In this document: in pieces, positions 1 through 64,000 of the stretch
Layout of the letters: each line of letters begins with the position of its first letter
Numbering within the stretch: position 1 is the stretch's first letter
The notes under the pieces: generated by a model
Told to the model about the DNA's origin: nothing
Seen by the model: only the letters and a program-made list of their open reading frames with translations
The model's database searches: none
Made by a program: the position numbers and the translations under genes
DNA from: Planctomycetota bacterium
Lineage (GTDB): Bacteria > Planctomycetota > UBA1135 > UBA2386
Length of the DNA: 64,000 nt
Assembly: GCA_965228735.1 (NCBI GenBank)
Contig: OZ245838.1
Location: 2,688,001 to 2,752,000, forward strand
Direction of reading: 5' to 3'

Positions 1-69
1 CGGGGGTGCTGGAACTGGACAGCTGGAATGGGTTGTGGTGCAGGAAACGAGAACGCTGCAGCGCTCACA

Positions 70-1065
70 TCAGGTTCGCCGAGCGCGGCGCAGCAGCAGG
101 AAGAGGGCAACGAGTGAGGCGAGCCCGACGACGAGCAACAGCCACGGCGCGTTCTCGCTTTGGCGCTGCCAATCGGGCCAGGTCACGAACAGGAAGTGCT
201 GGATCGGGTCGCCGGCGAACAGCGCGATCACGGCGCCGAGCGCGAGATACGGGCCGAACGGGATCTTCGACGCGGCGCCGCGGCGCATCACGGCGACGAT
301 GCCGAACGCGGCGCCGAGCACGCACGCGAGGAACATCGTGAGCAGCGCGTTCTGCCAACCGACGAACGCGCCGATCATGCCCATGAACTTCACGTCCCCG
401 AATCCCATGGCCTCCTTCTTGAAGGCCCAGGCGCCGAGGATGCGGATGCCCCACGTGAGGCCGCCGCCGACGACGAGGCCGGCGAGGCTGCCGAGAACGG
501 TCTCGACCGCGGGCGGCACGCTCGGATCGTCGATCAGCGATCCCGCGACACCCGGCCACAGTCCCGCGAGCAGACCGATCGCCATACCCGGCTTGGTGAG
601 TCGATCCGGCAGGATGAAGTGATCGATGTCGATGAACGTGCACGCGACGAGCAGCGCGAGGAACGTCGCGAGCGCGACGAACGCGCCGAGCGCGACGCCG
701 TGCGGCACGAAGCCGTCCTCGAACAGCTCCAGCGCGGGACCGAAGCTCGCGCCCGTGCCGGGCACGTTCGGCGGATAGCGCGCGAGCAACAGGAACAGCA
801 CGGCCGTGAGCAGTTCGACCGCGGGATAGCGGACCGAGATGCGCTGTCCGCAGCACCGCGCCTTGCCCCGCAGCAGCAGCCATCCGAGCACGGGCAGGTT
901 GTCGTGCCAGCGGATCGGGGCACCGCAGTGCGGGCAGTGCGAACGGCCGCCGAGCGAGCGCTTGCTCGGATCCTCCTGCGGCAGTCGGTACACGACGACG
1001 TTCAGGAACGAGCCGATGCACGCCCCGAAGAGCGCGGCTCCCACCTGGAACACCGCCGTGGACAT
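70..1065 (-). CDS. pilD: Prepilin peptidase / N-methyltransferase (peptidase A24)
   Basis: GSFLNVVVYRLP, RSHCPHCG...GKARCC Cys clusters, FIDID..ILPD and MGFGDVKF catalytic Asp motifs, IPFGPYLALG; start set at ATG 1065 (MSTAV). Confidence 0.95.
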   Translation of the reverse strand: MSTAVFQVGAALFGACIGSFLNVVVYRLPQEDPSKRSLGGRSHCPHCGAPIRWHDNLPVLGWLLLRGKARCCGQRISVRYPAVELLTAVLFLLLARYPPNVPGTGASFGPALELFEDGFVPHGVALGAFVALATFLALLVACTFIDIDHFILPDRLTKPGMAIGLLAGLWPGVAGSLIDDPSVPPAVETVLGSLAGLVVGGGLTWGIRILGAWAFKKEAMGFGDVKFMGMIGAFVGWQNALLTMFLACVLGAAFGIVAVMRRGAASKIPFGPYLALGAVIALFAGDPIQHFLFVTWPDWQRQSENAPWLLLVVGLASLVALFLLLRRARRT

Positions 1066-1302
1066 TGAACGCGGATACGCTGCTGCTGACCGGAACGGAG
1101 GCGCGACAGACACACACCTCCGGCACGGGAACCGCGGCCCCACCGGCCGCCGCCCGTCGCGCTGACCCACGACGTGCGAGATGCCCCCGACCGCCGCATC
1201 ATACGGTCACGCCGAATCGAATCCAGGGCGCTCCGCACAACATTGCGCGCCCGTCAACCGCACCCATGACATCAGGATCGGGGTGGCAGGGCCGTCGCGC
1301 CG

Positions 1303-3225
1303 TCAGCGATCCGCGAGCCGCAGCTCCTCGAAGCTGGGCAGCGGCAGGCCCGCGACGAGATCGGCCGACACGAGGAAGCGGCCGAAGCTGCCGGGCTCGA
1401 GCGCGAGCCATTCGCCGTCCGTGGCGCGGCGCGGCCGGGCCAGGCGATCCGACCGCAGGTCGGCACGATCGGGCTGGACCGGGTCCGCCGGCGCGGTCTG
1501 CCATTCGACCCGCAGCGCGGGATCGACGTCGACGAAGCGCAGCACTCCGCGATCGCGGTCGCGGCCGAGCTCGCGCCACTCGGACCTCGCCTGCGCCCGG
1601 ATGCGCGCGCCCGGCGCGAGCCCGTACTCGAACTCGACGGTCGTCGGGAACGACTGCCCGCGCGGTCCGACGATCGGCGTCGAGCCGCGCGCGACGCCGC
1701 GTTCAACGGCCAGCACGGTGTTGTACGGCATCTCGCCGCCGAGCTCGATGCGCGCGGCCGACGCGACCGTGAGCGCGGTCTGGTCCGTCGGCAGCGGCCG
1801 CGCGGTCGTGACCGTGCCCGACAGCCAGATGTCCCCCGCGGCGACGAGCGCGGCCGGGGCCTGAGCGAGCACCTCGCTGGCCGGCGCCCCGCGCTGCAGC
1901 CGCGGCACGAGCTCGGTCGGGGTCGAAAGTTCGAGCGTGCCCGCGACGCGGATGCCGCCGCAGGCCAGGAGCTGCACCGGCACGGACGACTCGACGCGCA
2001 CGCGCACGCCGGCCGGGATGTCGATCGCGAGGAACGGGAAGTCGGCGCCGACGCTCTGCACGAGCACGCCGTCCCCGCGGTCGAACGGCACGCCGGGCCG
2101 CAGCGTGATGTCGGCCTGCGGCCGGAAGACCCCGAGACTGCCGTCCCCGGCCTCGATCCGCACGCGCGGCCGCACGAGGCCGGCGCGGGCTTCGAAGCCC
2201 GGCTGCAGTTCGTCGTCGCCGACCAGCCCACCGTCGTCGGTGGGCCACGCGAAGAGCGGCAACGCCGAACCCGCGACGACGAGCCAGAACTGCGCCTGAC
2301 CGACGGGGCCGCCGAAGACCTCCTGGTCCGCGAGGTCGCGCAGCGAGTGCGGACCGTCCGCGAGGGTCACGCTCAGTAGTTCGCCAGGATCGAGTTCGAC
2401 GCGCGGGCCGCCGCCGTGGAGCCGCGGCTCGGAGCCGAGGTCGAGCTCGACGGTCGAGCCCGGGTGCTGATCGAGCGGCGCGGTGAGCAGCCGCGCGCGG
2501 CGCACTTCGAGGCGCTGCTGGGGTTGCGCGAGGTGCACGATGAACGCCTCGGGCCGCACCGTCGTCGGCAGCACGGGCAGCGTGAAGTGCAGCCGCAGCC
2601 GCGGCGCGTCGGCCGGCAGCCGACTCGCGATGTCGCCCGGCAGCTGACGATGCTGCAGGAATGGCAGCTCGGTGCTCGGCGGCCGCAGCGGTGCCGGCAG
2701 CCGCCCGTTCGCGGTTTGGACCGGACCGAACTCCGCGGTCCGGAAGCCGAGCGTCGGCGCCGCGGCCAGGCGCCGGCCGTCGACCGCGCGCACCGCGTCG
2801 GGCCGCGGGTAGCTCGCGACCACGAGTCGATAGCTCTCGCCCGGCAGGAACGAGCCGTCGTCGAGCGCGGGCGACAGCGGCGGCTCCGGCGCGAACGTCA
2901 CCCAGTTGGTCCCGGTCCGCAACGTCCCGGGCACCGCGTGGCCGGCGGCGTCGAACACGGCGACCGAGGCGGCGGTCACGCTCAACGGGTCGATCGCGTC
3001 CGAGAAGTAGACCGTGACGTTGTCGTTGAGCAGCAGCGGCGCGGCGTCGGCCTCGCCGAGGTCGTGGGGCGAGACCCGCGTCACGCTCAGGGGCGCGGCC
3101 GGCGGCGGCGACGACCGCCAGCACCCGGCCGCACCGAGCAGTGCCGTGCAAGCCGCGACTGCCGCGATCCTGGATACCGCCCGGGGCTCGACCATTCGGC
3201 TCGTCATGCTACCTCGGTTGGTCAA
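1303..3225 (-). CDS. Predicted lipoprotein with N-terminal Ig-like (Big_5-type) domain
   Basis: Hydrophobic signal ending AAGC (lipobox); VTVYFSDAIDPLSV...VTFAP Ig-like pattern; GDGSLG motif; true start may be slightly downstream. Confidence 0.75.
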   Translation of the reverse strand: MTNRGSMTSRMVEPRAVSRIAAVAACTALLGAAGCWRSSPPPAAPLSVTRVSPHDLGEADAAPLLLNDNVTVYFSDAIDPLSVTAASVAVFDAAGHAVPGTLRTGTNWVTFAPEPPLSPALDDGSFLPGESYRLVVASYPRPDAVRAVDGRRLAAAPTLGFRTAEFGPVQTANGRLPAPLRPPSTELPFLQHRQLPGDIASRLPADAPRLRLHFTLPVLPTTVRPEAFIVHLAQPQQRLEVRRARLLTAPLDQHPGSTVELDLGSEPRLHGGGPRVELDPGELLSVTLADGPHSLRDLADQEVFGGPVGQAQFWLVVAGSALPLFAWPTDDGGLVGDDELQPGFEARAGLVRPRVRIEAGDGSLGVFRPQADITLRPGVPFDRGDGVLVQSVGADFPFLAIDIPAGVRVRVESSVPVQLLACGGIRVAGTLELSTPTELVPRLQRGAPASEVLAQAPAALVAAGDIWLSGTVTTARPLPTDQTALTVASAARIELGGEMPYNTVLAVERGVARGSTPIVGPRGQSFPTTVEFEYGLAPGARIRAQARSEWRELGRDRDRGVLRFVDVDPALRVEWQTAPADPVQPDRADLRSDRLARPRRATDGEWLALEPGSFGRFLVSADLVAGLPLPSFEELRLADR

Positions 3226-3327
3226 AACGAACGACCCTGCGGCACGCTCCCGACCAATTCCTCCCCCACCAACGGACGACGGCGCGCCCGGATCCAGGAT
3301 CCGGACGCGCCATCGGGCTCGTCTCGC

Positions 3328-3467
3328 CGATCGGCGATCGGCGATCGGCGATCGGCGAACCGAGCGCCTCGACCTACTGTGGCACGACTCGATAGACGAT
3401 CGCCAATTGGCGATCGTCGAACCGAGCGGCTCGACCTACTGCGGCACGACTCGATAGACGATCGCCA
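3328..3467. repeat. Composite repeat: 4x CGATCGG, a 50-bp direct repeat (3356-3405 / 3418-3467) covering the upstream gene's stop, and a 24-bp perfect palindrome (3395-3418)
   Basis: Read directly; the two 50-bp copies differ at 2 positions; palindrome GACGATCGCCAATTGGCGATCGTC. Confidence 0.9.
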
Positions 3468-6400
3468 TGCTGCGCAGCGACGGCGACAGCGCCGGCGTCA
3501 CGTCGACGTTGTTCGTCATCGTCAGGCGCGCGTTGAGGTAACGCGGCAGCAGACCCGTCGCCGGGTTGCGGATCTGGCCGAGCTGGCCCTCGGTCACGTA
3601 CCGGGTCAGACCCGTCGTCCCGACGCGCGGCTGATCGCCGCCACCCGTGAGGTGGCCCTCGGCGTAGTTCGCCTGCGAGTAGCGGAACGCCTCACACGCG
3701 TAGTTCGGGTTCAGCAGGTTGCCGCGGCCGTCGAACGTGTCGTCCGGGGTCTGGCCCGCGCCATCGAACGTCGGGTTGTAGAGCCCAGGGTCAGCGCTCG
3801 GATCACCGATCGCCTCGACGCCACGCAGCTCGAGCACGACGGACGTGCCGGCCGGCTGGCGACCCGCGGGCGGATCGAGCTGGGTGACGAGGTTCGTCAC
3901 GCGCAGGTTCGTGCCGATCCCGGCGAGGTTCGGGAAGCCGTCCGAGAACTCGATCGTCGGCGTGCCGCTCGGATCGTTCACGAACTCGGCGCGCTGCGGC
4001 TGCAGCGTGTCGATGAAGCCGAACGTCATCGTGGACACCTTGCGCACGAAGTCGGCCTGGGCCCAGTTGAGCATGCCGTCGCGCGGCGGGGCCTGGAACA
4101 GCGCGCGCTCCAGGTTGCCGTAGCCGGCGTCCTTCAGCACGTTGTACGGACCGGCCGCATCGAGCGTGTTCGCCGGGTCGACGATGATCTCGGAGTTGCC
4201 CGTGAGCGGGACACCGCCCGAAGCGTGCACGCGGACCGACGGCCACGCGGGGCGCGTGCCACAGCCGGCCGGCACGCCGTCGTAGTAGCCGCCCCACGGC
4301 GCGAAGCCGTAGCTCGGCGGGCCGAGCAGCGCGAGCTGGAACGAGTTGCTCGCGATCGCGAGGCCGTTGGCCGCGCTGTCGGCGAACACCTTGTAGTCGA
4401 CCAGCAGCGGCAGCGCGATCGGGTCGTGGTCGTGGCGGTGGTTGCCCTTGAAGTCGCCCGGATCCATGACCCACTCGGACGGGCCTGCGACCTCACCGTT
4501 CGCCGGGAACGCGTCCGAGATCCACGGCGAACTGATGTGCGCGGTCCAGTCGTCGTTCGGATCCTCGGCGCCAGGCGTCTGCGCGCCGCCGAGACCGATG
4601 ACCTGGCCCGACGCATCGATCGTCACGAGGCGCGAGTCACGCCAGGTGTAGCTGCGGTCGAAGCGCGGGAACGGCACGTAGGTGACGTTGAACGCCGAGC
4701 GGAACGCGTTGTTCGGGTTGATCGTGTAGACCTTGTCCGCGAACACCGGCACCTGCGCGGTGCCCTCGAGCACGTTGTCGGCGAAGACCGTCGACAGCGC
4801 GCTGCTGTTGCTCGTGCACAGGTAGTCACAGGTCGGCAGGGTCGGCGGCACCGGCGGCATGGCCGTCGGATCGCCGGGCACACCGGCGTTCAGGCGCCAG
4901 ACCTCGTCGGGCCGCTTGTCGCTGTGCGACAGCGACATCGACATGCGATCGAAGACGTCGAAGAAGACCGTCTCGTCGTTGAACGGCGACCAGTAGAGCT
5001 GGTCGACGTCGATGCCCATGTCCGTCGCCTGGTGGTAATCGAGGGAGAAGTCGTCCTCGAGGTAGCGCATCTGCATGCGCGACCCGCGGGTGTTCAACGG
5101 CTCGATCACCCGGCCGACGCTCTGCGGCACGGTCTGATAGAACTCGTAGACCGTCGGCACGATCGGCGGCGCGATCGAATCGAACATCCGCGGGTTCCAG
5201 TAGAGCAGCCCGGTGTGGACGTTCATCATCTGGTCGACCGGCGCGAGGCCGATCCCGCCCTGCGGCGACGTCGGGCCGGTGCCCTCGGTCTCCCAGTCGA
5301 AGTCCGGATCCCAGCACTCACCACGCGTCACGCGGCTGATCGTGCCGAGGTTCTGGCTGTCCGCGGTGCGGCTGAAGCGCACGCCCGCGGCGCCGATCAG
5401 GCGGCCGTCCTGCAGGCGGAACTGGCCGAACAGGTCGACCGAGCCCGGCAGCGAACCGTCCTCGTCCGAGTCCCGGAACAGGTAGGTGTGCCAGCCCACG
5501 AGGTTGTCGGGCATCGCTTCGTAGATCTGGAGGTCGACCGACCAGCTCGCGAGCGGGTTGATCGGATCGCCGAAGACCTCGACCGGGTTGCCGCCGAGGT
5601 CGAGCACGCCTTCCTGGCCGAGCTTGACGTGGAAGCCGTAGGTCTCGGAGGTGTTCTCCTCGTGGAAGAAGCCGAGCTGCGGCTGCAGGCGCAGCACCGT
5701 GCCGTCCCCACCGAGGTCGGCGAGGCGCGACGGCACGACGCGAGCGGTCGCCCGCTTCGGGTCCGTCATCTGCTCGGCGAACGTCTCGTCGAGGATCGAC
5801 GTGTTGGTGAGCACCAGGTTCTCGGTGTTGTCGATCTGGTCGAGATCGAGCGGCTTGGTGAACTCGATCGCGACCGACGACTGCGGCACGAGCTTGCCCG
5901 CACCCGGCTGGCCGGCGGCCGGCGGCTGCGGCTCGATGCGCAGGAACTGCTCACGCCACTGCGAGTCCGAAACGGCCTGGCTGCCGGTCGAGAACGGCAC
6001 GTCCTCGTAGTAGCGGGCGCGCAGGATGCAGTCGCGCCCCTCGGGTGCCCCGAGCGGATCCTCGGGCGCGAGGAACGAGTGCAGCGTGCCCTCCGAGTCG
6101 CGGCCGCCGGCGAGCGTCGAGACGCGCACATCGATCTGCGGCAGCGTCTCGCCCTGGTCGCCATTCGCGCTCAGGCCGATCGGCAGCGCGCCGCCGACCC
6201 GCGAGCCGATCGCGAGGTTCTCGAGGATCTCGGCCTGCACCGTCACGGTCTCGAGCGCGCCCGTCGAGAGCTGCACCAGGCGCTCCTGCGTGAGGATGTC
6301 GCCGGCGCGCAGCGCGCGCACCGTCGGCACGTTGACCGGGCCGACCGGCACGTCGTTGGCCGCGAGCGGGCCGTCGACGAACGGGTAGCGACCGCGCACC

Positions 6401-7467
6401 GGCACGAGGCTGTCGCGCTTGTTCAGCCGGACGATCCGGTTGGCGGTGTCGATGCTGACGATGCCCATCGGCAGGCTGCCGACGATCATCGGGGTCTCCG
6501 ACTCGGCGAGCTTGCCCGCCGCGCCGTCGTTGAGGTTGCCCGACCGGAAGTCGCGGATCACCGACTGACGCCCCGCACTGTCGACGCCGTTCAGATTGAC
6601 GTTGCCGTCCTCGCCGACGAAGAACGTCGAGACGACCGAGCCGCGGGCCGGAATCGCGAGGCGAATGTTCGCCGTCGCATTGTCCACCGACTCCGGCAGG
6701 CCGGAGGTCGTGAAACCGCTCTGCCCCTCACCCCCGAGAATGGTCGTGTCGATGACGATCCGGTCGCCCTGCGGGATCACGCGCGCCGGCAGGATGCGGA
6801 ACGCATCGACCGGCTGTACCACGTTCGGGTCACCCTTGAACTCGAGCAGCTGGATCGCCGACGGGTTGAACTGGAAGAACTCCTCCGTGACGTTCACCGC
6901 GCCGCTGAACTGCAGCCGCAGCGCCGCGTTGCGCGGCACGACCGGCACCGGCCGCAGCTGCGTGTTCTGACCGCGGAACGCCGGCGCGAGCTCCGTGAGC
7001 CCGGTCTGACACTCTTCGAACGCCGCGTCGAAGCGCGCCTGCTCGGCGCTGCCGTCGCGGTTGTCCCACAGAATCACGAGCTCTTCGTGGCCGACGGTCT
7101 TGTCGAACGGGCGCAGCTCGAAGGTCGCCGTCGGCACCTCTTCGCCGGCCGCGTCGAACAGGCTGTCCGACCGGATGTTCGGGTTGATGACGACGTTCTC
7201 GGCCACGAGCGCGAGCTGGCGGTTGAGCCGGACGCGCCGATCCGCGATCGACGGGTCGATGCGCTGGTAGGCGTAGATGTCGACGAGGCGTCCGAGCTGG
7301 ACGCCTTGCAGCTGTGCGCGCTGGGCATCGGGCCCGACGGTCGCAACCGACGAACCCTGGTTGCAACCAGGAACGATCATCAGCAGCGCCAGGACCAGAA
7401 GTGCCAGTGGCGCGAGGGCCACACTCCGGAAGAGGCTCGAGTGTTGAGCTTGCATGCGGGTTTTCAT
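3436..7467 (-). CDS. Very large predicted lipoprotein (~1340 aa) with Ig-like domains; paralog of 11600-15505
   Basis: ATG 7467 preceded by GGAGA; signal ending VPGC; shares GRLVD.Y, VVPRNAALRL.FS, IRDFRSGN, ALPLL.D and NNVD..P blocks with 11600-15505. Confidence 0.85.
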   Translation of the reverse strand: MKTRMQAQHSSLFRSVALAPLALLVLALLMIVPGCNQGSSVATVGPDAQRAQLQGVQLGRLVDIYAYQRIDPSIADRRVRLNRQLALVAENVVINPNIRSDSLFDAAGEEVPTATFELRPFDKTVGHEELVILWDNRDGSAEQARFDAAFEECQTGLTELAPAFRGQNTQLRPVPVVPRNAALRLQFSGAVNVTEEFFQFNPSAIQLLEFKGDPNVVQPVDAFRILPARVIPQGDRIVIDTTILGGEGQSGFTTSGLPESVDNATANIRLAIPARGSVVSTFFVGEDGNVNLNGVDSAGRQSVIRDFRSGNLNDGAAGKLAESETPMIVGSLPMGIVSIDTANRIVRLNKRDSLVPVRGRYPFVDGPLAANDVPVGPVNVPTVRALRAGDILTQERLVQLSTGALETVTVQAEILENLAIGSRVGGALPIGLSANGDQGETLPQIDVRVSTLAGGRDSEGTLHSFLAPEDPLGAPEGRDCILRARYYEDVPFSTGSQAVSDSQWREQFLRIEPQPPAAGQPGAGKLVPQSSVAIEFTKPLDLDQIDNTENLVLTNTSILDETFAEQMTDPKRATARVVPSRLADLGGDGTVLRLQPQLGFFHEENTSETYGFHVKLGQEGVLDLGGNPVEVFGDPINPLASWSVDLQIYEAMPDNLVGWHTYLFRDSDEDGSLPGSVDLFGQFRLQDGRLIGAAGVRFSRTADSQNLGTISRVTRGECWDPDFDWETEGTGPTSPQGGIGLAPVDQMMNVHTGLLYWNPRMFDSIAPPIVPTVYEFYQTVPQSVGRVIEPLNTRGSRMQMRYLEDDFSLDYHQATDMGIDVDQLYWSPFNDETVFFDVFDRMSMSLSHSDKRPDEVWRLNAGVPGDPTAMPPVPPTLPTCDYLCTSNSSALSTVFADNVLEGTAQVPVFADKVYTINPNNAFRSAFNVTYVPFPRFDRSYTWRDSRLVTIDASGQVIGLGGAQTPGAEDPNDDWTAHISSPWISDAFPANGEVAGPSEWVMDPGDFKGNHRHDHDPIALPLLVDYKVFADSAANGLAIASNSFQLALLGPPSYGFAPWGGYYDGVPAGCGTRPAWPSVRVHASGGVPLTGNSEIIVDPANTLDAAGPYNVLKDAGYGNLERALFQAPPRDGMLNWAQADFVRKVSTMTFGFIDTLQPQRAEFVNDPSGTPTIEFSDGFPNLAGIGTNLRVTNLVTQLDPPAGRQPAGTSVVLELRGVEAIGDPSADPGLYNPTFDGAGQTPDDTFDGRGNLLNPNYACEAFRYSQANYAEGHLTGGGDQPRVGTTGLTRYVTEGQLGQIRNPATGLLPRYLNARLTMTNNVDVTPALSPSLRSMAIVYRVVPQ

Positions 7468-7761
7468 GTCAGGGATCTCCCCGTTCTTGCGCCAGGCACG
7501 TCCATCCGCGATTTGCTGATTGGAACTCACGAGGCCTGGAGCAGCGAACGAGTCAGGGCTTCGAGGGAGAGCGGTAGGTGGGTTCATCGGTGCCGGCGAC
7601 GACCGAGAGCGAGCGCAGGTCCGAAACGACGATGGCACGGCTGGTCGGCAGCGCTGCGGTCGGAGTCGGATGCGGCAGGCTCATGATGGGATCGATCACC
7701 GGCGGTAAGGGGTAGGGGCAACCAGGCCGCCCGAACAACCAGGCAGCCCGAAACAGGATGT

Positions 7762-10700
7762 CTAGAACCGGAACGGCAACCGCAGGAACTGCAGGGCCGG
7801 ACGCGGGGTGTCCGGGCTCAGGAACGGCGGGTTGTCGGTCGGCACGCTGCGGTAGCGTTGGTCGAACAGGATGTCCAGCTGGACGAACGTCGCCCCGAGC
7901 TGGCGAATGTCCTCGATGACCTGCGGGTCCTCGAGGTCGTAGATGTATTCGTTGGCCGCGGCGGGGTAACGAACCGCGGAGGTCTCGTCGGCCGGGTTCT
8001 GGTGGAACGCGAAGCCGATGCGGACGTTGGAGACCGGCACGCGCGAGTTCGGCTGGCTGCCGGGGTAGGTCGCGCCGAGGCCTTCGACGCCGTTCGTGAC
8101 GAACTCGAAGAACTTCGCCCGTAGCTGGACCTTGGTCGCCTCGAGCGGCAGCGGACCGGAGTCGGTCGCGAGCCGCAGGCGGCTGTCGCTGTGCGCGAGG
8201 ATCCGGAACGAGCCGGCCACGAAGCCGGTATCGTCGATGAGTTCGGCCTCGTACTGGCTGTAGAGGTTGGCGACGCTGCCGAACGCGCCCGGCGCGGCTT
8301 CGACCGCGTAGGCGGGCTGGCCGCGGTAGGTGTCCGCGTCATCGAGGGCGATGATGTCGACCTGCCCGCCGATCGCCGGGTAGACGACCTTGGCGATGTC
8401 GCCGACGAGCTCGAAGCTGGCGTAGCCGTCCGCGGGGTTGGTGCCCGCGAACTCGTAGCGCGGCCCCTCGAGGCCGGCGTTGGTCGGATCGAGCACGCCG
8501 CGCGGCCGGTTGTCGACCGACATCAGCGGCCGGCGCGCGCTGCGGCCCGTGTCGAGCCACTTCGTGCGGATGCGCGACTGCTCGGCGAACGGCGTCGGCA
8601 TCAGCACCGGCTGCGGCCGGATATCGCCCGCCACCGTCGGGGTCGGGTTGTTGAAGTCGTCGACGAGCTGCCCGATCTCGTTCGGGAAGCCGCGCCAGCC
8701 GAGCGCGTCGATCTTGGCCGAGCCGGTCAGCGGCAGACCGAACTCGAGGATGTCGACCTTGTCGTCGAGGATGGTGTTGCTGCCGTCCTCGTTGGACATC
8801 GGCTCGCCAGCGGGTGGGCCGGGCGGCGCCATCAGCTGCACGATGCCCATGCCGCCGAAGCCGCCGAGCGGCGCGTCGTCGTAGTTCCGCTGGAACTGGA
8901 ACTGCGGCGGCGAGCCCTGGATCGGCGTGCCGTTGCCCGGGTACTTGTTCTGGACGATCGGCGAGCCGAACAGGTTCGTCTCGCAGACGCCGCCGTCCGC
9001 GGAGATCGCGAACTGGTAGTCGTTCTGGGCGAAGTTGCCGCCGCGGGTCGAGATCTTGATGCCCGTCGCCGACATCAGGACGACCATGCCGCCCGCGCCG
9101 CCGCCGCCGCCGCCGCCCGCGCTGGACGAGCCGTTGACCTCGCCTGCACCGCCGGCGCCACCATCCGCGGAGATGCGGCCGGTCTCGCTGATGACGATGT
9201 CGTCGAGCGCCTTGATGACCAGGACGCCACCACCGCCACCACCGGCGCCGCCGGTGCTGTCGTTGGAGAAGTTCGGATCCTCGGTCGTGCAGGAGTTGTT
9301 GTACGACAGGTCGCCGCCGCCGCCGCCACCGCCGCCGCCCAACGGGACGGACAGTTCGCCGGCGATGCGCAGGCCGCGTCGGATGTCGAGGCCGGCACCC
9401 CAGAAGTTGTTGTCGCTGCGCGAATCGGTGAAGACCGCCGCCCCGGATGCGCCGCCGTCGAGCTGACGCGCGTTCGAACCGCCGTCACCGTTGCAGCCGC
9501 GGCCGCCCGTGCCGTTCACCTGCGGGAAGATCGGCAGCGGGTTCTGGTTGGGGTTCGGGATCGAGCCGGCCGGCACGGTCTGCGCCGGGAACGCCGGGTC
9601 GCCCTGCGTCGCGAGCGCGCCGCCACCACCACCGGAGCCGCGACCACAACCCGCGAGGCACGCGAGGGTGCCGCCCGTGCCGCCGCCCAGCGGCTGCTCG
9701 AGCGGGCCGTTGCCGGTGCCGCCGAAGTTGTCACGCTCCGTCCTGCTCGGCGAGCCGGCCCCGCCGGTGCCGCCGCCGCAGGCGCCGAAGCCGCCCTGCT
9801 TGGGGAAGTTCGCGGTGCCGATCTGCGTGCCCTTGACGCCATCGCCACCTTCGACGAGCAGGTTGCCGTCGATCTGGACCTTGCCGCTGACGAGCAGGAC
9901 GAGCGGCTTGGTGCCGCGGCCGGAGACCGTGACGCCCGTCGGCACGCGGAAGCGGCGGAAGTTGAAGATGCCGCCCGAGACGTTGAACGGCGTGCCCGTC
10001 GTCGGGATGACCGTCGTGAAGTCCGTATTGAGCACCGCGTTGCTCAGCGGCTCGTACTCGACCTGCGTCGGGCTGCCTTCGAACGCGAAGCCGGCGCGCA
10101 CGAAGCCCGGGCCGACCTCGCCCACCGGCTCGCCGAACGCGGCCGTGAAGTCGACCTGGCTGCCGTCCTCGAAGTCGGCGATCAGCGCATCGAACTGCTG
10201 CTGGTAGGCCGCCTGCGTCGCGAACGTGCCGAAGAAGCGGTTGTAGGCCGCGTTCGAGACGTTGGACTCGCCCGAGATGTCCGCGACGCTGCTCTCGACG
10301 ACGACGCGAATGGTCGCGTTGTTCGGCAGCACGCCGACGGGCCGCAGCAGCACGGTGGAGCTGGCGAGCTCGTTCGCCTCGAGCTCGACCTCGGTCGGGA
10401 TCCACTGGTTGGGCCCGAACTCGGGATCGTCGTACTCGAGAAAGATGTTGCCGCGGTTGGTCGTGCTGCGGGTCAGCGGGTTGGGATCGAACGCGACCGG
10501 GATGTTCGTGCTGGCCGGGTTGATCGGCTGATCGAACGTCAGGCGGACCTCGACCGGCGGCGCCCCGAAGCGGTTGAGGATCACGCTGCCGTCCTCGGCG
10601 CGCGGCGTCACGGTCAGACCCGTGCGGCGGGGGCCGCCCGGCAACGTGTTGCGGAACAGCTGCGACGGCGAGGTCCCCTCGGCCGTGGTGAACGTGAAGC

Positions 10701-11205
10701 TGATCGGCTGCAGCAGCGCCTTGCCACCCACATCGCGCAGCACCGTGCCGTTGACGCGGTTGCCGCCGACGAGCTGGACGATGTAGCGCCGACCGGGCTT
10801 GAAGCCGCCGTTGTCGAAGGTGTTGTTGGTCGGGAACCGCGGCACGAACTCGAGGCGCCGACCGGCCGTGTCGTCACCGGGCGAGGTGCCGATGCGGAAC
10901 GTGCCCGCGACGTTCTCCTGCAGCGCGTTGCCGAGCTGATCGAAGACCTGGAACGAGAACGTCGTGAGGTTGACGCTCGACAAATCGACCTGGTTGCTGA
11001 AGTCGATCCGGATCGGATCGTTCAGGAACAGCTGACCGTTCGTCTCGGGCTGCGTGCCGAGCACGACGAAGTCGCCGCCGGTCTTGATGCCAGCGGTGTC
11101 CGAGCCGCTGCTGGAACAACCGGCAGCGAGCAGGCCGAGGCCGGTGAGTGCGGCCAGCGCCAGGGACGAAGGAAGCGAGCGGATCAGTCGATTCATGACG
11201 TTCAC
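7762..11205 (-). CDS. Large predicted lipoprotein (~1145 aa) with Ig-like domains and a glycine-rich segment
   Basis: Signal ending AAGC; IRIDFSNQVDLSSV and VRLTFDQPINPAS Ig-like patterns; repeated GGGGG runs at about 9050-9850. Confidence 0.85.
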   Translation of the reverse strand: MNVMNRLIRSLPSSLALAALTGLGLLAAGCSSSGSDTAGIKTGGDFVVLGTQPETNGQLFLNDPIRIDFSNQVDLSSVNLTTFSFQVFDQLGNALQENVAGTFRIGTSPGDDTAGRRLEFVPRFPTNNTFDNGGFKPGRRYIVQLVGGNRVNGTVLRDVGGKALLQPISFTFTTAEGTSPSQLFRNTLPGGPRRTGLTVTPRAEDGSVILNRFGAPPVEVRLTFDQPINPASTNIPVAFDPNPLTRSTTNRGNIFLEYDDPEFGPNQWIPTEVELEANELASSTVLLRPVGVLPNNATIRVVVESSVADISGESNVSNAAYNRFFGTFATQAAYQQQFDALIADFEDGSQVDFTAAFGEPVGEVGPGFVRAGFAFEGSPTQVEYEPLSNAVLNTDFTTVIPTTGTPFNVSGGIFNFRRFRVPTGVTVSGRGTKPLVLLVSGKVQIDGNLLVEGGDGVKGTQIGTANFPKQGGFGACGGGTGGAGSPSRTERDNFGGTGNGPLEQPLGGGTGGTLACLAGCGRGSGGGGGALATQGDPAFPAQTVPAGSIPNPNQNPLPIFPQVNGTGGRGCNGDGGSNARQLDGGASGAAVFTDSRSDNNFWGAGLDIRRGLRIAGELSVPLGGGGGGGGGDLSYNNSCTTEDPNFSNDSTGGAGGGGGGVLVIKALDDIVISETGRISADGGAGGAGEVNGSSSAGGGGGGGAGGMVVLMSATGIKISTRGGNFAQNDYQFAISADGGVCETNLFGSPIVQNKYPGNGTPIQGSPPQFQFQRNYDDAPLGGFGGMGIVQLMAPPGPPAGEPMSNEDGSNTILDDKVDILEFGLPLTGSAKIDALGWRGFPNEIGQLVDDFNNPTPTVAGDIRPQPVLMPTPFAEQSRIRTKWLDTGRSARRPLMSVDNRPRGVLDPTNAGLEGPRYEFAGTNPADGYASFELVGDIAKVVYPAIGGQVDIIALDDADTYRGQPAYAVEAAPGAFGSVANLYSQYEAELIDDTGFVAGSFRILAHSDSRLRLATDSGPLPLEATKVQLRAKFFEFVTNGVEGLGATYPGSQPNSRVPVSNVRIGFAFHQNPADETSAVRYPAAANEYIYDLEDPQVIEDIRQLGATFVQLDILFDQRYRSVPTDNPPFLSPDTPRPALQFLRLPFRF

Positions 11206-11530
11206 GAGCAGTGCACGGAAGCCGGGGTCTGCGGTGGTCCGGTCTGGAGCACGACGGCAGGCGGGGTCACGTCCGCCGGGGTCGTCGCGCCGGCCCGGAC
11301 CTCCCCCGGGAGGGGGAGTCGTGGGAGAGGCTTCGCGGGAGAGGTTGTCTCGGAAAGTGTACCCCGACGAGGAGCCCGAAGCGCCGCACCGAGTCGCACG
11401 GACCGCACCTCTGAGGGGCGCGGGTCACGGCATCGGCTTGCTGTCTTCGTTGTCACCGGGGGGTCAGGGAGAGGGGAAGAGATCGGGAGTGGGACGAACC
11501 GCGGCGGGCCGGCCAGCCGGGGCCGCAGTT

Positions 11531-11596
11531 GCCGGGCCCGAGCGGGCCCGGCGCGTTCTCAACAGGTTTGCTGAGATCGGGTTTGCTGAGATCGGG
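11531..11596. repeat. GC hairpin (11531-11552) and 15-bp tandem duplication (11565-11594) downstream of the 11600-15505 gene
   Basis: GCCGGGCCCG-AG-CGGGCCCGGC; GGTTTGCTGAGATCG x2. Confidence 0.7.
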
Positions 11597-11599
11597 AAC

Positions 11600-14500
11600 T
11601 CACTGGGATTGGAAGCGCCACGTCAGCGCGAACGTCTCGATGACCGGCGCGACCGGCGGGCTCGCGTCGACGTTGTTGCTCGTCACGAAGCGCCAGTTCA
11701 CGTAGCGCACGTCGCGCGGCGTGAACGCTTCGTTCGGACCGGCGAACTGCAGCGTGTAGGTCGGGTCGACGAGCGTGTTCGGGTCCTCGACGTAGGTCGT
11801 GACGTTCTTGTTGTAGAAGTAGGTCCACCAGTCGCGGTTGCCGCGCTTGTCCCACTTGCGGATGTGGGCGTCGCCCGCGATGAACGGGTCGAGCGGGAAG
11901 CTGTCGGCGTCCGGCCTCATCTGCGCCTTCACGTCCCCGGTGAACGGGTTGGCCGGGTAGATCGACGTGTTGCCGTCGACCCAACCATCCCAGTACCACG
12001 GGCTCGGATCGACCACGCCCGCGCCGCGGAACTGCGGCACCAGCGACGTGCCGGCCGGCAGGTCGCTGAGCGGCGGATCGAACTCGAACGCGAAGGTCGG
12101 AACGATGTTCGCCGGCCGCGTGCTCGCGCCGTTGGCCAGGTAGAACGGGCCGAGCCGCGGATCGACGTAGCCCTCGGGCACGCGGTGCGGGTTGTTGAGG
12201 TCCACGAAGCCGTTCGTGATCACGCTCTGCCGCTTCAGCATGTCGATCATGATCCAGTAGAACGTGTTGTCGCGGGCCGCCGTCGTGCCGCCCGTCGGGG
12301 TGTAGCCACCCTGGGCGGTGTTCCAGCGGGTCTCACCCGGACCGACGCAGATCGGCCCCTGGCCGGACTGCAGCGCCGCGCGGCCGGAGGACAGCGCACG
12401 GAAGTACGGCGTCGGGCTCGACTGCACGGTCAGCGCGACCTGCCAGCCGTTGGTGCCGAGCGCGACGTAGCCGTTGCCGGCCGGCAGTTCGGACGAATCG
12501 CAGTAGGTCCAGAAGTCGGCGAGCAGCGGCAGCGCCACGGCGCCGGTCAGACCGCCCGTGAAGTTGTCGGTCTGCGTCGACGTCAGCTGGACGTTCGTCA
12601 GATCGTTCCAGAACGTGTTGGCGAACACCGTCGTCTCGACGCCCGGGTTGGCCGGATCCTCGCCGACCAGCCAGCGGCGGCCGATGCCGTTGTTGTAGGG
12701 CGACGCGATGTAGGGCGTGACGGACGAGCTCTGGCCCGTGTCGCGACCTTCGTCGCAGTCGAGACCCTGCTCCACCACCGTCTCGTCGCGGAAGACGAAG
12801 TACGGCTTCTGGAAGTCGGGCAGCGGCAGGAAGCGGTTGACGTTGTTGACCTCGTAGATCACGTCGGCCGGATCGATGACGAGCTGCGCGTCGACGTACG
12901 CCGGGTGCGGCGTCGGCTGGCTCTCGATGATCTGGCCCGTGCCGGACGGATCGGGGTTCCAGAGGAAGTTCTTCTGGAAGTTCGACTCGAGGCCCGAGTC
13001 CGGCAGCGACGGCAGCGAACTGAAGTCACCGACGCACGGCGCCGGGCGGTATTCACTGTGGCCGAGGAACAGGCTCACGCGGTCGAACTCGTCGTACTCG
13101 AGCACGGTGCCCGTGAACGGCGCCCAATACATCTGCTCGACGTCGAGGTTGAAGTCGAACGGGTCGGTGCGCGACAGGCTGAGGTCGACCTCGCGCCAGA
13201 GCGTCTGCAGGCGGCAGCCGTAGGGGTTCAGCGGGTTCTGGATGCCCTGCTGGAACACCGTGGTCGAGGAGTTGGCCGCGACCTGGGCTTCGTTGCTGAC
13301 CGTCTCCGGGCACCAGCGCAGGATCGAGCTCTGCGGCGCGACCGGCGCCTGGTTGAGGTTGTCCGCGACCTGGCGCGAGCGCGAGGTCGGGCGCGCCTGC
13401 AGGCGACCGTCGACGTAGATGAAGCCGCCGAACATGTCCTGCAGCGGGTAGGCGAGCGCGAAGCCACCGTTGCCCGGCTCGGGCACTTCCGCCGGCATGA
13501 AGTAGGACGGCTGCGCGTCCTCGTCGGCGCTCGCGAAGCGGCGGACGACGGAGACCGCGAGGTTGTCCTCGAAGAACGGCGTCGAGCCGTTGACGCGGGT
13601 GTCGACCGTGAACGGGATCACGACGTCGCCGCTGTTGAGCGCGGTCGCGCCCTGCAGGTCGAGCGCGTTGCCCGCGAGGTCCTGGATGCCGCCTTCAGTG
13701 GACGACGCGATCAGGTGCAGGAAGTAGCGGTAGTCCGCGCCGGCCGGCGCGTTCCGCATCGTGTTGTCGAGGTAGAACCCGGTCGACGGCTGCAGGCGCA
13801 GCGCGGTGCCGGAGTTGTCCTCGTCGAACACGCGCGCACCGACCAGGTAGGGCGTGCGGTACTTGGCCTCGTTGAACACGCTCGGCTCCATGCCGGCCGT
13901 GCCTTCGCGGTTCGGCAGCGTGTCGATGAAGTCCTGGATGCTCTCGTCGCTCGTGAGGTCACGCATCGCGAAGAAGAACGTGTCGGCCCACTTCACCGTC
14001 TCCATCGCGACGGGCTTGGTGAAGCGCACGACCGCGCCGGCGAACGGCGAGACGTTCTCGTTCGGCGCGCTCGGCGTGCCGTTGAGGTTGGGCAGCGGCT
14101 CCGGCGTGAACGACAGGAAGTTGCGCGGGTCGTCGCCGCTCCCCATGGGAGGAGCCCCGTCCCCGGCCCGGAACTCGGCGACGCAGACGGCGCGCGGCGC
14201 GTTCAGCACGAGCCACTGCTCGCGCTCCTGCGGGTTGGTCGGGAAGCCCGGCTGATTGCGCGGGTCGAGGCTCGACAGGTCGGGGATGTTGCGGATGCGC
14301 ACGCGCACGTGCTGCACCCCGGGCGCGCCCTGGTCGTCGATCGGGTCGACGACGACCTCGGACGTGCCGAACGGCACACCGGTGCTGTCGGGAATGATGC
14401 GGAACACGTCACCGCGATCGATCTCGTGCGCGACGCCGTTCTTGAAGACCGTGATCTCCTGCGTGAACGCATTGATGCGCTCGACGCGCTCGAGATACAT

Positions 14501-15505
14501 GACGATCTCGCCGATCACGCGCAGCGGCAGCGGATCGCGCACGAAGCCGTTCGACAGATCGGACGACTCGTCGTTGCGGTTGCCGGACCGGAAGTCGCGG
14601 ATGATCGAGTTGCGGCCGCTGTTGTTGAGGCCGGTGAGGCCGAGGCGCGGACGCAGGCTCGGGATCGCGAGCGGGCCCTCGAGGGCCAGCGCGACCCGGA
14701 TGTTGGCGCCGACCTGGTCGGGCGACTCGGGCAGGCCGGCCGCGTTGTTCTGGGTCTGGTACTGCAGGCCTTCGCTCCCCAGCAGAACCGGATCGAGGAT
14801 CAGTTGGCGACCGCGCGGCACGACGCGCGTCGCGAGCGGCCGCGTGCCGCCGGGCTGCTCCGGATCGCCCGCGATCGCGAGCAGCTGCACGGCTTCGGTG
14901 TTGCGCAGGCCCGTGATCTGGCCCTGCGCGTTGCGATCGACGAAGAAGCTCTCGTCGACCCCGAGCTCCGCGGAGAACGTCAGGCGCAGCGCCGCGTTGC
15001 GCGGCACCACCGAGAACGGCAGGCCCGGCCCGTTGGTCGCGTAGCGCATCGGCGCGACCTCGCGCAGTTCGACGTCGAGGTCGTCGAAGGCCGCGGCAAA
15101 CTCCTCGCTGGCCATGTTGCGGGGGATGAACAGGCGCGGCTGCAGCGTGTCGGGATCGGCGCCGATGAAGTCGTAGAGCACTTCGTCGTCGCGCTTGATC
15201 TCGTTCGTGCCGCGCTCGTCCCGGATGTCGGAGCCGATCAGCACGTCGCGCCGGAAGAGCTCCGGCGTGCTGCCTTCGGCCGTGACGCGCAGACCGTAGA
15301 CGTCGACGAGACGACCGAACTCGATCCGCAGCAGCTCGGGCTGCACGGTCGTCGGGGTCACCCCGCCGGTAGCATCATTGCTGCCACTGCACGCTGCGAA
15401 GAACGCGACGCCGGTCAGCGCTGCAACTCGCAGTGCTGCCGCTGACGCGGAACCCGTCGACCGGGCGGTCATGCGAGGGGAACGACCTGAGGAAAAGTCT
15501 GCCAT
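11600..15505 (-). CDS. Very large predicted lipoprotein (~1300 aa) with Ig-like domains; paralog of 3436-7467
   Basis: Signal ending FAAC; conserved blocks shared with 3436-7467; strong GC3 codon bias on the minus strand. Confidence 0.85.
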   Translation of the reverse strand: MADFSSGRSPRMTARSTGSASAAALRVAALTGVAFFAACSGSNDATGGVTPTTVQPELLRIEFGRLVDVYGLRVTAEGSTPELFRRDVLIGSDIRDERGTNEIKRDDEVLYDFIGADPDTLQPRLFIPRNMASEEFAAAFDDLDVELREVAPMRYATNGPGLPFSVVPRNAALRLTFSAELGVDESFFVDRNAQGQITGLRNTEAVQLLAIAGDPEQPGGTRPLATRVVPRGRQLILDPVLLGSEGLQYQTQNNAAGLPESPDQVGANIRVALALEGPLAIPSLRPRLGLTGLNNSGRNSIIRDFRSGNRNDESSDLSNGFVRDPLPLRVIGEIVMYLERVERINAFTQEITVFKNGVAHEIDRGDVFRIIPDSTGVPFGTSEVVVDPIDDQGAPGVQHVRVRIRNIPDLSSLDPRNQPGFPTNPQEREQWLVLNAPRAVCVAEFRAGDGAPPMGSGDDPRNFLSFTPEPLPNLNGTPSAPNENVSPFAGAVVRFTKPVAMETVKWADTFFFAMRDLTSDESIQDFIDTLPNREGTAGMEPSVFNEAKYRTPYLVGARVFDEDNSGTALRLQPSTGFYLDNTMRNAPAGADYRYFLHLIASSTEGGIQDLAGNALDLQGATALNSGDVVIPFTVDTRVNGSTPFFEDNLAVSVVRRFASADEDAQPSYFMPAEVPEPGNGGFALAYPLQDMFGGFIYVDGRLQARPTSRSRQVADNLNQAPVAPQSSILRWCPETVSNEAQVAANSSTTVFQQGIQNPLNPYGCRLQTLWREVDLSLSRTDPFDFNLDVEQMYWAPFTGTVLEYDEFDRVSLFLGHSEYRPAPCVGDFSSLPSLPDSGLESNFQKNFLWNPDPSGTGQIIESQPTPHPAYVDAQLVIDPADVIYEVNNVNRFLPLPDFQKPYFVFRDETVVEQGLDCDEGRDTGQSSSVTPYIASPYNNGIGRRWLVGEDPANPGVETTVFANTFWNDLTNVQLTSTQTDNFTGGLTGAVALPLLADFWTYCDSSELPAGNGYVALGTNGWQVALTVQSSPTPYFRALSSGRAALQSGQGPICVGPGETRWNTAQGGYTPTGGTTAARDNTFYWIMIDMLKRQSVITNGFVDLNNPHRVPEGYVDPRLGPFYLANGASTRPANIVPTFAFEFDPPLSDLPAGTSLVPQFRGAGVVDPSPWYWDGWVDGNTSIYPANPFTGDVKAQMRPDADSFPLDPFIAGDAHIRKWDKRGNRDWWTYFYNKNVTTYVEDPNTLVDPTYTLQFAGPNEAFTPRDVRYVNWRFVTSNNVDASPPVAPVIETFALTWRFQSQ

Positions 15506-15782
15506 GTTTCAGTTGGACGTGGAGACGACGCTCGCGAGGAGCGATGCGGGAGTGCCGAACGCGACACCGGAGGTGCCGGAACGGCGCCGCACGAGCGACG
15601 TCTTGACGGACGCAAGAATCGGCCGGATCGCAGCTTGCCGTGCAGACCGGGCGCGAGCGCAACGGGAGAGCACGGGATACCAGACCAGAGCCATGGGGAT
15701 GTTACAACGACTGGGACGGAATGCCGGAGCCGAGGTCACGGGAAGCTCCGAACCGGAATCGTCCGGCAGAGGGGTATCAAAC

Positions 15783-15846
15783 ATCATGCCGCCCGACGAC
15801 CCCTTGGCAAGAACCCCTAAGCCGCTTTTTTGCACCAGCTTAGGGG
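15783..15846 (-). promoter_or_regulatory. Putative sigma70-type promoter (TTGCCA-N16-CATGAT) with an adjacent upstream inverted repeat
   Basis: -35 at 15805-15810 and -10 at 15783-15788 (minus strand); CCCCTAAGC (15814-15822) / GCTTAGGGG (15838-15846). Confidence 0.35.
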
Positions 15847-16024
15847 GTGCCACCCGGGCACCGAAACGGCCGCCCGAGGGGCGTTTCGCGCTGTTTGCCG
15901 TGCGATTCCGCGCGATTCCGCTCGCCACGGTCGACCGCGGATCGCGCGAGTGTGCGACTTCGGGACAACCCGCACCCCCCGCCCCCGGCCGTCGGTCACC
16001 CCGCACCGATTTCGGCGCGATCGG

Positions 16025-17365
16025 TCAATCGACGCTCGCGAACCCGGCGGCCTCGGCCTGCGCCTCGGTCTCGAAGTAGATTCGGCGCTTGGCCGGGATC
16101 TTGTTCGCCGGACCGATGCCGTACGGGTGGAACACGCGCGCCTTGGTGTCGCCGACGAACCGCACGGTGAGTTCGCGTTCGCAGTAGGCGCAGCACAGGA
16201 CCCCGAACGGCTCTTCCGCGCGCAGCCGGAAGTCGCGCACGAGGTAGCGCACGCCTTCGCCGTTGGTGATGCAGCGCTCGTTCTGACAGCGCAGCACGCT
16301 GCCGGCATCGATCCCGCCGTGCGATGCCATGTGCTCGGGCGGCGCCGCGCGCAGCTGGATGCGGCCGAGCAGGAACGCCATGAGCGCCATGCGCATCGGC
16401 ACGCCGAGCTCCGCCTGCCGGAAGTAGATCGAGCGCGGATCGTCATCGACCTCGTAGTCGATCTCGTCGACGCGCGGCAGCGGATGCATGATGCTCGCGT
16501 CGCGCGCCGCGGCCGCACCGAGCGTGCTGCGCGTCAGCCGCGGATAGTCGGCCGTGTCCTCACCGGCATGGCGCTCCCGCTGCGCGCGCGTCATGTAGAT
16601 CGCGTCGATGCGATGGACCTCGACGTTCGTCAGCTTGGTGAACAACGCGAGCTGGTGCGGCTTGCTGGCCGTGAGATAGGCCGCCGAGTTCTTCGCCGAC
16701 GCGATGCCCGGCAGATCGTCCATCGTCGCGGTCGCGGCCTGCACGCCGAAGTCGCGATGCAGGCGCGTGAGCACGTAGTCCGGCAGTTCGAAGCCCGGGT
16801 ACGGCGTCGTCACGATGTTGGCGCCGAACCGCGCAAGCGCGTAGCAGAACGAGTGGATCGTGCGCGAGTAGCGCAGATCGCCGCAGAGCACCACCTCGAG
16901 GCCCTCGAGCCGCCCCTTCTCCTTCCACAGCGTGTAGAGGTCGCACAGCGTCTGCGTCGGATGCTCGTGGGCGCCGTCGCCGCCGTTGATGACGGGGACC
17001 CGGGCATAGCGCGACGCGACCCGCGCCGCGCCGTCCTGCGGATGTCGCACCACGAGGATGTCGGCGTAGCTGCCCCCCACCACGCGCACCGTGTCGGCGA
17101 GCGATTCGCCCTTCGCCGAACTCGTGCTCTCCGTGTCCGCCGCCGTGATCACGCCGCCGCCGAGCCGCAGCATCGCGGACTCGAAGCTCAGCCGGGTGCG
17201 CGTGCTCGGCTCGAAGAACAGCGTCGCCATGATCGCGCCGCGACACAGGTCCGACCAGTCGTGCAGGTTCTGTCGGAATTCCTCGGCGTGATGGAAGAGC
17301 TCGAGGATCTCGGCCGTGCTCAGATCCTCGATCGATACGAGGTCACGCTTCGCTACGTCGGTCAA
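16025..17365 (-). CDS. pyrB: Aspartate carbamoyltransferase catalytic chain fused to a PyrI-like Zn domain and an extra C-terminal domain
   Basis: FFEPSTRTRLSFE, KGESLADT, INGGDGAHEHPTQ, MHPLPR; C-terminal CQNERCIT...CAYCE; TTG start. Confidence 0.93.
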   Translation of the reverse strand: MTDVAKRDLVSIEDLSTAEILELFHHAEEFRQNLHDWSDLCRGAIMATLFFEPSTRTRLSFESAMLRLGGGVITAADTESTSSAKGESLADTVRVVGGSYADILVVRHPQDGAARVASRYARVPVINGGDGAHEHPTQTLCDLYTLWKEKGRLEGLEVVLCGDLRYSRTIHSFCYALARFGANIVTTPYPGFELPDYVLTRLHRDFGVQAATATMDDLPGIASAKNSAAYLTASKPHQLALFTKLTNVEVHRIDAIYMTRAQRERHAGEDTADYPRLTRSTLGAAAARDASIMHPLPRVDEIDYEVDDDPRSIYFRQAELGVPMRMALMAFLLGRIQLRAAPPEHMASHGGIDAGSVLRCQNERCITNGEGVRYLVRDFRLRAEEPFGVLCCAYCERELTVRFVGDTKARVFHPYGIGPANKIPAKRRIYFETEAQAEAAGFASVD

Positions 17366-17388
17366 ACTGAGACGAGAGCATACCGGGG

Positions 17389-17505
17389 ATGGCGGTACCG
17401 AACCCGCTTCAAATCCGCCACCGGCAACTCGGCGGGAGAGCCGATGGGTTGCGGAACCGGGCCGGCGGCGCCGTGGCGAATACGAAGCGGGTTCGGTACT
17501 GCCAC
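17389..17505. repeat. REP/REPIN-like palindromic element, intron-free copy
   Basis: 33-bp imperfect inverted arms (17389-17421 / 17473-17505) around a 51-bp spacer; left arm identical to 46240-46272. Confidence 0.85.
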
Positions 17506-17509
17506 CTCG

Positions 17510-18499
17510 TCACGGCAACGCTGCGGGCCCGCCGACCGGGCCCGCGGGCGGCAGTTCGCGCCGCTCGCGCAGGACCTCGCCGAAGCGCTCGCGCAGCGTC
17601 GCGGGATCGTCGGCCGTCGCGGTGATCGCCAGATCGCGCGGCACGTCCGCCGGCCAGTCGGCGGCCGGCAGGTCGGCCTTGTTGGCCACGACGAGCACGT
17701 TCGCAGCACGCGTCGCTGCCGCGAAGATGGTGCGATCGGCCGCGGTCGGGCCGACGCTCGCATCGATGACGAGCAGGACGATCGCACCCGCCCGCAGCTG
17801 CTGCCCACGCGCGATCGCGGCGCGGTCGACGGCCGAGCCGGCGGCCCCCTCGCCCGCCGTGTCGACGAGCCGGTACGGGTAGCCGGCCAGCGTCGTCACC
17901 TCGTCCACGGGGTCGCGCGTCAGGCCGGGCAGCGGCCCGGTGAGCGCCCGTTCGCGGAACAGCAGCCGGTTGAACAGCGTCGACTTGCCCGCGTTCTGCG
18001 CGCCGGCGAGCACCAGCCGACCCGGCTCGACGTGGGCCCGGGCGATGCGGCTGCGGCGGTCGAACTCCGGGTCCACGCCAGCCGCCGGCGGGGCGCCGTG
18101 CGCGTCGCGCTCGTAATCGAGCTGCTCGAGCGCGAGGTCGAGTTGGGCTTTTGACAACGCCGCCCGCATCAGCCGCGTCGCCGGCGACCCGGGGTCGGCG
18201 GGCACTTCCCCGAACCGTTCGCGCAGCGCGTCGACCACGGCCATCGAGCCGTGCAGGTGCAGTTCGATGCTGCCCGCGCCAGAGCGCCCGCTGCGATCGA
18301 CGACGAGCACCTCGTCGATCGGGTCGTGGTCGAGCACGAGCGCGGCGAGTCGCGGCCGGGCGCGCTCGCCGTCGCCGGCACCGAAGGCGAACGGTCGCCC
18401 CGACGGCGTGCGCAACACCGCGCCCACGGCATCCCGTTCGCTCGCCGCGAACGCGACCACCGCGACGCCGGCGACTCCGGGCGGGGTCAGGACCCGCAT
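17510..18499 (-). CDS. MnmE/TrmE-like GTPase, short form
   Basis: LTPPGVAGVAVV and ELHLHGS N-terminal TrmE-like motifs; G1 GAQNAGKS, G2 GLTRD, G3 DTAG, G4 NKAD; start ATG 18499. Confidence 0.8.
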   Translation of the reverse strand: MRVLTPPGVAGVAVVAFAASERDAVGAVLRTPSGRPFAFGAGDGERARPRLAALVLDHDPIDEVLVVDRSGRSGAGSIELHLHGSMAVVDALRERFGEVPADPGSPATRLMRAALSKAQLDLALEQLDYERDAHGAPPAAGVDPEFDRRSRIARAHVEPGRLVLAGAQNAGKSTLFNRLLFRERALTGPLPGLTRDPVDEVTTLAGYPYRLVDTAGEGAAGSAVDRAAIARGQQLRAGAIVLLVIDASVGPTAADRTIFAAATRAANVLVVANKADLPAADWPADVPRDLAITATADDPATLRERFGEVLRERRELPPAGPVGGPAALP

Positions 18500-19218
18500 G
18501 AATCGAGCTCCGTCAGCCCGCGGTGCACGAGGTCGGGAACATGAATCGCGCGCAGGCGCGAGTGGCGCCGGAGCCGTTCGGCATTGCCGCCCGTGAGCAC
18601 GACGGTGGCCGGCCCGCCCGCCGCGCGCTGCGTGTCGGCGACGAGACGCTCGACGAGGCCGGCGTAGCCGAGCAGCACGCCCGCCGTGATCGCCGCGTCG
18701 GTCGCGCCGCCGGGCACTTCGGGGTCGCCGTCGAGGTCGGCCGCGGGCAGCGCCGGGGTCACCGCCGCCATCCCGGCGACGAACGCGCGCAGCCCCGGGC
18801 CGATCGCGCCGCCGCAGAACGTGCCGTCCGCCTCGATCAGGTTCACCGTCGTCGCCGAACCGCAGTCGACGGTGATCGCGCGACCGTGCGCGCGATGCGC
18901 CGCGAGCGCGCCGAGCCAGCGGTCCGGGCCGAGGGTCGAAGGCGTGCGGTAGCGCAGCGGCAGCGGACACGCGACGTCGCGCCCGACGAGCCGGAGCGGC
19001 AACCTGGCCGCCGCAGCCACCGCGTCGAGCACGGCAGCCGTGCGTTCGACCACCGTCACGGCGATCACGCGATCCGCGCCGTGCTCGCCAGCGAACGCGG
19101 CGATCCGGGGCCTCACGTCCGCGGCCTCGACGTCGAGACCGAGCGCGTGCGCGCCGAGCCGGCAGCTGATCGTGCTGTTGCCGCCGTCGATCGTCAGCAG
19201 ACCCGCGCGCGCTGCCAC
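18487..19218 (-). CDS. coaX: Type III pantothenate kinase
   Basis: IDGGNS, LGPDR, VDCGSATT, GGAIGPG and VLTGG motifs. Confidence 0.93.
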   Translation of the reverse strand: MAARAGLLTIDGGNSTISCRLGAHALGLDVEAADVRPRIAAFAGEHGADRVIAVTVVERTAAVLDAVAAAARLPLRLVGRDVACPLPLRYRTPSTLGPDRWLGALAAHRAHGRAITVDCGSATTVNLIEADGTFCGGAIGPGLRAFVAGMAAVTPALPAADLDGDPEVPGGATDAAITAGVLLGYAGLVERLVADTQRAAGGPATVVLTGGNAERLRRHSRLRAIHVPDLVHRGLTELDSCGS

Positions 19219-19228
19219 GGCCGGGTCG

Positions 19229-20521
19229 CTACTTGTCCGGCAACTGGTAGATGCGCTCGACCTCCTGACCTTGCGACAGCCAGGTGGTAACGAACTCGCG
19301 CACGCCCTTCTTGTACTCCTTCTTGCCGAACTGCACGGCCTGCGCCTTGGACTGGACCTTGCGGCCGTTGACCGAGAGCAGCACGTCGCCCTTGACGACG
19401 CCGTAGGTCGTCGCGAGCTGCGGGGGAAGGTTCGTCACCTGCAGGCCGCGCACGGTGCTGCCCGGCACCTTGCTGCTGTAGGTGTCGAAGTAGACCTTCT
19501 CGAAGAAGTCACTCTCGTTGCTGAACGCCTGCTCGTCCTGGCGGCCGATGTGGCGCACACCGTTGACGAGCTGGGTCTGTTCGCTCTCGATCCACGTGCG
19601 CTGCGAACTGGTGTTCTCGTTCGCCTGCTCGGGCCGCGGCGTGCCGCGCTCGCCGTAGAGCCGATGCAGCTCGGCGAGGACCTCCTGACTCAGCGACGCC
19701 GTGGACTTGTAGAGCGGTTCCTCTTCGGGCTTCGCCTGGGTCGTCGGATCCGGGTTCTCGTCGCTCGGCACGCCTTCGCGCACGAAGTAGGCGAGCTGCG
19801 CGGTCGGGTCGACGCGCACGAGCTTGATGTGGTCGAACGGCGGCCACAGGTGCGGGTCGCGGCGCGGATCGCCCTCGCCCTGGATCCACACCTCCTGCAG
19901 CAGCACGCTCGGCCCCGTGGCGGTGGGCATCGACGTGGTGCGCGGCGGCGCCTGGGGGTTGCCGGATCGATTCGGCCGGAAGTTCTGGTTGCCGCCAGCG
20001 CGCGGCGGCGGAACGCCGTCGGGCGGGCCGCCGTAGCCGGTCGCGGCCACCGAGTTCTGCCGCACGTACCACTCCGGCGGCTGCACGCCGGACTCCGGCT
20101 TGTAGCGCACGACGACGTGGGACAGAGCACCCTGGCCCTTGTCCGCGCCGTCGTACATGAGCGCCGACAGCTCGATGATGTCTTCGAGCGGGATCTGCGG
20201 CGGCGTGACGATCTCCGGCTCCTGGTTGCCCTCGGCCTCCGCCGGATCGACCGGCGGCGGCGGCAGCTTGCCGATGAAGTTCGCCTTCTTGAGCTGGTCC
20301 CACCACGCCCGGTTCTTGTCCGAGTAGAGCCAGTCGGCCGTGACCTGCCCCCGGCCGCGCCCCACCGAGATCCGATCGGTCGCGGCCTTGGTGCCGCGAT
20401 TCATCGCTTCCCGCTTCGTTTCGGCCTTCTGCAGCGGCAGCAGTTCGTAGACCTGCCACCCCGTGAACCCGGCGAGGCCGAGAGCCGACGTGTACAGCAG
20501 GAAAGGGATCGGAAGTTTCAT
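19229..20521 (-). CDS. Membrane-anchored protein with a C-terminal PDZ-like domain (GspC-like architecture)
   Basis: N-terminal hydrophobic helix, Pro-rich linker, C-terminal GLQV...YGVVKGDVLLSVNGRKV PDZ-like pattern. Confidence 0.6.
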   Translation of the reverse strand: MKLPIPFLLYTSALGLAGFTGWQVYELLPLQKAETKREAMNRGTKAATDRISVGRGRGQVTADWLYSDKNRAWWDQLKKANFIGKLPPPPVDPAEAEGNQEPEIVTPPQIPLEDIIELSALMYDGADKGQGALSHVVVRYKPESGVQPPEWYVRQNSVAATGYGGPPDGVPPPRAGGNQNFRPNRSGNPQAPPRTTSMPTATGPSVLLQEVWIQGEGDPRRDPHLWPPFDHIKLVRVDPTAQLAYFVREGVPSDENPDPTTQAKPEEEPLYKSTASLSQEVLAELHRLYGERGTPRPEQANENTSSQRTWIESEQTQLVNGVRHIGRQDEQAFSNESDFFEKVYFDTYSSKVPGSTVRGLQVTNLPPQLATTYGVVKGDVLLSVNGRKVQSKAQAVQFGKKEYKKGVREFVTTWLSQGQEVERIYQLPDK

Positions 20522-20742
20522 GGTCGCAGCGGGTTCTGCAGTTGCCGGAGTCTAGCCAGCGCGCCGGGGCAGGCGCACCGGAATCACCCCCGGAATCACG
20601 AGTTGGGACGGAGAAGCGACGCGCTTTCTTCCCGAAAGTCCCACCCGCGAGGCCAGGGCGAGGAAGCCCCCACGATACCGCGCGCAGGCGGCCGGTGGCC
20701 GCGACCGGAACGGGCCCGGGCGAACCGGGCGCGGGGTACACG

Positions 20743-20769
20743 AAAACGGGCTCGCCGAAGCGAGCCCGT
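20743..20769 (-). terminator. Intrinsic terminator downstream of rpsG
   Basis: 10-bp stem ACGGGCTCGC / GCGAGCCCGT with TTCG loop (minus strand), followed by a T-run. Confidence 0.7.
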
Positions 20770-20839
20770 CGAGGGGAGGTGCCTTGCCGAGCAATGCTGC
20801 CAGGAGCAGTGCCGGCTCCCGCCAGGGGAGAATGGGTCC

Positions 20840-21313
20840 CTACCAGGAGAAATGACTGTAGGCGGAGTTCGCCTCGGCCATCTTGTGCACGTTCTCCTTC
20901 TTCGTCACGGCCGCGCCCTGATTGTTGAACGCGTCGAAGAACTCTTCCGCGAGCGACTTGCCCATCGGCTTGCCGCGCTTGCTGCGAGCGGAGTCGACGA
21001 GCCAGCGGATCGCGAGGCTCTGCTGGCGCCGCTTGCTGACTTCGCGCGGGACCTGGTAGGTCGCGCCGCCAACACGCTTGCTGCGCACCTCGACGCGCGG
21101 CTTGATGTTGTCGATCGCCTTCACGAAGACCTCGGTCGGATCCTCGACCTCGACCTTTTTGCAGACCGTGTCGATCGCGTTGTAGAACAGCTTCTGCGCG
21201 GCGATCTTCTTCCCGTCGAGCATGATCTGATTGATGATCTTGCTCGCGAGCTTGCTGCCGTAGCGCGGGTCACCCTGGAGGTGAACTTCCGTGGACTTGT
21301 AGCTGCGGGGCAT
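20840..21313 (-). CDS. rpsG: 30S ribosomal protein S7
   Basis: MLDGKK, VEVRSKRVGGATYQVP, HKMAEAN. Confidence 0.99.
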   Translation of the reverse strand: MPRSYKSTEVHLQGDPRYGSKLASKIINQIMLDGKKIAAQKLFYNAIDTVCKKVEVEDPTEVFVKAIDNIKPRVEVRSKRVGGATYQVPREVSKRRQQSLAIRWLVDSARSKRGKPMGKSLAEEFFDAFNNQGAAVTKKENVHKMAEANSAYSHFSW

Positions 21314-21358
21314 TCTTCGGTGTTCCTGTATTCGTTACTGGGTCGCCGGGGACCGCCC

Positions 21359-21733
21359 CTACGCCTTCGGCCTCTTGGTGCCGTACTTCGAACGGCCGCG
21401 ACGCCGGTTCTCGACGCCGGACGCGTCGAGGCAGCCGCGCAGCACGTGGTAGCGCACACCCGGAAGGTCACGGACGCGGCCACCGCGGATCAGCACGATC
21501 GAGTGCTCCTGCAGGTTGTGGCCCTCGCCCGGGATGTAGACCGTCGTCTCCTTGCCGTTGCTCAGGCGAACACGCGCGATCTTGCGGAGCGCGGAGTTCG
21601 GCTTCTTGGGCGTCATCGTCTTCACCTGCAGGCACACGCCGCGCTTGTGCGGGCAGGCCTCGAGGATCGGCGACTTGCTCTTCTCTTTGATCTTCTTGCG
21701 ACCCTTGCGGATGAGCTGGTTGATCGTGGGCAT
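21359..21733 (-). CDS. rpsL: 30S ribosomal protein S12
   Basis: [30 protein letters not shown]. Confidence 0.99.
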
Positions 21734-21908
21734 GAAGGTCTGGTCTACAGTGGTCTACAGTCGTGGTGGTGCCAGGCGAACTGGCGCGATCCGGTGGCGT
21801 CCCAGCCGGATTTGGGGCGGCGCAGCGTAGGGACCGCCCCGGGTCTTTGCAATGCCGGAAGCCGCCAAAAGCGACCTCCGGTGGCGGCTCGACCGACTCG
21901 GCCGGCCC

Positions 21909-26138
<4,230 letters not shown>

Positions 26139-26207
26139 CGGTTGCCTCGTTGATAGTGCTGTCGGGGTTTGCTGCGGGAGGGTGTGCGAGTGCGATCCGA
26201 CTCGCCG

Positions 26208-29918
<3,711 letters not shown>

Positions 29919-30314
29919 ACGTTCTCACCTGAAGACCCCAGGGGCGTGGGGTCATGCTTGATCAGCGGCGCCATCGTCGAGCCGGCCAGGGTCGCACTGG
30001 CGAGGGGCGACGACGCGCACCGTCTGATCGTTTGGGCCAAGGGTTGGGGGTGGCGAATGCCGAGGGTGTGCCGGACCTGCCGATCCGGCGTGGGTTCGAA
30101 CCGAACGAGTTGGTCGAGCCGAGAGGAGGAGGTCGTCCTCCGCGGCTCACTCCGGCGGCGCTCCGCGTGACACACACCGACGGACCGCGAGCGACGCCGG
30201 GCGGCGTGGCTCGAAGCTCGCTGCGTTACGACAGAACGGACGACGGACACTCAGGAGGAAGGGCACGGAGCGACCGGCTCGAAGTCACCCCGCAAAAAGC
30301 GCACCAGCACGAAG

Positions 30315-30381
30315 ACAAAGCGTACAAACACGCCTGCCCCGGCTGCAACCGAAAAAGGTTGCATCAACCGGAACAGGGCGT
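30315..30381 (-). terminator. Putative terminator/attenuator hairpin between rplL and rpoB
   Basis: Extended stem-loop (ACGCCTG...TGCAACC-loop-GGTTGCA...CAGGGCGT) followed on the minus strand by a T-rich tract. Confidence 0.55.
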
Positions 30382-30487
30382 CCCCATCACGCGAGACCCC
30401 GAATCGAGGCCGCCCGAATCCGGGGGGACCGAACCGAGGCGGACCAGGCGAAGATCGGCCTGGCTCGCGGATGTCGCTGACCGAGCA

Positions 30488-30892
30488 CTACTTGAGCTCG
30501 ACCGAGGCACCGGCCTCGGTGAGCTTCTTCTCGAGCTCGGCGGCTTCTTCCTTGCTGACGCCTTCCTTGATCGGCTTCGGCGCTTCGTCGACCAGGCCCT
30601 TGGCCTCCTTGAGGCCCAGGCCGGTGATCTCGCGCACCACCTTGATGACGTTGATCTTGGCGCTGCCGGCGTCCTTGAGCACGACCGTGAACTCGGTCTG
30701 CTCTTCGGCCGCGGCTTCGCCGCCACCACCACCACCGGCCGCCGCGACGGCGACGGGCGCCGCGGCGCTCACGCCCCAGCGGTCTTCCATCGCCTTCACG
30801 AGCTGGGCGGCCTGGCCCAGGCTCAGGGCGTCGATCTTGGTGAAGATTTCCTCGAGGTCGGCGTCGAGGGTCACGGTTGCTTCGTCGGACAT
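30488..30892 (-). CDS. rplL: 50S ribosomal protein L7/L12
   Basis: [30 protein letters not shown]; start ATG 30892 (MSDEA). Confidence 0.98.
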
Positions 30893-31028
30893 GATGAACT
30901 CCGGTCTATGTGCTCGGTCCGCAGTGCGCGGGTCGGGTGCGTGGGTTGGGTATGGGTTGTGTTGGGAGGATCCCGGCGGCCAGCCGCGGTGCGGCCCACA
31001 CCGTCCGGGACTACTCGACCGTCCGGGA

Positions 31029-31550
31029 CTATTCGCCCTTGTCGATCTTGGCTTGGATGCAGCGCGCGAGGCCACCGGCCACGGCGTTGAGAACGGACGC
31101 CAGCGAGCGTGCGGGGCCGCTGATGGCGCTGACGATCTGGGTGTTGACGGTGTCGCGGTCCGGCAGGGCCGCGATCTGCTCGGCCTGGTCGCCGCTGTAG
31201 ACCTGACCCTCGACGAGGCCGGCGCGGATCGCGATCGGCGCCTCCTTCTGCTTCTTGATCCACTCCTTGAGGATCTTGGCCGCCTTGATGGCGCCCTCCT
31301 CCTCGGCGATCGCGAAGCCGCAGCGACCCTTGAGCGAGTCGCCGAGGTCCGGGCTGATGTCCGCGAGCGCGCGCTTGGCGAGCCGCGTCCGCACGAGGCG
31401 GTACTTGACGCCCGCTTCGCGCAGCTGGGTGCGGATGTCGATGTCCTGCTGCGGACCGACCGCGCCGTGCTCGACCACGACGCACGATCCCATGCTCTGG
31501 AACTCCTGCTCGAGGTCCTTGACGAGGCTCTCGTTGACGATGTTCGGCAT
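31029..31550 (-). CDS. rplJ: 50S ribosomal protein L10
   Basis: Position between rplA and rplL; length and [12 protein letters not shown] motif. Confidence 0.95.
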
Positions 31551-31562
31551 TGCTAGGACTCC

Positions 31563-32249
31563 TTACTCGACGGCCAGCTGGACCCCGGGGCCCATGCTCG
31601 TGGAAACGACGACCTTGCGGATGAACGCGCCCTTGGCCTGCGACGGCCGCAGCGCGCGCAGGTGGTCGACGAAGGCGGTGAGGTTCTCGGCGAGATCGCC
31701 AGCGGCGAACGACTTCTTGCCGATCGCGGCGTGGATGTTGGCGCCCGAGTCCGTGCGGAACTCGATCTTGCCCGCCTTGAACTCCTTGACGGCGTCCGCG
31801 ACGTTGGGCGTGACCGTGCCGGCCTTCGGCGAGGGCATCTTGCCCTGCGGGCCGAGGACCTTACCGAGCTTGCCGACGAAGCGCATCATGTCGGGCGACG
31901 CGATCGTCATGTCGAAGTCGGTGAAGCCCTTCTCGATCTTCTCGGCGAGATCGGCCGCACCGACGTAGTCCGCGCCGGCCGCCTCGGCCTCCTTGGCCTT
32001 GTCGCCATCGGCGAAGACCGCGATCTTGATCGACTTGCCCGTGCCCTTCGGCAGGCTCACCGAGCCGCGCACCAGCTGGTCCGTCTTCTTCGGGTCGATG
32101 CCGATGCGGACCGCGACCTCGACGGACTCGTCGAACTTCGGGCCCGGCAGGGTCTTGATCAGGTCGAAGCCCTCGGACAGCTCGTAGCGCTTGGCGCGAT
32201 CGACCTGCTCCTGGGCCTTGAGAAAGCGACGGCTCTGCTTCTTGGCCAT
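31563..32249 (-). CDS. rplA: 50S ribosomal protein L1
   Basis: [39 protein letters not shown]. Confidence 0.99.
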
Positions 32250-32674
32250 CAGTCCACCACCTGGATGCCGCAGGAACGCGCCGAACCCTCGATCATGCGC
32301 ATCGCGCCCTCGATGTCCTTGGCGTTGAGGTCCTTGATCTTCATCTCCGCGATCTCCTTCACCTGCGCGCGGGTCACCTTGCCGACGACCTCACTGCCGG
32401 GCTCGTGGGCGGCGCTCGCGAGGCCGGCGGCCTTCTTCAGCAACACGCCGGCGGGCGGCGACTTGTACTCCAGCGAGAAGGTCCGGTCCTTGTAGACCGA
32501 GATGATGACCGGAATGATCATCCCCTGCTGCTGGCGGGCCTCGTCGTTGAACTGCTTGACGAACTGCCCGATGTTGATGCCGTGCTGACCGAGGGCGGGG
32601 CCGACCGGCGGCGCAGGGGTAGCCTGCCCGGCAGGGCACTGGAGCTTTACGGTCGCGGTGACTTCTTTTGCCAT
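32249..32674 (-). CDS. rplK: 50S ribosomal protein L11
   Basis: [18 protein letters not shown]. Confidence 0.99.
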
Positions 32675-32900
32675 TCTGTACTCTCAGCGGTTCTGGCGGA
32701 CGCGGTCGAGCCGCGCCCTCCCACTACAAGAGGGTCCACAGGCAGTTCTGGCACGAACCGGCCCGCGGAAACGGGCGGAGGATAGAAGCAGAGGCCCCCG
32801 GGGGAGTCAACGGGGAAAGCCGACAATCTCCCCGGGCGGCTCCGGGCAGCGCGAAGGCCGGGGGGGCGGCCCCCGGACCGCCCGACGCGGGCCGCCGGCC

Positions 32901-33803
32901 CTACTGCGACGCGAGCACGACGAAGTCGTGACCGAGGCTCGCGCCCGTGCCGATCATCCCCGCCTGATGGTAAAGCGGGTAGGCGAGGAAGTTGGGGTCG
33001 TTGGGGATCGACACCGGCGTCGTGTTGCGGCCCGCCCCGTCCAGCGACGCGATCTGCAGCACGACCACCAGGTTGGGGTCGAGGTAGAGCGTGCCGACCA
33101 CACCGGGGAACGTGAGCCCGGCCGGAAACGGGGCGAGCGCCACGAACGTGCCGAACAGCGCGTTCGCCTCGCCCTCGACCTGGTGCGACACCGTGCTGCC
33201 GAGCTGCCGGTTGCCCAGGATGCAGTACGTCGGCCCCACCACGTCGCGCACCGAGATGTTGTCGACGTTCATCCGCGGCGTGCTCGGGTTGCACAGGAAG
33301 TCGCGCGTGAAGTTGAGGCGCAGCGTCACGAGCCCCGACGTCGTCGGGCTGAAGCGCCCGCAGACCTGCGCCCGCTTCACCTGCGGCTGCGGCAGCGCGC
33401 CGTTGTAGTTGCCGAAATCGTGACGCGCGACCTCGACGCCCGCGACCTCGACCCAGATCGTGCCGGTATCGGCGTTGTTGCCGGTCGGCGCCCCCGGCCG
33501 CGCCCCGCTCGCGTCGCACCGGAACTCGTAGGTCAGCCCCTGGACGACGACGATCTGCTGCTCGATCCAGTTCGGCGGGAACGGCGGCGGCCAGACCTGC
33601 CCACCCGCGTTGACCCCGAACGAGTCGCTGACACCGAGGCCCGTCGTGTCCCACGTCGTTTCGAGGCCGGGGTTGACGCTGTAGCCGCCGCCGAGCGTCC
33701 AGTGCTGGAGCCCCATGTCGAAGCCGCCGTCGACGACCCATTCGGCCTGGGCTGGCAGGGACGTCGCGAAGAGAAGGAACGAAGAGACGAGCAGTCGCCG
33801 CAT
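32901..33803 (-). CDS. Secreted hypothetical protein: beta-sandwich-like N-domain plus conserved C-terminal domain
   Basis: Signal peptide MRRLLVSSFLLFATSLPAQA at ATG 33803; VVDGGFD...W start resembling carbohydrate-binding modules. Confidence 0.75.
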   Translation of the reverse strand: MRRLLVSSFLLFATSLPAQAEWVVDGGFDMGLQHWTLGGGYSVNPGLETTWDTTGLGVSDSFGVNAGGQVWPPPFPPNWIEQQIVVVQGLTYEFRCDASGARPGAPTGNNADTGTIWVEVAGVEVARHDFGNYNGALPQPQVKRAQVCGRFSPTTSGLVTLRLNFTRDFLCNPSTPRMNVDNISVRDVVGPTYCILGNRQLGSTVSHQVEGEANALFGTFVALAPFPAGLTFPGVVGTLYLDPNLVVVLQIASLDGAGRNTTPVSIPNDPNFLAYPLYHQAGMIGTGASLGHDFVVLASQ

Positions 33804-33884
33804 GGTGGACTCTGGGCAGGATGACGAAACGTCAAGCGTCCCCGCCCATCCCGCTCTGGCAAGCCCCGATCGCGGACAGCCCCG

Positions 33885-33928
33885 TAACAAGAAAGAAGGC
33901 GGCGAGGCCCATGCCTGCCTCGCCGCCT
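33885..33928 (-). terminator. Intrinsic terminator-like hairpin between nusG and the inserted gene
   Basis: 12-bp stem AGGCGGCGAGGC / GCCTCGCCGCCT followed on the minus strand by TCTTTCTTGTT. Confidence 0.65.
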
Positions 33929-34135
33929 GACTCCGGGCCCGCCAAGAAAGCGCGAGCCCCACTCATGCATCGTCGTTTCACGACCAGCCACCCTCGAGGC
34001 CGGTCGGGCGCCAATTGGCGCCACCCAATCAAGCGCAAGAACACCGCGCGACCGGACAACCCTTTCGCGATTCGAACGACCGCGTCACCGCCGAGCAGCG
34101 CCCAACGGCCTCCCACTCGCGCACGCCCCTCCGCC

Positions 34136-34228
34136 CAGAACGCTGCAGTTCGAACCTGGTTCCGTACGCACGCGCAGGCTCCGTACGCACGCGCAGAACG
34201 CTGCAGTTCGAACCTGGTTCCGTACGCA
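34136..34228. repeat. Two identical 35-bp direct repeats carrying the REP-like core
   Basis: CAGAACGCTGCAGTTCGAACCTGGTTCCGTACGCA at 34136-34170 and 34194-34228; reverse complement contains GTACGGAACCAGGTTCGAA. Confidence 0.85.
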
Positions 34229-34414
34229 ACCCCCGTACGAGGGCGTATTGCGTCCCAATTGCGAGGGCGCGTAGCGCCCAAGCAATTCCCCCGCTGGTTG
34301 GTAGGCGCCAGTTGGCGTCCTCGCCCGAGTGTCGCTTCGCCCCAACCAGCGGACAAAGGCCGACGCCGCTGTCGCTCGGCGGTCAAGCCAACCGAGCCGG
34401 TCGGCGGCCGCGGC

Positions 34415-35260
34415 CTAGATCGGCTCGACTTCCCAATAACCGAGCGACAGCGGCGTCGGCCGGCCGAAGAAGTTCACCGACACATCGAGCGTGCCCTTGT
34501 CGGGGTGCACTTCCTCAACGGTGGCGTCCGTGTTCTCGAACGCGCCGGTCTTGATCTTCACCCGATCGCCCTTCTTGTACTGAACGGCGACCTTCGGCTG
34601 CTCCTTGCTCGCGTCCATCGTCGCGAGGACCTTGTCGACGTCTTCCTGCTTGGCCGGCGTCGGAGTGGCCTGGCCGCCGACGAAGTCGCCGAAACCCGGG
34701 GTCTCGCGCAGCACGAACCAGACGTCGTCGCTGAGCTTCATCTGGACCATCAGATAGCCCGGGTAGAGCTTGCGGCGCTTGACCGTCTTCTTGCCCGCGC
34801 GGTGGTCGGCGATGGTCTCGGTCGGCACGACGATCTGCGGCACGAGCTCCTCGAGCCCGTCCTGCTTGAGCCGGCGCACCATGTTCTTGCAGATGCGATC
34901 CTCGCGGCCGACCTGCACGCGCAGGAAGTACCACTCGAGCTTGGCCTCGGGCTTCTGCTCCGCGGCGGGTGCATCGTCGAAGTCGTCGTCGTCGTCACCC
35001 GCAGCGAGCTGCGCGGCGAGGGTCTTCGGCGCGGGCGCGGCCGGGGCGGGATCGCTCGCGGGCGCCCCTGCATCGGTCGCCGGAGGATCACCGGCCGGAG
35101 AGTCACCGGCCGAAGAGTCGCTCGCGGAGCCGGCGCCAGAATCCGCAGGACCCGACGGGTTCTCCGGTTTCGCGCCACCCACAGCCGCATCATCGACCGC
35201 GGGATCCGTTGGCTTGGGGTTGTTGTCGTCGGGGAGGCCGGCGGAGCCGTCGATCGTCAT
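34415..35260 (-). CDS. nusG: Transcription factor NusG with a long acidic low-complexity N-terminal extension
   Basis: WYFLRVQVGRED, KLYPGYLMV, KOW GDRVKIKTGAF, FFGRPTPLSL. Confidence 0.97.
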   Translation of the reverse strand: MTIDGSAGLPDDNNPKPTDPAVDDAAVGGAKPENPSGPADSGAGSASDSSAGDSPAGDPPATDAGAPASDPAPAAPAPKTLAAQLAAGDDDDDFDDAPAAEQKPEAKLEWYFLRVQVGREDRICKNMVRRLKQDGLEELVPQIVVPTETIADHRAGKKTVKRRKLYPGYLMVQMKLSDDVWFVLRETPGFGDFVGGQATPTPAKQEDVDKVLATMDASKEQPKVAVQYKKGDRVKIKTGAFENTDATVEEVHPDKGTLDVSVNFFGRPTPLSLGYWEVEPI

Positions 35261-35269
35261 CAGGCCTAC

Positions 35270-35707
35270 CTAGTTCTGTCCTGGCAGCAGCGACGTCATC
35301 ACCTTGGCGAAGAGCAGGTCGACGCCGGTGAGGAAGAGGAAGAGCACCGTCACCATCGTCGCGACGGCCATCGTGCCCTGCGCGACCTCGCCCCAGGTGG
35401 GCCAGGTCACCTTCTTCATCTCACCCTCGGTGTCGATGAGCAGATCGGCGAGCTGCGGCCGGTTGAGGATGCGCGACGCGACGAACAGGATGACGGCGAG
35501 GATCGCCGTCGCGATGAGCGTCGAGACGCGCAGCTGGGTCACGAGCGGGAAATTGTCGATCAGGGTCTGATCGTTCCCCTCGCCCATCCAGTTCCGAATC
35601 ATGTCGGCGAGCCCGCCGCCGCGGTAGAAGCCGTAGCCGAGCAGCAGCGCGATCACCCAGAAGGCGATCATGCGGGCGAAGCGCCCTTGGTTCTTGCGAT
35701 AACTCAC
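35270..35707 (-). CDS. secE: Preprotein translocase subunit SecE
   Basis: EMKKVTWPTW motif; lies between tRNA-Trp and nusG. Confidence 0.95.
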   Translation of the reverse strand: MSYRKNQGRFARMIAFWVIALLLGYGFYRGGGLADMIRNWMGEGNDQTLIDNFPLVTQLRVSTLIATAILAVILFVASRILNRPQLADLLIDTEGEMKKVTWPTWGEVAQGTMAVATMVTVLFLFLTGVDLLFAKVMTSLLPGQN

Positions 35708-35781
35708 GGGTTGGCGTCTCTACGGATGGTCTCTACGGCCTCGCGGCCGAGTGGCGACTGCAAACATCGGGGGCTGTGGAG

Positions 35782-35857
35782 TGGCAGGGCAGCAAGGACT
35801 CGAACCCTGAACCGGTTGATTTGGAATCAACTGCTCTACCAATTGAGCTACTACCCT
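35782..35857 (-). tRNA. tRNA-Trp (CCA)
   Basis: Cloverleaf; anticodon arm GTTGA-TTCCAAA-TCAAC; encoded CCA end. Confidence 0.97.
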
Positions 35858-36054
35858 CCAGGATTGACAGGACCGGCAGCCCCCCGAAGAAGCTGCCGGG
35901 CCAGTTGTCGGGCCGAGCAGTGTAGCAACGACGCCGGCTGGCGCCGCCACAAACCACTGGATCGGCCCACCGAAATCGCCGTCCGCTGGAGAACGGGACG
36001 CCGAGTTCGGCCAGTGACTGCAGGTCGCAACCTGCGAGCGATTGCGAACTGCGA

Positions 36055-37257
<1,203 letters not shown>

Positions 37258-37291
37258 GAGAGTCTAGAGACTGATGAAGCGGAGTATCCGA

Positions 37292-37366
<75 letters not shown>

Positions 37367-37408
37367 AGCCGACAGTTGAAAGTCGAAGATGACGTGAATC
37401 GAAAGATC

Positions 37409-37482
37409 TGGAGCGGGTGAAGGGAATCGAACCCTCGTCACCAGTTTGGAAGACTGGAGCTCTACCATTGAGCTACACCCGC
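37409..37482 (-). tRNA. tRNA-Gly (TCC)
   Basis: Anticodon arm CCAGT-CTTCCAA-ACTGG; CCA end. Confidence 0.97.
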
Positions 37483-37664
37483 ATGAGCCACGCGTGCGAC
37501 CGCCGCCGCGTCAAGGGTCGCGCGCATCGAACGTGTCGATCCGGACGAGCCGATCTGCAGCAGACGACGCCTGAGCGACGCATGCAGACAACACAAGAAC
37601 GCGGATGCTCCGTCGCGAACCCGATCCCCTCTTCGCGAGAGCGTCTCGGTGTCGGTCAGGAAAC

Positions 37665-37749
37665 TGGTGGGCGGAGCAGGATTCGAACCTGCGAAGGCTG
37701 AGCCGCCAGATTTACAGTCTGGTCCATTTGACCACTTTGGTATCCGCCC
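37665..37749 (-). tRNA. tRNA-Tyr (GTA)
   Basis: Anticodon arm CCAGA-CTGTAAA-TCTGG; long variable arm; CCA end. Confidence 0.97.
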
Positions 37750-37840
37750 GAAGTTGCGTTCGTGCGCTGCCTTTCCTTCGACGCCGCGCCCGCGAGCCTC
37801 GCCACATCGGGGGTTCCGATCCGGATCTAGCCCAGGGGTC

Positions 37841-37916
37841 TGGAGCTAGCGATGGGACTCGAACCCATAACCTCTTGATTACAAATCAAGAGCTCTACCG
37901 GTTGAGCTACGCTAGC
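37841..37916 (-). tRNA. tRNA-Thr (TGT)
   Basis: Anticodon arm CTTGA-TTTGTAA-TCAAG; CCA end; classic Thr-Tyr-Gly-Thr-tuf order. Confidence 0.97.
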
Positions 37917-37945
37917 GGGCGTGCCGCCTTGGGAAAGGCCGAGGG

Positions 37946-37973
37946 AGGATACCGACGCCCGAGGGCAGTTCAA
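37946..37973 (-). promoter_or_regulatory. Putative promoter of the tRNA-tuf operon
   Basis: TTGAAC-N16-TATCCT about 30 nt upstream of tRNA-Thr(TGT). Confidence 0.45.
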
Positions 37974-38058
37974 GCGCACCGGATCGCATTTTTTGGCCGG
38001 GAGCGGGCCGTTCGGGGCCGGTTGGGAGCCGCGCGCGCACGGCGATCGGCGAACCCCG

Positions 38059-39225
38059 TCAGAGCGCCCGGGCCGCCGCGAGGAACGCCTGCAGCCGGGT
38101 CTCGAACTCGGCGACCGTTTCGCCGCCGATCCGGGCCAGCGTCGCATCCGCGAGCACCAGCGCCACCATCGCCTCGGCCACGATGGCGCAGGCCGAGACC
38201 GCGCAGACGTCCGACCGTTCGTAGCCGGCCTCGGCGACCTCGCCGGTCGACAGGTCGACGCTCGCCAGCGGCTGGCGCAGCGTGCTGATCGGCTTCATCG
38301 CGGCCCGGACTACCACCGGCTGGCCGTTGGTCATGCCGCCTTCGATGCCGCCGGCCCGGTTGGTGCCGCGATCGTGGGCCACGCCGCCGAGTCCGCCGCG
38401 ACCGGGTTCGATGGTGTCGTGGACCTGGCTGCCGCGACGCTCGGAGACCCCGAGTCCGAGACCGATCTCGACGGCCTTGACCGCCGGAATCGACATCAGC
38501 GCCGCGCTGATTCGGGCCTCGAGCCGCTCGTGCCACTGCACGCAGGTGCCGATGCCGGGCACGACGTCGGTCGCGATGACCTCGACGAGGCCGCCAACGG
38601 TGTCGCGGTCCTTCGCGGCTTCCTGGACGCGCGCCAGCATCGCGGCGTCGGTGTCGGCGCCGAGCGTGTAGAGCCGGGTGCCGTCGCGGAACGTGCGCAG
38701 GGCCTCGAGATCGCTCAGGTCGGCAGGCTGGTCGTCGGGGAGCGCGACGGTCTCGCAGCGGCGGACGAAGCCGAGCACGTTCGTGCCGGCGACGGCCAGC
38801 AGCTGGCGGCACACGCCCCCCACCGCGACGCGCGCCGCGGTCTCGCGCGCCGAGCTGCGTTCGAGCGTCGAACGGATGTCGCGATCGAGCCAGTGGTAGC
38901 AGCCGGAGAGGTCGGCGTGACCGGGCCGTGGCCGGTCGGGCTCGGGCAGCTCGTCGATCTTGTGATCGCGGTTGGACACCTGCAGGCAGAGCGGTGAGCC
39001 GATCGTGCGGCCGCGGCGCACGCCGCCGAGGATCTCGATGTGGTCGTTCTCGATGCGCTGGCGCCCGCCGCGGCCGGCCCCACCCTGCCGCAGTCGCAGC
39101 GTCGCGTCGATCGCGTCGACGTCGAGCTCGAGCCCGCGTGGCAGCCCTTCGAGCGTCGCCATCACGGCCGGACCATGGGACTCGCCGGCACTGCGGAACG
39201 AGAGTCTGCTGAGGGGTTCGCTCAC
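38059..39225 (-). CDS. aroC: Chorismate synthase
   Basis: AGESHG, PRPGHADL, ERSSARET, NRAGGIEGGMTNG, ERSDVCAV. Confidence 0.98.
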   Translation of the reverse strand: MSEPLSRLSFRSAGESHGPAVMATLEGLPRGLELDVDAIDATLRLRQGGAGRGGRQRIENDHIEILGGVRRGRTIGSPLCLQVSNRDHKIDELPEPDRPRPGHADLSGCYHWLDRDIRSTLERSSARETAARVAVGGVCRQLLAVAGTNVLGFVRRCETVALPDDQPADLSDLEALRTFRDGTRLYTLGADTDAAMLARVQEAAKDRDTVGGLVEVIATDVVPGIGTCVQWHERLEARISAALMSIPAVKAVEIGLGLGVSERRGSQVHDTIEPGRGGLGGVAHDRGTNRAGGIEGGMTNGQPVVVRAAMKPISTLRQPLASVDLSTGEVAEAGYERSDVCAVSACAIVAEAMVALVLADATLARIGGETVAEFETRLQAFLAAARAL

Positions 39226-39629
39226 AACTGGGTCGCGACGCCTTTCGCAGGAGTCGTGCCGCCCGGCTGCGCGAGGTCGCGCACGATGCCGGCGAACTCG
39301 AACAGGTCGAACGGCTTGCGCATCACGGCGCGCACGAACTCGAACTGGTCGAGGCGCTGCGCCGTCGCGTCGTCGACGAAGCCCGACACGACGACGGTCG
39401 GCGGCGGCGACGGCACGTCCGCGAGGCTGGCGAGCACTTCGCCGCCGCTCTGCTTCGGCATGTCGAGGTCACACACGAGCACGTCGACCGCCGGATCCCG
39501 CGCGAGCCGCGCCGCCGCCACGCCGTCGAACGCGCAGACGGTCCGCATCCCGCTGCGCTTCAAGATCTCGACGAGCAGCGAGCTCACCGCCGTATCGTTG
39601 TCGGCGACCAGGACCAGAGGAGCGGTCAT
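39222..39629 (-). CDS. Single-domain response regulator receiver
   Basis: VLVADND, DLDMPKQSG, VVVSG, KPF. Confidence 0.9.
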   Translation of the reverse strand: MTAPLVLVADNDTAVSSLLVEILKRSGMRTVCAFDGVAAARLARDPAVDVLVCDLDMPKQSGGEVLASLADVPSPPPTVVVSGFVDDATAQRLDQFEFVRAVMRKPFDLFEFAGIVRDLAQPGGTTPAKGVATQL

Positions 39630-39648
39630 CGGGGCGCCCGATCGTATG

Positions 39649-39749
39649 CCCGTACGGAACCTGGTTCAAACCGCAAGGCTGCCAAGCGAGCGCCGCCGAA
39701 GGCGGCTCTCGCGCGGCAGCCTTGCGGTTTGAACCAGGTTCCGTACGGG
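39649..39749. repeat. REP/REPIN-like palindrome with perfect 35-bp arms
   Basis: 39649-39683 is the exact reverse complement of 39715-39749; lies 2 nt beyond the mutS2 stop. Confidence 0.9.
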
Positions 39750-39751
39750 TG

Positions 39752-41860
39752 TCACGCCTGGTCGAGGGGGACGATCCAGGAGACGTCTTCGAACGGGACC
39801 TTCATCTTCACGCGGCCGTAGTCGACCGTGACCTGCTCGCGGACCTTGTCGACCTTGTGGACCTGGACGTGGCGGTGCCAGCGCGGCAGGAACACGCGGT
39901 CGCCCTTCTTGAGGCCGTGGCAGAAGCGGACGCGGCGGCGGTGGACCTTGGCGTTCCGCAGCAGGCCGTCGAGGGTCGTCTTGAGCTGCCGGGCCCGCTC
40001 GCCATGCTGGCCCGGCGCGTTCTCGAGCGCCTGCACGTGCTCCTCGAGCGCGGCCTTCGCGGTGCGCAGCTCGTGCTCGACGACGCCGTCGGCCTCCTCC
40101 TGCAGCCAGACCTCGCGGCGCTGGGCCTCGGCGAGCTTCTCCTCGAGCTCGGACTCCTTGCTCGCGACGGCACGCGAGGTCGCCGCCGTGCGCTTGCGGT
40201 CCGCCTCGGCCTCGCGGCGGGCGACCTGCACCTTCTCGATCACGGTGTCGAGCGTCGGATCGCGCTTGCCGAGCAGTTCGCGGGCGCGGGCGACGACCCC
40301 CTTCGGCATGCCGACGCGCGCCGCGATGTCGAGCGCGTGGCTGTTGCCCGGGATGCCGACGTCGAGGCGATAGAGCGGCTCGAGCGACTTGCCGTCGAAC
40401 GCCATCGAACCGTTGTCCGCGCCCGGGTGCTGGTAGGCGAACTCCTTGAGCCGGCCGAGATGCGTCGTGACGACGGCGAACGCGCGGGCGCGCACGAGCG
40501 CTTCGAGCACCGCATAGCCGAGCACCGACCCTTCTTCCGGATCGGTGCCCGCGCCGAGTTCGTCGAGCAACACGAGGGCCGAGCCCTTCGCCTGGTCGAG
40601 ACACCGCGCGATCCGCTGCACGTGCGAGCTGAACGTCGACAGGTTCTGCGAGATGCCCTGCTCGTCACCGATGTCGGCCTTGACCGCCGAGAAGAACGGA
40701 ATGCGCGCGCCTTCGTCGGCCGGGATCGGCACGCCGCTGAGCGCCATCAGCGACAGCAGCCCGACGGTCTTGAGGACGACGGTCTTGCCGCCGGTGTTCG
40801 GCCCGGTCACGACGAGCAGGTGGTGCGGGTCGCCGAGCGCGACGTCGAGCGGCACGACGTGCTGCGGCCCGTCGCCGCCACCCGCAGGACCGCCGATGGC
40901 ACCCCCGAGCAGCGGATGCCGCGCGCCCTGCAGCCGCAGGCTCGCGCCGTCCGCATCGCCGGGCACGATCGTCGGCACCGTGTAGCCGGACCGCACGAGC
41001 TCGGCCTTGGCCTGCAACAGATCGGCGTCGGCGACGAACTCGACGGCGCCGGTCACCTCGCGCTCCAACCGCCGCAGCGCGCGCGCCGCGTCGGCGAGCA
41101 CGACGTTGATCTCGCGGTTCTCCGCGGCCTGTGCATCGGACAACCGGTTGGCCGCCTGGACGACCCTCTCCGGTTCGATGAACAACGTCTGCCCCGAGCT
41201 GCTGCGGTCGTGCAGCACGCCGGGCACGCGATTGCGCGAATCCGACCGCACCTGCAGCACGGGGCGGCCATGACGCCACGCGGCTTCGGGCGATTGCAGC
41301 CCGCGCCGGACCTGCGGGTCGCCGAGCACGTGCTGCACCGCGGCGTCGACGGCCGATCGCGCCTGCTGGATGTCGCGCCGGATCTCGCGCAGCCGCTGCG
41401 ACGCCGAGTCGAGAACCTCACCGCGATCGTCGACGAGGCCGTCGAGCTCGTCGACGAGGTCCTCGAGGTCGGCGGCGTCTGCCGCGATGACCGCGAGCGC
41501 TGCCGGCTGCGCGAGCAGCCAGCGCCGGCACTGCTCGGCGGCGCGCAGCAGGCGCTTCAGGTCCGCGAGGTCGCGTGCCGCGACCACGTGCTCACCCGCG
41601 AAGAATCCGGGCAGCCACGACCGCACCTCGACCGCGCCGCTGAGCGGCAGGCCGCGCGCCCCGTCTTGCAGTTTGTCGGCGAGGGCCTGCACGGCTCCGA
41701 GCCGCCGGGTCGCGGCCGCCGCGTCCGGCAACGGCCCGAGCTGTTCGACGGCCGTGCGCCCGACGGGCGAGGTCAGGCGCGCGACGAGCAGCGCGCGGAC
41801 GGCATCGAACTCGAGCGCGTCGAGGTCGAACGGGCGGGACTTGATCGATTCAGCGGACAT
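39752..41860 (-). CDS. mutS2: MutS2 family protein (no obvious Smr domain)
   Basis: LEFDAV, SSSGQTLFIEP, TGPNTGGKT, LSTFSSH, LLDELGAGTDPEEG. Confidence 0.93.
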   Translation of the reverse strand: MSAESIKSRPFDLDALEFDAVRALLVARLTSPVGRTAVEQLGPLPDAAAATRRLGAVQALADKLQDGARGLPLSGAVEVRSWLPGFFAGEHVVAARDLADLKRLLRAAEQCRRWLLAQPAALAVIAADAADLEDLVDELDGLVDDRGEVLDSASQRLREIRRDIQQARSAVDAAVQHVLGDPQVRRGLQSPEAAWRHGRPVLQVRSDSRNRVPGVLHDRSSSGQTLFIEPERVVQAANRLSDAQAAENREINVVLADAARALRRLEREVTGAVEFVADADLLQAKAELVRSGYTVPTIVPGDADGASLRLQGARHPLLGGAIGGPAGGGDGPQHVVPLDVALGDPHHLLVVTGPNTGGKTVVLKTVGLLSLMALSGVPIPADEGARIPFFSAVKADIGDEQGISQNLSTFSSHVQRIARCLDQAKGSALVLLDELGAGTDPEEGSVLGYAVLEALVRARAFAVVTTHLGRLKEFAYQHPGADNGSMAFDGKSLEPLYRLDVGIPGNSHALDIAARVGMPKGVVARARELLGKRDPTLDTVIEKVQVARREAEADRKRTAATSRAVASKESELEEKLAEAQRREVWLQEEADGVVEHELRTAKAALEEHVQALENAPGQHGERARQLKTTLDGLLRNAKVHRRRVRFCHGLKKGDRVFLPRWHRHVQVHKVDKVREQVTVDYGRVKMKVPFEDVSWIVPLDQA

Positions 41861-41921
41861 CGGGGCAGCAGTTGTGGCCGCATGTTGCCGCGTCCGCCCC
41901 GCTTCTTAAACTCCGCGCCCG

Positions 41922-43094
41922 ATGAAGCGCAGCAAAGGCAAGGCCAAGGCCCCTGGGTTTGGCACTCTCGCGATCCACGCCGGGCAGAGCCCCGACCCCA
42001 CCACCGGCGCGATCATGACGCCGATCTTCCAGACGAGCACCTACGTCCAGGAAGCGCCCAACAAGACCAAGGGCTACGATTACTCGCGTTCCGGCAACCC
42101 GACCCGAACCGCGCTCGAGGGCAACCTCGCGGGCCTCGAGGGCGGCGAATGGGGTCTCGCGTTCGCCAGCGGGATGGCCGCGATCACGTGCGTGGTCAAC
42201 CTGCTCGAGCAGGGCGACCACGTGGTCGCGGGCAACGACCTCTACGGTGGCACGTTCCGCCTGCTGCGCACCGTCTACGAGAAGTTCGGCATCGAGACGA
42301 CGTTCGTCGACCTCACCGACCTCGACGAGCTGAAGGCGGCGCTGCGCGACAACACCAAACTCGTGATGCTCGAGACGCCGACGAACCCGCTGCTGCGCTG
42401 CTGCGACCTCGCCGCGATCACGAAGATCTGCCGGCAGAAGGGCATCCTCACGGTCACGGACAACACGTTCGCGACGCCGTACCTGCAGCAGCCGCTCGCG
42501 CTCGGCTCGGACCTCGTCGTGCACAGCACGACGAAGTATCTCGGCGGCCACAGCGACGTCGTCGGCGGCGTGCTCGTCGGCAACGGCATGGCGATGCGCG
42601 AGCGCCTCGCGCACTTCCAGAACTCGTGCGGCGGCACGCCGGGCCCGATGGACTGCTTCCTCGTTCTGCGCGGCACCAAGACGCTGCACGTGCGCATGGA
42701 TCGGCACAGCAGCAGCGCGCTGCAGATCGCGAAGTGGCTCGAGTCCCACCGCAAGGTCGCGCGCGTCTTCTACCCCGGCCTGCCATCGCACGAGACCTAC
42801 AAGACCGCGAAGAAGCAGATGAAGAACGGCGGCGGCATGGTGTCGATCGAGCTGAAGGCGACGGTCGCGCAGGCCAAGCGGTTCATGGCGCGGCTGCAGG
42901 TGTTCTCGCTCGCCGAGAGCCTCGGCGGTGTCGAGAGCCTCGTCGACCACCCCGCGTCGATGACCCACGCGTCGATCCCGAAGAAGGAGCGCAAGAAGGC
43001 CGGGCTCGAGGACGGGCTCGTGCGGCTGTCGGTCGGCATCGAGGACCTCGACGACCTCGTCGCGGACCTCGACCAGGCGCTGCAGAAGCTCTAG
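41922..43094 (+). CDS. Cystathionine gamma-synthase/lyase (Cys/Met metabolism PLP enzyme)
   Basis: YSRSGNPTR, ETPTNP, HSTTKYLGGHSD, AESLGGVESL. Confidence 0.95.
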   Translation: MKRSKGKAKAPGFGTLAIHAGQSPDPTTGAIMTPIFQTSTYVQEAPNKTKGYDYSRSGNPTRTALEGNLAGLEGGEWGLAFASGMAAITCVVNLLEQGDHVVAGNDLYGGTFRLLRTVYEKFGIETTFVDLTDLDELKAALRDNTKLVMLETPTNPLLRCCDLAAITKICRQKGILTVTDNTFATPYLQQPLALGSDLVVHSTTKYLGGHSDVVGGVLVGNGMAMRERLAHFQNSCGGTPGPMDCFLVLRGTKTLHVRMDRHSSSALQIAKWLESHRKVARVFYPGLPSHETYKTAKKQMKNGGGMVSIELKATVAQAKRFMARLQVFSLAESLGGVESLVDHPASMTHASIPKKERKKAGLEDGLVRLSVGIEDLDDLVADLDQALQKL

Positions 43095-43230
43095 TGAACA
43101 TACCGAACCCGGTAAGTTCACGGACACACTGGCCGGATGTACCGGTGGCGCGATGCGCGTCCGGGTCCTTCTCCCAGTGACCTCGGCCTTCTTCTCCGAG
43201 GGCAGCCGTCGGCCGCTGCAGGCGTTCGCG

Positions 43231-43623
43231 TCAGGCGGTGCCCTGAGCCTCGTTCGCCGAGGGCGGGTCCGACATCGGCTTGCTCAGGCGCGGCGACGGC
43301 GCATCGTCGTCGTCGTCGAGCCGGAGGTTGCCGACGTCCTCGCCCGAGACCTTCTTGCGCATGAGCCGACCGACCTTGAACTTGACGATGCGCTTGGCCG
43401 GGACCGGCACCTTCTCGAGCGTGCGCGGGTTCTGCGCCAGGCGGGCAGCGCGTTCTCGCGACTCGAACACACCGAACTCACGAAACTCCAGCCGGTTGCC
43501 GGCGGCGAGCTCATCGATGATCGAGTTGAGGAAGGATTGGATCACTTCCTTCGCGACCACCTTGGTGACCCCGGTCTTGTCCGCGATCCGGTGAACCAAC
43601 TCCTTCTTGGTAATCGTCTTCAA
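43231..43623 (-). CDS. HU/IHF family DNA-binding protein
   Basis: TKKELV, LEFREFGVF, AQNPRT, VKFKVG; TTG start. Confidence 0.93.
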   Translation of the reverse strand: MKTITKKELVHRIADKTGVTKVVAKEVIQSFLNSIIDELAAGNRLEFREFGVFESRERAARLAQNPRTLEKVPVPAKRIVKFKVGRLMRKKVSGEDVGNLRLDDDDDAPSPRLSKPMSDPPSANEAQGTA

Positions 43624-43664
43624 AACGTAGCCTCCGACTGACCCAGGCAGTCACCCCGCCCGAG

Positions 43665-44486
43665 ATGAGACGAGGGTTGCGGATTCCGGTCCGCGTGAGC
43701 CGGGTGGCTCCTGAGCAACAAGTCGTGCCCGACTATACTCTTGTGGAGACAGTGTCGACAAGCATCCCCAGTCAATTGGTGCAAGTTCGCGGCGGACCGC
43801 AAGTTCCGGCCTGGGCGGATTTGCCGGTCGACTGGAAGTGCCTTGGCGACCGTGGTTTCGGGGATTCCGTGACGAATCACCGCAGCTCGTGGGTCCGCCG
43901 GCTGCAGGTCCCCGGCCTCGATCTGCACGTCAAGACCTACGACTACCCGTGGGGCCGCGACCGCTGGCGCGGGATCTGTCGTAACACCGGACCATGGAAC
44001 GAGTCCCGTGCGGCGCGCGAGTTCGACGCCCTGACCTGGCTCGCGGCCCACGCGCCGGCCCCCGCCGCGACCCCGGTCGCGGTGTTCGAGCACCGGCGCC
44101 TCGGCGTGCTGCACCGCGCCGTGCTGCTCACCGAGACGCACCCGGGGGAACCGCTGTCGACCCTGCTCCCGCGGCTCTCGAACGCCGACGAGCGGACCGC
44201 GCTCGCGCGCGAGCTCGGCGCGTTCGTCAGGAGGTTGCACGAACTCGGCTTCCGCGACGGCAACCTCGACCTGCGGAACGTGCTCGCCCAGCGGGCCCAG
44301 GGGACGCAGAAGACCTCGGATCACGCGGGCGTGACCTGGCAGTTCGCCAAGATCGATTCGCCACGCTACCGCGTGCGCCGCCCGGGCCCGACTCCGGACG
44401 CGCGCACCGAGGCCGACTGGCAACGCCTGCTGCCGCAGCTGGAGCCGCTCGGACTCGCGGCTGCCGCGCGCGCCGCCCCGACGTGA
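43665..44486 (+). CDS. LPS kinase (Kdo/WaaP)-like protein kinase fold
   Basis: VKTY, AAREFDAL, LHELGFRDGNLDLRNVL, KID; true start probably downstream of 43665. Confidence 0.7.
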   Translation: MRRGLRIPVRVSRVAPEQQVVPDYTLVETVSTSIPSQLVQVRGGPQVPAWADLPVDWKCLGDRGFGDSVTNHRSSWVRRLQVPGLDLHVKTYDYPWGRDRWRGICRNTGPWNESRAAREFDALTWLAAHAPAPAATPVAVFEHRRLGVLHRAVLLTETHPGEPLSTLLPRLSNADERTALARELGAFVRRLHELGFRDGNLDLRNVLAQRAQGTQKTSDHAGVTWQFAKIDSPRYRVRRPGPTPDARTEADWQRLLPQLEPLGLAAAARAAPT

Positions 44487-44552
44487 TGCCCCGACCCTGA
44501 TGCCCCGACCCTGATGCGCCGACCCTGATGCCGCGACCCTGATGCCGCGACC
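44484..44552. repeat. Five tandem 14-bp units TGATGC(C/G)(C/G)CGACCC between convergent stops
   Basis: Read directly; units start at 44484, 44498, 44512, 44526 and 44540 (last unit truncated). Confidence 0.9.
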
Positions 44553-45652
44553 TACTGCTGCAGCCGCAGGTCGTCGAGCGTCGGCGCCTTCGCGGGTGCG
44601 GGGCCGAGGACCGCGGCGATCCGCTCGAGGCGGTAGGGCACGGCGAGCACGCGCTCGAATGCCTCGTGACCATCGGCCGCTTCGTCGCCGCGCGCGAGGT
44701 AGTAGCGGAACGCGGCCCGCGCCCTGGGCCACCACACGCGGCGCTCTTCGTCGCCTTCGTTCTGCGGCATCGCGTCGTAGTAGATCAGACCGATGTTGAG
44801 AGCAGCTCGCGCCGAGTCCGGGTCGAGCTCGAGGACCTGCACGTAGGTGCTCAACGCCTCGCGCGGGCGCTCGGCCTGCCACAGCGCCGCCGCCCGATGC
44901 ATGCGCAGCTCGACGTCGTTCGGCGCCCGGGCCTCGAGCGTTTCGAGCAGCTCGAGCGCGCGATCGATGCGCACGATGCGATAGATCAGCATCGCCGCGT
45001 ATTCGCGCATCACGAGGTAGTCGGTCGGCTGCTGATCGAGGAACGCCTCGTAGTCCCGCGCGGCGCGCGCGTACTTGCCGAGCGCCGTGTAGGCCCGCGC
45101 GCGGTCGAGGTAGGCCTCGTGCAGCGTCGGGTCATTGACGAGCGCCGCGGTGAACGCGTCGACGGCTCCGGCGAACTGCCCCTGCCCGCGCTTCACGCGG
45201 CCGAGCGAGAGGTGGGCCCAGCCGAACGACGGATGCTCCGCCAGGATCTCGGCGAGCGCCTGTCCCTTGTCGTAGGACGTCGCCTTGAGGCGCGCCGCGA
45301 CGTAGGGCCCGACCGGCGAATCGCGCTCCGGCAGCTCCACGCGGTAGTAGCGTCGCATCTCGGCCTCGGACTCGCCACCGATCGACAGCGCCGCGTCCTG
45401 GTAGGCCAGGTGCGCACGCACGAGATCCGGGCTCTCGCGCACGACGACGCTGAGCAGCCCCCACGCGGCCTCGGGATCGCCGGCCTCGACGAAGCCGCGC
45501 GCCTCGTCCCACTGCGCGGCGACCGCGGGCGCGGGCTCGGCGTAGATCTTCGGGTCCGGCGCGCCGAGCGCGCGCGTCGGCCCGACGCAAGCGGGCGCGA
45601 GCATGCCGGCGATGCACAGCGCCAGCGCGGCAACCGAACGCAGTGGGCTCAC
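44552..45652 (-). CDS. TPR-repeat lipoprotein
   Basis: Signal ending APAC; TPR-like helices (WAHLSLG, AYLDRARAY, AALNIG). Confidence 0.8.
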   Translation of the reverse strand: MSPLRSVAALALCIAGMLAPACVGPTRALGAPDPKIYAEPAPAVAAQWDEARGFVEAGDPEAAWGLLSVVVRESPDLVRAHLAYQDAALSIGGESEAEMRRYYRVELPERDSPVGPYVAARLKATSYDKGQALAEILAEHPSFGWAHLSLGRVKRGQGQFAGAVDAFTAALVNDPTLHEAYLDRARAYTALGKYARAARDYEAFLDQQPTDYLVMREYAAMLIYRIVRIDRALELLETLEARAPNDVELRMHRAAALWQAERPREALSTYVQVLELDPDSARAALNIGLIYYDAMPQNEGDEERRVWWPRARAAFRYYLARGDEAADGHEAFERVLAVPYRLERIAAVLGPAPAKAPTLDDLRLQQ

Positions 45653-46197
45653 GATCGCGTCAGCTGACCGTCCTCGATGACGAACTCGCGCGGTTCCTTC
45701 ACGTCGCGCGTCCCGCGCAGGCGGACGAACACGTTGCGCTCGCCCTCCGCCCTGGTGTCGAGCGTCAGCGCGTGCGTGCCCTGGTAGATCCGCAGCCGCA
45801 CCTCGTTGATCACGGTGAACGTCGTGCGCATGCCGCGCGGCTGCCCGGGCTCCGTGATGTCCGGCGGCGCGCCGACCGACACGATGAACGGCGTCTCCGC
45901 GCGCCCGAGCGTGTTGGTCCAGATCTTGTCGATGTAGGTCCCGTCCGGCGCGCCCTCATGCCGCAGCGTGTGCGCCTGCGGATCCGTCGCCGGCTGGAAC
46001 ACGTACTCGTTGAAGTTGCCCGTCAGCTCGATGAGCAGCGTGTTGCAGCCGACCTCGGTGCCGGTCAGGTAGGGCCGCAGGAGCCGTTCGGTCTCCGCCG
46101 CGATCTGCCCCGGATCGGCCGGCGCGCCGCTCGCGCACGCGCCCAGCAGAACCAGCAGCCCGAGTGCGCCCCGCATCGACTTTTGTGATCTCGCCAT
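45649..46197 (-). CDS. Hypothetical lipoprotein
   Basis: Signal ending LGAC; 4-nt overlap with the TPR gene. Confidence 0.7.
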   Translation of the reverse strand: MARSQKSMRGALGLLVLLGACASGAPADPGQIAAETERLLRPYLTGTEVGCNTLLIELTGNFNEYVFQPATDPQAHTLRHEGAPDGTYIDKIWTNTLGRAETPFIVSVGAPPDITEPGQPRGMRTTFTVINEVRLRIYQGTHALTLDTRAEGERNVFVRLRGTRDVKEPREFVIEDGQLTRS

Positions 46198-46339
46198 TCG
46201 TATCCTCAGTTTGCGCCCTCACGTTTCGCGCGTCCAGTCATGGCGGTACCGAACCCGCTTCAAATCCGCCACTGCCCAGCCTGCGCAACCGGCGTTCCGC
46301 CGCGTCGCTGGCGTAGTTTGCCCGTGGCGGATTCGAAGC

Positions 46340-48331
46340 GCCGGGTGGCCCTGGGGGTCTCCCCCCAGGGCTCCCACAGATCCGGACGTGCGCGGCTAAC
46401 GCATCCGGCTCGTCAGCGACAAGGGCTCGCTGCGTAGACCGACCGGGTCAGCCGGGGCGGAGGAAGCGGGTATGCACGCAGCAGTTGCTCGAAGCGGGCC
46501 CACGACATGTAGGCCGCCCGCGAGCGCCGGCTCAGCCACCGATGCCAGATGCGACGGGCCTCGTACCATACGCGACGTAACGCAGCAGAGTTGCCGGTCA
46601 CGCCGAAGTAGAGGTAGTGCCCCCGTAGCTTCGAGCACAGGGTGGAGTACTGGACGCGGACCTTGTCGTGCCGATTGCGACGGCACCAATCCCGTAGCCC
46701 AGTCAGGGTACGGGTCACGACGTGTCGTGTGGTGCGCCGCTGCACGGTCCATCGGCCGCGCCGGGAGCGTGACCAGTGATGGGTGAAGCCCAGGAAGTCG
46801 AAAGTGCCGCTCCCCGCCGCGCCGTCTTCGGGCGGTTGGAAGCGGACTAACCGGGTCTTGTCCGGATGCAGTGTGAGGCCGAAGCGCCCGAGCCTTTGGG
46901 CCAGGATCGACGACATCGCACGTGCATCGGCTTCGACGGCAAACAGGATCACGAAGTCGTCCGCATAGCGGACCAACTCCGCGCGACCGGCAAGCCTCGG
47001 CTTGACTTCCTCGACAAACCAACGGTCCAGCACTGCGTGCAAATAGATGTTCGCCAGCAGCGGCGAAATCACGCCTCCTTGTGGGGTGCCTTTGCGAGAG
47101 CGATGCAGCGCACCGTCCTCCTGCACCCCCGCCTTCAGCCACTTGTCGATCAGTCGACGGAACACTCCGTCGCGCACCCGCTGGTCGAGGATCGCTCGCA
47201 GATGGGTCGGCTCCAGGTTGTCGAAGAAACCTTGGATGTCGACTTCCAACAGCCAGCCGCCACCCATCGACATCGCATGCTTCCAAAGCGATTCCAGTGC
47301 CGTGTGCGGCGAGCGACCGGGACGGAAGCCGTGCGAGCAGTCCAAGAAGTCCTGCTCATATACCGCCTCCATCACTTGCGTCACCGCCCGCTGCAAGACC
47401 TTGTCCTCCAGCGTCGGCACTCCGATTGGACGCGTGCCACCCTTCCCTTTCGGGATGTGCACGCGCCGGACCGGTGGTGCGCGATAGCGCCCTGACTTCG
47501 CGCGTTCGTGCAGGTCCGCGAGGTTGCCCTCGAGATCCTGCTCGTAGTCGCGAGCCGTGACGCCGTCGACACCAGGAGCTTTGGACTTCTGCGTGCGGCG
47601 ATACGCCTCCCGCAGAAGCGCGATGTCCATGTGGTGTGCCAGTGTGGTCAGGACCAGGTCTGGTCGCTGCCTCGCCAGCTCCGCTACCCGCCGGAGTTTC
47701 GTGGAGACCTGCTCGGAGCCCGTCGTCTCCGTGGTCGGTCCGTCCAGCGGTTCCTTGTCGCCGGTGACGCCCTTCCCTCCGCCGGGTCCCCGTGGGGCGG
47801 GTTCCCCGGACTCTTTGGTACTATGACGCACTCCGACTCCCTCGTTGGCGTCCCGCGTCGCTTCGTTTCCTTCGCTCGGCGGTACCGGCCGTGTGTCCGG
47901 ATTCCTTGACGGCACCGACGCGGACACGACGTCGCGGCCCTGGAGAGTTGGTTTCCGGGCCCCAGCCGGAGTTGACGATCGGACCAATCGAGGGGATCCC
48001 AGGTTCCTGGGGAGTCCGATGGATGCGTGCGGTCGTTCTCAGGACCCCGGAGAGACTTCCGGGCCAAGCCGGTTGCGGCCCTTCCATGTTGCCTTCCGAT
48101 GAACCCACCACGTCGGCTCTCTCGCTGTCGGTACTTTCGGGGCTCAGTCGCGCCGCCCACATCCTCGCTGTCTACGCTTCGCAGCGGCGGTTACCCGGTC
48201 GCCACGCAAGACTCGCTTCCGGCTGGTGGCTAGCCTTCGCCGGGCGGGTTTCGTCACCCGCGGGACTCCAATACGGGGTTCTCATTCCTGTCAGGTCATG
48301 ATTTCTCCCGTCCAGGCTTCGCCTGGCGCAA
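46340..48331 (-). mobile_element. Group II intron (IIB-like, probably bacterial class E), 1992 nt
   Basis: 5' end TTGCGCC; domain V GAGCCGGATGCG...CACGTCCGGATC (46379-46411); domain VI hairpin with bulged A; EBS1 at 48101-48106 and EBS2 at 48129-48134; removal restores the flanking repeat arm exactly. Confidence 0.92.
46413..47747 (-). CDS. ltrA: Group II intron reverse transcriptase/maturase without an endonuclease domain
   Basis: KAPGVDG, RPIGVPTLEDK, SHGFRPGRS, GTPQGGVISPLLANIYL, RYADD, FDFLGF, LRGHYLYFG; start codon uncertain (frame is open to 47987). Confidence 0.93.
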   Translation of the reverse strand: MDGPTTETTGSEQVSTKLRRVAELARQRPDLVLTTLAHHMDIALLREAYRRTQKSKAPGVDGVTARDYEQDLEGNLADLHERAKSGRYRAPPVRRVHIPKGKGGTRPIGVPTLEDKVLQRAVTQVMEAVYEQDFLDCSHGFRPGRSPHTALESLWKHAMSMGGGWLLEVDIQGFFDNLEPTHLRAILDQRVRDGVFRRLIDKWLKAGVQEDGALHRSRKGTPQGGVISPLLANIYLHAVLDRWFVEEVKPRLAGRAELVRYADDFVILFAVEADARAMSSILAQRLGRFGLTLHPDKTRLVRFQPPEDGAAGSGTFDFLGFTHHWSRSRRGRWTVQRRTTRHVVTRTLTGLRDWCRRNRHDKVRVQYSTLCSKLRGHYLYFGVTGNSAALRRVWYEARRIWHRWLSRRSRAAYMSWARFEQLLRAYPLPPPRLTRSVYAASPCR

Positions 48332-48348
48332 GGGTTCGGTACCGCCAT

Positions 48349-49335
48349 CTAGTTGCGGGGGCCGCGGATGCCGACCGCGTCGCGCACGAGGGCCATGGTC
48401 TCTTCGGCCGCGGTGCGCGCCTTCTGGGCGCCGTGGGCCAGGATCTCGTCGAGTTCGTCCGGGCGCTCGCGCAGCTCGTTCGCGCGTTCGCGGATCGGGC
48501 CCTTCACGGCCTCGAGGTTGCTGGCGAGCCTGCCCTTGCAGTCGACGCAACCGAGCGCGGCGCTGCGGCAGCCCTCGGCGATGTCCGCGCGCTCGGCCTC
48601 GGACGAGAAGAACCCGTGGTAGGCGTAGATGTTGCAGACCTCGGGCGTGCCCGGGTCCTTGCGCTGCACCCGCGCCGGGTCGGTCTTGGCCGAGCGCAGC
48701 TTCTTCAGCGTCTGCTCGGGGGTCTCGAACAGCCCGATCTCGTTGCCCTTGCTCTTGCTCATCTTGGACTCGCCGTCGAGGCCCATGACGCGCGGGGCGT
48801 TGCTCTTCACGACCTTCGGCTCGGGGAAGACCTTCTCGTAGATCGCGTTGAACCGCCGCACGGTCTCGCGCGCGAGCTCGAGGTGCTGGTTCTGGTCGTC
48901 GCCGACGGGCACGGCCTCGGCGCGATAGAGCACGATGTCGGCCGTCTGCAGCACGGGATACGTGAACAGTCCGGCGTTGATGTTGTCGGGCTGCTGCGCG
49001 CTCTTGTCCTTGAACTGCGTCATGCGGTTGAGGTCGCCGAGCTGCGTGAGGCAGGTCAGGATCCAGGACAGCTCGACGTGCTGCGGCACCGCGGATTGGA
49101 CGAACAGCGTCGCCTTCTCCGGGTCGACGCCGCTCGCGAGCACGCCGATCGCGACCTCGCGCACGGCGTTCCTCAGCACGTCCGCGGCAGGCCGCTGCGT
49201 CAGCGCGTGCAGATCGACGATGCAGAAGAACGACTCGTATTGCTCCTGCAGCTCGACCCAGTTGACGATCGCGCCGAGGTAGTTGCCGATGTGCAGATTG
49301 CCGGTCGGCTGGACGCCTGACATGGTTCGGACCAT
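48349..49335 (-). CDS. trpS: Tryptophanyl-tRNA synthetase
   Basis: SGVQPTGNLHIGNYLGA, YPVLQTADI, VPVGDDQ, KMSKS. Confidence 0.98.
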   Translation of the reverse strand: MVRTMSGVQPTGNLHIGNYLGAIVNWVELQEQYESFFCIVDLHALTQRPAADVLRNAVREVAIGVLASGVDPEKATLFVQSAVPQHVELSWILTCLTQLGDLNRMTQFKDKSAQQPDNINAGLFTYPVLQTADIVLYRAEAVPVGDDQNQHLELARETVRRFNAIYEKVFPEPKVVKSNAPRVMGLDGESKMSKSKGNEIGLFETPEQTLKKLRSAKTDPARVQRKDPGTPEVCNIYAYHGFFSSEAERADIAEGCRSAALGCVDCKGRLASNLEAVKGPIRERANELRERPDELDEILAHGAQKARTAAEETMALVRDAVGIRGPRN

Positions 49336-49502
49336 GGCTGCCGGTATAGCCGGCACGAATTCGGTCACAACGGCGGACGTGAGAATGCGCTGAGGCCTGC
49401 CCCCGAGCCGCCCGCCATTCCCCGGTTTCCCAACTCGACCCGGCCCGCCCCGGCAGTATGTTCCCTGGCCAAGAGATGGCGCGTCGAAGCCGCACCCCAG
49501 TC

Positions 49503-50969
49503 ATGTGGATCCAGCGGGTCGCGGCCCTGCTGCTGCTCGTCGTGCTGTCGTCGTGCTCGCTGATGCCGCGCGAGCTCAACCTGACGCCGATCTGGTTCCA
49601 CCGGCTCGACGAGGACGGCACCCTGCTCGAGTGCGACTTCCTCTGGCCGATCGTGCACTACGAGCAGACGCCGGAGGGCGGCGACGATTTCCGCATCCGG
49701 CCGCTCTACCGGCGCGTGACGGAGTCCGAGGATCTCAACGTCGGCGAGGGCGCGGCGGTCGAGCACCAGTTCCTCGTGCCGTTCGGGCGGGTCCGGCAGG
49801 ACGCCGGTGAGACGTCGCACCGACTGTGGCCGCTCTGGAGCTGGCGCGCGCACCGCAACGAGGTCGGCGAGTGCGACGTCGACTGGTACTTCCTGTTCCC
49901 GTTCTTCTGGGGCGGCTGGAGCGCGGACGGGCGCGAGGACTACTTCGCGTTCTTCCCGTTCTACGCGGACATCCCGCAGTTCCTCACGTGGGACCGCTTC
50001 CAGGCGATCCTGTTCCCGCTGTATCTGCGGCTCGACAAGGAAGGGCACCGCCACTTCATGTTCCTGTGGCCGCTCATCGGCACGAGCTCGTGCGCGGAGA
50101 ACGGCCACCAACGCTTCCACTTCTACCCGTTCTACGGGCACGACATCGATCCCGGCATCCACGACCGGCGGTTCGTCTTGTGGCCGTTCATCAGCTGGAG
50201 CACGGAGCTGCAGGACACCGACTCGCCGGTCGACAGCTACTGGTTCTGGCCGTTCGCCGCGTGGCGCACGGGCCGCGACGTCGGCGGCTGGAGCGTGCTG
50301 TGGCCGTTCTTCTCGCACACCTGGAAGAACGACCACTTCACGATCCTGCATCTGTTCTGGCCCTTGTTCCACTACTACTACAACCGCGCGCAGGACGAGG
50401 TCACGACGTGGTGGCTCTGGCCGTTCTTCGCGCGCACGAAGAGCACGGACCAGGACAGCTGGTCGGCGCTGTGGCCGCTGATCTGGTGGCGGCGCTACGA
50501 CGATCCCGATGGTGTCACCGAGCAACAGTGGGTGCTGCCGTTCTTCTGGCACATCCGGATGGACAACCACGACGGCACCAGCGAGGACCACACCAAGATC
50601 TGGCCGCTCTGGCATCGCACGGTGCACAAGGACGCAGACGGCAACATCGTCAAGGGTGACTCGAGCCTGCTGTCGCCGCTGCCCGTGCGCGGCAGCAGCG
50701 CGGCCGGCCTGCAGGAGACCTACGGCTTCCTCTGGGAGCTCGCGGTGTCGCGCCAGCGCGGTCCCGACGACCACTCGTTCGACGTGCTCGGCCGCGCCTA
50801 CACCGAACGCGAGCGCAACGGCTCGAAGACGAGCAGCGTGCCGTTCCTGTTCAACTACGAACGCAGCAGCTCCGGGCAGCGCACGCTGCGGCTGTTCCAG
50901 TTCCTCCCGATCCCGCTCGGCGGCGGCGACGGCGACGAAATCGAGACCCCGGAGGACACGGCTCAGTGA
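49503..50969 (+). CDS. Aromatic-rich (L/F)WP(L/F)-repeat lipoprotein
   Basis: Signal ending LSSC; many WP/FP repeats (FLWPIV, LWPLW, LWPFI, FWPF, LWPFF); stop overlaps the mlaE start. Confidence 0.8.
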   Translation: MWIQRVAALLLLVVLSSCSLMPRELNLTPIWFHRLDEDGTLLECDFLWPIVHYEQTPEGGDDFRIRPLYRRVTESEDLNVGEGAAVEHQFLVPFGRVRQDAGETSHRLWPLWSWRAHRNEVGECDVDWYFLFPFFWGGWSADGREDYFAFFPFYADIPQFLTWDRFQAILFPLYLRLDKEGHRHFMFLWPLIGTSSCAENGHQRFHFYPFYGHDIDPGIHDRRFVLWPFISWSTELQDTDSPVDSYWFWPFAAWRTGRDVGGWSVLWPFFSHTWKNDHFTILHLFWPLFHYYYNRAQDEVTTWWLWPFFARTKSTDQDSWSALWPLIWWRRYDDPDGVTEQQWVLPFFWHIRMDNHDGTSEDHTKIWPLWHRTVHKDADGNIVKGDSSLLSPLPVRGSSAAGLQETYGFLWELAVSRQRGPDDHSFDVLGRAYTERERNGSKTSSVPFLFNYERSSSGQRTLRLFQFLPIPLGGGDGDEIETPEDTAQ

Positions 50970-51763
50970 ACCCGTTCGCCGCGGTCGGCAACATGCTCAC
51001 GGAGCGCGTCGAGGGCGCCGGCTACATCGTCGGCCTGCTCGTCCGGACGTTCGGGCAGCTCGCGTACCTGCCGCGGCGGCTGCGGTTCATGCTCGACGCC
51101 GCGTTCAACGCGGGCGTGCGCTCGCTGCCCGTGACGATGATCGTCGCGGCGTTCGCGGGCGCCATCCTCGCGATGCAGACCGGCATCGAGCTGCGGCGGT
51201 TCGGCGACACCGCGATCCTCGGCACGATCACGTCGCTGTCGATGTGCCGCGAGATGGGCCCGTTCATCACCGCGGTGATCCTCGCCGCGACGGTCGGTTC
51301 CGCGATGGCCGCGGAGATCGGCACGATGAAGGTCAGCGACGAGATCGCCGCCCTCGAGGTGATGTCGGTCGACCCCGTGAACTACCTCGTGCTGCCGCGC
51401 GTCGTCGCCCTCGCGCTCATGTGCCCGACGCTGACCGTGCTGTCGAACCTCATCGGCATCTTCGGCGGCAGCATCATCGCGGAGCAGAACCTCGGCGTCA
51501 GCGGCGCGCTGTTCTGGAACAGCGCGCGCGAAGCGCTGACGGAGACCGGCGCGATCCTGCCCAAGGAGGTCTACGTCGGTCTGTTCAAGGCGCTGGTCTT
51601 CGGCACCGTCATCGCCGTCGTCAGCTGCGCGGCCGGTCTGCGCGCGAAGGGCGGCGCGCTCGGCGTCGGCCTCGCGGTGCAGAACGCGGTGCGCAACTCC
51701 GTGATCCTGGTCATCATCCTGGGCTTCATCATCACCTGGTTCTTCTACTTCCTCGCGGGATGA
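50966..51763 (+). CDS. mlaE: MlaE-family ABC permease
   Basis: REMGPFITAVILA..GSAMAAEIGTMKVSDEIAALEVM.VDP..YLVLPR. Confidence 0.95.
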   Translation: MNPFAAVGNMLTERVEGAGYIVGLLVRTFGQLAYLPRRLRFMLDAAFNAGVRSLPVTMIVAAFAGAILAMQTGIELRRFGDTAILGTITSLSMCREMGPFITAVILAATVGSAMAAEIGTMKVSDEIAALEVMSVDPVNYLVLPRVVALALMCPTLTVLSNLIGIFGGSIIAEQNLGVSGALFWNSAREALTETGAILPKEVYVGLFKALVFGTVIAVVSCAAGLRAKGGALGVGLAVQNAVRNSVILVIILGFIITWFFYFLAG

Positions 51764-52488
51764 TCGAGCTCCTCGACGTCAAGAAGCGCCTCGGCGGCCG
51801 CCAGATCCTCGACGGCATGACGCTGACGGTGAACAAGGGCCTCAACTACGTGCTCATGGGCCCGTCCGGCACGGGCAAGAGCGTCACGTTGCGGCACGTC
51901 ATCGGCATCATGCGACCCGACAGCGGCACGGTCCGCGTCGACGGTCTCGAAGTGCCGACGATGAACGAGAGGGAGCTCATGGCCCTGCGCAAGCGCATGG
52001 GCTACCTGTTCCAGAACGGCGCGCTCATCAACTGGCTGTCGGTCTACGACAACGTCGCGCTGCCGCTCAAGGAGCACGGCAAGATCAAGAAGAGCGAGCT
52101 CGAGGACCGCGTCCACGAGGTCCTCGGCCTCGTCGGAATGGACCACGCGGCCAAGCAGTTCCCGCCGAGCATCTCGGGCGGCATGAAGCTGCGCGCCGGC
52201 CTCGCGCGCGCGCTCGTGACCAAGCCCGAGTACGTGCTCTACGACGAACCCAACGCGGGCCTCGACCCGATCATCAGCAAGCAGATCCACGAGCTCATCG
52301 CCGAGGTGCGGGACACCCTGCACGTGACGGGCCTCATCGTCACCCACTCGCGCGCCTGCGCCACGCAATGCGGCGACCGCATCGGGGTGATCGGGGACGG
52401 CCGCATCGCGGTCGAGGGCTCGGTCGAGGAAATGCTCCACAGTGACCACGAACTCGCGGCCTCGTTCCTCGGCGAAGGCAGCGACTGA
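51760..52488 (+). CDS. mlaF: MlaF-family ABC ATPase
   Basis: GPSGTGKS, LFQNGAL, ISGGM, LYDEP; ATGA overlap with mlaE. Confidence 0.95.
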   Translation: MIELLDVKKRLGGRQILDGMTLTVNKGLNYVLMGPSGTGKSVTLRHVIGIMRPDSGTVRVDGLEVPTMNERELMALRKRMGYLFQNGALINWLSVYDNVALPLKEHGKIKKSELEDRVHEVLGLVGMDHAAKQFPPSISGGMKLRAGLARALVTKPEYVLYDEPNAGLDPIISKQIHELIAEVRDTLHVTGLIVTHSRACATQCGDRIGVIGDGRIAVEGSVEEMLHSDHELAASFLGEGSD

Positions 52489-52522
52489 CTAAAATGCCGG
52501 CTATCGCCGGACTCACGCGATC

Positions 52523-53695
52523 ATGGAACGCACCCGCCGCGACACTCTCCTCGGCCTCGTGTTCTTCGGAACTCTCGGCTTCCTGCTCTGGGCCACGGTC
52601 AACCTGACCGACATCCAGTTCGGCCGCGTCGACCCGCTCGTCGTCTGGTTCGAGGACGGCGGCAGCGCGCAGGTCGGCACGAACGTGTTCGTGCTCGGCA
52701 AGCGCTACGGCAAAGTCACGGAGATCGACGTCGATTACTCGTCCGAACGCCGCGAGACCCCGATCCGGATGGTCCTGCAGATCGACGGTGAGATCCCGCT
52801 CACCGACGAGTACCTGATCGAGGTCCGCGCCGCCGGGGTGCTCGGCGGCAAACAGGTCTACATCGACCCGGGCCGCGGCGAACGGCTCGCGGCCGGCGCG
52901 GAGCTGCGCGGCGCCGTCGAGCGCAGCGTGTTCGAGGCGTTCACCGACCTCGCCGAGGGTCAGGGTCCCGTTGGCAGCAACCTCAACAACGCGATCACCG
53001 CGATCCGCGAGGCGTTCGAGGCGTTGCAGGATCCCAACAACACGGGCGGCCGCCTGCTCACGCAGCGCGATCTCTACAACGAGATCCTCGAGACGTTCGA
53101 GAGCATCAACAACATCCTCGGCACGATCGAGGGCGGCGAAACCACGCTCGGGCGACTCGCGATGGACACCCAGATGGGCGAACGCGTGCAGTTCCTCATC
53201 GACAACCTCGCGACCGCGAGCGCTTCGCTCAACCGGTCCGAGGGCACGATCGGCATGCTGCTCAACGACACGCAGACGGCCGACAACATGCGCTCGATCG
53301 TCGCCGACGTGCAGGTCCTGCTCGCCGATGCGCGCAACGGGCGCGGCGTGATCGGGCGGCTGTTCCGCGACGAGTTGCTCGGCAACGACTTCGCCAACGC
53401 CATCGCGAGCCTCGACGAAGTGCTGCGGAACGCCAACGATCCGGATGCCGGTCTCGTCGGCGCCGCGCTCTCGGACCCGCAGACCGCCGAGGACTTCAAG
53501 ATCGCGATCGCCAACATCCGCGACGTGACCGATCAGCTCACCCGCAGCGAGGGCGCGCTCGGCATCCTGATCAACGACCGCGCCGTGGGCGTCCGCCTGC
53601 GCCGCATCTTCACCCAGGTCTCGCGCGCGCTCGAGGACGCGCGCGAGGCCGCGCCGATCAGCAGCTTCGTGCAGGTGCTGCTCGGCGTGTTCTGA
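52523..53695 (+). CDS. mlaD: MlaD/MCE-family protein with a long helical repeat tail
   Basis: N-terminal TM helix; MCE pattern G..V...G...GKV and GVLGGKQVYIDPG; repeated G(T/V/A)(L/I)G.L..D units. Confidence 0.88.
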   Translation: MERTRRDTLLGLVFFGTLGFLLWATVNLTDIQFGRVDPLVVWFEDGGSAQVGTNVFVLGKRYGKVTEIDVDYSSERRETPIRMVLQIDGEIPLTDEYLIEVRAAGVLGGKQVYIDPGRGERLAAGAELRGAVERSVFEAFTDLAEGQGPVGSNLNNAITAIREAFEALQDPNNTGGRLLTQRDLYNEILETFESINNILGTIEGGETTLGRLAMDTQMGERVQFLIDNLATASASLNRSEGTIGMLLNDTQTADNMRSIVADVQVLLADARNGRGVIGRLFRDELLGNDFANAIASLDEVLRNANDPDAGLVGAALSDPQTAEDFKIAIANIRDVTDQLTRSEGALGILINDRAVGVRLRRIFTQVSRALEDAREAAPISSFVQVLLGVF

Positions 53696-53733
53696 CGGAG
53701 TGCCGACCCTGACCGGGTAGCGACCCGGACCGA

Positions 53734-55182
53734 GTGACAATGAGCAGCGACGACGACGACGACGTGTTCTCGACCACCGATCGGGTCGAAGAACCCCGAT
53801 ACTGGCTCCGACTCGCCGCCTGCTTCGGGCTGCTCTATCTGTTGCTCTACGGGCTGCCGTTCCCGCTCGGCAGCCTGCCCAGCCAGGGCGGTCAGTGGCC
53901 ATTGGCCGCGGCCGCGACCTGGGCGACGGAAACGGTCACCGGGGAAGAACTCGAAGAAGCCCCCAAGTGGTCGCGGTATCCCGGCAAGTGGCTCGGCGAG
54001 GTCCAGGAAGAGATCGACTGGTCCGTTGTGCAGTTCGGCGTCCACGTGCTGAGGCAAGAGCAGGACGAGGTCGAGCCCAAGGTCACGGGCAGCGGTGACA
54101 CGCTGCACGACTGGGTGCGCACCGCCCTGGCACTCGTGCTCGCCCTGCTCGCAGCGCCGCTGCTGGCCTGGCCGATCGGTCGCCGCGGGCTGCGGTGGTG
54201 GTACGGCAGCACCCGCGTTCTCGTGCGCTATGGGCTCGCGGCGACGATGACCACCTACGGCTTCGTGAAGGCGTACCCGCTGCAGTTCAGCGCTCCGACC
54301 GGCGACCGGCTCTACGGCACGTTCGGGGACGCGTCGCCGATGAACATGCTGTGGACGTTCATGGGGAGCTCGCCCGCATACACCTCGCTCAGCGGCATCG
54401 CCGAGGTGGTCGGCGGCCTGTTGCTGCTCTTCCGTCGCACGACGACGGCCGGCGCGCTGCTCTCGGGCGCCGTGATGAGCAACGTGCTCGCCCTCAACCT
54501 CTGCTACGACGTGCCCGTGAAGCTGTTCTCGGCGCACATGGTGCTGTTCGCGGCGTTCTTGCTGATCGCGCCCGCACCGCGGCTGTGGCGCGCGCTGTTC
54601 TCGCAGCAGGCGATTCCCGCCGCGCCCGAGCCCCGGGCGCCGGCCTGGCTCCGCTGGCCCGGCCACGGCCTCAAGGTCATCGCGTTCCTCGCGATCTTCG
54701 TCTCGCCCTGGGTGTTCATGGATCAGTACTGGGCGCAAAGCAGCGCGCGGCCGACCGGACCGCTCGCGGGCATCTGGGAGGTCAAGGAGTTCGAGTCCGA
54801 TCTCGCCGCGCCCGATCAGTGGCATCGCCTGGTGATCGCGTACGCGGGCAGCGCGGAAGCCGCCACCGCCTACAGCACGATCGTCGAGAACGATCGGGAC
54901 ACGCATCGCGGCCAGGCGGTCATCGACGAGGACGCGCGGACCATCACGGTCACGCCGCAGAACGAGCCGGAGGAATCCGCGACGACCTTCACCCTCGGTT
55001 ACGAACCCCAACCGACCGAGCCTGGCTCGGAGCCGGCGAACGAGCGCCTCGTGATCACCGGCACGGTCGATGGCCACGACGTTCGCGCCGTCGTCGAGCG
55101 GCGTGACGAGGCGTCGTTCCGCCTGAACAGCACCGGCTTCCGGTGGGTTCAAGAGGTGCCGTTCAACCGCAACCAGAAGTGA
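53734..55182 (+). CDS. Multi-TM membrane protein (DoxX-like)
   Basis: YGFVK..P.QF..P, SPMNMLWTFMG.S..Y, LLLFRRT..GAL, N.CYDVPVK. Confidence 0.7.
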   Translation: MTMSSDDDDDVFSTTDRVEEPRYWLRLAACFGLLYLLLYGLPFPLGSLPSQGGQWPLAAAATWATETVTGEELEEAPKWSRYPGKWLGEVQEEIDWSVVQFGVHVLRQEQDEVEPKVTGSGDTLHDWVRTALALVLALLAAPLLAWPIGRRGLRWWYGSTRVLVRYGLAATMTTYGFVKAYPLQFSAPTGDRLYGTFGDASPMNMLWTFMGSSPAYTSLSGIAEVVGGLLLLFRRTTTAGALLSGAVMSNVLALNLCYDVPVKLFSAHMVLFAAFLLIAPAPRLWRALFSQQAIPAAPEPRAPAWLRWPGHGLKVIAFLAIFVSPWVFMDQYWAQSSARPTGPLAGIWEVKEFESDLAAPDQWHRLVIAYAGSAEAATAYSTIVENDRDTHRGQAVIDEDARTITVTPQNEPEESATTFTLGYEPQPTEPGSEPANERLVITGTVDGHDVRAVVERRDEASFRLNSTGFRWVQEVPFNRNQK

Positions 55183-57275
55183 CCGCTCGCCCCCACGACA
55201 CTCGCGCGGTCCCGATCGCCCTCGCCGCGGCGTTCGCGATCGTTGCCCCCACCGCGGCCCAGGAGCGGGCCGCACCCTCGATCGTCGTGATCCTCGCCGA
55301 CGACCTCGGCTGGTCCGACATCGGGTGCTACGGCTCCGAGATCGAGACCCCCGTGCTCGACGGGCTCGCGGCCGGCGGACTGCGGTTCACGCAGTTCTAC
55401 AACGGGGCGCGCTGTTGCCCGACGCGCACAGCGCTCCTCACGGGGCAGTACGCGCACCGCGCCGGCGTCGGTCACATGACGGGTGACAAGCAGCATCCGG
55501 GTTACCGCGGACGCCTCGCCGACGACGTCGTGACGATCGCCGAAGTGCTCGGTCCGGCCGGCTACCGCACGGGCATGGTCGGCAAGTGGCACGTGACCGG
55601 ACAGCTGCGGCACGATGGCGACAAATCGTGCTGGCCGCGGCAACGCGGGTTCGAGGCCTTCTGGGGCACGATCCTCGGCGCGGGCAGCTTCTTCGAACCG
55701 CAGACGCTGACGGCCGGCAACGACCCGGCCGAGGTCGACGACACGTTCTACTACACCGACGCGATCGGCGACCGCAGTGCCGCGTTCGTGCGCGCGCAGG
55801 CGGCGTCCGACCCGTTCTTCCTCTACGTCGCGTTCACCGCGCCGCACTGGCCGCTGCACGCCCGCGCCGCGGACATCGAGGCGCAGCGCGGCCGCTACGA
55901 TCGCGGCTGGGACGCGCTGCGCGACGCGCGCCGTCAGAAGCAGATCGAGCTCGGATTGATCGACGCGGACTGGCCGCTGACCGACCGCGACCCGCGCGTG
56001 CCGCCGTGGAACGAGGCCGCGAACAAGGCCTGGGAAGCGCGCCGCATGGCGGTCTACGCCGCGCAGGTCGTCGCGATGGACCGCGCGATCGGCCGCATCG
56101 TCGACGCGCTGCGTGAATCGAACCGGCTCGACGACACGCTCATTCTCTTTCTCGCGGACAACGGCGGCTGCGCCGAAGAGCTCACCGACCGCTGGTCCGG
56201 CCCGTTCATCTCGCGCCAGACCCGGAGCGGCGAGCCCGTCACTGTTGGCAACGATCCGAACGTCATGCCCGGTCCCGAGACGACCTACCAGAGCTACGGG
56301 CTGCCGTGGGCCAACGCGAGCAACACGCCGTTCCGACTCTACAAGCACTACGTGCACGAGGGCGGCATCAGCTCGCCGCTGATCGCGCACTGGCCGAACG
56401 GGATCACCGCGCGCGGGCAACTGCGCCGCACGCCGAGTCACATCGTCGACGTGATGGCGACGTGCGTCGCGATCAGCGGCGCCGACTACCCGGCGGCGCG
56501 CGGTGACGCCGAAGTGCCACCGCCGGCCGGCACGTCGCTGCTGCCGGTGTTCGAGAACGACCAGCTCGAGGGCCGCGACCTCGGCTTCGAGCACGAGGGC
56601 AACCGCGCGCTGCGCCGCGGCCGCTTCAAGCTCGTGGCGAAGGGCGCCGGTTCGCCGTGGGAGCTCTACGACCTGCAGGTCGATCGCACGGAGACCAACG
56701 ATCTCGCGAACGAACGTCCCGAGCTCACCGCCGAACTCGCGAAGGCGTGGCAGGACTGGGCCGAGCAGAACCGCGTGCTGCCGCTCCTCGGCGCGGGCCG
56801 GATCGAACCGAGCAAGGAGCGTCACTTCGAGCTCGCGCACGGCGCGAACCTCGACCGCTATCAGGCGCCGGACCTCCGCCGACGCGGCTTCACGTTCACG
56901 CTGCAGGGCCGCCTCGACGGCGACGGCGTGCTGTTCGCGCAGGGCGGCAGTTCGCACGGCCTCGCGCTCTACCGCCAGGCCGCCCACCTCGTCTTCGCGA
57001 CGCGGGTCGGCGGCAAGCTGACGGTGGTGCGTTCGCAGAACGCGGTCGAGGACGGCCCCATCGACTACACCGGCACACTCGCCGCCGACGGCACGATCAC
57101 GGTGCGCGATCGCGGGGCGACCACCGTGCTCCTCGAGGGCCAGGTCCAACTCCAACGGCAGCACCCCGCCGACGGTCTGCAGGTCGGTCGTGACATCCGC
57201 GGCGCCGTGGGCCGCTACGAGGCTCCGTTCCCCCTGCAGGGTCACATCACCCGCCTGACGATCGACCTGATGTGA
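55179..57275 (+). CDS. Arylsulfatase with a C-terminal beta-sandwich domain
   Basis: ILADDLGWSD, formylglycine motif CCPTR..LLTG, VGKWH, DNG, ELYDL..D..E..DLA; GTG start overlapping the upstream stop. Confidence 0.95.
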   Translation: MTARPHDTRAVPIALAAAFAIVAPTAAQERAAPSIVVILADDLGWSDIGCYGSEIETPVLDGLAAGGLRFTQFYNGARCCPTRTALLTGQYAHRAGVGHMTGDKQHPGYRGRLADDVVTIAEVLGPAGYRTGMVGKWHVTGQLRHDGDKSCWPRQRGFEAFWGTILGAGSFFEPQTLTAGNDPAEVDDTFYYTDAIGDRSAAFVRAQAASDPFFLYVAFTAPHWPLHARAADIEAQRGRYDRGWDALRDARRQKQIELGLIDADWPLTDRDPRVPPWNEAANKAWEARRMAVYAAQVVAMDRAIGRIVDALRESNRLDDTLILFLADNGGCAEELTDRWSGPFISRQTRSGEPVTVGNDPNVMPGPETTYQSYGLPWANASNTPFRLYKHYVHEGGISSPLIAHWPNGITARGQLRRTPSHIVDVMATCVAISGADYPAARGDAEVPPPAGTSLLPVFENDQLEGRDLGFEHEGNRALRRGRFKLVAKGAGSPWELYDLQVDRTETNDLANERPELTAELAKAWQDWAEQNRVLPLLGAGRIEPSKERHFELAHGANLDRYQAPDLRRRGFTFTLQGRLDGDGVLFAQGGSSHGLALYRQAAHLVFATRVGGKLTVVRSQNAVEDGPIDYTGTLAADGTITVRDRGATTVLLEGQVQLQRQHPADGLQVGRDIRGAVGRYEAPFPLQGHITRLTIDLM

Positions 57276-57320
57276 CCCGTGCGGGTTACGGCCCGCGTTG
57301 GCCGAACTATCCCGGGGACC

Positions 57321-59855
57321 ATGTCGCCTCGCGCTACCGCCTCGTTGTTCGCCATCGCGATCGCCGTAACCGCGTGCAGCGGCAACGGGGACGACCCGCC
57401 GTCGGGGCCGACGCAACCTGGGCCCGGTTCCTTCCAGATCGGCATTCCGACCTTCACCGAAGGGCTCACGCGCCCGCCGTCGGGTTTCGCCGCGACGAGG
57501 TGGCCGTACGGTTGCGTGGTGGCGGACTTCGATGGCGACGGCGTGCGGGACGCGTTCGTCGTCGAACGCTTCACGCCGACCTACAGCGGTTCGGGCGCGT
57601 TCGTGTGGGGCGACGCGACCGGCAAGTACCCGCAACGCGACGTCGTGACCGAGCCCGATCTGCCGTCTGCCTGCGCGGCAGCCGATTTCGACGGGGACGG
57701 TGACGTGGACGTGGCGGTGGCGCGCAGCGGCGCGAGCACGGGCGGGTCGTGGCTGTTCGAGAACCTCGGCGATCGACGGTTCGCGATCGCGAGCGCCGGC
57801 GCGTTCGACACCGCGGAATACGCGATCGCGGCACTCGTCGCGTTCGATGCGGACGGCGACGGCGACGTCGACCTGATCGCCGGCTGCGTGGAGCCCCACT
57901 ACGGCGCCCGGTTCTTCCGGAACGACGGCACGGGCACGTTCGTCGAGGACAACACGCGCCTGCCGCCGCGGTTCCCGCCGATCTCGCGCGTCACCCACGG
58001 CGACCTCGACGACGACGGTCACGACGACCTCGTGCTGACCGGCGCGGTCTGGACCGAGATCTGGCGCAACGACGGCACCGGCCACTTCGTCGCCGTCACG
58101 CCGACCGTGCTGCCGCAGTTCGCCGGGACGGCGGCCACCGACCACGACCTGCTGGATGCCGACGGGGACGGCGACCTCGACATCGCGTTCGCCTACGGTG
58201 GACTGCTGCGCGTCCTGCTCAACGACGGCACGTTCCTCTCCGCGACGCCCGCTGTTGCCGGCGTGACGACCGTGCGGGCGGGCGACCTCGACGGCGACGG
58301 CGACGTCGACCTCGCGACGGTCGGGTCGGGCGGCCTGCGCCTGCGCCACAACAACGGCGCCGGCGCGTTCGGGAACGTCACGCCATACGTGCAGGGCATC
58401 ACCACGTTCGACGCGCAGGCGATGCTGCTCTGCACGGACCTCGACGGCAACGGCATCGCCGACCTGTTCGTCTCGAGGGGCGAACGCGGCCTGCGCGTGC
58501 TGCGCGGGATCACCGGTGCGCGCTTCGCGCCTACCCCGGAGTACGGCACCCCGCTGAACATCAACCACGTCGCGACCGGCGACGTCGACGGCGACGGCGA
58601 CGTCGACCTGATGACGATCGTCGGCTCGAGCGGGGTCGTTCGGCTGAACGACGGTGCCGCGCGGTTCACGACGGCGGGCGGATTCGCGCTGCCAGCCGGC
58701 ACGAACCATCCGTCACTCGGGGACTTCGACGGCGACGGGGTCACGGACCTCCTCACCGAGTCCGGCTGGATCCAGGGCGACGGCAGCGGGCGATTCATCG
58801 CGCCCTTCGAACCGTGGCCCGCGAACCTCGCGTCGATCCGCGAGGTCACGCTGATCGAGACCAACGGCAACGGCCGCCCCGAGGCGATCCTGTTCGGCAT
58901 CTTCGGCCTGGCCCTCGTCGAAACGGACGGCACCCGACTGTCGCTCCGCGAGATCCGCACGGTGAACGTCCGCGACGTCGTCGCCGGCGACTTCGACGGT
59001 GACGGGCTCGACGACCTCGTCGTCGGCAGCCCGTACATCCCGACGCTCTCGCTGCTGCTGGCGACCGGCGACGGCGGCTTCCGCGATGCCACCGAACGGC
59101 TGCCGAGCGGCTCGGCCACCCCGAAGCTGGCCGCCGACCTCGATGTCGACGGCGACGTGGACCTGGTCACGCCCAACACGGTTCTGATGAACGACGGCAA
59201 CGCCAGCTTCACCAGCTCACCGATCCCGTCCTTCGGCTCGCTCTACAGTCTGCGAACGCTCGGCGCGTTCGAGGGCGGCGGCCCACCTGATCTCGTCGCG
59301 GTCAGTTCGGGCATGGGCCACCATGCGATCAACAAGGAGATCGTGATCGGCCACGCGAACGGTGCGGGCGGCTACGTGCTCCATGCACCCTTCCCCACCA
59401 TCCGACCCAACCTCAGCGACCTCGAACTCGCGGACCTCGATGGCGATCGCGACCTCGACATCGTCTGGGCCCCCGGCGTATCGACGACGCGCGGCGGCAG
59501 CGTCTTCGTGAACGAACACCGCGCGCTGCGGTCGAGCGGCGTCGCCCAACGCGGGCGCCACTACGTCCTGCAGCTGCAGCAGGCGGCCGGCTACGCCACG
59601 AGCACACGCGCCGCGCTGATGACCATCGGTGTGCCCGGACCGCCCGTGCCCGTGGCGGGCGTCGGCACCCTGCACGTGACGGACGCGTTCCTCGTCGTCC
59701 CGCTCACGCTGCCGGCACCGGCCGGCCGGATCGAACTCCGCTTCCCCGTCCCAGCCGCCATCGGAGCCGGCGTCGAGATCGCGGCGCAAGCCACGTTCCT
59801 GACCGGCGACGACCCGATGGGGCTGTCGAACCCGACGATCGACGTCATCTATTGA
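57321..59855 (+). CDS. FG-GAP/VCBS repeat lipoprotein
   Basis: Signal ending VTAC; many D(F/L/V)DGDGD.D repeats. Confidence 0.9.
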   Translation: MSPRATASLFAIAIAVTACSGNGDDPPSGPTQPGPGSFQIGIPTFTEGLTRPPSGFAATRWPYGCVVADFDGDGVRDAFVVERFTPTYSGSGAFVWGDATGKYPQRDVVTEPDLPSACAAADFDGDGDVDVAVARSGASTGGSWLFENLGDRRFAIASAGAFDTAEYAIAALVAFDADGDGDVDLIAGCVEPHYGARFFRNDGTGTFVEDNTRLPPRFPPISRVTHGDLDDDGHDDLVLTGAVWTEIWRNDGTGHFVAVTPTVLPQFAGTAATDHDLLDADGDGDLDIAFAYGGLLRVLLNDGTFLSATPAVAGVTTVRAGDLDGDGDVDLATVGSGGLRLRHNNGAGAFGNVTPYVQGITTFDAQAMLLCTDLDGNGIADLFVSRGERGLRVLRGITGARFAPTPEYGTPLNINHVATGDVDGDGDVDLMTIVGSSGVVRLNDGAARFTTAGGFALPAGTNHPSLGDFDGDGVTDLLTESGWIQGDGSGRFIAPFEPWPANLASIREVTLIETNGNGRPEAILFGIFGLALVETDGTRLSLREIRTVNVRDVVAGDFDGDGLDDLVVGSPYIPTLSLLLATGDGGFRDATERLPSGSATPKLAADLDVDGDVDLVTPNTVLMNDGNASFTSSPIPSFGSLYSLRTLGAFEGGGPPDLVAVSSGMGHHAINKEIVIGHANGAGGYVLHAPFPTIRPNLSDLELADLDGDRDLDIVWAPGVSTTRGGSVFVNEHRALRSSGVAQRGRHYVLQLQQAAGYATSTRAALMTIGVPGPPVPVAGVGTLHVTDAFLVVPLTLPAPAGRIELRFPVPAAIGAGVEIAAQATFLTGDDPMGLSNPTIDVIY

Positions 59856-59866
59856 GCGTCTCCGAC

Positions 59867-62395
59867 ATGCGACTCTTCTCCTGCGGAACGATCTTGGTTC
59901 TAGGCCTCGGGCTGACCGCTTGCAGCAGTTCGGGGGAGAGGTATCCGGCGAGCACGCATCCGCATCTCGGGCAGGTGCCGTTCGCGGCCCAACCGGGGAT
60001 GCAACAGTCGGAGTTCTGGCGTCGCGCATCCGACTGCGCGCTCGCGGACTTCGACGGCGACGGGATCGGCGACGCCTATCTGCTCGGCGAAGAGCTCGCG
60101 TCCACGCCGACGCTCTACGGCGCGTTCGTCTACGGCGATCGCGTCGGACGCCACGACGACGGAAACTGGGTCGGCCGGACCTCCCGGCCGAGCGACTGCG
60201 TAGCCGCGGATTTCGACGGCGACGGCCGCATCGACGTCGCGGTCGCGCGCAGCGGCCAGAGCGACGGGCCGTCGTTCGTGTTGTTCAATCGCGGCGCGCG
60301 CCAGTATCAGGAACGCGCAGGTGGCGACTTCGGCGCGGCGGAGGTGGCGTTCACCGCCCTCGCCGCGGCTGACATCGACGGCGACGGCGATGTGGACCTC
60401 GTCGCGACTTGTGGCGCGCCCGACTCGGGCATTCGCCTCTATCGCAACGACGGAACCGGGCGGTTCGCCGATGCGAGTGCCGGACTACCCCGGCAGTCCT
60501 TCGGGTTCGCCCGACTCGTGCTCGGCGACCTCGACGGCGACCTCTTCCCCGACCTCGTCGCGACCGGCTCGGCGCGCACGATCGTGTGGCGCAACGCAGG
60601 CGACGGCACGTTCACCGACATCCCGAGCGCACTGCCGAGCAACGCAGGAGCCGGCGCTGCGGACCTCGACATCCTGCACGCCGACAGCGACGGGGCGCTC
60701 GACATCGTCCTCGCGCAGAACGACGAGGTCCGACTCTGGCACAACGTCGGCGGACTGACGTTCGCAGCGGGCACGACGGTGCCGGGCAACGGCGCGAGCG
60801 TGCGCGCCGCGGATGCGGACGGGGACGGCGACGACGATCTCGCGACGGTGCTCGATGGCACGGTGCGCGTGTTGCACGGCGACGGGACGGGGACCTTCGT
60901 CGAGGTGGCGACCGTCATCGACGACTACGGCCACGAGGACATCACGAAGATCGCCCGCTTCGCGGACCTCGACGGCAACGGCTACGCCGACCTCTTCGCG
61001 ACGGCATCCGATCTCAGGCTCTATCGCGGAACCGCCCCGAACCGTTACACGATCGACGCGCGGTCGCCGTATCTCGAGGTGCCTGGCGCCGCGGACCGCG
61101 TGGTCCTCGGCGACGTCAACGGCGATGGGTTGGACGACGCGTTGATCGGAACCTCGGCCAGCGGGGGTTACGCCTACCGGCTGCACACGAACGGCGGGCA
61201 CTTCCAGCTCCACCCCACGAGCACGACCCTGACGCTTCAAGAAGCGCGGATCGCGGACTTCGACGGCGACGGCCGCGGTGACGTGCTCTCCGACACGGGC
61301 TGGCACAAGAGCCTCGGCAACGAGATCGAGCCCCTGGCACGCCCATGGCCCGTCCCGGACGGAGTTCCCGCAGCGACACTGGACGCCGATCGCGACGGCG
61401 CCCTCGAGGTCGTGCTCGTCCTACCGTCCGAGCTGCTGCTCGTGGAGTACCGTTCCGCAGAACTCAGCGGCGTGTCGCTGTGGGCAACGCCAACGTCGGG
61501 CGTGACCGTCGGGGATCTGACCGGCGACGGGTGGGCGGACATCTTGATCCGAACCGCGGGCAACGAGCTCCGGTTGCTGCAGAACGACGGCACGGGCAGC
61601 TTCGCCGACGCCTCGTCGCGCCTCCCGGCAACATCGAGCGAGGTGATGTCCTTCGCCGTCGCGGACCTGGACGGGGACGGCGACGACGATGTCGTACTCA
61701 CGGACGAGCGGTCTCGCGTCCTGCGCTGGTGGAACGACGGCAGCAACGGCATGCGAAGCGAAGTGACCGAGACGTTCGGCGGCCGAACGATCTGGGTTGC
61801 CGTCGTCGTGGCCACGCCGTTCTCGGGCTCCGGACCGGCGGACCTCGTGCTGTCGCACACGTTCTGGTTCAGCAGCCACTCCGCCACGTCCGTCTATCGG
61901 ATGCGACACGCCAACAGGGCCGGCGGCTACGATGCAGGGGACGTGTTCTCGAGCCCGGCGCTCGGCCACACGATTCAGCTGGCGGACCTCGACGGCGACC
62001 GTGACCTCGACGTGATCGCGCAGTCCTTTGGCGTGCGCACGCTCCCCAACCACCACGTCCACCTCCACTCCACGGGCATCGCGCGCCGCGGACTCGACTA
62101 CGAACTCACGCTCCAACGCGCACCTGGCTACGCGAGCGCACCACAAGCCGCGACGATCGCGATCGGGCTGCCCGGCCCGCCGACGCTCGTGCCCGCCATC
62201 GGCACGTGGTTCGTCGGCACCACGGGGCTGCAGGTTCCGGTCGTTCTGCCCGCGGGCTCGGGCACGGCGTCCGTCCGCTTCCCCGTGCCGGCGACGCTGG
62301 CCCCCGGCGCGGAGATCGAAGCGCAGGCGATGCTGCTCGACGGCGCGAGCAACCCCGTGCGGTTCTCCAACCCGACGCGCGACCTCGTCTACTGA
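59867..62395 (+). CDS. FG-GAP/VCBS repeat lipoprotein, tandem paralog of 57321-59855
   Basis: Signal ending LTAC; DxDGDG repeats; same C-terminal domain ending SNPT.D..Y. Confidence 0.9.
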   Translation: MRLFSCGTILVLGLGLTACSSSGERYPASTHPHLGQVPFAAQPGMQQSEFWRRASDCALADFDGDGIGDAYLLGEELASTPTLYGAFVYGDRVGRHDDGNWVGRTSRPSDCVAADFDGDGRIDVAVARSGQSDGPSFVLFNRGARQYQERAGGDFGAAEVAFTALAAADIDGDGDVDLVATCGAPDSGIRLYRNDGTGRFADASAGLPRQSFGFARLVLGDLDGDLFPDLVATGSARTIVWRNAGDGTFTDIPSALPSNAGAGAADLDILHADSDGALDIVLAQNDEVRLWHNVGGLTFAAGTTVPGNGASVRAADADGDGDDDLATVLDGTVRVLHGDGTGTFVEVATVIDDYGHEDITKIARFADLDGNGYADLFATASDLRLYRGTAPNRYTIDARSPYLEVPGAADRVVLGDVNGDGLDDALIGTSASGGYAYRLHTNGGHFQLHPTSTTLTLQEARIADFDGDGRGDVLSDTGWHKSLGNEIEPLARPWPVPDGVPAATLDADRDGALEVVLVLPSELLLVEYRSAELSGVSLWATPTSGVTVGDLTGDGWADILIRTAGNELRLLQNDGTGSFADASSRLPATSSEVMSFAVADLDGDGDDDVVLTDERSRVLRWWNDGSNGMRSEVTETFGGRTIWVAVVVATPFSGSGPADLVLSHTFWFSSHSATSVYRMRHANRAGGYDAGDVFSSPALGHTIQLADLDGDRDLDVIAQSFGVRTLPNHHVHLHSTGIARRGLDYELTLQRAPGYASAPQAATIAIGLPGPPTLVPAIGTWFVGTTGLQVPVVLPAGSGTASVRFPVPATLAPGAEIEAQAMLLDGASNPVRFSNPTRDLVY

Positions 62396-62452
62396 GGACC
62401 GGGTCGACATCTACTGCGTCGACAACAGCGCGCCGCGACCTACCATCGGGCC

Positions 62453-62986
62453 ATGCACCCGTGGCACGACATCGCGTTCGACGAGACGCGCATCGCGACC
62501 GAGTTCCCCGTCGTCATCGAGGTCCCGCGCGGCAGCGTCAACAAGTACGAGCTCGACAAGGACACCGGTCTCCTGAAGCTCGACCGCGTGCTGCACAGCG
62601 CCGTGCACTACCCGGCCGATTACGGCTTCATCCCGCGGACGCTCTGCGGCGACGGTGACGCGCTCGACGTGCTCGTGCTCGGGCAGGAGCCCGTGCACCC
62701 GCTGACGCTCGTCGCGGCGCGCGCGATCGGCATGTTCAAGATGCGCGACGACGCCGGCGACGACGACAAGATCCTCGCGGTGAGCCTCGGGGATCCGGCA
62801 TGGAACCACGTGACGCATCACGACCAATGCTCACCGCACGTGATGAAGCAGGTGCAGCGCTTCTTCCTCGACTACAAGACGCTCGAGGACAAGGAGGTCG
62901 TCGTCGACCGGATGCTCGGCCCGGACGACGCGGTCCTTACGATCGAAGCGGCGCTCGCGGACTACCGGACATCGCGCGCCGGCTGA
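62453..62986 (+). CDS. ppa: Inorganic pyrophosphatase (family I)
   Basis: KYELDK, LDRVL, YGFIPRT, DGDALDVLV, DDKIL. Confidence 0.97.
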   Translation: MHPWHDIAFDETRIATEFPVVIEVPRGSVNKYELDKDTGLLKLDRVLHSAVHYPADYGFIPRTLCGDGDALDVLVLGQEPVHPLTLVAARAIGMFKMRDDAGDDDKILAVSLGDPAWNHVTHHDQCSPHVMKQVQRFFLDYKTLEDKEVVVDRMLGPDDAVLTIEAALADYRTSRAG

Positions 62987-62997
62987 TTCACAGCGCC

Positions 62998-63393
62998 TCA
63001 GCGGGACAGCCCGGCGGGCAGCACGACGGTCAGCTCCGGGAACCGCGCCTGCATGAAGCGCAGCGCGTGCACCGTGTGACAGTTCGCGACGTCGGGCACC
63101 TTCGCGGTCGGACAATTGCAGCCGAGCCAGACGTCGCCGCCCCGCGCGAGCTCGGCGAGGCGTCGGAACGGTTCGGGGTCGGCGGCGAAGCGATCGGCGA
63201 GCAACTGCTCATACGACGACGCGAACGCGCGGAACGCCGCGGCCGTCGGCTCGGCGAGCAACGCGGCCACCGCGGCGGCGTCGGGCCGCAGCACGTGCTG
63301 CGTGTGCTTGCGCGTGTCCTGGCGAATCCCGGCCGGCAGCGGATCGTCGGGCGCGCGGCGACCGCGCACGATGCGATAGCGCCCGAGCGTCAC
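62998..63393 (-). CDS. Hypothetical protein with a CxC...CH motif
   Basis: VWLGCNCP...NCHT; co-oriented with and 7 nt from the DCC gene. Confidence 0.6.
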   Translation of the reverse strand: MTLGRYRIVRGRRAPDDPLPAGIRQDTRKHTQHVLRPDAAAVAALLAEPTAAAFRAFASSYEQLLADRFAADPEPFRRLAELARGGDVWLGCNCPTAKVPDVANCHTVHALRFMQARFPELTVVLPAGLSR

Positions 63394-63400
63394 CCGCGCC

Positions 63401-63823
63401 TCACGAGGACGCCGGCCGTTCTTCGGCGTCGAGGAACCGCGCGCGGACTTCCGGCGTCGGGACCAGGCAGTTCTCGGCGCGGCCGAACCAGCGGTAGCGA
63501 CGCGCGGCGAACAGCTTGTAGAACCAATCGCGGATCACCGCCGGCACGAGCAGGAACACGCTGAACAACCACCACGGAAAACCGAGGCCGCGCGCGATGC
63601 GCAGCACAGCACCACTGCGCAGCCAGACGCGGCCAGCCGTGATCAGGATGATGGTGTCGGGGACCTCGCCCTCGAAGCCGGCCTCCGCGAGCGCCGCCTG
63701 ACCCGCCGCCGACTGCAGCGACGCGAAGCGGAAGCGCCCCCCGGGGTCCCGCTGCAGCACGAACTGCACGCTGCGGTTGCAGACGTTGCATTCGCCGTCG
63801 AACAGGATCAGGTCGGGAGTCAT
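63401..63823 (-). CDS. DCC1-like thiol-disulfide oxidoreductase (DUF393)
   Basis: LFDGECNVC, FASLQS, RDWFY...A.RRYRWFG. Confidence 0.92.
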   Translation of the reverse strand: MTPDLILFDGECNVCNRSVQFVLQRDPGGRFRFASLQSAAGQAALAEAGFEGEVPDTIILITAGRVWLRSGAVLRIARGLGFPWWLFSVFLLVPAVIRDWFYKLFAARRYRWFGRAENCLVPTPEVRARFLDAEERPASS

Positions 63824-63899
63824 CGCTATGGGAATGCTACGCCGGCGGGCGAGTTACGGTTCCGCGCCGATCGGTCCCGGAATCGGGCGCACGATCGGC

Positions 63900-64000
63900 T
63901 CACAGACCGCGCGCGGCCAGCATGGTCTCGACGTACTTGGCGAGCACGTCGACCTCGACGTTGACCTTCGCACCGACCGGAAGCTGCCCTATCGTCGTGA
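63900..64000 (-). CDS. ribE: Riboflavin synthase alpha chain, 3' end (partial)
   Basis: Minus strand reads TTIGQLPVGAKVNVEVDVLAKYVETMLAARGL-stop. Confidence 0.85.
   Translation of the reverse strand, partial: TTIGQLPVGAKVNVEVDVLAKYVETMLAARGL

Follow-up and report, generated by a model that had tools for sequence, protein, structure and literature searches.

The window (the whole 64,000-nucleotide stretch of DNA analyzed here) contains one of ten genomic copies of a group II intron that inserts at a single base of a dispersed, noncoding REP repeat, and the empty copies of this repeat have lost complementarity to the intron predominantly in the orientation that the intron uses. Among 123 empty repeat arms, IBS2 is mismatched in 41 of the 58 that lie in this orientation (hereafter called vulnerable) versus 6 of the 65 that lie in the other (p = 7.6e-13). 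We think it likely that the intron retrohomes into the REP arm on the lagging-strand template and that selection against invaded alleles has enriched single escape mutations in IBS2. Endonuclease-less retrohoming is itself known; the new result is the polarized erosion of the vulnerable arms.

A multicopy group II intron, probably of class E

The host genome is a single contig of 7.19 Mb with 69% GC. The intron in the window spans positions 46340 to 48331 on the minus strand (1,992 nt), has RNA ends 5' UUGCG and 3' CCCGGC, and starts 17 nt past the stop codon of trpS (48349 to 49368, minus strand; TIGR00233 above cutoff), its co-oriented upstream gene. These intron boundaries and the positions originally given for the EBS hexamers, for the empty sites at 46256/46257 and 17405/17406 and for a site with one mismatch at 17488/17489 all match the sequence. 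The element combines a ribozyme structure, an RT/maturase and precise insertion without target duplication, as expected of a group II intron. The domain I-IV structure was recovered by RF02005 at 48034 to 48252 (123.5 bits, gathering score 49), and the RT/maturase open reading frame at 46413 to 47987 on the minus strand, whose start codon is uncertain with homology beginning near 47690, has an intact YADD motif and scores 343.9 bits against TIGR04416 (cutoff 300). Pfam returned RVT_1 as its only domain, in agreement with the proposal that the intron lacks an endonuclease. No Rfam model for domains V and VI reached its gathering score on the intron; both domains were read from the sequence and are common to the homologues, with domain V at 46379 to 46411 (minus strand) carrying an AGC triad and a 5-nt terminal loop and domain VI at 46340 to 46375 (minus strand) carrying a candidate branch-point A at 46346, 7 nt from the end. 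A scan for promoters and terminators gave no signal over shuffled sequences.

The intron probably belongs to bacterial class E (IIE), judging from the missing endonuclease domain, the 5-nt domain V loop, which is described for both IIE and IIF introns (PMC3753933), and the grouping of its protein. Against the two introns of plasmid pRmeGR4b, the protein scored 271 bits to the disrupted one and 178 bits to the other, and in a protein tree of 35 rows, whose anchors include one labeled class E and zero class F, a clade of 30 rows joins it with the disrupted pRmeGR4b intron (85/97, drawn open), apart from the other intron of that plasmid. The disrupted intron is assigned to class E and is taken here as S.me.I4 (PMC5894124). 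Like the class E introns S.me.I4 and Cl.be.I2, the present intron has a 5-nt domain V loop, lacks an endonuclease domain and retains EBS2-IBS2 (PMC3753933, PMC3552965). Class IIC introns are marked by the absence of EBS2, which here is present and covaries with its target.

Ten copies are found in the genome, eight of them intact and two interrupted by insertion sequences. Six of the intact copies are identical and two have one substitution in common, such that present copies are 99.95 to 100% identical. In four runs, each from a different study, summed contig depth over the intron was ∼10 times that of its flanks, and an independent metagenome contig contains the junction of another copy, there without the insertion sequence; together these rule out an assembly artifact. 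No joint across the trpS intron was found in contigs of the four runs, a result that is uninformative on the empty allele because contigs drop rare variants.

Pairing with EBS1, EBS2 and EBS3 restricts the intron to one repeat

All ten copies lie at the same base of the same repeat, TGGCGGTACCGAACCC|GYTTCRAATCCGCCAC, without duplication, and their junctions vary at just two positions, with a T at -1 that is able to wobble with EBS1 and a G at -7 in the unpaired linker. Excision of the intron in silico restores a complete arm, again without duplication, that differs by one base from its partner at 46241 to 46272 (plus strand), an empty arm with an intact target in the rarely used orientation. 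The 5' half of the invaded arm occupies 48332 to 48347 on the minus strand, starting 1 nt past the trpS stop codon and including IBS1 (48332 to 48337) and IBS2 (48339 to 48344), while the 3' half lies at 46324 to 46339 (minus strand), with the G at 46339 as IBS3. Between the two arms is a spacer of 51 bp of unique sequence (46273 to 46323).

The predicted perfect complementarity of the two guide hexamers is borne out: EBS1 (GGGUUC, 48101 to 48106, minus strand) and EBS2 (GUACCG, 48129 to 48134, minus strand) each match their target in six of six positions, and EBS3 (C at 48042, minus strand) pairs with the G at +1. These pairings are confirmed through covariation among 36 homologous loci with a clear 5' end, a set from which duplicates and poorly bounded loci were dropped and in which the intron under study is one of the rows. 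At the EBS1 position, pairing with the intron's cognate exon covers at least 5 of 6 bases in 27 of the 28 introns with a parsable loop, compared with 5.7% of cross pairs, and for the homologous EBS2 segment the same holds for 16 of 31 introns versus 3.7% of cross pairs. The best covarying column is that of EBS3, where 20 of 26 aligned introns have the complement of their +1 base; the row of the intron under study was shifted by one column in this alignment and was assigned by eye. Targeting is therefore of a IIB-like type. Exposure of the guides, which was assumed at the outset, is seen in part, as both EBS segments are unpaired in the Rfam alignment and in a consensus fold of 21 sequences, but when domain I is folded as a single sequence, five of the six EBS1 bases are mostly paired (unpaired probability 0.07 to 0.24). 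This single-sequence fold had a z-score of -0.6 and is uninformative.

In the intron-free version of the genome, IBS2-N-IBS1-G occurs at 88 sites, of which 83 are in repeat arms, 4 in truncated arms and 1 elsewhere, indicating that sequence alone restricts the intron to the repeat. The core of the original prediction, homing of the intron by EBS pairing into an intergenic REP-like doublet present in many copies, is upheld by the common junction, the number of arms and the covariation of the guides.

The target behaves as a REPIN

Searching the intron-free genome with a 32-nt arm pattern at up to 6 mismatches yielded 133 target arms, far more than the two occurrences visible within the window, and these form 60 inverted doublets plus 13 single arms (73 elements). 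Of the doublets, 53 are exactly 115 bp long. We used a cutoff of 6 mismatches instead of 8 on account of self-palindromic hits, which drops 6 of 139 arms; at up to 8 mismatches the real pattern gave 139 hits and five shuffled patterns 0 or 1. The repeat behaves as a REPIN: its arms occur as inverted doublets with fixed spacing, it is extragenic, and in folds of arms and doublets every arm forms a hairpin, with the intron inserted in the hairpin loop. Spacers are largely unrelated among doublets. Based on codon-based gene calls, 34 of the 60 doublets lie between convergent genes, compared with 235 of 2,224 background gaps, and a co-oriented stop codon precedes 85 of the 133 arms within 30 nt. 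All ten insertions are in doublets, and just one of the unpaired arms is both intact and vulnerable. With regard to a MITE reading, no target-site duplication was evident by eye in the arm flanks and no transposase context was obvious at the listed unpaired arms.

The genome (G000) encodes a single RAYT-like gene at positions 6715991 to 6717018 (NF047646, E = 5e-13, 49 to 51 bits, under the cutoff of 80) that was missed by a PF01797 search. Its flanks hold mainly arms of a sister REP family, together with one half arm of the target family. The sister family, represented in the window by a doublet at 39650 to 39748, is not an intron target and serves here as a control; it has more than 160 arms and the core GTAC-S-G-W-ACC-N-G-N-TTC in common with the target family. 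Arms flanking the RAYT-like homologues of a relative (G013) carry this same core. The target repeat presumably depends on the RAYT-like gene. At 3 mismatches it was not found in 60 related genomes, leaving no intron-free strain with the same family for comparison.

Most introns lie on the lagging-strand template

According to cumulative GC skew, the replication origin is at ∼4.56 Mb and the terminus at ∼1.25 Mb, and relative to these, nine of the ten introns read in the leading-strand sense (binomial p = 0.011), so that their target strand is the lagging-strand template. In filled elements with the same gene context at both arms, the lagging-template arm was the one chosen in six of six cases. 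RmInt1 and RmInt2 show the same orientation (PMC5894124, PMC4615759). The original prediction held that every element offers one site in each orientation, and both sites do exist, but the two orientations are not equivalent. It further proposed a benefit to the intron from read-through of co-oriented genes. All insertions are intergenic, and in 9 of the 10 filled arms a co-oriented stop codon lies within 23 nt, but a co-oriented upstream gene is found at 9 of 10 filled arms versus 49 of 72 intact empty arms (p = 0.14), giving no preference over background.

IBS2 has eroded in the vulnerable orientation

Each repeat provides its own control in the form of one vulnerable and one protected arm. 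Among the 50 empty doublets, a mismatch in IBS1 or IBS2 affects the vulnerable arm only in 33, the other arm only in 2, both arms in 4 and neither in 11 (p = 3.7e-8). Vulnerable arms have ∼13-fold greater odds of carrying a mismatch than the other arms (43:24 versus 8:58), which argues for selection on the target itself. Occupancy follows the same division: 9 of the 24 intact vulnerable arms are filled, compared with 0 of 43 mismatched vulnerable arms (p = 3e-5) and, in the other orientation, with 1 of the 58 arms that are intact, and IBS2 is perfect in all ten insertions. The two elements in the window conform to this pattern, with both perfect empty sites in the protected orientation, one in the partner arm of the invaded doublet and the other in the left arm of the second element (17390 to 17421, plus strand, empty and intact), and the mismatched site in the vulnerable right arm of that element (17473 to 17504, minus strand, empty, IBS2 mismatch at -12). 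The description of these repeats as harmless landing sites is hence doubtful, given how strongly intact sites are depleted in the orientation that the intron uses.

The excess is concentrated at positions -12 (17 changes in vulnerable versus 3 in other arms) and -11 (20 versus 2). All three alternative bases occur at each of these positions, and the two are never changed together in one arm (p = 1.8e-4). IBS1 is changed in 6 of 58 vulnerable arms, and the other three bases of GTAC in 2, 2 and 0 of 58. In vulnerable arms, changes are in weak excess at positions +2 to +16 as well (37 of 58 versus 29 of 65, p = 0.046). The polarity is present on both replichores and reaches its maximum for split points close to the origin and terminus given by GC skew. 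Changes at the other G columns number 3 of 290 versus 1 of 325, those at the equivalent columns of the sister family 0 of 83 versus 5 of 100, and the polarity is independent of gene orientation and persists with arms found without positions -16 to -11; by these controls, strand composition, gene orientation and ascertainment are rejected as sources of the polarity. Clonal spread of one mutation is likewise ruled out, as the spacers of arms with the same change are not clustered (p = 0.27).

Two runs of one study (X9 and X10) point to a probable eleventh insertion site through the loose-end consensus of two junction contigs. This consensus is accounted for at 30 of 30 letters by two flanks, one from a known copy and the other from the arm at G000:5724221, with ties resolved to the alphabetically first letter. 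Deconvolution in this way suggests one event at an intact vulnerable arm, which is empty in the host genome (G000) and belongs to a class that makes up 15 of the 123 empty arms.

Homologous introns use other guides and other targets

In the relative G013, which contains related REP families and lacks a homologue of the intron protein, the polarity is absent: perfect arms (94 of 142) are split 42:52 between orientations (p = 0.35, split counted by hand), and a second REP family is also unpolarized (93 arms, p = 0.19). A direct contrast of G013 (94 perfect of 142 arms) with the host genome gave p = 0.011 for empty arms and 0.079 when filled arms were included.

Introns homologous to the one under study differ from it in guides and in targets, and several of them target repeats. 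The target in G040 is an arm of a multicopy HUH-type locus (35 matches), where 6 of 7 discordant pairs have their IBS1 or IBS3 mismatch on the vulnerable arm, a hand count with a one-sided p of ∼0.06 that is small, post hoc and confounded with the ends of the element. In G062 the target is a dispersed repeat (20 matches), in G061 related introns occupy tandem 11-nt repeats that are unsuitable for a polarity test, and the remaining homologues lie in genes or unique DNA. Whereas the intron's own copies are all in the same repeat, homologues in unrelated flanks carry correspondingly different EBS sequences, in keeping with the covariation of the guides. The intron may have tuned its EBS to the repeat, as the original prediction proposed, although the nearest homologous proteins found are at most 65% identical and the retargeting step is therefore not reconstructable.

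Proposed mechanism and alternative explanations

We propose that the intron is most likely transcribed from neighboring genes and then splices, after which, by analogy with RmInt1 and RmInt2, it would reverse splice via EBS1, EBS2 and EBS3 into an arm on the single-stranded lagging-strand template and could use the nascent lagging strand at the fork as primer. A single IBS2 mismatch would block homing, and with filled alleles being purged, resistant alleles would accumulate locus by locus. Positions -12 and -11 may take the changes as the IBS positions that are free to vary without loss of the REP core, since both differ among the RAYT-flanking REP families in which the core is kept. Repeated waves of invasion must be assumed, because ∼43 independent substitutions need far longer than is compatible with intron copies that are 99.95 to 100% identical. 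Several observations count against this explanation, including its basis in a single genome, the tolerance of RmInt2 for one IBS2 mismatch, the modest contrast between G013 and the host genome, the nonsignificant trend in G040, the weak excess at +2 to +16 and the pairing of EBS1 in the single-sequence fold.

The main rival accepts homing as described and assigns the polarity at -12 and -11 to the REP-RAYT system, through asymmetric ends or through nicking and repair on the lagging template, with the intron using whatever intact sites are left over. REPIN excision intermediates are asymmetric (PMC3116915), TnpA-REP reads the tetranucleotide at the hairpin foot base specifically (PMC3479197) and the conserved GTAC has its G at -11, but the sister family, whose arms lie directly beside the RAYT-like gene, has no changes at the equivalent columns in the vulnerable orientation (0 of 83), two REP families of G013 lack polarity and the other three GTAC bases are barely changed. 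Bases derived from a target would in addition often differ at -12 and -11 together, which none do, and overall we regard this origin of the polarity as rather improbable. Selection could also act within the genome if filled REPINs are too long for RAYT copying, in which case REPINs with resistant arms would be copied more with their polarity kept, and insertions could be harmless to the cell. This fits with the proposal that REPINs are replicators (PMC3116915) and with the intergenic location of every insertion; it is quite unlikely considering that arms with the same mutation lack common spacers, a feature in which hypervariability could hide descent, and that spacer similarity is nearly orientation neutral (781 versus 745 pairs).

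An intron particle that is itself mutagenic at IBS2, causing substitutions through abortive reverse splicing or an RNA-DNA hybrid without any selection, would result in an identical polarity and, in agreement with the data, would cease to act once one position had changed. It leaves the sparing of IBS1 next to the cut (6 of 58) unexplained, we know of no position-specific mutagenesis by group II introns, and we consider it very unlikely. Finally, the account first given for this locus, in which both arms are equally usable and harmless and are favored where a co-oriented gene supplies transcription, draws on the stop codons close to nine of the ten filled arms and on the sole copy against the replication bias, which is co-oriented with a gene. 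With co-orientation not above the background of intact arms, a single one of the intact arms in the other orientation filled and intact vulnerable sites depleted, that account is scarcely credible. Our preferred explanation, lagging-template retrohoming with selection against invaded alleles, makes the prediction that 15 arms are invadable and 43 resistant.

Relation to known systems and implications

The closest parallel is RmInt2 of Sinorhizobium meliloti (class D, IIB3), which occupies the two inverted repeats of ISRm17 (PMC4615759, PMC5894124). Both introns are endonuclease-less, target through EBS1, EBS2 and EBS3 and use paired inverted repeats, so that one site lies on the lagging-strand template, and the use of the repeats of an insertion sequence in two orientations by RmInt2 is already published (PMC4615759). 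They differ in protein class and in their targets, which here are not the ends of an insertion sequence but a noncoding 115-bp REP doublet with 133 arms. For RmInt2, one IBS2 mismatch is tolerated, being present in 38% of selected insertions (PMC4615759), and polarized target erosion is not described for it in the consulted passages of PMC4615759 and PMC5894124.

As in the REP-targeting insertion sequences IS1397, ISKpn1, IS621, ISPpu9/10 and ISRm22, all copies of the intron are at one REP position (PMC1525189), but those elements are DNA transposases or recombinases, whereas the intron is an RNA-guided retroelement. A group II intron of P. putida has 2 of 9 copies associated with REPs in a table of PMC1525189. 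The intergenic hairpin context just after genes resembles that of class IIC introns, which use terminator or attC hairpins (PMC4424553); unlike these, which lack EBS2 and read the hairpin, the intron described here has a full set of EBS1, EBS2 and EBS3 and inserts in the hairpin loop of the arm. The repeat matches published REPIN-RAYT systems (PMC3116915) in its inverted fixed-length doublets, variable spacers, extragenic location and single RAYT-like gene flanked by related repeats, and departs from them in having GTAC rather than GTAG at the hairpin foot, arms that differ by replication direction and a RAYT-like protein that scores below the family cutoff and has a C-terminal extension.

Intron target types named in the consulted parts of two reviews are homing sites, terminators and attC (PMC4424553, PMC12584367), and IIB introns beside attC sites have been published (PMC7923331). 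Our search, mostly of the open literature and of main texts, found no publication on EBS-guided homing into REPINs or on polarized target erosion. With the present intron, REPINs join the natural targets of EBS-guided introns. EBS2-IBS2 is reported to be dispensable for splicing in class E-type introns, with a role in homing only proposed (PMC3753933), and the present data offer population-scale evidence from one genome for this role. Selection against intron-loaded genomes has been argued from occupancy (PMC3522654), and whether group II introns are lost through host selection or through site saturation has so far been addressed by occupancy counts (PMC3522654).

On balance, and with more reserve than for the homing explanation, we favor the view that a three-party conflict has played out in one genome, in which the intron parasitizes REPINs and the REPINs answer with dozens of independent single-base escapes on the lagging-template arm. 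If this is true, the mismatch spectrum would amount to a natural selection screen of the targeting rules of the intron and would directly quantify what "safe" intergenic insertions cost, and erosion polarized by replichore could reveal past intron invasions in genomes from which the intron is now gone.

Domain V-VI region and neighboring features

The region of the window assigned to intron domains V and VI (46340-46411) was matched by no Rfam model at that model's own gathering score, so that a scan relying on Rfam alone would overlook the 3' end of the intron. Downstream of the REPIN, the minus strand carries a lipoprotein-like open reading frame of 182 aa (window 45649-46197) without a match in Pfam or NCBIfam, and five tRNA genes lie on the same strand at 35785-37916.

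RAYT-like gene and sister REP family

The host genome encodes a RAYT-like HUH protein of 342 aa (locus L111, G000:C1:6715991-6717018), whose C terminus weakly matches sigma-factor-like sequence. Homologues were found in genomes G002, G013, G020, and G022, several of them flanked by inverted repeats. The sister REP family occurs throughout the host genome, with examples in the window at 39650-39748 and about 34130-34230, and its doublets mostly span about 89 bp from core end to core end. Members of this family often lie inside, or immediately after, arms of the target family, which are thereby truncated.

Homologous and other introns

Genome G040 carries about 17 diverged HUH/Y1-type genes (loci L241-L257), each flanked by outward-facing hairpin arms, and one of these arms holds a homologous intron. 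Related introns in G061 (L196-L206 and L038) lie within runs of an 11-nt repeat and include short tandem copies spaced about 770 nt apart. The targets of homologous introns at L034, L042, L051, and L056 have what we take to be a resemblance to integron attC sites. The host also has a second, single-copy group II intron (G000:C1:7171600-7173750), the protein of which is 38% identical and was placed outside the class E clade. Yet another group II reverse transcriptase is present in G022 in 14 near-identical copies (L188-L190 and L127-L134), several within about 2 kb of HUH-type gene copies.

Interruption of, and possible exchange between, intron copies

Insertion sequences split two of the intron copies (G000:C1:6552503-6553811, 340495-341800, and 342149-343573). 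These elements, presumably IS3-like and IS256-like judging from their protein features, have 5 and 9 full copies in the host genome. One of the two interrupted loci is present without its insertion sequence at L112. Sequence comparison of the copies at G000:C1:6840633-6840731 and 1603914-1604012 showed that spacer and far arm are identical between them, unlike every other spacer pair, all of which have diverged; the two copies differ at -1 and at intron nt 1082. Such a pattern is suggestive of a gene-conversion tract extending from the intron through the REPIN.
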